Source: Podarcis vaucheri (lineage: Eukaryota). Taken from it: 64,000 nucleotides of DNA. The translations under genes were made by a program, and so were the position numbers. A model generated the notes under the pieces. That model did no database searches, was not told the origin of the DNA, and worked only from the letters and a program-made list of their open reading frames with translations. Shown here piece by piece: positions 1 through 64,000 of this stretch. The stretch's first letter is position 1. The number at the start of each line of letters is the position of its first letter. The stretch lies in the NCBI GenBank assembly GCA_965113315.1, contig OZ220370.1; one strand, written 5' to 3'.

Positions 1-164
1 ATCTATCATCTATCTATCTCTATATATGGGAGAGCAACACAACCTGTCAATGTGAACGGGTTGTAATCAATTAATTTTAATCAGGGTAGACCCACTGAAA
101 TTAATGACCACACTAAGGACACCATCCTAATCTGAGATCCACTGGGATGAGTGAGTTGGGATGA

Positions 165-266
165 TTTTTGGGGGGCAAACACAGTCCTAGGTATAAATGG
201 TACTTGGATCAGCAAGCAATAGAACAAACTTGCTCATTTAGATACCTGGGTATACTCTTTAGTGAA
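165..266 (+). mobile_element. Small decayed non-LTR retrotransposon fragment (RT thumb region)
   Basis: Translation KWYLDQQAIEQTCSFRYLGILFSE matches the 'IEQV..FKYLG' motif just after the LINE RT core. No other RT motifs nearby. Confidence 0.5.
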
Positions 267-1644
267 GCTTTTCCCTCCAGAATTCAATTCTTGCACCTCT
301 CAGGTAAGCACCATTGCCATTATAAGAAAACAAGGGAAGCATGCAGTATATAAACACACACCAATTAACAACATGATAAAAAGTGAGATGTTCCCAAATC
401 CAGGAGGGGGGGGAGAAACTGTACCATGTCAGGCTTCCACTTTTCTGAATAATATCCCCATCTGTTGGGGTTGCAGAGGGCAGATGGTTTCAACAGTGTT
501 TTCATCTGCATTTCCCGTTTGTTCTACTAAAGGTTGTCACCTGGCCAGAACTTTGTAGGTCTGAGCAAAGGCTCTCTTGCCCTTTGAGTTCTTTCTTTAG
601 CCGCCAAAAATTCCATCAGCTTTCCCTTTCAACTAAAGAAGCAGGAAATAGCAAGGGAATAAGCAGATAAGAAGAGCACAGAAAGTGCTTTTTCTTGTAA
701 GTCTGCTAAAAACACATTGTTTGGTTGATTATAGGAGGCCTTTTTTCCTGCTTATCCTCCCCTAACTGTCAGACAGAAATGGAAGCATTCATAATCCACC
801 TCCCTGATGTAAAAGATCTTTCATATCAACGACAGCCTGGGCTTCTGTTAAACATTAATCCATTTATCTACCAATCTCTTGTTCTCACCAGATAGTTGTG
901 TCTACCTTTTCTTTGAGATATAGTAGCCTTTAAATTTCTACTTTAAGGCAGTAAAGCTACCACCAGTGAGTCTCTGAAGTTCGATAACAAGGGAAAATAT
1001 CAAGCAAACAGCTACTACAAGGAATGTTACATTAAAACAGCAACTTGTATGTCTGTCCTTCAAATGATCCTAGCTGCCTCTTTTGGTCTTCGGTTTTAGA
1101 GAGCTGTTGCAGTTCTGTGCACTTCTATTAAATATCTTATTTCCACATGTTATTCATTCAGCAGTGACCTTTGTAATAAACCTCTTAAAATGAGAAATGT
1201 ATCTCATATTGAAATTACAGAGCTGTTATTTGTAACACTTCATTTCTTGTGCTGAGGGACTTTTAAAGGGGCAAAGCACTGTTCAGATAGTCAGATAAGG
1301 CAGGGAGGACAAGGCTTTGAGGGGGGGGGGATAGTAATTCAGGGACAGACTTTCCCTGAGGGTAGAAAAATGACTGTTTATCTTTATGCCACAATTTGGG
1401 TATTTGATGTTTTGATTTCATGGATAAAACCCCCCCACATTAATCCAAAGAAAGAGAGGTTTGTTATAAGGTGATGTGTCATTTTATTCCAAATGGCAGT
1501 TAATTTTTTAAGTGATGCCTCTGTGCAATAAATTAATATGACTGATTTAACAGATTTGCCTTGTCGCTTCAAAATCTATGTTGACATATCTATCTATTAC
1601 CTTGATATCCCCCTTTTTGAAAAGGGGTACAAGATAGGGTACCC

Positions 1645-1796
1645 ACTCCTATTTTATTCTTGCAACAACCCTTTGAGGTCATTTAGGGTGACAGTTGGTA
1701 ACTTAACTAAGGCCAGCCAGTGAGTTCCATGATTGTATGTGTGACTTTGAAAGCTTAGTCGGACATGATAACTAAGCACTACACCACACTGACTCT
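1645..1796 (-). mobile_element. Old tRNA-derived MIR-like squamate SINE
   Basis: 'tcttgcaacaaccctttgaggt...gagttccatg...cactacaccacactgactct' resembles the antisense of common reptile tRNA/CORE SINEs. Confidence 0.55.
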
Positions 1797-2388
1797 AAAC
1801 TTCTTTCATGGTTGAACAGCATGTTTTTGAAGATATCAAAGGCATATTCTGACTTGTCTAAAAGAAAATGGCACATTCCAAGCCTTGGTGGGACTTTTTG
1901 ATAAGGACAGGATCACTTGAGAAAGGAACAGACTACAATTCCCCTTTTCCTGATTGTCCTAAAGCTCATATGCTGCAATGTTCCAAAGCAGCTTCTCAGT
2001 CCTCAGACAGATTTTGAAGCAGGCTCCTCATTGGCCCGTTCAATTTTGATGTTTTGGTGACAATTCCACCCTGTAGTGCAGCTGGCCAGAATCTCATTGG
2101 CTGGCCAAGCTTGTGATTAATGGCTGCCAGGGATGGAGTCGGACTGCCCACCCAGAAAGGCGCAAGGGGCCATTGCATCATCAACAATCCTGGAGTTGCA
2201 TCCAATGTTCATCATACTAATGAACCTAAGCTAATGCTGTCCATTAAACTCTCACTTTGGGTGAATTCTATTTACATAAGGGTCACAAACTGAGGCTGTC
2301 ATGAAGCCACATTTGATTTCCTAAGGTATCTGGCTTGATTAATGCCACAGCTCATATCCCTAGCTCAACCAGTTGTAGAAGGGAAATA

Positions 2389-2614
2389 CAGTGGTACCTC
2401 AGGTTACATCCGCTTCAGGTTACAGACTCTGCTAACCCAGAAATATTACCTCGGGTTAAGAACTTTGCTTCAGGATGAGAACAGAAATCATGCTCTGGTG
2501 GCGCAGCAGCAGCAGGAGGCCCCATTAGCTAAAGTGGTGCTTCAGGTTAAGAACAGTTTCAGGTTAAGAACGGACCTCCGGAACAAATTAAGTACTTAAC
2601 CCAAGGTACCACTG
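2389..2614. mobile_element. Tc1/mariner (pogo/Tigger-like) MITE, family A
   Basis: TIRs CAGTGGTACCT...AGGTACCACTG, TA on both sides, repeated CAGGTTA motifs. Second copy at 18300-18530. Confidence 0.9.
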
Positions 2615-3894
2615 TATAGGAAATATGAGTATATTTAAGGTAGGAGAGGCTGAGCCAGTTCATACAGGAACTGAGCAGAAAGAGCAAACAGTCTCTCTGT
2701 GGATTTTTGAGGGGATATTACTGTGACCTTTCATGGACACTACTTAGCACCATATGAGTGACTCCTGTGTTATATTATTCACCAGAATCTTCTACCTAGC
2801 AAATATGCATAGAATCCATGTAATAGCTTTCCATGTTTATCAGACACAGAAGCTATTCACAACGGATATCAAGTCCTCTTCCCTGATCAACTTTCTTGGC
2901 TTTTTCCTATATTTGTAGAAAGGGTTGGCATAAGAATGGTATGGCATGAGTGAAAAACATTATTCTAAAAATGTTTCTAAAGGTCCCTTCATATGAACCT
3001 GCATCTAGCCTCATCTGTTAGATGACATTTCGGGGGAAATGTATTTTTCTCTCCAAGGCTTTCCTGTGTGAAACAATGAGAGCATCTTCTCTACTGGGAG
3101 CCTCACATTTACATGTTACTGCATTCTCCATTGCAAGGGGCTTTGGAGAATCATTATATTGATATTTCTCCTTCACAGTCATAGTGTGCAAAGCACTCTT
3201 CACCAGTTGATCAAACGCTAAACCATTGTCCAGAAACTGCTAGAAGTAAAAAATTGGGAATAAAATTACAGCTTCAATTTCTTGGCCATATTTTCATTTA
3301 TTATGAAGGGCAAATGACCTGACCTCTTGAGATTGCATTTTTTTATGATAAAATTGGGACAGTTCTTTTCTCACATAACGATCTGGTGAGTGCCTAATAC
3401 AATGAATATCTTCAAGCACATTTATCATCTATCTGAGATTTGAACCTCTTTCCAGTTGCACTCTTAGCAAACTGTAGATTATCTGGCAGTTAAAATCCTC
3501 AACAAGTTACGGGTACTTTTATTCTCACGAACACCTGACTCCATATTCTCCTGCTTACAAAAGGTGAATATGCTGTTAGCAAGCTGGGTGAGAAAATGTC
3601 AGTTTTATCATTTTTATTCAGAACACCTCTCCTTTTATTTATGAACACTTTCTTCTGAAGTCATTTGTGGACTTTACTGCCTGTACAAGATGTTGGGTTG
3701 TTTTAAGATGACTCTGTAAAAACAGCATAATTGGGTTCCTTGTTTATCACCATGCAAACGCTTTAGCACAAAATATGCTCTGTTTTCAGGGGGGGGGGAG
3801 AGAGAAAGAATAAGCCCTTGTGTAGAATTTAGAGGATTTCAACTAGCTCACAAGGCCCAGCTGAATGTCTTTGTCTTGCATGTTGTGTGGCAAG

Positions 3895-4030
3895 GCCCAT
3901 AGCTCATTAATACATGCTTCGCAAACATATGGTCCTAAGCTGTATCGCTAGTTCAAAGCATCTTAGCTAGTCAGGCTGGTAAAAAATCTCCTCCTTGAAT
4001 CTTGAGCAACTGCTGCCACTAATGGTACAT
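3895..4030 (+). mobile_element. Old degenerate tRNA-derived SINE
   Basis: A-box-like 'ggcccatagctca' start and 'gaatcttgagcaactgctgccact' body shared with 21530-21640. Confidence 0.4.
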
Positions 4031-4204
4031 GGTAAATTGGCTAATGGCTGGTTATTTACCTATATCTATAGATATGAACTTGCATGGCATAAACTTCAAG
4101 ATCCTTTTCAAGCTCTCCTAACTGTAAATCCACTTCTTTTTGGAACAGTGAGCACACCAAACAGTGTGTGTACTGGTTCAATTAATTTACAATGGAAATA
4201 ATAG

Positions 4205-4507
4205 GTAAGGGGTAAAAGTAAAGAACCCCTGGATGGTTAGGTACAGTCAAATTCGACTATGGGGTGCAGTGCTCATCTCAGGCCAAGGGAACCGGCGTTT
4301 GTCCACAGACAGTTTTTCTGGGTCATGTGGCCAGCAAGACTAAACTGCTTCTGGTGCACGGAACACCATGATGAGTGCCAGGTTGGCATGAGCTGGGACA
4401 AAACAACAGGATCTCACCTTGTCACAAGGATTTGAACTGCCAACCTTACAATCAGCAAGCCCAAGAGGCTTGGTGGTTTAGACCACGGAGCCACCTGTGT
4501 CCTAATG
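4205..4507 (-). mobile_element. Sauria SINE, internally deleted
   Basis: Antisense tail, 'ggtcatgtggccagca' body, tRNA-like head. 12-bp TSD TGGAAATAATAG at 4193-4204 and 4508-4519. Confidence 0.9.
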
Positions 4508-6159
4508 TGGAAATAATAGTGACAACAGTACCACTTCCTTACCCTATTTTGTTTTTGGGAAGATAAAACACATTCCACCAACCAAGCCCAAACATTTTTC
4601 CATAATCTCCTGCAACATTCAGTTGCATGAAATTTATATCCATATTAAATGCTTGAGGTGCATCTAATCTCTGTGCGCAGCCAAAATTGCAATAGGGATG
4701 ATTCAGGTGAGATTTTCACATGCCTGAGTCAGACCTCAGGGGTTCTCTAAAGTCCTGAGGAACTCTTTGGACTTGGGTGTCATTTAAAATGAAGGGATTG
4801 CTGCATTTTTCTTTTTTAAAAAAGCAAAGCCAAGTTGACTCAGAAAACGTTCTGATCTGAGCATCATGGACATGGAGGTGTAGGGGCAGTTTTCATTTTG
4901 ATGGACAGGTCTAGGTTTTAATCAAACTGAATTATTTTCCCAGAACACTTCAATGGCTGTGAATTGGGGGAGGGATTTTGCAGTAACCTTGTTTAGCATA
5001 CGTCCATTCTTCCTTTTTGAGTTCTGTCTGGGAAAGAATGGTGTTTAGAAGACCAGTGGGCTATTGTCTTGTTTCCAAACAATTGAAACCAGTACTTTAG
5101 TCTACTTGTCTCAGTTCAGCTGTTTTTGTCACCTCCCTAACCCTATTTGGATGTCATTGTTATTAGTGTGAATCAGCTTTCCTATACTTTCCTCTTCCCC
5201 TCGCTGAGTGGTAGGGCATTTTATCCAATTTAGTTGTTTCTTAGAAAACAGAAAGATATTTGAATAAAAATAATCTGAGATAAGAATAAACATTAAAGAT
5301 TCATTATTCAATTTGTTTGTCTTCTCTTATTTTTCCCCTTAGGTTTGTGTAGCCTTTTAAGAGTCCTAACTACTGTGTGTTTATTAAAATGAATGGAAAG
5401 AGTTCTACAGCATTGTGGTAAGTGGGGTTTTTTTTTGGGGGGGTGAGTATTTTTTAAAAGTGGGGAGAGGGCTTACAACATTTTCTAGAAGTATTTTAAA
5501 TCAAATTGCAGAAATCCAGTATAATTAAGCTGTTAGACTAACTAGGGCTAAATTTGAACCATGTCTGAATGCCCTTCAACAACTCATTGTTTATTTTACA
5601 TTTTTACCTGAAAATAATATAATTTGTAGTTAGGAGAGGCAAGAATTATACAACTCTTTTGCTTAGTGGATCTGTTAATGTTCTCCACTGTGTGCAGCAT
5701 TTTGCCTCCAACCCTTAAAGGGGCTGGAGACATGGGACACACTGGACTGGTGATGCTGCCACATTGCAGCCTGGCCAAAGAAGGTTAGACATGTCCACCC
5801 TAATTTAAGGCAATGAGGCCTCATCAAATTTCCTGTAGCAGCAGCCTGACCACTTAACTGAAAGACTCTTTTTTTGCCTATTCTGCTTTTCTGGGTATTA
5901 AGGACTCATTGATTGCTACATTTGCATCAAACCATGTACAGATCTCAACTGGCAGGTGCAGTGGAGTTGGGAGTAAATAAAAGCAGATGGGACTTTACTA
6001 AAAATGAATAATTATAATAATAAAAACCTATGAACTGGTGCTGTAGGAAAGCTTATCCTAAGCAACCTTGTCACCCTATAGAATCTTGGAGTCCTGAAAT
6101 AGCATCAAACAGGCTTAAAGCTAATGACACTCCCTCTTCTTTTACAATTAACCTTGACT

Positions 6160-6798
6160 AGGTCCCATCACCTTCTGGCAAATAGCAGGGGAAGAAATGG
6201 AGGCAGTGAGACATTTTACTTTCTTGGGCTCCATGATCACCGCAGATGGTGACAGCAGCCACAAAATTAAAAGACGCCTGCTTCTTGGGAGAAAAGCAAT
6301 GACAAACCTAGACAGCATCTTAAAAAGCAGAGACATCACCTTGCCAACAAAGGTCCGTATAGTAAAAGCTATGGTTTTCCCAGTAGTGATGTATGGAAGT
6401 GAGAGCTGGACCATAAAGAAGGCTGATCACCAAAGAATTGATGCTTTTGAATTATGGTGCTGGAGGAGACTCTTGAGAGTTCCATGGACTGCAAGAAAAT
6501 CAAACCTATCCATTCTGAAGGAAATCAGCCCTGAGTGCTCATTGGAAGGACAGATCCTGAAGCTGAGACTCCAATACTTTGGCCACCTCATGAGAAGAGA
6601 AGACTCCCTGGAAAAGACCCTGATGTTGGGAAAGATGGAGGGCACAATGAGAAGGAGACAACAGAGGACAAGATGGTTGGACAGTGTTCTCGAAGCTACC
6701 AGCATGAGTTTGACTAAACTGCGGGAGGCAGTGGAAGACAGGAGTGCCTGGCGTGCTCTGGTCCATGGGGTCACGAAGAGTCAGACACGACAACAACA
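6160..6798 (+). mobile_element. BovB (RTE clade) LINE, 5'-truncated 3' fragment
   Basis: ORF 6197-6823 has FTFLGSMITADGDSS, KAMTNLDSILKSRDITLPTKV, DAFELWCWRRLLRVPWTAR and LEKTLMLGK, the BovB C-terminus. It ends 'gtccatggggtcacgaagagtcagacacgac' plus a (CAA) tail. Confidence 0.95.
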
Positions 6799-7626
6799 TA
6801 ATATCAGTCTTTTTTTGCCCTAGTCATTCCTAGAGGAGTTCTCATCAGCCTCAGCTAATTTCATATAGTAGGTACCATCCCTTTCAGCATCTCTCACCCC
6901 AAGGAGAGTTGCTGAAAATGAGGGTTTGTAACTCTAATCTTGGGAGCAAGTAGGATAATTATTTAGCCTTAACTAGTTTAGTTGCAGATATGTAAGGATA
7001 TAAAGATAAGATGGTTAAACCCACCAAGTTATTTCTGTCTTCATTCATGCGGTGTAGGGTCAATGAGAATTTATCATCTTTAACTAGTGGTTTTATTCTC
7101 ACTTGTTTGAAATAATCTCACTGCTTGTTTTATTGCCTGAAAGCTATCTTTTTGAAACATTGACCTATTTATAAATCAAATAATGCTACAAGCACTGAGA
7201 TTATCCAATACACGTTCCTGCAGAAACCACTTATTTCACTGCAGCTAGGAGCATCTTATTATAGAGTTGGAAAAAAGAATACTCAGCATTTAACAAGCCT
7301 TATAAAATTAAATAAGTCCTTATGGGCATGTAATAATTGCACCATATATATTATTTGCTCATATTCTTACAGTATTTTTGCATATAAAAGTTTAATCAAC
7401 GAATGTGCTTAATATTATTTTATTACTAGCAATTAACCAAAACAATCAATTTTAGAGAAGTGTCTACAATACTTTATGCTGAATTCTAATTAAACAGTTA
7501 CAGTTCCATTGCATAACTTTATGAGGCTATAATTTTGTTCCTAAGAAGATAAACTATGAATATAGAGGACAAACAGACCATCCTCATGAGTGTTTTTAAA
7601 AGCTGACATCCTATAAAACAGTGAAG

Positions 7627-7781
7627 NNNNNNNNNNNNNNNNNNNNNNNNNNNNNNNNNNNNNNNNNNNNNNNNNNNNNNNNNNNNNNNNNNNNNNNNNN
7701 NNNNNNNNNNNNNNNNNNNNNNNNNNNNNNNNNNNNNNNNNNNNNNNNNNNNNNNNNNNNNNNNNNNNNNNNNNNNNNNNN
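7627..7781. other. Assembly gap (155 N)
   Basis: Run of N. Confidence 1.
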
Positions 7782-9593
7782 ACACTGAAAGTATTGAGTT
7801 GTCTATTGTTTTCTCACTTGTCAACTGGCCAATGCAATCTTGCAGAACAGCAAAGTGTGACACAGCCCTTGCCATTTGCGCAGTAGAATTACCATGGAAC
7901 CAAATTTATTTGAAAATCCAAAACCAGCAGCAGATCATTTTAATAATCAGCCTTTTGCATAAGAGGCAGTGCAAGTCACTTCATTTGAGGATGATGTTTG
8001 CTTAAACACAGAGAGAAAATAAATGCAGATTATAATAAATGTCAAGGCCAATTCTTGGAATCAAACTGAGGATGAGGCCTGAATGGATCTGTGAAGAGTT
8101 CAGCATGTGGTAAAGTGGTGATGAAATAGATTTACCACTGCTGAAATGCCCTCCTCTGCATTACTGCTAAAGGTACATAAGGCAACTTTAAGTGTCACAA
8201 GGCTTCGCCAACATCTCATGAAATGCCACCGCAGGCTTGGTGACATCACATGAGAATTTGGCTTTTCTGCCCATGACATTTTCCTACCTGAAGCTGATCT
8301 CAAATGGCACTACATATACAGGAGAACACTTTACAAGCCTTCCTGCGCCACACAGATATCAATTTCTGCCTTAGGGAGCAATCATATGCTGAAGAAGCTG
8401 GCATAAAGCACAAAGGTGTTCAGTTAATGTTACACCAGATCCAAATGCCATCCAGCAGCAGGGCAGCTGCTGTTACTCTGTCTAAGCCTAACAGAGGGCA
8501 AACAAGCCTTTAAAATAGTGTGCTAAGTTTCCAGTACACATAACTGAACTTAGGATCCAGCCTAAGTCTTCTTTTGTTTCACCCCCATCACGTCCACTTT
8601 GGGTTGTTTTTTTGCACCAACCTGAAGTCAGCCTGTCTCAGCTCAACTGGTTAAGCCCTGACTCAGTAAGTTACATAAGTGTATCTTCAGCTGTACCACG
8701 GTTTGGAGTTTAATGAGCTGGGAATCAGCAAGCTGAACTGGAGATCCAATGTATCCTAAGCTGCCCAGATCTCACCCACTAAATTGACCACCACCATTCC
8801 ATAGGGCTGCCTAAAGTTGCTTCATCCCCCTGGGTGACAATGCTGACTCCAGTCTCACAAAGTACATTTAGTGGACTTTATTCATAATCAAATGTGCACA
8901 GGTATGCTTCTAATTTGAGCAATGAAGGTTGCCCAGTAAAAGGTTGTAACCTCACATACTTTGCCTCATTTCTAAACCCATTTAACTGAATTCAGTGGAA
9001 TAGACTTCCATGAGAGTATTCTTAATAACTCAGCTTTCATCAGAAAGTGTCACTTTAATCTGAGCTGTGAAGAAAACTGGAATCTATGAAAGGTGACAAT
9101 GACAGAATTCTTCTGGGCTTTAGACTGAGTGCTTTTAACTAGATATATAATAATATTCTAAATTTTGTACCATGTGCATTTCCCCCTAGAATATGACTGG
9201 TGATAGCATTATTACTTTTCTCCAGTGGGCACTTTGGAAAGCAGAGCATGTTAGTCAGTACATGTTTACATCAAAAATAGGGTGACAAATATTTATATGA
9301 TACAACATCAGTGCAATCATAGTTCAACAATCATAACCAATGAGGTTTGGATCTGGACTTCAAAATGATAGTGATATGAATCCTGCTGGGGAACCTTCTT
9401 AAATTCACCAGATTATAAAGCCATTTGATTCCACAGTCTATTGATATCTTCTATGGTATACTATTTGGTGTAAATGGATTGCACCACACTGAAGTGGGGA
9501 AAATGAGACATTTATAAGAGAAGGAAGGCTCAATCTTCTTAGAGCTTGATTTATTCAGGTTGGCCACCTGTATAATCTTATACATATACATAT

Positions 9594-9597
<4 letters not shown>

Positions 9598-9645
<48 letters not shown>
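9598..9645. repeat. (TA)n microsatellite, left flank of the PLE
   Basis: Direct reading. Confidence 0.98.
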
Positions 9646-9647
<2 letters not shown>

Positions 9648-9750
9648 TTTCGTAGATTTTCACGGGTACAGGAATGCAGGTTTTGGTGTCTTCGGGTGTC
9701 TTCCCGTGTAAGAGTCGGGGTGTCTGTGCGACGTTTCGACGAGGTCTCAC

Positions 9751-10089
9751 ACGTCCCGCCTGCCAGACATCTGGAAATTAGCCCTCCCCACAAAAACCGA
9801 CACCAGAACCAGAGGCACACAGAACGCCGTCACCAATCAACCACACCAGACCCAAACCCAGACCCTCTCCACAGACATATTACAGACTCCATCCAGTAGC
9901 CAAACTATAGTGGCACCTCCGGATGCTGCACCCCCCTGCAATCCCTACACAGATCTGGCTGGCACAAGGCACAAAACCACAGCTCGCCCCTATACACGAA
10001 GCCAAGCCAGAGCACAACTAAATGCAGCACAGCCATCTTCTCAGAAAAACTCTTCACAAGCTCAAGAGGTCAAGACACAAAAGCTTTAG
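9751..10089 (+). pseudogene. C-terminal remnant of the PLE ORF (end of GIY-YIG endonuclease plus low-complexity tail), 112 open codons, no start codon
   Basis: Manual translation gives TSRLPDIWKLALPTKTDTRTRGTQNAVTNQPHQTQTQT...RPYTRSQARAQL...KTQKL*. Not in the supplied ORF track. Confidence 0.7.
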
Positions 10090-10321
10090 CAACTAATCTA
10101 CACTTAATGACCCACCCAGTGGTATTCAGAATATCACTCATGAAATCACTCAAGATATCCCTCAAGTAATTAAGGAACAAAAGAAGAAGAGGCACACTAA
10201 TCTAGGAACTTCCTCTCTGCCCAGAACGTTGGAGGCCATACACCACACCCCTCAACAGTATTTATAGGAACTCAAACACCAGATTCTGCTCTGTTCCAGT
10301 AACAAGAAGCCGAAAGCACCA

Positions 10322-10359
10322 GCCTGAAGATGACGAGTGAGACCTCGTCGAAACGTCGC
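10322..10359 (+). ncRNA. Minimal type I hammerhead ribozyme motif (PLE-associated)
   Basis: GC-CTGAAGA-T-[GACGAG tgagac CTCGTC]-GAAAC-GTC|GC: core, 6-bp stem II, palindromic ACGT stem III, GUC cleavage triplet, 2-bp stem I. Confidence 0.75.
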
Positions 10360-10408
10360 ACAGACACCCCGACTCTTACACGGGAAGACACCCGAAGACA
10401 CCAAAACC

Positions 10409-10411
<3 letters not shown>

Positions 10412-10441
<30 letters not shown>
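10412..10441. repeat. (TA)n microsatellite, right flank of the PLE
   Basis: Direct reading. Confidence 0.98.
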
Positions 10442-10445
<4 letters not shown>

Positions 10446-12121
10446 AGATCAATTTCTGCTTGCAGCTTTAAATTTTCAGTTGGTTCTCTTTTCCATTATG
10501 CTTTTGAATTCAGCAATGAGAAATTCTAAAATTAAGAATTAATTCCCCCGATGGAAAAAGCACACATGCTTTTCGGTCATGCCTATGGCTTGCATGCTTC
10601 TTTTGGAGAGATTGGATAGTGATGATGAAAATTGTATAGGATGAAGCATAAGTCCATTCCTTCCCTATGCTGCCCACATTTCCACCCCATTTCAGCCGGT
10701 CCTCTGTACATCCTTGCTGCGTAATAGCTCCACTGGCAGAATCTCCACTGGTGTATTTGTCATGCTAGTGTGTCAGGGGCAGGCAGCAGTGGGAAGGGGC
10801 CAGTGATTTATGGGGTTCTGAGGTGGGAAAAGAGAAAGAGGCTGGGCAGTCAGAGACAGGAGAAGACAACTAGGTGCAGAAGAGCTGCAGGAAGGTACAG
10901 AGGTGGAAGAGACAGTCCCTCACAGTTTCCAGTGATTAGAAGGGGCTTAAAGCAGCAGGAGTAGCTGGAGCTGACACACAGAGGAAGTTGCTGGTGGCCT
11001 GAACACACTGCGTCAGAAGAGGGGGTTTAATTGTGCTGATGGAGGCATGGTCATGCTGTTGCTCCAACTGTTGAGTCAGAAAATACTGCAGAAGGAGATG
11101 CCTAGCTATTTTGCAGGAGCAGTGCATGTGATTCTTGCACCTTAGGAGCTGATGTCATTGCCAATAAAGAACTAAGATTTTAATTGCATGTCCTCCTTGG
11201 GGGGCTGGGTATCTTTGGGGTATAGGGATCTATATTGCACTATAGTTTGTTTTTTTCTTAAACTGATTGAATAAAGTCGATATTGTGGAAAAACCTGAAG
11301 TTTCTTGCCACTAATTTCCAAAGGAGGAAGAGTTAACCACTGCTTCATGTCTTTGCTGTATAATTCTCTTTGATGTATTACATAAAGAAAAATCATATTA
11401 CTTTACTTTTATGACTTTGAATATATGGAAGATAATTGGCACCCCTAATTGTCTGTGTACTCCAATCCTATCTTCAGATTTGACATGTTAAATGGTACAA
11501 AGCTCAATTCAGAAGCTTATCTTGATATTTATGACTAATGGCATTTTCAGTGAACAAAAAAAGAGAAAGAGAGACTCCTGCTTCTATCCTTTGCTGAAAC
11601 ATACAAATAGCATAATGCAGAAACAGAAGAATCTGAAGTGTTCTGTAGATGAAGTGAAATTTAACTTGTTTTTAAAACACTCAAAAATGCCTGACTTCTT
11701 CCTGATCCTCTCTCTCTCTCTCTTTTCAGACTGTATATAAACATGGAAAGAGCAGTTTTAAATAGAAGCAACATATGTCCAAATGACAGTTTTATTCATA
11801 AACACTTTGGTTTGAGCTAGATTTTCTTCCTCCATATGCTAGCTAGCAGTAGCAGAATTCTAAATGTCAGTCAATCAGTCCTCTTGTGGTTTTGATCACT
11901 AATATTTGGCACTGTTATTATGAACGGTTATTTTTCAAATGTTTGTCAAAATCAGGCAATTTGTTTTAAGGTGAGTCAGATACAAAAACTGACACTGTGC
12001 TAGCAAACTTGGAATGCATCAAAATCAGCACCCTTTAATAGGCCTCTGACTGTATTACAAATGATTTAAATTAGCACCTACACACAGGCAATCAATCAGA
12101 GCCTCACAGGCAACTCCAGGC

Positions 12122-12430
12122 CAGGGGTGTAGGAAAGGGGGGGAGGGGGCAGGTCACCCCAGGTGCCATCATGGAGGGAGGTGACAAATTATCAAGGAAC
12201 AATTACTGCCCTACTAGGGCGGTTCATAAAATCTCTTTTTAAAAAAATGCTTGCTCCAAAGGCACTAGGGATTATATGGCTATATATGAAATTTCATGCA
12301 TATCAGTTAATAATTTGACCCTCCTCCATGAAAATAGCTATGTACTTGACCATTTTCCTATGTCGTAAAGGCTGAAAGTTCAATTCAGTGTGGAACAGGG
12401 TCAAGATATTAAGTGATATGCATGCAGTGA
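12122..12430. mobile_element. hAT-like non-autonomous DNA transposon fragment (one end)
   Basis: CAGGGGTGTAGGAAAGGGG terminus followed by a G-rich subterminal region. Internal 28-bp imperfect inverted repeat at 12295-12322 / 12397-12424. Confidence 0.5.
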
Positions 12431-13343
12431 TCAGTCACTGGCTGAAAAACTCAGGAAAATGCATTGGGGGAGAAGTCTCCCTGAATTCCATGGCAGTGGT
12501 TTACAGAGTCAGTCCATGTTGCTACTCTACCTTCTTTCTGTCCAGACTGTGAAGAGAAATCTGTGGCCAACTGAAAATAAACCTCTGATCACTAGCGAGC
12601 AAACAAATATTAAATATGGCTGAGGGCAAAAATCAACCCTTTGCTTACGTTCTTCTTTCAGGATGCTTTTATCTTCTTTTTTCTCCAACTGGAGGAAACG
12701 TGATTAAAAGACGAGATACTGAAAAAGAATGCATAACACAATGAGGGAACGGATAAACCATGGAAAGCTGAACACTGAGATGAACTTTAAAGATTCTTAC
12801 ATCCTTCCCCTCCCCAATTATAGTCATCTTAAGTGTTCTTGGCAATCTCTAAAGATAAGAAACATGACCTACTCAGTGTAATGCTGGTTTTTGAGGTGAA
12901 AATTGTTGCTTTTATGTGCTGATCTATTTAATTAACGTTCCTGGATTATACAATGACAAGCAGGCTGCTGATCCTTTAGAAATTCAAATGAGTAATATGA
13001 GCAAAAATAGCATACCTGACTCAGAAAAAGCACGCACCCAAACTGTTTTACATACCATCCAAGCCCAAACAGTCCTTGAAAAGCTGGCAGTTTCAGATAT
13101 CAGATATTTTGGTAGACTATTAGGCAGGATAAAGAATGGAATAATAATGCTAAGAACATGAATCATGGACACAGCTCCAGTGCTCCCTTCAACAAGGATC
13201 TTTCAAAATCTAGAATTAAGTAATTTAGTTCAGTGAAAAAATCAGCAGTTTTAGGCAATAATGCCATTTCTTAAATTAAGGGGATAGTTTTCTTACAGAA
13301 AGATCACAACCAAGAATGGTGCACTCCTGCATATTTTTACAAG

Positions 13344-13345
<2 letters not shown>

Positions 13346-13379
<34 letters not shown>
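13346..13379. repeat. (GT)n microsatellite
   Basis: Direct reading. Confidence 0.98.
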
Positions 13380-13381
<2 letters not shown>

Positions 13382-13487
13382 CTAAACCAGATTCTAGTTA
13401 TACTAAGGTCTCAGTGAACTCAATTAGACTTAAGTTAGTGATGCAATTACTATGCTATTGAATGAACATTTTAGGTATTTTATACTA

Positions 13488-13692
13488 CAGTCATACCCCG
13501 TGTTGCGTTAGTTTCATGTTGTGTCTTTTTGGCTTGCAAACACGTGTATACTTCCAGGTTTCGCCACGTGTGTGTGCGCAGAAGCGTTCTGTGCACTTCG
13601 CACATGCACAGAAGCGCCGCTCTAGTTGCGGACTTTTCGGGATGCAAACGGCACCCCGGAATGGATCGTGTCCACAACTAGAGGTACCACTG
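13488..13692. mobile_element. Tc1/mariner (pogo-like) MITE, family B
   Basis: TA-CAGTCATACC...GAGGTACCACTG-TA. CpG-rich and related to 15757-15975. Confidence 0.85.
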
Positions 13693-13905
13693 TATACAGA
13701 TTTTACCCTTTCTTTTTCTTTTTTTGTTCCAGCCAATGTTGACATATAAAGTGAGATAAAATGCCACCGGATATTGTTTTTATTCCTTCTTCCTCATAAC
13801 AAAAGTGACCCAGGGAAGCAGATATCTTCTGATATTATACTCTTGGTTTGGTATTGAGACATTTTACTATCATGAGATACACTGGAGTTTAGCTTGAGGG
13901 ATAAA

Positions 13906-13962
13906 AATGCCCCCCTCATCCTCTTATTTTTAATGCACCCCCTCATCATCTTATTTTTAATG
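13906..13962. repeat. ~28-bp tandem duplication
   Basis: 'ccccctcatc(c/a)tcttatttttaatg' occurs twice. Confidence 0.85.
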
Positions 13963-15756
13963 GGCCTGAATTACTGATAAACATTGGTAGTAAGTTCAGT
14001 TTCATCATTTATCTCCTGCTCTTTGCCATAAAAGATGGAACCAAAACAACTTTAAACAATCAAATCACAAGGTGAAATGCAAATAGAAAATGCAAAAGCA
14101 CAATTACAAAATGTAAAGGCAGCCTTGTACCTCAGGAACACTGTGTTGAAATTAGCACAACTCTCTGGGAAAGGTATTCAGCAAAGCTGCTGGCACTACT
14201 CAGAACAAACCAAACCAAACCAAACTAAACAAAAGCTCTTAAAAAGTTCAACTGTAAAAGTTCTTTTCAACACTGAATATATCCTCTAATGGGAAAGCTG
14301 GTTATGCAAATTAACTCTTAAGGAGATCAGAATCTTATTCTTATTTAAAAAAGAGAGAGTTAAAAATGCTATAGATTTATTATCCTATATACCACAACCA
14401 GACTCATTATCTGAATGAAGATACTTATATAGCCAAAATGTCACCACACACACATGGAAAGGAATCAGCAGGCTTTTGTGAACCTTGAAGTTAGCAGAAC
14501 AAAATAAAAATAAAGAGGAAACATCCAAACTGCACAATGATGCCTGAACATGCTCAGTGCTCATGGAATGTTGACTGTTTTTTGAGGAGTGGTGGTGGAA
14601 TGGAGAATTCTTGAAAAGGGTATGGCTGAGTGGCTGGCACAACTAGCTTTCAACACTCCATTCAGTAACATTTTGTTATAGGTCCCACTTGTAGCTGGGA
14701 AACATGCATCCATGCTGAACTTTTTCAAAATCAATATATCATTATATATGGCTCTGCTATTTTCTGTGAACTTTCACATTCTTATCTGCACACCACTTAA
14801 ACCCACAGGAAACTATCCTGGAAAGTTTAGATTATGCTATGGTACCTTGATTTCTCCCACACTACCATTTAGAAGAATCACATTTGCAAGAGTCCTGTGT
14901 ATTTTAATGTACATTTAAAAGGAGAAAGCAGGAGAGAGAGAGAGAACGCGCACAAACACAGAAGGAACATTCTTCCTAAAGCAGTACATTTCTTTACAAG
15001 CACAAACAGAAATCTTGGCCAAAGTTGTCATCATTGCTTAGTGTGTCTGTTTAAAGTTTGCGAGGAGTTAGACAGATTCTGTATAATAAGTAAGTTTCCC
15101 ACTTTGCTAACTCCTTAACCTAGAAAACAATAAGGAAGAAAGCTTTGACAGTTTTTTGGGGGCAAGGCAACTTGCTTTATTGGGGTCATTGCATTCCTTC
15201 TGTCTACAACTGTGATGCCCAATTCAAGGAAACAGTAAATTGTTCTCTTGGGAAAACGACTTTTAAGTATATATAGATATGGGAGAAGATGGGGAGAGGT
15301 GAGGAAGAATTTTTATTATTTGTTTCAAGGACTGGTAGGTGCGAGACCTGTCAGAATGATATGGAGCCAACCTACATGTACTGAATTAATTTCCAGTGCT
15401 CTGTTGTTCTTAGCTGTTTTTGCTTGATAAGTCAACTTGCCCTGCAGTATTTCTTTTTCATTTAATTTTATTATTTCCCAGTTTAAAATATTACCTATAA
15501 TTTGTGCTTTTTTCTCATTAGGTCAGAACCAAGTTACTGAACAATGTTCTTAGTCAATGAGCATGTGCAAACCTGGGGAATTGCCCTTTAGTTCCAGAGG
15601 GGAGTGACACGTGCTCAGTGTGGTGTTTCTGTTGCCATTGTTTACAGGGCAACAGAAACCAAGAGGTGAGGGCAGGGCTGGCCCAAGACCTTTTGGCACC
15701 CGAGGTAAACCACAAAATGCGTCCACCAGGGAAGGAGGAATGAATGAAGATCTATA

Positions 15757-15975
15757 CAGTGGTACCTCTGGATGCAAACGGGATCCGGAGCATCCTGAGC
15801 AGAACGCAACCCACACGTGTGCGGGTTGTGATTAGCCGCTTCTGCGCATGCGCGTGATGTCATTTGAGCATCTGCGCATGCGCGAGCGGTGAAACCCGGA
15901 AGTAACCCATTCCGTTACTTCCGGGTCGCCGCAGAATGCAACCTGAAAACGCTCAACCTGAAGCTACTTTAACTG
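15757..15975. mobile_element. Tc1/mariner (pogo-like) MITE, family B
   Basis: TA-CAGTGGTACCTC...ACTG-TA with a degraded right end. Internal GCGCATGCGC and CCGGAAGT motifs. Confidence 0.8.
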
Positions 15976-15977
15976 TA

Positions 15978-16203
15978 CAGTCATACCTTGGATCTCAAAT
16001 GCCTTGACTCCTGAACAAATCTGCTCCTGAAAGATCGAAACCTGGAAGTGAATGTTCTGGTTTTCGAACATCCTTTTGGAAGCCGAACGTCCAATGGGGC
16101 TTCTAGAGGCTTCCGATTCAGAAGCCACACTTTGGTTTCCGAAAGTTTTGCAAGTCAAACAGACTTCTGGAACAGATTCCATTTGACTTCCAGTGTACGA
16201 CTG
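15978..16203. mobile_element. Tc1/mariner (pogo-like) MITE, family C, abutting the previous MITE
   Basis: CAGTCATACCTTGGA...TCCAGTGTACGACTG imperfect TIRs. Shares TA 15976-15977 with its neighbour. Confidence 0.75.
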
Positions 16204-16554
16204 TTTAGGGAACAGGGGGTGGGTGTCAAATCAACCTTACCCGACAACTGAAGTGGGAATTAAAATATTGTTGCTTTTAATTTTAACACAGGGGAGGTCA
16301 CACTCTGAATCATGCTGGGCAGGCGCAGGACCCAGGAGAAGGCAACTTCTGCCATTTCCTCCCTAGGGGTAGGATGTTGTAGAGGAGGCAAGGGGAGACA
16401 GCCAAGGAGATGGCAGATCCGACTTCCAAGGAGCGCACCACAGCCACTGCTTTCACCATAGCAGCAGCAGCAGTGGGTGATGTATTTGTTGGAGGCAGAA
16501 TCTGCTGTCCCCAAGGTGGTCACCTCACCTTGACACATGGATGGATCAGCCCTG

Positions 16555-16990
16555 GTTGAGACTCATAGGGTGGTGGCATGGGGGCAGAGCCTCTGTTTAT
16601 GGAACTCCTCCATCGCTGAGATAGGATTGCCCTCTCTACTGCTGAAATTTTGATGTTGCTTAAAAACACATTCATCTTGCCAGCACTTGGTGATGCTGGT
16701 CAAGATCAACAGGATGAATTCATTGTTTTTGCTACTGTATCTTTAAAAGTGGTTATAAATTTGTTGTCATTTAAATGTATTTTTATGATATTTGTATGTT
16801 GTTATGACATTTGTATAATTTTTTTAATTACTGTTAGGCATCCTGGGTCCTTTAAAGTGTTGGAAGTTAATTTAGGAATCTTATTTCTTGTTTTATCATT
16901 GTATTCTTGCTATGGCTATTGATTTTACACTTCTTGAAATCCAGAAAGAACAAAGCTGGGTACAAAAATGTTTGATATAAAATAAATCTG
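16555..16990 (+). mobile_element. Old L2-like LINE 3' end
   Basis: 'tggaactcctcc...gagatagga...ttaaaaacacattc' followed by a T-rich 3' UTR and (TAAA) tail. Confidence 0.45.
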
Positions 16991-17964
16991 AAGGAAAAAA
17001 GAGAAACATAAAAGCATAAAGGTTTACTGTACCAAAAGCACTGCAGTAAAACTAGCCCTGAATATTAAACATTGCATCATATTAAGCATAGCACCATTAG
17101 TCATTGCAGTGAGAAAAGGGGCTGTTTTTTATTTGTTTAAAAAAATGCCATTTTAAAATCAAGAAATGAGGAAGATAGATTATAAACAGGTCACCAGATG
17201 ATGGACTGCCCCAGACTTGTCATTTACCATTAAGGCATAGGTAGCTGAAGAAAAGTATCAAAATGCAAAAGTTAACAGGAAAAAACACACAAAAAAATGG
17301 ATAATATAAATAAAAATGACTGTGAATGGAAATAAGCTGAAAGTAAAACCCAAGAGTCATAAAAAGATCTCAGAATAAGTCTTAAATTTCTTGAATAAAA
17401 ACCATCTGAATTTCAAAATTAGAATTTATATTTGATTAAGTTTGCATATCTATGCAAATTGGGGGAAAGTTTCCTTTAAAGTTTAAGACTTCTGAATAAA
17501 CATTCATAGGATTAGTCTACTTGGCTGCAATCTGTGGCTGAACTGTAAAGAGCTGTGTTTTACTAAAAAACTTTGCAACATCTTCTATCTACAGAATGAC
17601 AATTATGCATGGTGGTGTGACCCTCCCAGTTTTTTCTTGCATCCTGTACCAGCTATATTTTGGCTTTGTCTGTTGCTGTAATGAACTGAAGATATTTTGG
17701 TTTGTACATGCCTATTGGTGGTTAGTGCCCATTGGCACTGGCGGGGCAGAAATCAGGGAGTAGGTGAAACCAGACCCAATAAGAAGCAGAGCGAACTAAG
17801 TCTAGTTTGGTGCTCCTCATCCTCTCTACAACATTATTCAAGAACAGCACTGTTTCTAAGCAGGGAAAGGAGTTTATGGGTAGCTCCATCTCATGGACTG
17901 GAGATAAGTAAGAAGGTAAGCAGGTGGGAGTTGGCATTTTGATGCTGGTGGCAATCCCCCTAAT

Positions 17965-18145
17965 GAACATACGAATAACCTATGGAATCAGGCCAGAGAT
18001 CTGTCTAGTTCAGCATCCTTTTCTTACAGTGGCCAACCAGATGCCCGCAAACATGGCATGAGTGCAACACCATCCTACGAACCTCTGATTCACAGCAGCG
18101 TGTATTCAGAGTCATGCTGCATAATGGACCACCCTCCTCTGTGAA
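17965..18145 (-). mobile_element. CR1-related 3' end / derived short element
   Basis: 'gaacat...atcaggcc..tctagttcagcatcc..acagtggccaaccagatgcc'. Similar copies at 20143-20230, 31306-31560 and 37586-37750. Confidence 0.6.
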
Positions 18146-18299
18146 CTTGTGGGAACAAACAGTATTTATATCCAAAGGAAAAGAACACAAACAATATGTA
18201 TCCAACAGGGAACAGACCCACTGAAATCAACAGGCTTATGTCTGGTACTGCTCTGTGCATGACTTAGTTGGGTATGTCCCAATTATCACAAAATTAATC

Positions 18300-18530
18300 C
18301 AGTGGTACCTTGGGTTACAGACGCTTCAGGTTACAGACACTTCAGGTTACAGACTCCGCTAACCCAGAAATAGTACCTTGGGTTAAGAACTTTGCTTCAG
18401 GATAAGAACAGAAATTGCGTGGCAGCAGTGGGAGGCCCCATTAGCTAAAGTGGTACCTCAGGTTAGGAACAGTTTCGGGTTAAGAACGGACCTCCAGAAT
18501 GAATTAAGTTCTGAACCTGAGGCACCACTG
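18300..18530. mobile_element. Tc1/mariner (pogo/Tigger-like) MITE, family A
   Basis: High similarity to 2389-2614, with TIRs CAGTGGTACCT...AGGCACCACTG and TA on the right. Confidence 0.9.
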
Positions 18531-20349
18531 TAACCACTTTTAGCTAATAAATCTTTCCCCAACTATGCTAAATCAGTAAGGTGTCTCAGAAGGTTTCAAA
18601 CCAATTCACTTCATTACAATGAGGCAGTTGAAAAGTGCAGTATTAACAATCAATAATGAAAAGTAGCAGAAAACATGTCGACAGCATGCCAAACAATGGC
18701 TGAGCAGTTTGTCTCATGTCACTCTTTAGATCTAAGCTCTAAGGCATCACCCACCATCAATTCCTCTGTCTCCTGCAAGGGGCCAGAAAATACCATACAT
18801 GACCATGATTCTTCCCATAACATATGGGATCTCTAGTCACCCTTAGTAAATGGAGCAGCCTTGCTAAATGGAGTCAGACAGGTGGAAATGGGCCAGGCAG
18901 AATAGCAAGAGGGAGGTTTTGCCATAATATGTGATTAGGTTTCTGCCACAACTGCAGTCTGAGGCGATCCATAAGATTTGGGTGTCAATTTCATAGCTTA
19001 ATGCCACTTTTTGTTTTCCTTATCTTGTTCTTCTCTTTTATCCTCTCTAATGGTCAGGAAGAAATAACACAATTAAATGCATAGATTTAAGTTGTTTGGT
19101 CCCTTCTCCTTCTGGAATCAATAGAGCTAAATCAGCATAACTAGTTACAGATGGGGCTGCCAGTCACATTTTTTCCCCAAAGAAAGTAATCCAATTTCAT
19201 GTTGCTGGGGCTTTCCCCCCCTATTTCTTTCTGAGGACATACTAACTTTTTAAATTGAACTCCCAGAGTGAATGGATCTGAATCAAAAGAGATTAGCTCC
19301 TTCATCTGGTAACATAAATTTTAAAAGCAACCAGGAGCCAAAATGAACAGTGAACTTTGAAAATCCTAAAGCAATTGGAAAGCGACAAACTATTCCTGAA
19401 AATGTAAGCTCCGCAAAGATTTTCACTTCAGCGGTCAAAACTACGTAGTGTAGTTCTCTGGAAAATCTCTTTGGTGAGCTGTGGGTGACACAAACAATTC
19501 GTGATAGAGGGTTTTTGTTTGTCGGCTTGCTTGCTTGCTTTTTGCCCCCAAAATTTAACAAGCTCTACTTTTTTATTTTACTTTATCTCTCTCCCTCTCT
19601 TTCTCTCTCTGTTGGATACAGTTCAGGAAGATGCTGAATCCATCAGAAAAAAACTGAGTCAGATGGCGGGTATGAAGCAAAAAAGGTGATCTTTTAATCA
19701 TATGGTACATGGCGGAAAACACCGCCTGTGCATTTTGCTCTGCTCGTTTCATCTTCCAATTAGCAGCTCTGCAAAATAAAATAAAATCAGATACAACCTT
19801 GGCTATTACATAATGCACTCTGCTTTACACTTTACTGAAGTGCTGATGTTATGCAGACTCCCCCCCCCCGCCCCACACCCTGGTCTCTCTGAAAAATAAT
19901 AACAGGCATTTAAAATCACATTCTCAGGCTAGTCCCTGTCAGTATTTCAGTTGATGAAGGCCCTTGTCCCATTTTGCTCAATGAATAAAAGCACTTGAAA
20001 GTGACTAGGTTGTACATCAAGATTTCTCAAAGGACATCTAAAGGATAAAATGCACCAGAAAGTTACTGTGACATGGTCTAATTTTTTATATTTAGCAAGC
20101 AATGGAAACTCTATGAACATTTGAATAAAAAACCTTTATTAAAGATAAGAAGACAGCTGCTCCAATCCAGGGACTGACCTAGTTCAGCATTCTGTTTTCA
20201 ACAGTGGTCAGTTAGATGCTTCCAGGAACAGCAGCATTCCTTAGAGCAGGTATGAGAAATATTTAGCCCTCATGATGTTGCCACACCATCAGCTCCAGCA
20301 ACCTTAACCAATGGGCCAGGGATCATGGGAGCTGTAATTTGACAACTTA

Positions 20350-20352
<3 letters not shown>

Positions 20353-20397
<45 letters not shown>

Positions 20398-20419
20398 GGT
20401 ATATATATATATACCGGTA
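20353..20419. repeat. (TA)n microsatellite interrupted by two TACCGGTA motifs
   Basis: Direct reading. Confidence 0.95.
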
Positions 20420-21529
20420 ATTAAATGTTGCCCCAAATACGAAATATTAAACAAACAACATAACAGTTTATATTTTAGTAGTTCTACAAGGAAATAACTA
20501 AACAATTACAAAAAAGTTAAGCAATTAAATAAACCATTTTGAACCTGTAACACTTTCTGCTGAAACCTGCTACCTTTCAAGTAACAAATGCCTGGGTGAA
20601 AAAATATCCCAATGCTGTCCAAATGATGCAACAGGAGGAAAATATCTGCTTGGGTCTGATGAACAAAGGGACATTCACAAGATACTTCTTCTCTGCAGCC
20701 TTGTTGTTCCCTGAACTGTTCTAGAAGGTTGGTGAACCCTCCAGAGCATCATGAGAAGCAGTGCAGGGGCCTATAGTGGGGCAGATCAGAGGAAATGTCA
20801 CTTCAACTCATGTGGGAACATCTGCTGGATCAAGAGCCCTTCCACAGAGAGCTAGTTATGGTCAAAGCCATTTTATGCCCCTTGAGGCATGAAGGGTTTC
20901 CCCACATCCAGCCTCTTGAGGGTCAGATATCAGTGATACCTGCCTCACCTAGGCCATCTGTTCTTTTTTAAGTAGTTGTTGAGATCACCTGTTGCTCTGA
21001 ACCATTTGCTCTGAGCTTCCAGAGCTGGGTAGGATATATGCTGAAAAATGCATACAACCTCATCCCTGAATGTGCAAGACAATATGCAGAAACAGTATAA
21101 AACAGACTGCAGAACCCTTCTGTTTCTCACATGCTCTCTGTTGGGCTGGCAGCAAGACCACTGGATAACGATGTTTAACGGCAAGCTTCATTATTCCAAA
21201 CTGGAAGTTTTCAGACCTTTTGCAGCTGATATTAAAGAGCTCTGTTTAGCAAGCAGGTCACTTCTGTAAAATCAGCTTCATTTTCTTCTAATCACCATCA
21301 TGATAAAATGGAAGCTGAGATGTATTTCCATGTTTTGGTCATTGTTTGGATCCTTTGTCGATAGTCCTAAATCATTAAGATAAGCCAATTAGGTTAATTA
21401 GCCATCTTAGAGCTGTTAGCCAGCTGATGTGAAAGTGCTTAACTAGAAGCTCAGCTAGAGAAGAATAGAAACTCAAGGACTCCACAAGCTGAGCACCTGG
21501 GATTAGAATGAGAAATTAATGTGAGATGC

Positions 21530-21640
21530 AGGTTCATTCCAGTTAGGGTCGAGAAAGTCCCAAGTCTGAAACTCTGGAGAGCCACTGCCAGTCAGTGCAG
21601 GCAATACAAAGGTAGATGGGTGAGTTGTCTGACTCTTTGT
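21530..21640 (+). mobile_element. Old SINE 3' part
   Basis: 'ctgaaactctggagagccactgccagtcagtgcaggcaatac...tagatgg' is a typical squamate tRNA-SINE body. Confidence 0.55.
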
Positions 21641-23156
21641 GGTGATAACCTGGTTCTACCAATGGGTAGTAATCTGAGTAAATAGATCTGGTGCAACATG
21701 GGATTCAATGAGAACAGAGGCTGAAAATTTACCAAGTGTTTTCTGCTGTGCAATTTAAAGGGATGGGGGAAGAATGCTTACTTGCCCTTCCCTCAATTGA
21801 TAAACAGCTGCAATAAAATTTGCAGCCGTCTAAGTTCTTATGCATGCAAGCAGCTGACGTTACCACACTATAAGTTAACACAGAGGTGTCCTAGGGCATT
21901 AAAGGAAGAGCGCAAATGGTTGGAATAGCCTGAGTGTGGAGGATTGATTGTCAATATAGTTTTATGTGCGTGAAATGGAGTGGTCTTTATTAGAACAGCA
22001 CAAGAAACATCAAGCTGCAGTAAAAATTATCTTGACAACATGGTTTGCCTCGTGCAGACTGTTATCCAATTCCCAAGGTTGTTGCAATAGGCTCTAGGGA
22101 GTCTAAAATTAATTACTTCCATTTCATATTTAACAGAGAGAAAAGAAAAGGAAGACTGGAAACAACAGAATCATGTCCAAGGAATATGAATGCAGAAAGC
22201 GATAATTAAACAGTTCGGCTTTCATTTGGCTCTGTACAGTATAATGCACTCACATTCAAAATGCTACAAGAGTTTCACAGTCATCCTGGTGCTACTTATA
22301 AATGCTATTTATAGTGACAGTTATATATATATATAGCTTGTGAATTAAAAAAAAAGCATGTTTGGGATAGTAGTGATTACTGGTGCACACACAGCATGGA
22401 TTTGGGTGATGTTATATATGGTTCATAATTTCTAAAGCACCCATTCCTCCTTCTTCAAGGAAGATGGATTGCAGAGGTTATGTGTACTTGGGCAGATATA
22501 TGAATCACATTATAATTGATATGTAATAGGCAGCAGACATGTAGCCTGTGCTCCACTGCATATACAGGAATGCCAGTTTCAATGATGCTTGAACTGCCCC
22601 TAAGTTGCAAATCAAATTGCTTGTTGCTTCCATACTTTTAGCTAACTTAAAAAGGTTAGGGGGAGCGAAAGTGAGTTTGGTTTGACATTTGAATAGAGAC
22701 ATTTGAATTCCATGGCAGAGAACTAACCCATTAGGTCATTTTCTTTATTCAAAGGGATCTCTGACTAACACAGTTTGGGCTGATAATTGAGAACAGAAAT
22801 GTGATTGTGTCCCATCAAACCAGGCTTTATAATCAAGTAAATAATACTCAGAAGTCAGCAGCAGGGAATGATACGAAATGTCTAATCCAGTGATATGATG
22901 AGTTCAGATATAAATTTGGCAGCAGTCATTTTGAAAAGGCATAAATATAATTAAGTTTGCCTTAAAAGAAAATTGCATCTACTTCCCAGTGTTATGATTA
23001 CAGAGTCTGGATGATACATGGGAATGGTTGAAGTTTAGAGGTGTTCAAACTGAAGTGAAGCTTAGAGTCATTTTCAGTAAATCTAAAAGTTGTTCTCCAG
23101 GATACGAGAGATGCCAAACAGGAAAGAACAAATCACCATTTGTCATAATTACTGCA

Positions 23157-23199
<43 letters not shown>
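23157..23199. repeat. (ATT)n microsatellite
   Basis: Direct reading. Confidence 0.98.
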
Positions 23200-23200
<1 letters not shown>

Positions 23201-23786
23201 CTTTTATTTTTTCAAAAGTGCATAAAGTGCCTTAGTGTCATCTAAGCATCCAAATTTTTAGAATCCTTCAAGCAGCAGCAAAATCTTTATCTAGTGTAGA
23301 ATCAAAAGCAAATTTTAAGGTTCTTAAACAGTTAAAACATTTGAGAACCTCCAAAGGAAATTAAAATCATTTTGAAAAGAGTGGCAATTTTTCCCAAGGT
23401 AGGATCATACCTTCCTAGGTTGTGCAACACCCATTGCACACCAGCATGGTACTATCCATGACTCCAGATTCAATGTTCTCTGACCGCCAGTGCAAGGGCT
23501 GTTGTGCTAGCATAAGAGCAAGAATAATGGCTGTGCCATATGAAATCCAACAGCTGCACTAGTGGAAGTTTATCATGCAACAGGTTTCACAACAGGAAGT
23601 ATTGGCGCTTACAACAATCTGTTGTACAACCAGTAATGAGACCCATGCTGACTTCTTGTGCCTTATCTTGCACAAGCCATTCTTCTAGCCCAACTATGAA
23701 ACCACTAAAGGATTTTTGTTTAGTACTGCTTTGACTTACTTCCAGGATATTTGATTATGGCTGTTTTGGTGATCATTTATAGCTGT

Positions 23787-24137
23787 AAAGGTAAAGGGAC
23801 CCCTGACCATTAGGTCCAGTCATGACCGACTCTGGGGTTGCAGCGCTCATCTCACTTTATTGGCCAAGGGAGCCGGCGTTCGGCTTCCGGGTCATGTGGC
23901 CAGCATGAGTAAACCACTTCTGGCGAACCAGAGCAGCACACAGAAATGCCATTTACCCTCCCACCGGAGCGGTACCTATTTATCTACTTGCACTTTGACG
24001 TGCTTTCAAACTGCTAGGTTGGCAGGAGCAGGGACTGAGCAATGGGAGCTCACCCCGTCGCAGGGATTTGAACTAGTGACCTTCTGATCGGCAAGTCCTA
24101 GGCTCTGTGGTTTAACCCACAGTGCCACCCGCATCCC
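23787..24137 (-). mobile_element. Sauria SINE, full length
   Basis: Complete head-to-tail match to 32611-32965. 12-bp TSD ATTTATAGCTGT at 23775-23786 and 24139-24150. Confidence 0.97.
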
Positions 24138-24299
24138 TATTTATAGCTGTGCATCCCCATAAATTCCATTTAAAATTATAGATGCTCGTTAAGGTTCTGG
24201 TGTGTGATCAAAACAAGAATCCCTGTGAGATTGTACAATTACTATCATACCCAGTTTAGACATGGAAAAGTGTTAATTCACAGAGAAACTAATTCAAGG

Positions 24300-24630
24300 T
24301 TATTCTATTAATTTACAAGGGCCTTAACAAATTGGGTCCAGGATACCTTAAGGACCATCTGGAGGAGTCACGCCTAGTGGTGGCTTGGATGCACAGCTCA
24401 CCTCTATCAGGAGCAGTGTGCTCAATTCTGGGCCCAATTTTGTCAAACTTCCAGCTGAGACCAGACATGCCCCCTCCCCCAATTCCTGTTGAACTTCTGG
24501 TGCTGAGCAAAGACTTCTTTTATTTATGGCTTTAACCGATTTTATCATTATTGTGCTTGCTTAAATCTTACTTTACACCTCTTTGAGACTACTGTGTTAA
24601 GCAGTATATAAAATGTTTAAATAAAATAAA
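24300..24630 (+). mobile_element. Old L2-like LINE 3' fragment
   Basis: Translates as IYKGLNKLGPGYLKDHL (the L2 'YKAL..LGP.YL.D.L' motif) and has a (TAAA) tail. Confidence 0.6.
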
Positions 24631-26377
24631 ACGGAAGCTGAGATAGATAGAACCTCCCCAAGGCTGCCTGTTCCATTCACTGGATGAGCTCATATACTTG
24701 TGCACACACTAGGGGGAATTAAGCCAAGCAGCTTTTAGTATTACTGTAGGAGGCATACCTTTTATGCCTGCCATGTGCTATAACATACTGAAAAATGTAG
24801 CTGTGGTGTGTCTTCTAAATACAGGCGTTAGCATAAGCTGTAAAACTATAAAAAAATAAGAAGAAACATGTTTTTCCCCAATTAATTTTTTTAAGTGTTT
24901 GAAATTGCTATGTGCAGCCATGCAGATGGAAGGGGAGAGAAGATAAATATTGCACTACAGATAGTTAATCTCTAGCAGAAGCATTTTAATAAATTGGTCT
25001 TACGAAAAAATCAGTGCACATCAATTGGTTCCAACCAACTCTTGTTTATCTTCCACCTCTGTCTGTGTTTGATGGATGTTGTTCATGCTCTTTGGTTTAC
25101 AGTAACAAACAGGTTTTTAATTTTTCTAAACTCCATCTCTCCAGTGCCATTCTGTGATGGATGATGTGACAAAAGGTTCTTCAGTGAAGTCTGAATACTA
25201 AATAAATTAGCAGTATTAGAAGTAGCGCATCATTCACCCCTGACTGCATCCAGTCATTGCTGCTTTTCTCCTCCTTTACTTGCTTAATCTCTGGAGGTAC
25301 AACTATCTGCTCAGCACATGACAACGGCCCAATCCATATGCCCTAACAACAGATGGTGTGTATGGCAAATAGGGCACAGAGTGTGCTTGCAATGAGCAAG
25401 GAAAGCACTGACTGCTCTTCCATATGTTCAGATCCCAAAGAAAACTGTGTACAAGCTACATGCAAAATATCATGAAGTTAAACCATGTCTATCTCAATCA
25501 GATCTCACTGTGGTGTGCTTCATCTGCTGATGAGAAAGAAAGAAATTGGGCTGAATCCAGTTTAATCCAGTCAGAACTTTCTAAACAATTGGTTAGTTGT
25601 TTGTCCTGTTCCTGGTTGCTGTTGATATTTTGAGACCATGTAAAATCTTACCATTAAGTACTGGTTCATATAAGTATGTCATAGTTTTATATTATTTATC
25701 TCTACATCAATGACGTAGGATTTATTATGAAATGTGTTGGGCCTAATAAACCTTTTCCTGAGCTCTTTAAGGTCATCTTGCTTTTTCTTACTGTGATTGG
25801 TATTGTAATATATGGAATCTGTGTCTTACCATTTGTTTCTCCTGCCCACTGAAATCAATGGGACATGCTAGTAATGATTTAAGTCCCGTTGATTTCAACT
25901 GGAAGTAAGCACAACTAAGTTTGCCTGGATACACTTCTTCACTTTTAACCCTGGGCCTTAAATTCCTCTCCACAGAGATTTGCAAATATCTACCAGACCC
26001 AGGAGCAAGAAACAATATAACTTGTTCAATGCTTTTTGCTGAATAAGGGCTATGGAAGAAAGAGAGCTACAAAGAGGATTACCAACAAACAAACCCTTAC
26101 CCTGGAAAATGAGGCAGAAAACATGAGTGCACAACGGCTAATCCAACATATCAGTCAGGCTTGTTGAGAGCAAGGAAGAACTACCACTAATACAAAATAA
26201 ATCATCTGTGGCTCACTACAGGTCAAGGTCTATAACAAACATCTGAGGAATAAAAGTTGCTTGTCTGTATAACTAAAGTGTTGGTAACTCTGGAAGTTAG
26301 CCTGTGTGCTTTTTTTGCTCACTTACTCCTCCTCACCTGCCCTGAGATTTTTCATCAGCTTCGGAGTACACCATTTA

Positions 26378-26526
26378 CCATATTTTTCTGTGTTTAAGAC
26401 TAGGTTTTCCCCCTTAAAAATTATGTCTAAAATTAGGGGGCATCTTATACACGGGGCCATCTGCCTCCATTTTCTTAAATCAGAGTCCCCCAAAATAGGG
26501 GGCATCTTATAGACTGAAAAATATGG
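26378..26526. mobile_element. Tc2/pogo-like MITE with CCG(A)TATTTT termini
   Basis: TA-CCATATTTTTCTGTGTTTAAGAC...CTTATAGACTGAAAAATATGG. Same terminus type as 43867-44124. Confidence 0.75.
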
Positions 26527-29500
26527 TCTTTTCATGTTATAGTGTTCACATTTGTAGCATTCACTCAGGATTCAAAGGGATTTCTCACACAACCTTACAA
26601 ACCTCTCCCATAACCCATATTCAAGAATGAAGAGGCTATCCATAACACAGGAGCTAGTGCCCACACAAGAAGCTGCCCACTTTTAAATAGGAAGATGGGG
26701 AGAATTGGAATTGGAAGAACTGAGGATGGTGAGGAAGTACCCCATTTGCCTTGATAGAGTAACCTCCACTGTCTGCATCCTGCTGGCTGATGTGACACCA
26801 ACAAAGCCGGTGTTCATACTTGTGTATCCCTGCACATAGTCCTCCTTCAGACTGATGTTGGTCACAAGTAGGCTGGGGGACATGGCTGGCATATGCATTA
26901 GTATCTGGATGATGAAGCTAGCCCATGCATTTTGAGTAACCCCTCTGGATAAAATTCTGGATAGCTTTCATATGGCTTATAGTGGCAATGCAATTTTCCT
27001 AGAGTCACATCAGCAATAATGGTTTCATATAGCAGAATCATTTATATGGTCTGTTGTTGTTGTTACCACCACATTTTATTTTACTGAAATAGACAAAGGC
27101 AGTATACAAAACCAGCAGTACAATACAACAACAAAAAAGTTGCCATAAATGAGTGGGATGTGTAAGTCGGCTTCATACATGTCACTATGAAGATAATACC
27201 ATGCAATTAACACTTCTATTAATACATGGATATATCTTGCCCGCATGATACATCCCATTTGCCTGCAGTGTGAATAGGCCTTGGGATGGTGACTTCATCA
27301 CACAGAGCTCTATTGGGAGAGATGAACATTTGTATGAGTGTTCTATATTCCTTTTCCCCAGTTGTGCCTCTTGGATGATGTTATGTTGTGATGTAGCCTG
27401 CTTTTGGAGAGGCTTTGTGAGTGGTACAGCACTGCTCTATGGTAGAGACAGCCCTGGTGTGAATATACCCTTTGTGAGGTAAGAAGGAACAATTGACTGA
27501 CCCAATCAGTCCATTTCTTTCCCAAGGGTTCTATTGTTACTGATCAGTCTAATAATGAATCAGTGTATATAAAGATTTCTTATACCCATTTGCTTAAAGC
27601 TAAGCTATGTAGTGAACAGTTCACTCAACTCTAATGATGAACACATGCATACAATTCTTGTTCTCCCCTTCCCTTGTGGCCTAAACTTCTCATTTGTGAA
27701 ATAGAGCCTGCTATAGCCCTTAAATTGAGTTGAGTCTCCTAGTGCTGCTTTGTAGACTAAAAAGCCAGCAATCACAGCTGGAGCCTTCCTGTATACGATT
27801 CACTGCTATTCTTACATTATTATTTTTCTGTATTAAGTCAGGGACTAGGGACATAGTCTCTCAGAACAGTTTAAAGTGCCCCAGTTCAATGGAAAATAAT
27901 AATACTACACAGGCACACATACCCAACACTTCTCCTCACTGTAATTCCAGAGGGAGAAAATGGTCTGTGTCTCATACTGCAAATACATCACTGTACTGGC
28001 AGAAATCATGGCAGGTAGCATCCCTCTGCTCTTTGAGTACTAAAGTCTTTTGCAGAAAATGGAAGAACAGATAAGGATACAAAATATGAAGGCATAAAAA
28101 TCTAAAGCACAGGGTAGACTGCAGGCAGTAAAACAAGTTTTTATCATCAGCATGGAAAAAGAACTTTATATTAAAAAAAAAACTGCTGAAAGATAGTGAT
28201 TAACAACAGCCAGATTTTTATAGTATTTGTATGTTAATGCTGTATAGGAAAAATGGGATTCCTTTCTTAAACTGGCAGTTGGTTCAAAAAAATGGGGCAA
28301 TGCCATCAATGGTTGTAATGACTTTCAGGGCCAAATGCCACACTAAGAAAGTCGCTCCAAATATCTGACAGCTCAATGGTTCCCATCAGACTCAACATCA
28401 CCACCTAACATTCCTGGACATCTGTCAGGACCCACAACCAATGATGATGCCTGCTTATGAGGCTCTGGGCAGCCACCATCTTAATTTTCCCCACATGCAG
28501 TGGCCCCAAACATCCTATAATTCTGTGCTATCTGGTGGTCCCCACTTTCTGGTGGAGACCTCCCCACCTTCACAAGGTTGTGGGGTTACAGAACTGCTAG
28601 GACAACAGATCCTGGAGCATCTAAGGTAGCAGCTGCAGCCAGAGTCCATCAAATTATACCTTGCTGAATGTCCATTTCTTAGTTCCTAAAGTGGACCCTG
28701 GGGGACATACTATTGACATGCAGGTGATTTGGTCATAGTTAATCATTCTGAAGAAATCGACAGCTCAACATGTTGAGTGGAATTCAAAATTGCATTGTTA
28801 CAAATGTTCCAGCTTTGCAAGCATAGCAGCCTCCCAGATGGAAGCTCCTCCCTGCTGCATGCTGTTCTAGGGCTCCCCTGAAACCCTCCAAGCCAATTGT
28901 AGGGGGTGCAGGGAGAAAAAGGAAGAAAGCTCCATTTCATAAATGGAATCCCTTGCATAAGGCTTCTACTCACAGGTTTATTAGATGAATTCAATCTGTT
29001 GATTTGAAACCATTAGTTTTTAACATGCCACAGCACATGAGACTTTGTAGTCTTCTCTAAAAGTTACATGGTTGGTCATTGGTGGTCATAAAGGAGTATA
29101 TGCACAACCTTGCACTGGGTGAACTTTCAGTGGATATGGCTGGAAGTCGTCATGGAATGAATAAAAATTATATCTGTCAATAGACTCTAGACCAAAAGTA
29201 GGGGGGAAGGATACGCAAAGGAAATGATAGATGTTACATGCACACACAGTAACAAATCCTATCCTTCCCACCACATTCTAGTATTTCCTATTGTTCTAAA
29301 TAAACAGAATGTCACTCCACCTGTAGCTTGTTTCAGACTTAATAAGAATTGGCTGCCACCAACATTTACACCCACACTGGGCTCCACTTCTGACCTTCAG
29401 GTGTTTAGCACAAAGGTAAGGAAAGGTCTTCTAAACATGCTCAGCTGGACATACAATAGTTGGAAGTGTTTGTAACGAGAGTTCCTGATCACAGGGAGAC

Positions 29501-31305
29501 ATTTGACCACCTGTAGCTCAACATAAATAAAAGGCCCCTTAAGACCTCCCAACTGAAGGCATAAAGGTCAGAGATGTAGCTGGGAGGCATGTTGTTGGAA
29601 AGCAGGACTAGTCCATAAGCCTTACATGAATTACTGAACTCCAGTTCTGACAGTATCAGAATGCGGCTTCATTTTCATTGTAATGTGGAGACCCTGCCTT
29701 CAGGTAACAAATCTTTCCTCGCCCTTCTTAAAGCCATTGTCTGTAATTTCACCAAGGTTGAACACAAGAGGAGATGTTAATTTTTCCATTGAAACCTCCT
29801 CTTAACTGATAGCCAAGATATCCAGTCCCCAAATCAAATATAAGGTGAGAAAACAATGGAGGACTTCAAATTAAGATGATATGAGGACATCAAAAAAGAG
29901 AACCTCTCACAATAGCTGGTTATCACAAATCAGCCCTGCTGATAAATGTTTGCTGGCTGGCAGGTAGAATAAAATATCCCTTAACTGGCAGCTGTGTAAG
30001 TGACAGTAGGTGTTTCAACACTTAAAAGTGAGACCATTATACAGAGATGAACAACTATTTGCAATGGCTCTGGAAACTAGATTTCACCATGCTACACCTA
30101 CAGTCTACCAAGGTGCTCATGTAAAAAGACTCTAAAATGTATTTACTTTTAAAGATGAAATTCTAATCTTCTAATAACATAGTAGAACTACATATCTGAT
30201 CATGATGTTACCCATTTTAATCTTCACTTTTTTAAAAAAGCAAGCAAAGGAGATACAGGTGACACAGTGAAAAACAATATTTTTTTCCAGATAATCTCTT
30301 TAAATAAAAAAACCCAGATGCTGTCAAAGAAAATAAAATTGAGAAACCTGGAAAATATTTTATGATGTCCTTATCTGTTGAAAGAGTTTCTCTAGGAGGT
30401 TGAAAGCTATGGGAGGGGGAAAAATGATCCCTTAAAGGGACAATGTCATCCCACTTAGATCTGAAACAACCTTGCTCAGCTCAGAGATGGCAGATTGCTG
30501 GCACCAGAATCAGCAGGAATGCTACTGCATTTTAAGTTGCAGGGAAGTGTTACACTTCAAATGAAGTCAGTTTTATTTGAGCAAGTAGAATGGAGAAAGA
30601 TAGAAAAAGCTCAGAGGAAAGGATTTGTTAGATGCCTTTTAGATGTGAGCATTGACAGGCTAGCTTGAAAGGGACTTTGCTTCCTGTAGTTCTCTTTGGC
30701 AGGTGCATGAATCGTTCCCCCACATACTTGATGGTGGCAACATGTATTCTTTACTGACCTGGCAAATATCCACAATTTTGACATGTACACAGCACACAGG
30801 GAAATGTCTTTCCAGGTGGACTTTCAGTAAAAATAGATTTCTGAAGATTGTACAGTTCCAGAAACCATGCTAGGACAGGAAAAAAGGCCAGAAGTGTAAC
30901 CTATGTAGGACTTCCTCTGAAGCAGGATCCTAATTATGCCCTGAGTAATTGTCAGTTGTCATGATGCTCTATAGAAAAGTGTCTGTCTGAAATCGAGAGG
31001 GAGGGAGGCAGAGAGACTTTGAGCATATGCAGAATGCTTTTCTGTCACTTTTCTCTCACTACCAAAATGGATTTGAAGGTTGGCTCTCACCAGCTGGCTC
31101 TCACTGTGAAAAAAATGAGGCATATTGCATGTTGTAATATGTGCTAGCTTCTTAAGGGACTGTGTAAAAGACAGAGGTACAGTCTTATGTTTTACCAGTT
31201 ATCGACTTGTGTTACTCTCACTACTACTGAGCTCCTTCCTCCACGTTTCCAACTATGTTTTGTTCGGTTTTGTAGCCATTTCTGACATTTCCAGGGTATG
31301 CTTCT

Positions 31306-31560
31306 ATAAGAACACAAGAAGAAGAGTTCCTTCTGGATCAGTCCAACATCTTTTCTTCACAATGGCCAGCCAGTTTCCTGTAGGAAACCACAAGCAGGAC
31401 CTGAGTGCAACCAAACTCTCCCCACTTGTACACCCCATAACTAGTAGTCTGAGGCATACTGCCTCCAGCGGTGGAAGCAGAATAAGCCATCATGGCTAAT
31501 AGCCATTGATAGCCTTATTTTCCATGAATTTGTCTAAGTCATATTTAAAGTCATCCAAAG
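31306..31560 (-). mobile_element. CR1-related 3' end fragment
   Basis: 'ataagaacacaagaagaagag...ctggatcag..tagccattgatagccttat..ccatgaatttgtctaa'. Confidence 0.7.
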
Positions 31561-32419
31561 ATAAGCACAACCCTCTATGCCTGGTCTACACAGACTCTAA
31601 TACTCACTGGTCTCTTAGCAAAATTCCTACTTGGTCCCTTGAAGCCTTCTCAGACTTCAAAACTTCTATTTTCATGCTGAGATCCCTTGATCTACTTTCT
31701 TCCTTTGTTTGCCTTTCTTCAAGTTAACTCTATGCTCCTCAAAAATATCCATGCTTTTGCCAGGCGCAGCAATGCATACAAGATATACATTTCCCCAATA
31801 TGTATACACAGAAACCTATGCACTCCTATGGCCTATACAGGCTGTTCAGGACAGTAAGGCCCCATTCCATCACTCCAGCATCCATAGGGTGAAATCAGCA
31901 ATGACATTAATTCCATTACATAGCACTAAGCTTTTGTAGAACCGTGTGCGATATGCCTAAAGCAACATGTTACTATGTGGGTTTTAATTTGCATTGGAAT
32001 GGCCCAAAAGCTGGAAACACTGAACAGCTATTGAAACATCCAGTGTTTCAGCAGTCCCATTTCATTTTGTAGTTAATGTCACAAAAAATGGAATATTACA
32101 ATTTATAGGCAGATTTTAGTTTTGACATATTTTGACAAATCATTGTCATCATCGGATTTAATAACTGCTATTCTGTTTCCTAGACGAAACATTTCATCCA
32201 TAGTTCCTTCCTGATGTTTTACTGCAACTTCTTTCTTGGCAGAATTAATATCAAATCAAACACGTTTCGTTTCTTAGTTGATTTAGATAAAACACCAAAC
32301 CATGGTTTGACACTAAAATCGAGTCTCATGTCAACATGCTCTGTTGTCTTTCGCTCTTGCTGAAATGCAGATGCAATTGCTCCAGGAGAGCTGTGGCTTG
32401 ATGACATGCCATCACTCTA

Positions 32420-32590
32420 AGGATAGGAGGGAGAAATTCAATTTGCATTTAAAGGCAAAGTTACCAGTCATTTCCCAAAACAATATATGTACTGAGACAG
32501 CTGTATCTTGAAATTTGCACTTCTCTGAATTCTGCATTATTTACAGGATTCTGAATTCTGTAAAATAATAATAAAAGCAACAATAAGCAT
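32420..32590. mobile_element. Old non-autonomous DNA element, dispersed family (also 34330-34645 and 42138-42335)
   Basis: Three mutually similar copies in the window, sharing 'gaaattca..ttg..acagctgt..ttgaaattt/cac'. Confidence 0.5.
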
Positions 32591-32610
32591 ATTCTACACT
32601 AAAAGTTAGA

Positions 32611-32965
32611 GGGACGTGGGTGGTGCTGTGGGTTAAACCACAGAGCCTAGGACTTGCCAATCAGAAGGTTGGTGTTTTGAATCCCCACGACGGGGTGAGC
32701 TCCCGCTGCTCGGTCCCTGCTCCTGCCAACCTAGCAGTTCAAAAGCATGTCAAAGTGCACGTAGATAAATAGGTACTGCTCCAGCAGGAAGGTAAATGGC
32801 ATTTCCGTGCACTGCTCTGGTTCACCAGAAGTGGCTTAGTCATGCTGGCCACATGACCCGGAAGCTGTACGCCAGCTCCCTTGGCCAGTAAAGCGAGATG
32901 AGCGCCGCAATCCCAGAGTCGGCCATGACTGGACCTAACGGTCAGGGGTCCCTTTACCTTTACCT
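32611..32965 (+). mobile_element. Sauria SINE, full length
   Basis: GGGACGTGGGTGGTGCTGTGG head with A/B boxes and (ACCTTT)n tail. TSD TACACTAAA(A/T)GTTA. Confidence 0.97.
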
Positions 32966-34646
32966 TACACTAAATGTTAAAAACATGTAATTAGATATTT
33001 GGGTGCCCTTGCACAACAAATTCACTTTAAGGAAGGATCTGACTTTTTCCTGTTAAGAAAGTGATAGGGAAATGAACTGAAAAATGTGTGAGGAACAATT
33101 GATTAATGGGAAGCAGTGTAAACACCATATAAGCAAATCAGTATGAGTGTTGATTGCCATATAACCTCAACCTCACCATAAGCAAATCAGAACAAATGCT
33201 CAATAGAGACCGAGCATAGTTCATCCTCCATGCAAGCTTTGTTCAATCAAATCAGGAGTTTGACATTGCCACAAGGGGATAGGCTGTTCTCTGGATTTGG
33301 AGGAATAAATTGAAATCTTGGAATTCAGGGTGCATAGATGCTTAAATGCTGGATCAGGGCATTTTCCTATCCCCCATCTCTGCTAACAGGCAAATCTCTT
33401 ATCACTCAGCTTCACTGTTTTGCATTCTGTGTAGCAGCAAATTTGGGATGAAAGACGTGATTCAGCTTAGACCCTACCCCTGCCTTGAAATCAGTTTGTG
33501 TTTTTTTGGGGGAAATCACTTGTCTTTGTTTAGCCCACTGCTTTCAACAGTGGCAACACAAAAAACTTCTGGGAAGCTGACAAGCAGTGAAGAATGAACA
33601 AATGTGTCCCTTTGTTGCTTGTCTCCAAGATCTTCTCTTCAGACGGGTACTGCCTCTGAACATAGTTGTTACATTTTGCTATTGTTGCTGATAGAAATGG
33701 TTACTGTAATGGGAGAAAGTATGTTTGGTTGGGTGAAGACTAATCTAGGGATGGTAGGTTTCTGCAGTCATTAGATATCTGTGTCCTAAGAAGCAGCTGG
33801 GGGTGGGGATAGGGGGGTCCTGGAGAGTTAATGAAGTCTGGTATTTGGCACTTGAGATGTTGTTCAGGAAAAAAAAAATGCTTGGGAATACATTATGTGG
33901 AAGACTCTGATTGGTTTGGACAAAAATAGAATTCAGCAAAGCAAGGCAATGTTGTGATCCCAGCTGAGGAGGGACAACGGGGAAGGGGCTGAGTGGGAAG
34001 GGAAATGATGGGGTAAATGAGTCAAGGCCACTGGCAGAACTCAAGAGCTGGGCCCATGCTAATGAAATCATTTGCTATTGTTAGCCTGCATCATAAAGTG
34101 CTTGGCTTCCAGCCCACAGCAAAGCTTTTTGTATCAGATGCCTTCAACTAGGACAGGATGATTGTCAGTTTGGGCAGAAGTGTTTTAGATCTCTTTCTCC
34201 CCCCCCCATTGGAAAATGCTTGTGTGTGTGTGTGTGATCTCCTCTGAGAATGTCTTAAGATGATTAATAACCAAACCCTTGGATAGAAGAACCCCCTCTT
34301 CCCTTGCCTCCAACTAACACTTTCTAAAAGGGGACAGCCTGCATGAATCTGTCAGTTTTGGTTTCTCTCGGTTTTTCATTTTTTAAAGAAGTTCAGTTCC
34401 CTACATTTCTGCATCAGATGGTGAGTTATTTATTGTTCTAAACAGGAAAATTTGTCAGCATTTTAGTGCACATTTTAACATATTAGTTTGCATTTTTGCC
34501 TCATATACATGTATTCTGCAGGTAAGTTTCCCTAATATAATGCATTTTATTTTATTCTCCCCACCAACTTACACATTTTGCTTGCATTGGTTGGAGAACT
34601 ATCACAAATTTCAGCAAAGTGTGACTTTTGAATGGTAGCTGTGTTT

Positions 34647-34706
34647 CATAGAATCATAGAATTGTAGAGTTGGAAGGGACCACAAGGGTCATCTAGTTCA
34701 ACCCCT
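34647..34706 (-). mobile_element. CR1 LINE 3' terminus
   Basis: 'catagaatcatagaattgtagagttggaagggacc' is the antisense of the end of the CR1 copy at 59483. Confidence 0.85.
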
Positions 34707-36228
34707 TCAATGAAAGAACCCCACACACGGTTACTGATTTCGTCACCCTCCCCCCCCCCCAAGTTGGAAGGTGCATTTGTGAAGCAGGGAGCTTCCTGTA
34801 CTTGTGCAGCCTCCCCACATCTTTTAAGGCCTCAGTTTTCAACAAGTACAATACACCCTTCCAAGTTTGTGGGCAAATAGTATTGTGTGTGTGTGTGTAG
34901 ATAGCATGCTCACCTCCAGTGTTCTCCATTTTGTTTTTAAGCCACATTAAGAATGTCTGAAGGGGGATTTAATGTGTGTGTGTTTCATTCTGGTCCACAA
35001 TTTGGTTCATTCATTTTGCTTTATAACTTTTCCTTGGCTGCAGCATCTGTTCTTTGTTTGCAATACTATCTGCCCTAATAATGCAAAGGGCAGCATTATT
35101 ATTTCTTTATAGTAATAGTCAGAAGCCAGAGGGTAGTGGTCAGGTTTAAAGCGTGACAATGTGTATCAAAAGCCAGGCATTAATTTGCCTTTGCAGCAGT
35201 GTCCTTACATCAGTAAGACTATATTAAACTTTGTCAAACATCATTACAAAAAAGCTGTGAAGGGAGGAACTCTTTGACTATTGTGCAGAGACCTTCCATG
35301 CTCCCTAGTAAGTTAAGGATCTTCAATATATATATTATGATGCCATAAATAGTGTCAGTTATATGCCTGATGTCTTGCTAAGTATTACATCAGTCATGCT
35401 GTGCAGCTGGGACTCAACCAACTTTGTGTGAAAAGCCCTTTATCTCCTTTGGAACAGGAGGGCTTCTTTTTTTAGACTCTGATTTCCCCTCCCTTATTTA
35501 TACTTAAGACTTGACTTTGTCAGTGGAATAAAGAGCCATGGGGGCAAGATATTTATATGAATTACCTATCTTAACTGAAAAGCAAATCTCAGCCCCAGAT
35601 ACAGCATATGTGTTTCAATGGAAAGACTCTAGATGGATAAGCTATCACCTCCCTGGTGAAGTGCAACTCATTGGACACAATGTATTGCCTTTTCTCTGAA
35701 GCAAATCTCACTTATAGATTCTATGTTCAAGACCTGTTTTCGCCTGTAGCTGCGAGTATGGTTGTTAACTGTGTACCATGGGCCTTCAAAAGTACAGTAT
35801 GCTTACTCCTCTTTGTGAATTGATGCCAAAGATGAAAGTGAAGCCCATTAGAATGCAAATAAATGAGAGATTCTGTGATGCTGTTTTGTTTTGGTGTGTT
35901 GTTTAAGGCAGAAGATACATTTTTGCTTTTAAAAATTCTATGATGTTATGTGATGCCCTGAAGTCGGAACATTGTAGAAAATGTTGCATTGCTAGATTTA
36001 TTCAATTGCTCAACTGGTGAGGACAGAGATACCATGTAATAGGCTCCTCATGATGTGAATCAACTTCATGCTTGAGCTTCATGCTATAACAGGCTGAAAA
36101 TTCAGTGCAAACTCATCAGGATAATTATTTCTTTTCTTCTTTGTGTGAGAGGAGTGTCCTGCAGGGTGGCCATCTCTGGTGTGATCACTGATTACATTTG
36201 TAGTCATCCATGCCTGTGAAACGAGTGT

Positions 36229-36340
36229 GGCCAATCTATTGCTGTGCTGCATCACGCAGAGGCCCGGTTCCTGTCCTCAAATTTGTAGCTGGCGCGGTAT
36301 ATAAAAAGGAGAGAAACCCTCATTTCCCCCTCCTCACTCC
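36229..36340 (+). promoter_or_regulatory. Candidate Pol II core promoter (CCAAT, TATA, Inr-like)
   Basis: GGCCAATC at 36229-36236, TATATAAAAAGG at 36298-36309, Inr-like TCATTTC and TCACTCC downstream. Locally retained CpGs in non-repeat DNA. Confidence 0.35.
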
Positions 36341-38915
36341 AACTATTTGAATTGCTCCAGTTTGTCCTGGTAATGGGCGCCAGATGTCAAAGCATAAAAG
36401 GAAGCTGGACCCGGCAAAAAGATTGCCATTTTGACCTTCTATTGAATTCCAGAACTCTTGCCCTTTTTATTTTTTGGGTTTTTTCTCCCCTGTTTCTTCC
36501 AACCAAATCAAGCATGCACAAACATGCTGAATGGAGTGGAAAAAACAGCTTGACTTTGGTGAAAGAAGTCACAAAGATATGGCCGTTTGCCACTTTTCCT
36601 GTCAGGGTGACATCTGCCACTGTTTGCTGAGATGTCTTTTGTGGGCGGGTGGGGGGTGGGCAGATAAATAAAAAGATTAACCTCAGCAGGCCTGTTTTTC
36701 CCCTTTGCCTTTAGAGCTGTTTTATCCCTCTCGGGAATGGTTTTTATTTTGGCTTCAGTCTATCCTTTAGGAAAGATGAAGGCTGTGTCTTAGGAACCTG
36801 GTTCCCCCGCCTCTAACCTCCTTTCTGCTATGGCTAGAGCCTTGACACAATTCCTCTTCTTATACAATGAGCATTTAGTTTATTTACCACTCCATTTGTC
36901 TTGGCAAAGCAGGTTTACATCTGTAAAAACGCTCAGCAGAGTAAATCAAAGTGAATACAGCCAGATGCCTGCTAGCATTGATAACAACCCTGCCTCATGA
37001 TAAAGTCAATCAGCTCCCACACAATTTATGTCTTTTAGCCTTTATACCACATTTTTGGGATAATGGATCTCTGATGTGTGCAAGGAAATCTAGGCAGGAC
37101 TATATATTTCTGTTTGTGGATAGAGATAAGGTTTAGAATAGAAGGATTTTATTATTATGATTATTTCTCAGTTGCTTTTCACATTGTTTCCATTACAACA
37201 CCTCGCTGTAGAGTTTAAATAGGAGAATAATGATAGAAAATAGTAGAAATAGTAGAATAGTAGAAAAAGTTTGAAAACAAAAAGTGTTGTGACCCTTTGG
37301 ATAGAACCTGGTTAATTGAGCCCATGCTAGGCAGTTGTCGTCTTCAGCAGCTGCATGAAATAAAAGTAGACTGACAATGAGTTTTCATGTTATTAGGTTG
37401 TATTTTGCAATGTATCGGGATCATCTGACCAAAGAATGTGGCAATGGGCAGCAGTTCAACCTAAATAGCAATGATAGATAGTGGCTTAACCAAAAAGAAT
37501 ATAGTAGAAGGCTCTATTTGTCTGAGATGTGTATCAACAATATTATCAGGAATTTTATAGTGACTGTAGGAATAAAGTACCTAGATAACATAGATATTGT
37601 CTTGCTAGATCAGACCAATGGTCCAGCATGATTATTTTTTTCTATTAATCACTCTCCTGTTACTTGTGCAAAAATCCAGCAATCATTATGCAGAAGTTTT
37701 GTTTTTGATGTGATAGTTAATAGCCATTTGTAGACCGGTTCTCTAGAAATAAGGTTTGTTTCATTTTTAAAAGCAATCCAGAGTGCAATCCATACCCAGC
37801 CCCTGGGTATGGACCAGGGTTAGGATGGCACATAGGTTTATGTTAGTCAGTCTCCATTGACAGAGAGGTGCACCACTGGGTTTCAGCTTCACCCTAGCAA
37901 CTGGAATGCAGCCATGGCTGCTTCTCTCACTGACAACTGCCTGTGGTAGACATGGCAAGAGGGCACTTTGGGTGGGAGTGAGACACCAAAGGCTTTGGAA
38001 TTGATGGATCTAAAGTCCCATGGTTCCCATCAACTACGGTTGTCTAGAGCTGTTCTCATGGAAATGACAGAAACAAGTAATCCCACCTTCCACCCTGGCC
38101 AGCACAAGCTGGCAAATCTTTGGACATGGCAGAGAATCTACTGTTTTAAACTTCCCCAAGCCCTCCTTAGGATGGCCTAGAGGTCACCACGCGTTGCAGT
38201 AATAGATTTCATGTTAATTATGAAGCATGTCAAAAAGTATTTGCTGCATAACCTCCTACCAGTTGTTTGCACTCAAGTCTCATTGGCTGGTCATCATTGG
38301 TTTGAATAGGCAGTCAGGGATTCAAAAGCAGGATCACTGATAGGTCAAAAAGAAGACTTTCGGGGCAGGGAGGGGAGTGGGTAACTGATGCTCTTTCATG
38401 CACAGAACTCAAAGTGAAAAGAAGTCTTTTGTTCCTGCTGTATAAATAAAATATTGGTTTTTCTGCCTCCTGTTAAGGAGGATGAAAAACAACACAGGAA
38501 GCAAAGGTTTAAGTTAAAGACAATTGTGCCATGTTCCTTTTTAGCAATTTAAGAAGAATAGCTTACTGTATGGACATTTCACACAGGAATTGTGACTGCA
38601 CTTGCACATCCAGTGATAAAATTGGAAGGCTTGTGCTTCTGTTACAATTTGCTTATCTGTATCAATATACAGTATATTGAAATGATTTTTCTGTTTTCTT
38701 TTGTGTTGTCAAAGAGGCAAGAGTGGCTTCATATGTAACCATCATAGGTATGGTTGACACTTCTTCTATGTGCAGCACAAGGGGGTCATCAGATAGCTGT
38801 CTGGCAAACTCCACTGTCTGTGCAGATCAAAGGCCATTGTGTGGTAACAGTATTTATCCCACTTTGTTGTGCAGCCTCCTATAGGAAACTTTTTGCAAAC
38901 TAAGGGCAGTATTCC

Positions 38916-39167
38916 TGAAATATACGATACTCAGAGTCACATAGTGATTTCATGCTCTTTATTGCAGCTTGTAAAACAGTGAATGAATCCCCCCCCCCGC
39001 CCAACCCTCTGGCTTTATATACATTATTTACACAATGGGTCCCGTCTGATTGGCTGATTCTGCTTCCCTCCTGGAGCCTGACTGGGCTGCTCCTGCAGGC
39101 CAATCAGTTGTTGCATTCTAGGATCCTACCTGCCTATTGTTCTAGGATCCAAGCTTAGTACATAACA
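38916..39167 (-). mobile_element. Solo LTR (252 bp; Gypsy or ERV, lineage unassigned)
   Basis: TG...CA termini and perfect 5-bp TSD ATTCC (38911-38915 / 39168-39172). The minus strand has CCAAT, TATATAAA and AATAAA in LTR order. Confidence 0.88.
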
Positions 39168-39507
39168 ATTCCCTTGTGGGGCAACCTTCTTAGGATCACA
39201 TACCAGTGTAGCCAGAGGCAAAAGTAGACATGGGAAGAGATGTGATATTTATTCATTTATTTGTATAAAAATATTTCAGTGCCACCATATCATAAAATAT
39301 CAGGGCAGTGTACAACCTTAAAGCATAAAACACCACTAAAACCAACACAGATATCACTGGGCAACAGTTTTTTACTTTTTGAATGTTGTCTAGATTTCTA
39401 CAACTGATTTAGGGTATTTTTGCACTGCTGAATCAGGAAATGGCATCCGTTTCTCTCCATCAGGTCAGGTTTACTGTAAACTGAATGGTGGGCATTGATA
39501 AAGGTAA

Positions 39508-39863
39508 AGGTAAAGGTACCCCTGCCCGTACGGGCCAGTCTTGCCAGACTCTAGGGTTGTGCGCCCATCTCACTCAAGAGGCCGTGGGCCAGCGCTGTCC
39601 GAAGACACTTCCGGGTCACGTGGCCAGCGTGACATCGCTGCTCTGGCGAGCCAGAGCCGCACACGGAAACGCCGTTTACCTTCCCGCTGGTAAGCGGTCC
39701 CTATTTATCTACTTGCACCCGGAGGTGCTTTCGAACTGCTAGGTTGGCAGGCGCTGAGACCGAACGACGGGAGCGCACCCCGCCGCAGGGATTCGAACCG
39801 CCGACCTTTCGATCGGCAAGCCCTAGGCGCTGAGGCTTTTACCCACAGCGCCACCTGCGTCCC
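39508..39863 (-). mobile_element. Young Sauria SINE nested in the Chapaev3-like element
   Basis: Full length with most CpGs intact. 13-bp TSD TTGATAAAGGTAA at 39495-39507 and 39865-39877. Confidence 0.97.
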
Positions 39864-39917
39864 TTTGATAAAGGTAAGTACACGTAAATTGCATGTTGCT
39901 TCACCATTTTTCAAACT

Positions 39918-41275
39918 TCAGGGCTTGAACTTCCGTTTCTTGGAACTCCTGGAATGCTCAGCGGTAGGGAGGTCTCTCTTCAGAGTCCAACAGTAGTCAG
40001 CCATCATGACTGTGTCCCAGCGACCCTGATACCTGGTCTCCATCTCTTTCATGTCCTGATGGAATCTCTCCCCCTGCTCGTCACTCATTGAACCCAGGTT
40101 CTCAGGAAACCAGTCCATATGTGAAAATAGGTATTGCATCTTGACGCTCATGTTGCAGCCCAGGTTTCTGAAAGGAGTCAGCATGTTGTTGACAAGTTCT
40201 GCGTAGTTTCTGGCCTTATTGTTGCCAAGAAAGTTATTCACTACCAGAACAAATGCCTTCCACACTACCAGTTCCACTTCGTTCATTGCGTTTCCGAACT
40301 CTGGATCTCTGATGAGCTGATGGATCTGAGGACCGTCAAAGATGCCAGCTTTCAACTTCTCCATGGTCAATCCTGGAAAAGCCTGGCACAAGTAAGTGAA
40401 GCAGTCACCATCCTTGTCCAGAGCCTTGGTGAACTGCTTGATTAAGCCAAGCTTGATGTGCAGCAGTGGAAAGAGTATTCTGTCTCTGTCCACCAGAGGG
40501 TCGTTGATGACGTTCCTTTTTTTGCAAGGTACCAATTCCTCCCGCACAGGCCAGTCCTTCTTCGTGTAATGCTGAGCACGGTCCCTACTATCCCACATGC
40601 ACAGAAAACATGGGTACTTGGTGAAGCCAGACTGTTGCCCCAACAAAAAGTTCACCATCTTCAGGTCAACACAAATAAACCACTTATGCTGATCATAACC
40701 AATTTTCTCGAGCACATACTTCACAGCTTCATAGTTCTCCTTCAGTGTAGTCGAGTGAGCCAGGGGTATAGAGGCAAACCGGTTGCCGTTGTGTAGCAGA
40801 ACACATTTCAGTGATCGCTTGCTGCTGTCAATGAACAGTCTTCAATCTTTGGGTTCATACTTTGGCACTCCAAGCTTGAGCAGAAGCTGTGCAATGTCTG
40901 CACAGTACACCAAGTCCTTCTCTTCCGAGAAAAAAACGGAAGTACTCTTGATGCCTGTTGTGGAAGAAGCTGATGCAAGCACTGTCAGAGAGGAGGTTTT
41001 TTTCCTTCAATCTGGATGCCAACAACTCGGCAGAGTCCTTTGACAAGCTGAGGTCGCGAACTAGATCATTCAACTCCTTTTGGGAAAATGGATGTGGAGC
41101 ATCATCTTCAAGAACCACTTCTTCTTCTTCATGTCCTTCAACACTGGAGGCATCTTCGTCACTAATGTCAGGAAGCTCTCCGAAGATAGGCACTGGAATT
41201 TCATCACAATGAGCTATAGGATGACGTGCTGATTGAAGATCAGGATTAACTTAGTTTTGATCCCCAACTTTATGC
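39918..41275 (-). pseudogene. DDE transposase pseudogene (Chapaev3-like)
   Basis: Motifs ELNDLVRDLSLSK, RLFIDSSKRSLK, ICVDLKMV, YPCFLCMWDSR, LHIKLGL, FDGPQI, SDEQGERFHQD and MMADYCW. Lesions: TGG>TGA at 40842-40844, +1 frameshift in the A7 run near 40930, and an apparent N-terminal deletion. Confidence 0.9.
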
Positions 41276-41699
41276 TTTGCCGCACCAATTTATGGAAGAT
41301 TTCGAGGTTTTATGACTTCAAACTGATCCCTTTTCGACATAATCACCCAGAACTATCGGACCTGAATACTTCTTGTCATTAAAATAATCACTTCTAATCA
41401 AAACAATTATTTGACATGGCATTTTATCCCCACCAACTTCTTCTAAAATGCTGCACAAAAGCGTACATGTGAACAAAAACGTAAAAAACGACATGTGGCC
41501 ATAGCTCAAAAACTTGACCCGATTAAGCAAAACCAATGTGATTTTTGGATTCAGCGCATCAGATTTGTCCTAAATCAACTGAAAAAATGCAGACAACAAA
41601 TTTGTTGTTGACCAGTGTAATCATTAAAGTGACTGGGTAATAAATTTAAACTGCTGATAAAGCCTGTTGGCAAGATGCTATTCTCCAGCCACACAAAAG

Positions 41700-41899
41700 C
41701 CAGAGGTTCTTATGACCTCCCTCCAGACAAGCAACAGACAGTATCACAGTTCCAGGTCACATTCCAGCCAGGCAAAAACACTCAAGGATGGTGTGAAACA
41801 GGGCTAGTGTGGGTTGTGGCCTGGGAAGAGTCCCAAGGACTGAACCGAAAGGCCTGGAGGACTTCATTTGGCTCCTGGGTTTGAGATGCACAACCCCTG
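41700..41899. mobile_element. hAT (Charlie-like) MITE, degenerate
   Basis: Ends 'ggcctggaggac..catttggctcc..tgagatgcacaacccctg', a typical hAT MITE right end. Confidence 0.55.
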
Positions 41900-43866
41900 A
41901 TATAAACACCATAGAATATTCCAAAAGTAAGAGAAGGGATATGAATTTCCTGGTTAGCTTTTTTGGTCAATAGGATGCTGCTGCATATTTTAGATGAGGT
42001 TTTGATACTGCAAACATCTCCAGATTTGGGGGATCTGTGACACAGAGTGGGGAAGAGACAAAAGCAGAGCCAGGAAGAATGGTAGCACAGATGGAGAGAG
42101 ATATCATCCCAATTCCCCACTCTCTTAAAATTGCAAGTAGGGATGGGGGCAGAAATTCATTTGTTTTCACCTGAAGGTGAATCTATCACAACTTTCCAAA
42201 ACAGTACCTGAACCAAAACACAGCTGTCTTTCAAAATTCACAATTGCACAAATATTGTGATGCAGTTCTCCAACCAACTGATGTTTACATGAAGGGGAAA
42301 GTGTCATTTAAGCGAATGTATTAGTGAAAATACCACAGAAAATATGTTCATGTTCATTTCTTCAAGACTCTATATCTAGCCCTACCAGCAAACAAAAGAG
42401 AACGCCCAACTTCAAAAGATACTTCCGAAGAACTGTAGTTTCCCAAAGAATCAAAGAAATTATTGCAACTTTTAACCAAACACTGGGGAGGGAGGGAAAG
42501 AGCTTTATCAGCTTTATCTTGTAACAATTAACATGACAGAGAAATACCAGAAGGAGGAGAAAAGCTTACTCATTAAAAATAACCCATTAAATCTTCATGA
42601 AGATATGTTGTGGAGGAGTCATACATCTTTAGGGATGACATAAAAAATAATCTAATGTGATGCGCAAATTTGCTCTGATATCTCTGATAGTAATTTTTCT
42701 TGATGCATAGCACTTTAGGATATTCAATAAGTGGCACTAGGCTATTTATCTTCAAGCCAAAATATGTAAAAGGTGGGGGATGTAGGCAACATTTCTCATT
42801 TAAATCCAATGAACCTGTACTTTAGATTACATCGAGCTCCTGAGCATTCAATTTGTTTTTACCCAGAAGTATTTCATGCAAATGTATCCGTGTTTACACA
42901 TTTGCACATTTAAGGGAATGCTTAAGAGCAAATAAATCTTTCTATTTCCAACTTGATATACGGTGGAATCTGTACATAAATAATGGCAGTTCATCGCTGT
43001 CTGACACATCACGTAAGCAGTCGACACATTTGGATACCATTTTCATTCTGGCAGTTGAAAAATGAGGTCCAATGAAGTCGTTGTCAGTTATTGTTTTTAT
43101 GTAGAGCATCATCAGAATATAATAATACAACGGGTGAGATCAAAGAACAGTCAAGTACTCTTGTTCTCAGACAATGGTCAGCCAGATGTCCGAAATATGA
43201 TTGCAAGGCAGGGCAAAAATGAGCAGACCAGCCTGTGATCGTCTGGCCTCGGTATCTGACAATGAGAAATGTTCTGGCTTTGATCATGGGCATTTTAATT
43301 CTAGGTACCATGGCTAGCAGCTATCAACAGAGCCAGCCTTCATTAATAGACACACACAATGCATAGAGAGAGAGCTTTTGAAATCCTTAACTGGGTTTAT
43401 TTTGCAAGAATATTGACTACCTCTCTGGGTATGTTTGAACCTGTGGAAGTTGGACGTATACAAACCATGTGTATTCCGGGGTCATAGTAATCCACGGGCG
43501 GCTGGGGGCAGTTGACACCCCCAAACCATAATTTCAAGATCTCCTTCCCTCCCTATCTGGTATTCTTCTTCTTTTTATGCTGTAAATGATCCTGTGATCC
43601 TTGGATGAAAGGTGAAATATACATTTATATTCTCCTTATATTGTTTTAGGAGCTAACAGGCTTGCCTTTCAGTTTTACATTGCCTCGTCCCTTGGGGAAA
43701 AAATCCTGTCAATCCACATGACAGGGATTCTGTTGATGTAATTATAAGCTTTTGGGGAAGTGAAGGGTAGCTAGCTTCATCTCAGTAAACTCTGGACCCT
43801 TATCTTCAGTAGGAAAGCCACCCCTTGGGAAGGAGGTACAACTACAAATGTCTATTGCCTAATGTA

Positions 43867-44124
43867 CCATATTTTTTGCTCTATAAGATGCAGCAAACCA
43901 CAAGACACACCTAGTTTTTGGAGGAGGAAAACAAGAAAAAAATATTCTGAATCTCAGAAGCCAGAACAGCAAGAGGGATTGCTGCACAGTGAAAACAGCA
44001 ATCCCTCTTGCTGTTCTGGCTTCTGGGATAGCTGCGCAGCCAGCATTCGCTCCATAAGATGCACACACATTTCCCCTTACTTTTTAGGAGGGAAAAAGTG
44101 AGTCTTATAGAGCCAAAAATACGG
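43867..44124. mobile_element. Tc2/pogo-like MITE with an internal perfect hairpin
   Basis: TA-CCATATTTTTTGCTCTATAAGA...TCTTATAGAGCCAAAAATACGG-TA. 30-bp perfect stem at 43955-43984 / 43996-44025. Confidence 0.9.
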
Positions 44125-45472
44125 TAATATATTTCCAGACTCTTCTTTGACTACTACTTTGTTCAGGAGCAAAATGTATGCTGGAATCACATCTGGAATA
44201 CAAAGCATCTTACAGCCAGAGGTAAGATTAAGTTGCCCAGTGACATGTTGTGACAACATTAAGTTCAATGGTAAGATTACCTATTAAAACTTACTATGTT
44301 TCCCTTTTAATTCAGCTACAATTATCAGGGGACAAAATAGCTAGCTGAAGTGATAAGGTGGAGCAGAGACTTAAAGGTAAGGCTGGTGCTTATAATATTC
44401 TTTTAACATTTGTGCTTAAACAGATCATTAATTATGCAATTTTCTACCTTTGGATTAAAGCGGCACTAATTGTGGGAGAAGAAAAAGTGGCACTATGAAA
44501 TTTGTCAAACTGTCATTGTTCATTTTTTGACAGAAACCGACCCTCTTTCCCTCTCCACTGTGGCCTTCACCACCCCACTGTTCAGCTGTCTGGTTTGACA
44601 ATTGTTCAGCTGTCCACCAGCAGACGCCTCTTTCACTAGCTTTAAATTGAGAGGCAGTCAGCCTTTATAGCAGGAGGGGGCAATGCCAGCTCACTGTATA
44701 GGATTTATTCTGATGAATGGCTGCCAGCCATTTCAGTGGGAGAGAGGCACGGAGGCGTGCTTTTGCAGAACTGAAAGGAATCTCCATTTCTGCAGTATGG
44801 TACTGATATTCTCTTAATTTTCCCATTTTCAAAGAAAAAGGGGAAAGAAAACTCAGCCTTCTAATTGATATCACGAACACTGACTCACCACTCATTTTAC
44901 GCCAACAACTTTAGCAACAATGCAAAAGGCTGGGGTGTGATTTGGTGTGTGTCCATGCAGTCATAGTTAAGAGGAACATGACACTGATTTACAAGAGCTG
45001 TTATCTACTAATTCGTCAGGCTATTTTATTGGGCCATTGACAGCGCTTTCAGAATGTCATCTGTATATTTCCTTCCCGTTAATAGAGTTCTCATTTCCAC
45101 AGTTTCTTTTGAATTAAAAGATGAATTGTACTATTTAGAATGTTAATTTAGTCCATACATCAAAAATGCACTTGATTGAGGCAGTATAGTACTTCAGACT
45201 CCTCACCACAACCCACTCAAGCCGAAGTGCTGATACCAATGGCAATTGGTATCTCCTTTATTCAGCTGAGAAGACTGTGGCTTATATGCAAACTCTCTAA
45301 AATATCCAACATATGGATAAAAAGGAACAATGTATAAAATAAAAATAATAATCAAGGTATGAGTCCTTGCAATGCCACCAAGAGTGCAGTTTATGTATAG
45401 GAAAATGTCCTGATCCACAGACAGATTACTATGGCTAATGGGATATGCCACTCCTAAACGCAACTTGTTCTA

Positions 45473-45604
45473 AGGGCCTCTCCAGACAGGGGTTCGAGTG
45501 CAAAATGTTCTTAACACATTAATAGTGCACCAGTGGTGGATTTATTCTACTTTAGTTTCTGTGATGCTTCTTTAGTGCTACAAAATTATTGCTGTCTGGA
45601 GGGA
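45473..45604. mobile_element. Old PIF/Harbinger-like MITE
   Basis: Imperfect TIRs GGCCTCTCCAGACAG / CTGTCTGGAGGGAC. Confidence 0.45.
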
Positions 45605-46309
45605 CTGCGGCACATCAAAAGCAGGACAAAAAATAAACTGAACAAATTGGGCTTCTTCCAAATGTTGCAGATGCAAGGCAGATCCTGTTGATTGCTACAC
45701 ACCCTTTAATCTATTTATTAGGAAGTTCTATAAGGAAAAGGAAAACTCTGATGCTAAACCTCCACTGTCTTATGACTATAATCTATAATCAAGTTACCAA
45801 TCTCTGCAGCTCCAGCAGTTTGACTTCATCCTCTTGAGACAGATGGGTGGCAACAAAAGTTCTATATCAGAACTTATTTCTGGGTTATGATCGTTACCTT
45901 ATTGAGATGTGAATGACTGTAACCCTTTGCAATTATTTAACCACTAGAAAGATAGATCAAATTGCTGTAATGGTCCATTTGACCTAGTAATGTGAGTTCC
46001 AATAGCATGAGTTGATTGACATTGGGTGATGAAAACCAAAAGCTTTGCAAAGCACCCATGGATGCCCCAGAGTCCATGCACCTGTAGCTTCTGCTGCAGT
46101 AGCTCCCGCCAACGATGAAGTGGATAGGAGCTCCAGAATCACCTTCCTCCTTGAAGGCAGGAGGCAAAGGGCAGCATTATAACTCAGCCAGCCTAGTGGT
46201 TTGAAATACGGCATTGCTTTGATTGATGGTTTGCTTTATTGAGTGCTATTAGAAACCACTTTGATCACCCAGTGGTGAAAAATGGCTTACAAATGGTGGA
46301 ATAAATAAT

Positions 46310-46527
46310 GGGTTGTATCTAGTGCTGCAGTTTAGCTGCACAGCAGACTTCCACTTGCATAATGGTACTTTCCCCTTGTTTCTCATGGAACCTCCCAGAC
46401 AATCTCAAAATCTGTTCCAGAGGGTTGGGAGACTAGAGTAAATTTTGGGGTTCCATGAGGAGAGGAAAGGGAAGGGAAGTCTTGTAGCACCAGGGGAGCA
46501 CTGCTCATGCCACATTAGATACAGTCC
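46310..46527. mobile_element. Old palindromic MITE (GGGTTGTATC...GATACAGTCC)
   Basis: Imperfect TIRs and loose internal symmetry. Confidence 0.5.
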
Positions 46528-48970
46528 AATATAAATAAGATTAAATAAGTTAAAGTTTCAAATGAATAAACACAATTTATTTTTTATTTCTTTGAATTTA
46601 TAACCTGCTTTTCACCACAAAGTCCCAGGAAAGGGCAAGTACTGTTCCACAATACAGTTTTAAAATAATAAAAATAACAATTAAGTTAAGATGGCAACCA
46701 GCACCACAACACTGCAGGAAGGGTGCTACACAATAGGGTCTATCGCCACATGACCTTCAGCTGCAGTCAAAAGTGGCCCAGCCCAGGCACAGAATTACTT
46801 CCTCAGTTAAAACCTGAGCTGTTTTCGATGAGTTTCTGGTTTTGAAATCACAAACTGCCTTTCCTCGTTTTGATTTCTGGGCTGGCTCTTCCAGGAAACA
46901 TCACTATGAACAAAGATAATTAAAATGTAGAGACATGTTTTCTTCCATTCTTGCATTTTATTTATTGCACCACACTTCGGTGCAACTCTATCTAGTCTTA
47001 ATTGTACAATCTACAATTTAATTAAACTGTAATACTTACATATAAGCTAAGGGAAATTTTTATCCTAAGCACATTTTGTGGAATTATGTCCAGCTGATTT
47101 CACTAGAAAGTTAAATGCTAAATGAATTTTAGGAATGTCGAGGAATTTAATGCCCCAGAATTGAGTCAGAAGGCTCCTTTTAGCTCAAGTAATGAGAAGA
47201 TGTGATAGTGTATGAATGAAGGGGGGCAATAGTGACCTTCTTTCTATTCTTTACTGTGTGAACTGAATTTAGCCAGTCAAAGCCATACATTGTATATGAC
47301 GTTTTTACAGCCATTCTAGAAATAGTCTTCTGGGGCTGAGCTACTTTTCACATCCTCTTATTTTAAACAAACTAAGCTATTTCAGCACTCATCAGACACT
47401 CTCCTTCAGAGGTTCCTATAAGATATTTCACAGCAAATGTATTATTGTCACTGAAGAGACTATTTTGACAGTGATGTCTGAACGTTTGTTTATTTCTTTG
47501 CTGGTTGGAAGCAATCCTTCCCCTTCCCTAAAAACAACAGAATTGAATTTCCTGAAAGATGGCATGGCTGAATAGCTGGAACCATGACCAGACACACTCC
47601 TTAGTGTGGCATTTGCAGGTGTTTACCTGAACACTCTTAAACTGTATTTGTGAAGGGGAGACAGGTGTGGGCATACAAGCCCTCTCTCAGAGTTCTCATG
47701 CACATTGACTTGCACTTTTGGTGATGAAACCTTCCTTGTGTTGAGAGTGGGTGTCAGTTGTGGGAAAAGGCAAAATCCAAGCTAAGGATCATGAGGATAG
47801 GAAAGAAAGAGGGGTTGGTTTGGTTAACCAATTTGCATGCCTCCCCTCTGAGTCACAATGCAGGATGCAGCCAGTGCCATCACTTATTAACACTAGTTGG
47901 GTAAGATATATAAGCTAGCAGGTACTATATTTGCAAATGACTGCTTCTGATCTAACAATCTGCTTGCACTGCTAATACCTTCCAAAATGTCTTAATTTGC
48001 TCATTAAATCATAATTATAACCTACTGTACCTTTAGGCACCATAGGAGTTTGAAATTCTACCATTTTGCTTGTTATTTTGCTCAGTGGTCAAGCTGTTCT
48101 AGCAATTGCCTGGCCCAGGCTGACACCCAAATGGTGTCTCCATCTGGCCAGTGGGTAGCTGGTTCCAGAAATGATTGACCTTGCTGCTGGGCTTGCCAAC
48201 ACTTGATCTAACTGGGACTTTGCTGCTTTGCCTCTAGGATAATTTCTTTTCCTCTTGTCTGCTGGCTAAGCTAGTTCTTCAGCTGGCGTCTCACCAAGCT
48301 CACCCAGTTGCAGCTTTTCCATCTGGTTTATTCTTGGAAACATCAACTGATGTTGCTTCTCAATTATAACTCTTTCATTCTCAGCCCTTTTTACATATAT
48401 CCTCAGTCTACTGTGCACTGCCTTAATCCCTTCCTAAATGCAGAGCCTGAGTCTTGTGATATAACCTCCTGTGCTCCACACCTGTAGCTCTCAGTAATGT
48501 TCTGCTTTCTTTATCTTCATTGCCACACTTTCCTTGTGCTGTGCACATCATTTTTATTCCTTTGCATTCCATAACAGACCTACTTAGAGTACAGAGGCAG
48601 CTAGTTCTATACTGTAATGCACTAAGAGATGCTGTGGGATAGTGATAAAGTCTTTGGCAACAAACAACTGAATTGATGTGAGAGTTTGTAATGTTTGTGT
48701 ACATTCTATATGCTGATAATTTTTAAACTGTATTTAATGTGATTTTCAATATGAATAAAAAAGATTTACATTAACAGAGCAAATGATGAAATACAAACTT
48801 TGTTTCTTTTTGTAAAAAGCAAACCCGAGCTTAAAGAATATATGGTCAAACCCACCATATAATTAAATACCATTTAATGCACATGTAAAACATGTGGGGT
48901 CCCATAAACTGTAATTTGTCCCTCACAGAGCTATAATTCCCAGCACCCTTAACAAATAACAGTTACCACA

Positions 48971-49009
<39 letters not shown>
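48971..49009. repeat. (ATT)n microsatellite inside an old palindromic MITE (~48850-49045)
   Basis: Direct reading. The flank 'cctcacagagctataattcccagcacccttaacaaa' is a common reptile MITE body. Confidence 0.9.
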
Positions 49010-51231
49010 GAGCCATGTGCATAGAATGACTTTTAAATGTGTGGATATGGGCTATTCATTGCAGCTGTACACATTCAGAACTGGGGGAGTGGGAAGAGGG
49101 GGAGGGGCAAAGGGGAAAGTAAGAGGAACTATTAGAGCATAGAGTCCTATTGCAGATATTAATATTGTGCAACATGAAGCAACTGGATGCACAAAAGCTG
49201 ACTCCTTTTGGAATAAAATGGTCCAGACCCATAAATATGATTCAGAACTTTACTAACCAGAACATCATCAAAACAGGTACAAAACAATCAGTGATACACC
49301 CAGAAAGTTGTATAAAGCATAAGCATAACCAGGCATAGGTTCTTCTTCTTAAATGTATAACATAATTATGATCCAGGCTAAAATCAAAGCTCTGTCTGTT
49401 CCACAGCTTACATTAGCAGCTCCTGGAGAGAATAATTTTCACATCCTTTTCTCAGTGTGACTGGGGAATCAAAAGACCAAAAGGGGCAATTCCCTTTCAA
49501 ATGGAAAATTTGCAATTGAATACCTTAATCATGTGATCTAAGGTTAAACACCCATGTGAAGGCTAGCAGACAACATTAACAGTTAATTATCAACTTAGCT
49601 GGAAGCTCAGGGACCTCTTTCTAGCTTAGAATACTCTAATGAAATTTTCCAGTGTTGAACCCTTAGCAACATACACAAAGTCATTCTCCATTTCAATGTG
49701 CAATTAAACAATTATACTTAACAAGTTCTCCCGGAATTAGGCTTTGAGACCCAGGAGGATTTTTTGTTGTTTTTTTACCTTCAACAGAAGAGTTAATAAA
49801 CAGAAAGGAAAACCATATGGCTTCAAATGAGTCTGGTTTAGGAAGCTCCTTAAAAAGCCAAACGTTCTGGGTTAAATTTTCAGAAAGTGCAATCTGTCAG
49901 ATGTGATTATGATAGCTGCTGAAGGAAAATTTTATGGGGTGGGGGGAATAATAAAAAGTTTGCAATGGTCCATGTTTTGTGAGTTGAGATGAAAGATCAG
50001 TTACGCTGAAACACACATCCTTGAATAGGTGTGATTTTTCGTTATTATTATTATTATTATCATCATCATTAGTATACATCCCACTCTTACACTAAAAGTC
50101 CACAGAACCATGTGCAACATAATTACAAAATAAAAAATTCTAATGCAACAACCAATTTTGAAAAGCAATAACAAAGAACATAGCACAATCAACGCTTACA
50201 AATGAAACAAAGCAAAAGCTTAACAGCAGACAGGGTAAATGGTATTACACATTAAAATTGGGAGCAATAATATGAGGTGCTAACACATTAAAAGCCCATT
50301 GAAATTAAAGTGTTGCCTAGCAAAAGAAATAAAAAGAGGGACTCTGACAAATCTTGATTGGGGGAACATTTCATGAGGATCGGCACTACCATGTAAAAGC
50401 CCCTATTTCTCATGTCAGGTGCCAAGAGCAAGTGTTAACTTCTGAAGCCTAATTTGAAAAGTAGCTCTTATGATGATAACTTTAGTGAATGCTGACACAC
50501 TATTTGGGCATACATTTCCATGTTGTGAAAAACTGCCTTAGCGTTTTTGTGCTTCTGTAATAAGACACAATGAGGTGACTTTCTTAGTGTGTAGAATGTC
50601 CTTCTTCTGCATTGCTCCTTTCTCCTGTCCCACAGCTAAAATCCAAATGGGACACCCTGCCCAGCTGTTTTTAGCCAAAAACAAACAAACCAACAAAGAA
50701 AAACACTGGGAGATATCACCACTGACTTCCCATGTAACAATCAATTTCACCCTGATACAGCACGGCATCTTTGCCACAAGTATCTGTGATTAAAGTCACA
50801 AACATAAATTTGGCCTTGTTTTATGAGGCAACTGGCAAAGGGCTTTCCTGGTGATTGCTTGAAGCAGTTTTGTGCTGATCCAAGCTCTTGAATGCATCTT
50901 GTACTGTAAAGTACAAGAGCTAAATTTCCTTGCACACTGCATTCTATACAGTTCTTACGTTACAAAATTTTGCTAAAAGCTATCAGGCTGCCCACCGGTG
51001 TCAATTGCCTTAGCTTTCTCCTTCCTCTTTTCTCATGGCCAGTATTGCACCATTGAGTGAACTTTGGTCACGATGATCTTTTCCAAGAAAACTAAATTGA
51101 AATAATAGATGAAGGAGTAAAGACCAAAAGTGTATCAGAAATAACTAATTTCTGCAGTCCACTGAAAGGTCAAGCAGTTCCTTGTCATGCTCCACATCTA
51201 GCAACAAGATTCCACTGTGATATTTTCCAAA

Positions 51232-51412
51232 GAGGTAGCCATGGTAGTCTGCTGAAGAAAAAACAGCAAAAAAATCTTGTACAATCTTAAAATAAGACAT
51301 TTGTGCACCTGACATAGGCAATGCATCTGATGAAGCAGACTCGAGCTCACAAAGCTTATGCCATAGTAAATTTATTTCTCTTTAAGGTGCCACAAGGATC
51401 TTTGTTGTTTTT
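51232..51412 (+). mobile_element. Old Neptune-type Penelope pLTR remnant with an inverted 5' copy and degenerate hammerhead
   Basis: GCAT-CTGATGA...AAAGCTT-ATGC at 51323-51361, then 'tttaaggtgccacaaggatctttgttgtttt'. 51232-51300 is a decayed inverted copy of that 3' end. Confidence 0.65.
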
Positions 51413-51574
51413 AAAATATTTGTGGTTGTCCATGTGTTTTGTGCTATTAGTAAAGCCTTGTATATGTACCACACTTGCATCTTCATTTTGTTTAGGAAAC
51501 TACAATGAGCATGTCACTGAAATCCAATAAAATATAAAGGAAGAAAAATGTACTGCACAACTGATCGCCTATAG

Positions 51575-51892
51575 CAGGGGTCAGCAACCTAAGGCCCATG
51601 GGCCACTAGCAGCCCACAAGGCTTGTCTAACCGGCCCATGCGCATGGGCGCTCCTCCGACCCGGATATGCACCGGAAATAGCATGTGCACATGCATACGA
51701 GACAGAGAAGCACATGCACACACGCTATTTCTGGTGCACTTCCGGGTCGGAGGAGCGCCGGAAATAGTGTGTGCACATGTGCACAGGCACTCCTCCAACC
51801 TGGACAAATGCGCATGCCCACACGCTCTGGCCCATTCTCTGACAGATGGAGCGTTGACCGGCCCATCCTCCAATTAAGGTTGCCAACCTTTG
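51575..51892. mobile_element. hAT (Charlie-like) MITE
   Basis: TIRs CAGGGGTCAGCAACCT / AGGTTGCCAACCTTTG. 8-bp TSD GCCTATAG / GTCTATAG. Internal palindrome at 51647-51759. Confidence 0.92.
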
Positions 51893-52229
51893 GTCTATAG
51901 CTTTGGATATCCTCTTCTCAAACTGTTATGTGATCCATGATCCTAAATTCATTAAAAGTACACGGGATGGGTGGGACAAAATGAAACCCTCCCCAAAGAA
52001 CTATAAGGGGAATAAATTTCTCCAATTTGGGGGGAAGCCGGTAGATGCTTACCATAAGTAACCTTAGGAGGCAGCCAATGACTTTCCATTTTTATTGCTT
52101 TAGTAACTTAAAACAAAAACAAAAAACAACAACAACCATGCCACTTACTGTGTTGCAAGACTCCCCCAACCCCAGCTTGCTATGAGCCACACTTCCTGGA
52201 ATGCCTTGAAAGCAATGCCACATCATATT

Positions 52230-52281
52230 ATCATAAAACTGTAGAGTTGGAAGTGACACGAAGGGTCAACTAATCTAACCA
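52230..52281 (-). mobile_element. CR1 LINE 3' terminus
   Basis: 'atcataaaactgtagagttggaagtgacacgaagggtc'. Confidence 0.7.
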
Positions 52282-52566
52282 TGTGCAAACCCTCCACCTC
52301 CCGCCCCTCGCAGCTTGCATTGCATCAATAGCCAGCTGATGTAGTTTGGGCTCTTTTCATAGCTTCCCATGGACCACACTTCTGGAAGGTAAGTGGCAAT
52401 TGCCTTCCCAACATGTTGAAAGAATTTCTCTTTCCCCATGCCAGAAAGTAGCAGAAAATCTGTCTTTGTAGCCACAGTGGGAGAATAATTTCAGGAAATT
52501 GGAAATAGAGATAGTAATGATAGTAATAATACTACTAATGTTCCAGGGCAGGTTACAACAATTACA

Positions 52567-52823
52567 GGTAAAAAGGTTAAGGTAAAGGACCCCTGGACAG
52601 TTACGTCCAGTCAAAGGTGACTATGGGGTGCGGCGCTCATCTCGCTTTCAGGCCGAGGGAGCCGGCATTTGTACGCAGACAGCTTTCCGGGGCATGTGGT
52701 CAGCATGACTAAACTGCTTCTGGTGCAACAGAACACCGTGATGGAAGCCAGAGCGCATGGAAATGCCATTTACCTTCCCGCTGCAGTGGTACCTATTTAT
52801 TTACTTGCACTGGTGTGCATTTG
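52567..52823 (-). mobile_element. Sauria SINE, 5'-truncated
   Basis: Tail and body present, tRNA head absent. Flanks AACAATTA(C/T)A. Confidence 0.92.
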
Positions 52824-54219
52824 AACAATTATAACACAATATTGAAAACAGCTTATTACAACGCAGAACCATAAAAATAAGATGGGCCCTAAAAATATAC
52901 ATTACAAGTGTCAAAAGCTGGCTGAAATTAGGGTGCAGAGCTCTATGAAAAGAATAAGGTTGGCACGATCCACTCAGAGACTGGGAACAGGAAGGATTAT
53001 TTAAGAATTTATAGGAAAATATATTTAAGGAAGCAAAAGGGGAGTGCTGCAGAACCAGTCCTTTACTTCATATTACTTTGTAGCTCCTGTAAAACGATCA
53101 ATTGTTTTCTTAACATCTAAGTGCAGGGCATTTCTATTTCATTTGCAAAACACTCACACAGAAAATGACTCTTCTCTTTAACACATCTGGTACTTGCCAG
53201 TAAGTCCTTTTTCCAGACGAGAGAAAGAAAGAAAAAGAAAGAAAACCCGTTTTCATTTTGCTCACTACATCCGTCTTGCATCATTTCAATGCTGGGTTCA
53301 GCCTGAACTTCAGAGAAGCATTATGATGTTTTGCACAAAAGAGCCTATGTTTTACTAGGAACACCCAAAATAGCAAGCAGTAAGCAGCGACATACTGTGA
53401 GTTTTCAAATCCCAAAGCATAAGTGCCTTTTACTGGCAGGAAATTGTTTCTTCCCAAAGCTTTCAGAAGGCTCTGAAGTCAAAATAACTTCTCCTTTCTT
53501 TCATCAGATTTTTAAGCCAATTTTTTTTGTATTATTCATTCTTCAAAAGCTAGGAGGGCCTGGTGCCGCACAGGTAAGTTTTCAATACCTTTTTTTAAAA
53601 AAAGAAATATTTGTACTGGTTTTAATAAAAGAATAAAATCTAAAACGACTTCAAATGGGAGTTTTGGAAAGACCAATGCTCTAGCTCTGAATACGTTTAC
53701 TTGGAATTGACATCTTTTGATTGAGGTGGACACTTTACACTTCAAGAAATGTGTTTTGGATCAGAGTGCAAATCTTCTTCTTGTTTACAACAATAGTAGC
53801 TTACAATCATACTGCTATTTATTTTCTCTCTAAGCAACCTGGTAAACTTGGATAGGCAGAGAAGTAGTGTTTTGTCTAAAGGTATGCATCAAGATGGAGC
53901 CAGGTATGATAAAGTTGTACATATATTTCTTTCGCCTCATTGTCATTTGAAATCTATGAAGTGTTTTTAGGTTTTGGAAGCAGCATAAAAAAATCTGCGA
54001 AACATCTTTGAAGCAAATACAGTAATGGGATAAAAAAATAACCACATTTAATGATCATATCATCATTGTCACAGCAATAAAACAAATGGTTTCTTTCCTG
54101 CTGAGGAGAGATAGAGAATGGGACTTTTCTGTAATTTCTCCAATATAAATATATTATTTTGTGCAAACTTGTTCAGATGTTATTTTAAAAGTTTAGTAAA
54201 TGTTGAATATATCACCAAC

Positions 54220-54310
54220 AATGCAATCCTAAGCATATTTAGTCCAAAGAAGTCCAATTGATTTCAGTGGGAATTAGTTTCTAGTCACTGAGTGTGTGTT
54301 TAGGATTAGT
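54220..54310. mobile_element. Ancient short palindromic reptile repeat (similar remnants near 85-115, 8945-9030, 13385-13470, 18200-18280, 25840-25930)
   Basis: 'tgcaatcctaagcat...gtccaattgatttcagtggga...tttaggatt' fold-back pattern recurring in the window. Confidence 0.5.
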
Positions 54311-56700
54311 TTTCCTTAACTAAAGCTTCAGTCCTAAGCAAATCAACTCAGAAGTCCATTCAATTAAGCATTCATGAGGGAAAATTTCTACTTTTATGCC
54401 AAAGATTTGTTAAAGCAGTTATCTATCTCTGCTCATAGAAGGCACCAAAATTTGATCAAAAAATACATGGAAACAATAGATTTGCTTTCATTCAGAGTAT
54501 CTTCATTTGATTTTGTGGTACTGCAGAGTGTACAGTTCCCTGATTCCTTCAGAAACAGTTTCATAAATAATTTGTTCCATAATTCAGCACCTTACTACAA
54601 CAGCGGTCAACCTCAGCAATTCATATTTCTCTTTCATTTTGGTTTATAGTTTCAAACAATGTGCTCAGATAGCCAAGACCTCTGAGACAAATTGCTATGA
54701 CTTTATTGAACTGCAGATTTGAAATTGTAGTATGCCATGAAAATATTACCACAAACACTTTCCTTTAGGAAAGAACTATTGAAAATGCTACTTAAATTAA
54801 AGCTACAGGGATAGTTCTGGATTTATTTATATGCAAAAGTTTGGAATTTTGCATGGGAGGAGGCAGAACTGTAACAGCAGAAAAAGTTCTATGTGTATAC
54901 ACAATGACTGGAAGTCTATAAATTAATGCAAATATGGCTTGCTCTAAAGAAATATATGCATCTTGGAATATTTTTTGATGAAAATCAATTTTTGATCATG
55001 CTGAATATACTGTTCAGTTTTTAAAAAATGTTTTTTTCATCTACAGCATTATAATTCACAGGTTCAAAATGTTTTGCTTATGAGCAAAGAACCTGTTTTA
55101 ATAATTTAATTTTTAAAAATTGTGATGGGAAAACTGCAGCTATAGTTACTCAGAAGTTTGAAGTTCATTGTATATTTTAAATGGTTTAACAAGGAGCAGT
55201 TGTTGTTGTTTTCAAATGTGCCTTTTACTGTCTTTTCTTGAACTTGTAGATAAATTGAATAGACTGAGAAGTTCAAGTAAAGACTAACCTTATACTGAAG
55301 ACAAGTGGAACATTAAAACCTTGAAGACAAAGACATAATTCAGCCAAAGTTCAATGTGTTCCATTTATTTCAATGAGGGAGAGAACTAAGCAAGTGGTCA
55401 TTTTGATGGATTTTAGTTAACCCAAATAGCACAAATAACTGAAACTCTTCAAAATAAGAGGCAGGAAGACACTGTGAATGGAGTTATAGGCCAAAATTCA
55501 GCTTAACCCTGGCCATACAAACAGAATGTTTCACCCTAAAATACTAGCTCTTGACTCTACACCCACACACAAATAGTTTTCCTTTAAATTTTGAAAGATG
55601 AAGGGTTTTTATTTTATCTCTTTGACACTGTGAGATTATTTCAGCTACAGTATGTTTTTAGGTAGGTTGAAAATAGATTCCTGTTTCTCAAGGTGTCTAA
55701 AGCGGAAGAAATGGTCATAGCTCCATCAAACAAAATTACTTTTATGTTGAGAAAGATGAAAACACCAGCAGTTAAAAAAACCAGCAACTTTTCCTCTCTT
55801 GAAACTTCTTTTCTGTTTGAAAACTCTTCTACATTTTAAGGCATGGTGGATGCTGTGTTTTAAAAAGATACTGACAATTTCTGTATTTAAACACTTCAAG
55901 TAAAGCATACAATATCCGTACCTTTTGAGAGAACAGATTTGGAGCTGAATTGTGTCCTAATTTTATCAATGCTAATGAAAGAGAGAAAGAAAAGAATTGT
56001 AGCTCTTGTGTGTCTCTGAAGACTAGTTCACACATTCATGAACATAGCTTGTTTTTCTCATCACTTGAATGCTCAGTTATTGAAGCAGGTTCACATATGC
56101 ATGTTTGCTTCTTAATTACTACAACATCACATATTGACATGCCCAAATACCTCTATTCTCAGTGCACATCGATCAAGGGAGGGAAAACTCTGTATTGCTT
56201 GCATATATTATTATATCTGTCCATAGCTTCCACATACGTAGCTGTATGAGTGGGAGACATTGATAAATGTTCAAATTATCATGCAAAACTGAGAGCAGAC
56301 CCTAACATTATTTCAGTAATCTTGGATCCCTAGCTCCTGAACAGGAATTATGAATGGCGCACTGCAAATATAAAGCCAAAGACAGAATAATATTGCTTTA
56401 CATAATGCTGAATGCAGTGTCTTACAATGGCGTCAGTTCTCACAATCAGCCACACACCATCAATCCGGTATATAGCAATGAAGTGTCAAGAAATTAAGCT
56501 GTTGTATACAGGGCTACCAAATCTTGCTTGCCATAAATAAATTTATGGACCTATATGAGTGAACTAGCTCAAAATGATCAGATATCAGTGTAAGAATATT
56601 CCATTGTACTTGTCTTGTATTTACCAGACAAATGAGGAAGGAGTGAAAATGCACATATTGGCCACACCTTAAGCACAAATAGGCCTTCCTGCTGCATCCA

Positions 56701-57190
56701 TTGTTGCTGTTGTCATCCATCTGTCTCAGTGGACAATGGAAGAGTGTGCCTTTAGGGTAAAGTCAAACTGCTGGTGAGTTACAGCACTGTGGCTGTAGAG
56801 ACCAATATGGGGGAGACATGTTTTATTGCAGGTGGGGCAGATGAAGGTTTCTGATTTTGCTGCTATAGGTGTGCCATGGTGTTTCTTCTCTCTGTGCTTC
56901 TCCCAGCAGTCATTCCCCCTCACTGCTGTTGATACATGGCCTGACTGTCTGTCTCCAGGCACTGCGATCATCCGCAAGGAATTCCCAAATGGCAACGATA
57001 ATGTTGTCAGCATTCATTTCACATAGACAGCTTTGTAATGCAGAGAGCTGGTCTGTCAATGGGCCTGGTGCCTGAAGCCAGCTCCCCGGAGAGCACGTGC
57101 TGGGAATGTGCACTTGGGAGAGTACATCTCTGTTTGGAGACCCTGTCCTGCCATGTTTGACATGGCCATTCATTGACAGCCATCCCTTCA
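56701..57190 (-). mobile_element. RTE-clade LINE 3' fragment with C-terminal zinc finger, distinct from BovB
   Basis: Minus-strand frames give DVLSQVHIPS, WEFLADDRSAWRQTV and FICPTCNKTCLPHIGLYSH. (CAA)-type tail at 56701. Confidence 0.88.
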
Positions 57191-58845
57191 GCTGAAGTGT
57201 GAAGGGCTCCTATATATGTACTGTACAGATGCAGATGTGTAGGCCTTTACTAAACCAATGGTAGCTGTGTTAGAGGAGGCTTCTGAGTGTACATCTGTAC
57301 TCTTCACTCTTCCACAGGGCATGTGGCCAGGATATGGCATTGGGGACAAACATGTGACCAGGCAGAGTATTGTGGGCAGGCATTCTGCATCAGCCACACA
57401 TGTATGCAATGGCTTTTCAGGCATCAAGTGATCAATGTGTTTGTATGAATCAGTCCTCAGACAAGACATTTTTACATTCTTTCCGTTGGCTACAGGTAGT
57501 CATGTCTTAAATTAGGGCCAATCCACAAGGGCACAGAGTGTATGACTGGTTTATTTTGTGTCGCTGTCTTTCTAAATTCACTTTAGCTGCAGAATGGTGA
57601 GTGAGTTGCTATCTGGATTATGGTGCCTTTGCCATCAGTCAACCAGTTTTTTGAGAGTTCCCCTTGTCACACCTAATTAAAAGAAGTCCTTACATGACCT
57701 GTTAGCTGTCCTAACCCCTTTACTTAGTTCCATACATTGATATACTAAAGGCCAACATGGAGCTTTTGCTGGAAAGCAAGAGACAATTGAAGTGCAAGCA
57801 AACACATCTTTGATAGCTTACTCTGTGCTATAGATAAGGAATCTAGGTATGAATCTGAGTTGTGAGATTAACAGTGCAATCCAAATTTAAGATCTGCTTC
57901 AATGAGAAAGTTTTGGAATAGGCAGATCTTGGTCTGTCCTGGCTCAAGTCATCTTGGCTGAACTGAAGCTATGCTGGTGGAACTTAAGCCGAAAGAATTT
58001 ATGCCATTGTAAATTCCCTAATGTTATGCATTAGCAAGGTTTTTGTGCCAAGTGCTCTTTAGCTGACACTATTGCTTCTGCCACTGAGTTAGAGAAAGCC
58101 ATCTTGTAATTAAATCAGATAGATGATACTCCTCAAGCAGAGAATAGCTGATAAAATTATGCGGAAAACCCAACAAGACTTAGAATAACAGCATCAGAAA
58201 ACAAACCAAAAATTGACCAATGCTGTTGTACAGGAAGCAAAAATCATACTCAAAGAACTGAACACAAAGTGTGTTTACCAGTGGTTCCTCGTCATCCCGG
58301 AAATAAGTGACAAGTGGGGTGCCACAGGATTCTGTCCTGGGCCCACTGTTGTTTAAGATATTTATAAGCAACTTGGATGAAGGAATTGAAGGGATGTTCA
58401 TCAAATTTGCAGATGACACTAAACTGGTAGAGGGTAGCCAATGCCACAGAAAACAGAACCAGGATACAAGATGAATTTAGCAGATTAGAGAATTGCCCCT
58501 AAACTAACAAAATGAATTTCAATAGAAGCAAATGTAAGGTTTTGCACTTAGGCAGGAAGAACCAGCTGTATAAATATAAGATGGGGGCACCTGGATTGCC
58601 AATGGTACATATGAAAAGGATCTAGGGGTGTTAGCAGAGGACAAATTGCACATGTATCAGCAGTGTAATGCAGCAGCAAAAAAGCAAGTGCTGTTCTAGG
58701 CTGCACCAACAGAAGTATAGTGTCCTGATCAAGGGAAGTCATAGCCCAACTCTATTCTGCCTTGGTTGTTCCTGGAGTACTGGGGCCAGTTTTGAGTACC
58801 ACAATTTAAGAATGATATTGATATTGACAACTTGCAACATGTGCA

Positions 58846-58894
58846 ATTTCATTGTCCTGCATGGGACAATGGCAATAAAGACATATCGTATTGT
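58846..58894 (+). mobile_element. ~50-bp Rex1/L2-type LINE 3' tip inserted in CR1
   Basis: Interrupts the CR1 coding frame. Hairpin CATTGTCC/GGACAATG followed by AATAAAG. Confidence 0.55.
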
Positions 58895-58960
58895 AGGAGG
58901 GTGACCATGATGCTCCAGGGTCAGGAATGGTTATGAGGAATGGTTGACGGAGTTGGGTAT

Positions 58961-59107
58961 AAAATAAAAAAATCCTTCCAGTAGCACCTTAAAGACCAAC
59001 TAAGTTAGTTCTTGGTATGAGCTTTCGTGTGCATGCACACTTCTTCAGATACACTGAAACAGAAGTTGCCAGACCCTTCTATATAGTGGACCCTTCTATA
59101 TATATCT
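58961..59107 (-). mobile_element. Neptune-type Penelope pLTR fragment inserted in CR1
   Basis: 12-bp TSD GGAGTTGGGTAT (58949-58960 / 59108-59119). Contains a hammerhead and the 'gttggtctttaaggtgctactgga' pLTR end. Confidence 0.88.
59015..59052 (-). ncRNA. Minimal type I hammerhead ribozyme motif
   Basis: Minus strand reads GTAT-CTGAAGA-A-[GTGTG catg CACAC]-GAAA-GCTC|ATAC: 4-bp stem I, 5-bp stem II, palindromic AGCT stem III, CUC triplet. Confidence 0.82.
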
Positions 59108-60760
59108 GGAGTTGGGTATGTTTAGCTTGGAAAAGAGAAGGCTAAGAGGAGTTCTGATAGGCATCTTCCAATATCTAAGGAGCTGCCGCATGGAAAATGG
59201 TGGAAGCTTGTTTTCTGCTGCTATAGTTGTATGTCCAAAACCAATGGCTTCAAGTTATGGGAAAGGAGATTTCGACTCAACATCAGGAAGAACTTTGATT
59301 GTAAGACATATTTGACAGTGGAACAGACTCCTTTGTAAGGTGATGGACTCTCCTTCCTTAGGGGTTTTAAAGCAGAGGCTGAATGGTCTTCTGTCATGGA
59401 TGCTTTAGTTGAGATTCCTGCAATGCAGGGGTTGGACTAGATGAGTCTCTGGGTCCCTTCCAACTCTACAGTTCTATGATTCTTTGACTGTTCCTGTTGC
59501 TAGTGGTGTGAGGGTGGAATAGAGAATACTGCTGTTAAATGTAAGTTCTAAATTTATTTAATGGTGGAAAACATATATCATAGTATTGCTTTATTATATA
59601 AATTTTAAAATAAGTTTAAAAATGAATTTTCACATGGTTAAAAGTACTTGTTTGAATTCCTTCCCTACCAGTGAAGATTCCTTTTAAAAAGCACTGAAAG
59701 TGGTGGCAAACAGGATCCTATACTTCTGTGGTGCCCTACACAATTTCCAGATTTCTGTGTCATACTAACTCCTCTGAGCCATAGTAACTCCTCTGTAAGA
59801 GTGTACCAGCACCATCTGGCATCTATCAGATGTTAGCTAGGGCAAAAAATGAGAGCATAGGACTCCTCTGGACCTATTTCCTAAGCATTCACCCTCATTT
59901 GTTTGCCCAAAGCTCACAGGAGGAGTTTGTTTATTTTGCAGGTAGATTATAGGGTAATGAGCATTCATCCAGATTTGATTGTGGGGTGTTGATGCCTCTT
60001 AGTATTGATGCTTTGTTGCCTCCACATTTTTCAATGCATTTGATGACCACTTTCCTAACCACAAAAAGTCTGGGGTTTTTTTCTTAATGGGTTTGTTGTG
60101 CCAGGGTGACAGAGCCCTTTTGTCCACTTTAATTAAATAAACCTAAATTTCCAGTATGCACTTGAATTGTTTCTGCAGAATACTGGCAATCTGAAGGCTA
60201 CCATAGCAATTGTTTTTCTAGTGCCTTGCTCCTGAGATTTCCAGTTCCTTGTGGAGATGCTGTGCTGGATCAAATGTAGTTTTAAATGTACCTGATGTGC
60301 ATATAGTCCCATAAAGTGAGTCCCAAATGTAGCCAATGAAGCTTAGCTCTCTCTTTGTTTTTATGACCACAGTCTTCTCCAGAAAAGCATTTAAGCTTTC
60401 TTAATTTCTCTGATCTTTAATGAGCATTATTTCACATATTTTTGACTGAGCTCATCTTCATCTTTCTAAGGACTGCAATATATACACGCATCATCAATTA
60501 CCGGTAGATAGTTCAAAAGTATCTTATTTTCTGTCATTAACATATTTGTGTGTGTAGACACAGAAAGCTGAGCAATCAACACAGTTTACATCTGCATAGC
60601 ATTTCCAAAAGCTCCTCATGGATTTCAGGAGTCACTTTTTTAAGGAAAATGAGCAGGTATTCCAGCTATCTAATGATGTAGCTTTTGAATCCAATTCAAT
60701 TTATATGTTAAATGTGTTGTAATGAACAGTGAAGTGGTCTGTTAAGGATTCCCCTCTATT

Positions 60761-60977
60761 CAGAAGTGGAGCTAGCTGTGCACCCGGGGGCGGGACTAGC
60801 TGCCCGGGGGGTGGGGCTAGCCACCTACCTTGCCACCCACGGAGGCGGGGTGAGCATTCAAGGGGGCGCCACCCATGGTGAGCGTCCCCGGGGGGGGGAG
60901 GCGCGGCGATGTTACCTCCCTCTGGGATGACATCCAGGTCAGACTGCACCCACCACACACCCCTTCCTCCGCTAGTG
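60761..60977. mobile_element. GC-rich hAT MITE
   Basis: CAGAAGTGGAG...CTCCGCTAGTG termini. 8-bp TSD CCTCTATT / CCGCTATT. Confidence 0.8.
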
Positions 60978-62439
60978 CCGCTATTTATATTTGGTTACCA
61001 TCTTTTCTTTTCTTTTTTCATTTTCCAAATGGCATCTTGCCATATCATATAGAAACCTATGTATCTGTATTATTTAAGAATTGGCCTGAGACCCTTAATG
61101 ACTTCAATTATGACAGACTAAACTATTCTCATTTGCTTTCCAGTCAAATGACAGAAGATAATGCATGTAGAAAATGTGAGAACAACAGCTTCTTCCAGAG
61201 AAAAGTTTAGTTCCACCCCAACATAAAATTTCCAGTTTCAGATTGAGAGGAATGCCATTGTATTTTCTTTCTTGTAAAAATAAATTAATTAAAAGCTGAA
61301 TGAAATAGAATGAATATTTCAATCAACCTTTTATCTCAATTTTTATACATCTATATCATCTATCTTTTATTTATTTATCTAATTAATGACTGCTTTTAAT
61401 TTGTAATTTTAATTTTGAAGCTCATATGCATGCACTAATTTCCCCTTTTGTTCATGCAATAAAATGGTCACAACAGATTGCTCTTACCTAAACTATAAGT
61501 CTGTATAAAGCACTGCCTTCTTTCATAAACTCAGGGTTAAATCTACATTGTTCCAAACTACCTTGGCATTCAACTCAATTTAAGGCTATTCTGAATAATT
61601 GGTTTCCACTAATAATATTTTATTTTTGTTCTATCCTTCTTTGTTCTCTTCTGCATAAAATAGCATAAAACTATTACGAAGCTTTTTACGTGTGAGCCAT
61701 ACTTAAAACATAAAACAATATAACAAAACGCATAAAAAACAATGTCTCCTAAAATTCACCATGAACAAATAGCATTTAGAGTATGCACTGCAAAGTGCAG
61801 TGTTTTTATGTGTTACATAGCAATCATAAAGCTACTTGTCTTGGGTTAGTTCCATTTGACTTATGTGAAACAGTCCAGTACATACCTCACACCAGGAATA
61901 AAGAATTGGAAAATCAAGCATTTGGGTAACACATTGTCAGAAATTATTATTTGCTATATAAATGAATAAAACCAAACCAAACAAATATAGGCAGATACAA
62001 TCTGTTCAGGCAGGCAAGAAATCTCTGTCTACCCCAGATGAATTCACACAGGTGTGCTCATAGGCAAACAGCATCTTCCATTAAAGATTTAGAATGACAA
62101 TGTTCACAGGAGCACCTAGATTTAATCTGAAGCCTCAATCGCCATAACCTTTGACAGGAGATGTTTGTGGGCAGGTCTTACGGAATGGTCCAACAGAAAC
62201 AGAAATAAGCTTCTCCAGGCCAATTCTGAATTAAGGACCAAGGATCAAGTCTAATTCAGTCTAAGTTGCATGTTTGGAGTTAGGCCCATTACAAACTGAA
62301 TCCATGGGAGCTTGCCTGATCCTACCAGGGAGAATCAATGGGCTGATTGTGACCAAGCTTTGAGCTATTTTATTCTGCTTATTCTAGTGATTATGATTTA
62401 TTATTACAAGCCAAATAGAGTCAGAGATCTAAATTTAAA

Positions 62440-62780
62440 CAGATCCTCCAAGTGTCCCTATTTTCCAGGGACATCCCTGATTTATAGAAGCTGTCCCAGT
62501 TTCTGATTGATCCCAGAATGTCCCACTTTTCCATAGGACATCCCTATTTTCATTGGAGAAATGTTGGAGGGTATGGAGGTATCTGATCCCTGAGCTGTCT
62601 GAAAGCAGCCCTGTATAGGAAGATTTTTTAAATGTTTAATGTTTAATAATTTTTTTATATATGTTGGAAGCTGCCCAGAGTGGCTAGGACAACTCAGTAA
62701 GATGTGTGGGTATGAACAGTAAAATTATTGTTATGGAACGGGGTGTCCCTATGTTCATTGGAGAAATGTTGGAGAGCATG
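62440..62780. mobile_element. hAT-like non-autonomous element with duplicated right end
   Basis: Repeated TGTCCC/GGGACA subterminal motifs. 'ttcattggagaaatgttggag' occurs twice around an L2-like tail segment. Confidence 0.65.
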
Positions 62781-62824
62781 AAATAAATGAATGACATCCA
62801 TGAGCAGGAATATGAGTTGGACTG

Positions 62825-62945
62825 CAGGGTTCTTCAGCAGTTGTCTCCAGATGTTGCGCATCATCCCTGACCAGTTTAGTCAATAGTGAGAGATTATAGG
62901 AGTTGTAGTCTAACAGCATTAGGAAACCAAGGCTGAAGAACACTA
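62825..62945. mobile_element. Short hAT MITE (related remnant at ~20247-20346)
   Basis: CAGGGTTCTTCAGC / GCTGAAGAACACT TIRs and 'catcatccctgacca...ggagttgtagtc' body. Confidence 0.65.
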
Positions 62946-63437
62946 TTGGAGATGCATCATACTTTTGTCATGGGGACACCACCACATCTACTGACTTTAT
63001 TGATTATATTAGCCGTGAGCTGAAACTTGTTCTACATTTCTCAGAAGCTTTCTTTTGCTGCAAAAGAGGCTTCCATTTGTCTGCATTGCTTGCAGCACAC
63101 TTGGGAGTTCCTTAATAATTTCCATGTGGGGTAGGGTGGGGATAAGCTTACTTTATCATAAGGTAGTGATGGGTGGTATGTGTAAAACAGGGATGTATAG
63201 AATGAGACACTTAATCTGATGGCCTAATCCCTGTAATATTATTGTTATGGATAGGGGAATGATCAGTCACTACAAAAGTGTGACTAACCATAAACACTTT
63301 ATATTATAGAAAAGTAGTTCCATTTTATGGGCATTCCAGTTCTTTAAAGTTATTTGAGAATATTTCTATTTAGATTCAAATGATGAATTGTACTTTTTCT
63401 TTTTCCTAGTCCTTTTACATCGCTGCCTAGGGGAGCA

Positions 63438-63439
63438 TT

Positions 63440-63486
<47 letters not shown>
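63438..63486. repeat. (TTTC)n microsatellite
   Basis: Direct reading. Confidence 0.98.
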
Positions 63487-63574
63487 GCAAGAGTATTGTT
63501 ACTCTTCCCTTTCTAGTTTTATCATCATGTGTAAAGTGATATGTGCTCAACTAGAGCTCATTATACTGATTTTA

Positions 63575-63910
63575 CAGTGGTGCCTTGCAAGACGAAATTA
63601 ATCCGTTCCGCGAGTCTTTTCGTCTAGCGGTTTTTTCATCTTGCGAAGCAACCCTATTAGCGGATTAGCGGCTTAGCACTATTAGCGGTTTAGCGGCTAT
63701 TAAAGGCTTAGCGGATTAGCGGCTAAAAGGCTATTAGCAGATTAGCGTCCTAGAAAAAAGGGGGGAAAGCGAAAAAATTGCAAGACTTTTTCGTTTTGCG
63801 AAGCAAGCCTGTAGGGAAATTCGTCTTGTGAAGCGCATCGAAAAACGGAAAACCTTTTCGTCTAGCGGGTTTTTCGTCTTGCGAGGCATTCATCTTGCGG
63901 GGCACTACTG
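63575..63910. mobile_element. Tc1/mariner (pogo-like) MITE, family D, with an internal TTAGCGG array
   Basis: TA-CAGTGGTGCCTTGCAAGACGAA...TTCATCTTGCGGGGCACTACTG-TA, with reiterated TTCGTCT(T/A)GCG motifs. Confidence 0.9.
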
Positions 63911-64000
63911 TACTAACAAAATCAGCCTTACTTGCAAGAATTACCATACACTGCTTATCACAATCCCTCACCTAGGCGAGAACTTGGTCATCAGGCTCTA

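Follow-up and report, generated by a model that had tools for sequence, protein, structure and literature searches.

The enzymes of Penelope-like elements (PLEs) are the closest retrotransposon relatives of telomerase. Insertions of EN+ PLEs have been described as an inverted, 5'-truncated copy lying beside a direct copy, with palindromic joins, microsatellite targets and a tail of 30–40 bp that is often present at one end only (PMC3846280, PMC8557442, PMC8969392). In the available text of these reports the anatomy is described without counts and is explained through antisense self-priming or endonuclease resolution. In vitro, the related element PAc (Poseidon_Ac, from Anolis carolinensis) cuts and extends both target strands, and its reverse transcription begins at two internal sites of the RNA, between which the tail lies; PAc is predicted to form a dimer, and its hammerhead mutants insert normally (PMC11167929). 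How inverted, one-tailed PLE insertions are formed is left open by PMC8557442 and PMC11167929, in the parts available.

Three features of our locus have been published before: an inverted pLTR, an optional tail and a hammerhead (PMC3846280, PMC8557442, PMC8969392, PMC4209133). In the literature searched, which left subscription papers mostly outside its scope, we found no prior statement of the pairing rule, the same-end contrasts or the one-RNA model set out below, and no published description of the host-specific family to which our locus belongs. The accessible portion of bioRxiv 10.64898/2026.07.22.740005 adds nothing on inversions.

Anatomy of the window copy

The locus lies in a window of 64,000 nucleotides from Podarcis vaucheri, by which we mean the whole stretch of DNA that was analysed. 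A sequence-only reading had described (TA)24, (TA)15, perfect 77-bp arms and a 28-nt extension on the left arm only, and all four were confirmed in the sequence, the extension with the very letters stated there. The target site is represented by the (TA)24 tract on the left (positions 9598 to 9645) and the (TA)15 tract on the right (10412 to 10441); a target-site duplication is unreadable within (TA)n. Throughout, the element is numbered from its start codon, with +1 at window position 10330. The left arm (9646 to 9750, minus strand, 105 nt, element +8 to +112) is inverted and carries the tail, while the direct right arm (9749 to 10413, plus strand, 665 nt, element -581 to +84) lacks the tail and is 99.2% identical to an intact unit. 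The tail itself, found only on the left arm, consists of 28 nt (9646 to 9673, minus strand) corresponding to ORF nucleotides +85 to +112, a stretch that intact tandem units read through into the ORF. Within the two arms, the stretches 9674–9750 and 10337–10413 are exact reverse complements with no exact extension on either side and with seven CpGs in each. The CpG observed/expected ratio is 0.60 in the element versus 0.215 in the window. The arms meet head to head at 9749–9750, with an exact microhomology of two nucleotides (AC).

Of the 906 codons of the RT/GIY-YIG ORF, the window copy retains only the last 112 and the first 28. The final 112 codons and the stop (9751 to 10089, plus strand) encode a low-complexity C-terminus, and a Pfam search with this piece alone returned no matches. 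A TATA-like box is recognizable from its sequence at 10259–10267 (plus strand), and the minimal hammerhead core (10324 to 10357, plus strand) comprises CUGAAGA, an extra U, a 6-bp stem II and GAAA-CG-UC. The next ORF copy begins inside this core and contributes its first 28 codons (10330 to 10413, plus strand). By analogy with PAc, the outer end of the tail would be the downstream, or long, start site of reverse transcription, and the outer end of 10330–10413 would be the upstream, or short, start site.

Elsewhere in the window, Pfam searches of three other ORFs gave no match. Two open frames on the minus strand at 39918–41250 (307 and 131 aa), neither matched in Pfam, have the look of a DNA transposase and are presumably Chapaev3-like. 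At 6158–6823 on the plus strand, a 221-aa frame, likewise unmatched in Pfam, resembles the C-terminal part of a LINE protein and is presumably RTE/BovB-like. A second long TA tract, at 20353–20413, has no match to the Penelope family and represents an unused target.

The window copy is young and polymorphic

Three observations mark the window copy as a young insertion, as the sequence-only reading had proposed, and also as a polymorphic one. Across the 665 nt of the right arm, 5 positions depart from an intact unit, the sequence of the arm join occurs once in the genome, and a contig from run X3 covers 8900–9570 and 10451–10865 with 55 letters between them where the window has 880, that is, an empty site. 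X3 carries the same species label, comes from a different sample and study, and is the only one of the four runs compared that spans the site, so the insertion is missing from another sample under that label. The contigs of X4 and X5 stop short of spanning it and bear no information on presence, and those of X1 are interrupted at each of the TA tracts. Assuming unchanged flanks, the empty X3 allele would hold about 19 nt of TA, compared with 78 nt around the window insertion. Beside two-armed insertions, the TA that lies outside the aligned ends sums to a median of about 57 nt, and growth of the TA tract at or after insertion is possible.

A Penelope/Poseidon family with intact members

Using the last 214 nt as a query, we obtained at least 43 matches in the same genome, of which at least 15 top-scoring ones showed 100% identity. 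On contig C1, a tandem of four head-to-tail units of 2,961–2,962 bp contains intact 906-aa ORFs. The 906-aa ORF matched RVT_1 in Pfam (E 6.7e-15); its GIY-YIG match (E 0.0011, 19.7 bits) lies below the cut-off of 22.6, and the motif aligns with that of an anole protein. By eye, the GIY-YIG region has two Cys between its GVY and YIG halves and histidines downstream, with no cysteine cluster upstream, which is the Cys/His pattern given for the EN+ Penelope/Poseidon clade in PMC8557442. The family also has the single ORF with RT and C-terminal GIY-YIG, the tandem units forming pLTRs, and the inverted 5'-truncated copy with a one-sided tail of roughly 30 bp that characterize EN+ PLEs. Identification of the window copy as a 5'-truncated Penelope/Poseidon retroelement is virtually certain, and the Penelope-like identity suggested from the window alone is borne out by longer copies that carry the RT and GIY-YIG ORF. 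The fetched loci contain 20 intact ORFs of 903–906 aa. The family, which the earlier reading had called possibly active, is probably still active. RNA reads from a related species span the whole unit, mainly on the plus strand, with minus-strand reads also present.

The nearest named proteins are from Podarcis muralis (97% identity), Vipera latastei (82%) and Anolis carolinensis (45%), which by themselves would make a lacertid lizard the likely host. The 836-aa anole protein (P0023) aligns over 85% of length; a comparison by eye shows its N-terminus to fit the PAc RNA given in supplement 1 of PMC11167929. Its 45% identity is the support that suggests placement within the Penelope/Poseidon clade. 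For the viper protein (P0002), the 82% identity extends over half of the ORF and is far above the 45% of the anole protein; slow evolution or horizontal transfer among squamates might account for this closeness.

Searches with exact patterns located 5,409 short ends abutting ATA genome-wide and, in two registers, 4,326 and 1,979 long ends abutting ATATA, so that over 11,000 element ends lie in (TA)n; the assembly is estimated to hold roughly 5,000–6,000 insertions. Exact internal pLTR-ORF junctions numbered 494, and reversed-pattern controls for the end and junction counts gave 0. The long registers have one letter (4,326 copies) or four letters (1,979 copies) in common with the TA primer and the short end has two. 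Limited primer-template pairing is likely in this family, with 1–4 letters shared with the (TA)n primer, whereas PAc is described as priming without homology (PMC11167929).

Several loci show further arrangements. On C10 (G000:C10:113361868-113366309), 16 tandem copies of the pLTR-ORF junction lie 294 bp apart and are preceded by an inverted copy at 113361415; this array may be a minisatellite derived from the end that bears the hammerhead, an origin similar to the one proposed for retrozymes. One insertion (L047:1459-3728) contains six same-strand pLTR ends, five of them spaced by 433 bp, and another locus (L071:4522-4555) holds a head-to-head pair of intact 906-aa ORFs. A subfamily with a duplication of element -226 to -157 occurs at L103, L125, L152 and L163, and the L152 insertion has it in both arms. 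Repeated insertion into one TA tract is seen at 29 of 77 sample A loci (L089–L166), which carry at least two family segments less than 80 nt apart.

Two-armed insertions mostly pair one long with one short end

We mapped insertions in three samples. Sample A comprised all 78 clusters of listed short and long ends in C1:1-20.65 Mb (129 segments). Sample B consisted of 51 loci from a DNA search across several contigs, with a bias towards long arms (87 segments), and sample C of 60 of the 62 stretches that surround second-register long ends in C1:20.7-63.7 Mb (95 segments), one of the 62 being merged into its neighbour. The 311 segments divide into 208 two-armed insertions with both ends classed, 71 one-armed segments, 4 duplicates and 28 that were edge-cut or unclassed. 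We excluded the locus of the window itself, the tandem L069–L070, and small loci already contained in a larger stretch. Samples A and C, which were not chosen by arm length and were used for arm-end mapping, miss insertions with both ends deviating from the patterns.

Most two-armed insertions combine one tail-plus with one tail-minus end, as observed in 82 of 93 insertions in sample A, 43 of 55 in B and 50 of 60 in C. The pooled count of 175/208 compares with 103.7 expected for independent ends (p 5e-25), the remaining 33 having like ends. One-armed copies used the long end in 38 cases and the short end in 33. The positions at which the two arms stop are also correlated. Spearman coefficients reached 0.75–0.76 in 148 simple mixed pairs versus 0.29 in 24 simple same-end pairs (p 0.008 by label permutation), and 0.81 versus 0.15 when A and C only were considered (p 0.0005). 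Arm ends lay no more than 10 nt apart in 44/148 simple mixed pairs, compared with 8.9 by permutation (maximum 19). When both ends lay beyond -60, 18 of 69 pairs fell within 25 nt of each other, against 1.9 by permutation.

The arms of one insertion also share alleles. At 22 subfamily sites, mixed pairs showed 42 differences in 802 compared sites, where 268 would be expected for independent arms; same-end pairs showed 30 differences in 184 comparisons, against 61 expected. Differing arm alleles were found in 25/145 mixed versus 13/30 same-end insertions (p 0.003), and in 23/80 versus 12/21 when at least three informative sites were required (p 0.02). With A and B alone, this per-insertion contrast was not significant (20/101 versus 8/22, p 0.10). 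Private variants common to both arms numbered 36, in 21 mixed insertions, and 59 were present in a single arm only. A raw signal for closer ends in allele-matched pairs was gone once sites were equalised (median 119 versus 246 nt, p 0.41).

Among pairs of unequal arms, the tail-minus arm was the longer in 74 and the tail-plus arm in 30 (p 2e-5); the window copy belongs to the first group (665 versus 105 nt). The difference was not significant in sample C alone (18 versus 10, p 0.18), where near-equal pairs divided 9 versus 9.

A model of two-ended priming on one RNA

We infer from these finished insertions that both ends of a broken target rather likely prime cDNA on one element RNA, at two different sites, and that the two cDNA ends are then joined. 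A cut in the TA repeat would allow each end to prime reverse transcription on the same RNA, one per start site, the sites being 28–30 nt apart. The enzyme at the upstream site would lead and the enzyme at the downstream site would trail, displacing the cDNA of the leader; two protein subunits would carry out both primings. Both cDNAs would stop where the RNA ends, putatively at -42, or where the leader stalls. Their 3' ends would then anneal by a few bases and be filled in, giving a head-to-head, microhomology-mediated join that a polymerase-theta-like pathway may seal. The pairing rule would follow, since a single RNA has just one site of each kind, short and long. A minority, about 1 in 6 of the tail-plus/tail-minus class, would use two RNAs. 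Same-end pairs would need two RNAs more often, which fits their weaker correlation and commoner allele mismatch.

Some observations run against this model. Two RNAs transcribed from the same active source locus, or gene conversion at a later time, could also leave shared alleles, and same-end pairs, too, share alleles above chance (30 differences versus 61 expected). The 30 pairs with a longer tail-plus arm, the non-significant arm order in sample C alone, the failure of allele-matched pairs to have closer ends after equalisation of sites, the 33/208 insertions with like ends, the 71 one-armed segments and the RNA reads that do not show a start at -42 are further points on that side. With PAc, moreover, no difference in start site between the strands was reported and the two ends of one target were not linked (PMC11167929). 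Each end might instead prime on an RNA of its own, the two molecules often sharing a source locus, with an asymmetric protein pair fixing one long and one short start and with arm ends made alike later by hairpin-loop trimming or by shared stop sites. The 175/208 pairing and the joins would be explained equally well, the 25/145 mixed pairs with different alleles would be expected, and the hotspot of arm ends at -45 to -29 (see below) would yield equal ends without a shared molecule. However, trimming, gene conversion and a shared source should act on same-end pairs as well, and these have the weaker end correlation (0.29 versus 0.75) and the higher allele mismatch (13/30 versus 25/145). The 18/69 far-end pairs within 25 nt, compared with 1.9 by permutation, also argue against separate RNAs, and we consider this explanation unlikely.

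Joins carry microhomology and templated inserts

Of 148 joins, 75 had no insert, and their mean microhomology was 1.72 nt versus 0.57 nt in simulated random joins; microhomologies in the family range from 1 to 4 nt. The other 73 contained an insert. Among 32 inserts of 8–80 nt, 24 matched the element no more than 40 nt from the breakpoint over at least 8 nt (mean 10.5 versus 6.0). Spacerless palindromes were found at 10/148 joins, eight of them centred on self-complementary GC or TTAA. Short microhomology together with templated inserts is a mark of polymerase theta end joining.

These joins bear on the idea of a single hairpin intermediate, arising by self-priming on an antisense template (PMC3846280) or from a folded-back cDNA, in which a staggered endonuclease cut leaves the tail at one end (PMC8557442). 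With such an intermediate, a single template, arms of nearly the same length and one tail would be expected. All three are seen, and minus-strand reads of the family are present in a related species. Yet fold-back requires the tail-plus arm to be the longer, whereas the tail-minus arm is longer in 74/104 unequal pairs and so cannot be produced by fold-back of the tail-plus cDNA. A fixed stagger would not allow the two arm orders to occur side by side, and different alleles occur in 25/145 pairs. At the 10 spacerless palindromes there is no loop from which self-priming could start, and the templated inserts point to end joining. In addition, priming from target DNA at both sites is seen with PAc in vitro (PMC11167929). 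A hairpin origin is thus quite improbable, and we retain priming from two target ends on one RNA as the preferred reading.

The hammerhead does not place the join

Stem II (10332–10337 and 10344–10349) forms on folding; the stability of the ribozyme region is not unusual (z 0.01 to -0.98), and an Rfam scan of the window gave no match at the gathering score. Compared with the descriptor of PMC4209133, the conserved core, stem II and palindromic 15.2–16.2 are present at 10324–10357, while stem I has only two pairs rather than the 4–5 bp of helix I. Cleavage is predicted after 10357. The motif resembles the minimal hammerheads of metazoan PLEs in its full core, the extra base after A9, G10.1-C11.1, the 6-bp stem II and palindromic 15.2–16.2 without helix III. 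It differs in the two predicted pairs of stem I, as against 4–5 in theirs; a 2-pair stem I is also reported for Drosophila virilis (PMC4209133).

We mapped 224 arm ends exactly in samples A and C. Their density was 0.60 per nt at +1 to +20 (12/224), 0.82 at -28 to -1 (23/224), 0.80 at +21 to +40 (16/224) and 0.56 at +41 to +65 (14/224), and ends were spread past -2,600. The sole hotspot, at -45 to -29, held about 49–50 of the 224 ends (approximately 2.9 per nt). It includes position -42 (10288 in the window), the commonest arm end of the family with 13/224, and lies about 25–30 nt behind the TATA-like box. The hotspot is most simply read as the 5' end of the RNA, with -42 a likely transcription start. 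RNA reads from a related species showed no place where many molecules begin and gave no clear support for a start at -42; 15 loose read ends with library adapter near -49 agreed at only 0.67.

According to the sequence-only reading, the breakpoint falls in stem II and the ribozyme stem guided a template switch that produced the inversion. Its placement of the breakpoint holds, since the left-arm end at 9750 pairs with 10337, the final base of the 5' strand of stem II. The near-microhomology that it noted at the join holds in part: two nucleotides (AC) are exact and 6/7 letters match imperfectly, but the leading C of the 8-mers does not stand, the upstream template being G. The proposed role of the stem failed. 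Although the window join at +8 is inside stem II with those 6/7 matching letters, the +1 to +20 stretch is no richer in arm ends than the adjoining stretches, the outcome that the earlier reading had itself set against its idea. Only 2/224 ends fall at the predicted cut (+27 to +31), giving no sign of cut RNA as template, while others reach beyond -2,600, and PAc hammerhead mutants insert normally (PMC11167929). Guidance by stem II is accordingly very improbable; the window join is an ordinary microhomology join, typical for the family, and the hammerhead has no role in placing it.

The perfect inverted arms within TA repeats might suggest a DNA transposon or MITE that targets TA and ends in inverted repeats of 77 bp. 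This reading is refuted by the family map, in which arm length differs per locus from tens to thousands of bases, each arm is a nested 3' portion of an RT/GIY-YIG unit, and fixed symmetric repeats and a linked transposase are absent.

Comparison with known systems

The single window copy is ordinary. It is the family that counts, since its insertions, which number thousands, are nearly identical and in part polymorphic, preserve a record of an unsolved step. In the host, the family probably continues to generate structural variation at TA microsatellites. Our counts narrow the problem to a model that makes sharp predictions, namely a long and a short start at each target, a single RNA, and end-joining scars. 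The broader proposal, that PLE insertion proceeds by obligate two-ended priming with a protein pair, one RNA, a trailing polymerase and host end joining, is plausible but falls a little short of probable. If true, this one mechanism would account for inverted pLTRs, one-sided tails and palindromic joins across the whole PLE class.

The window's family shares with PAc the single ORF with RT and C-terminal GIY-YIG, the tandem units, the AT-rich target, the start codon at the beginning of hammerhead stem II, and a tail formed by the 5'-end stretch of the ORF between two element ends (PMC11167929). The outer end of the tail lies at +112 to +114 here and at 111–118 in PAc. It is nevertheless a separate family, with 45% identity and a longer C-terminus, and the available text of PMC11167929, which uses "inverted" once and of a blocking group, does not treat inverted arms or the pairing of start sites within an insertion. 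Relative to the published work on EN+ PLEs, pairing, end correlation, allele sharing and joins are counted here, and they favour two primed ends followed by repair.

The nearest known mechanism is the twin priming of LINE-1, in which both target ends prime one RNA, as we infer here, and the products are joined by microhomology end joining (PMC11702581). In LINE-1, annealing of the second primer takes place upstream, and the stretch of RNA that it copies is another one, with almost no overlap (PMC11702581). In the window's family, by contrast, both arms start at element 3' ends, at fixed sites 28–30 nt apart, and copy the same stretch so that they overlap, a pattern that excludes twin priming of the LINE-1 type. 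Also unlike LINE-1 twin priming, two-armed insertions are the majority outcome here (208 versus 71 one-armed segments). We conclude that the two systems work alike but leave different patterns.
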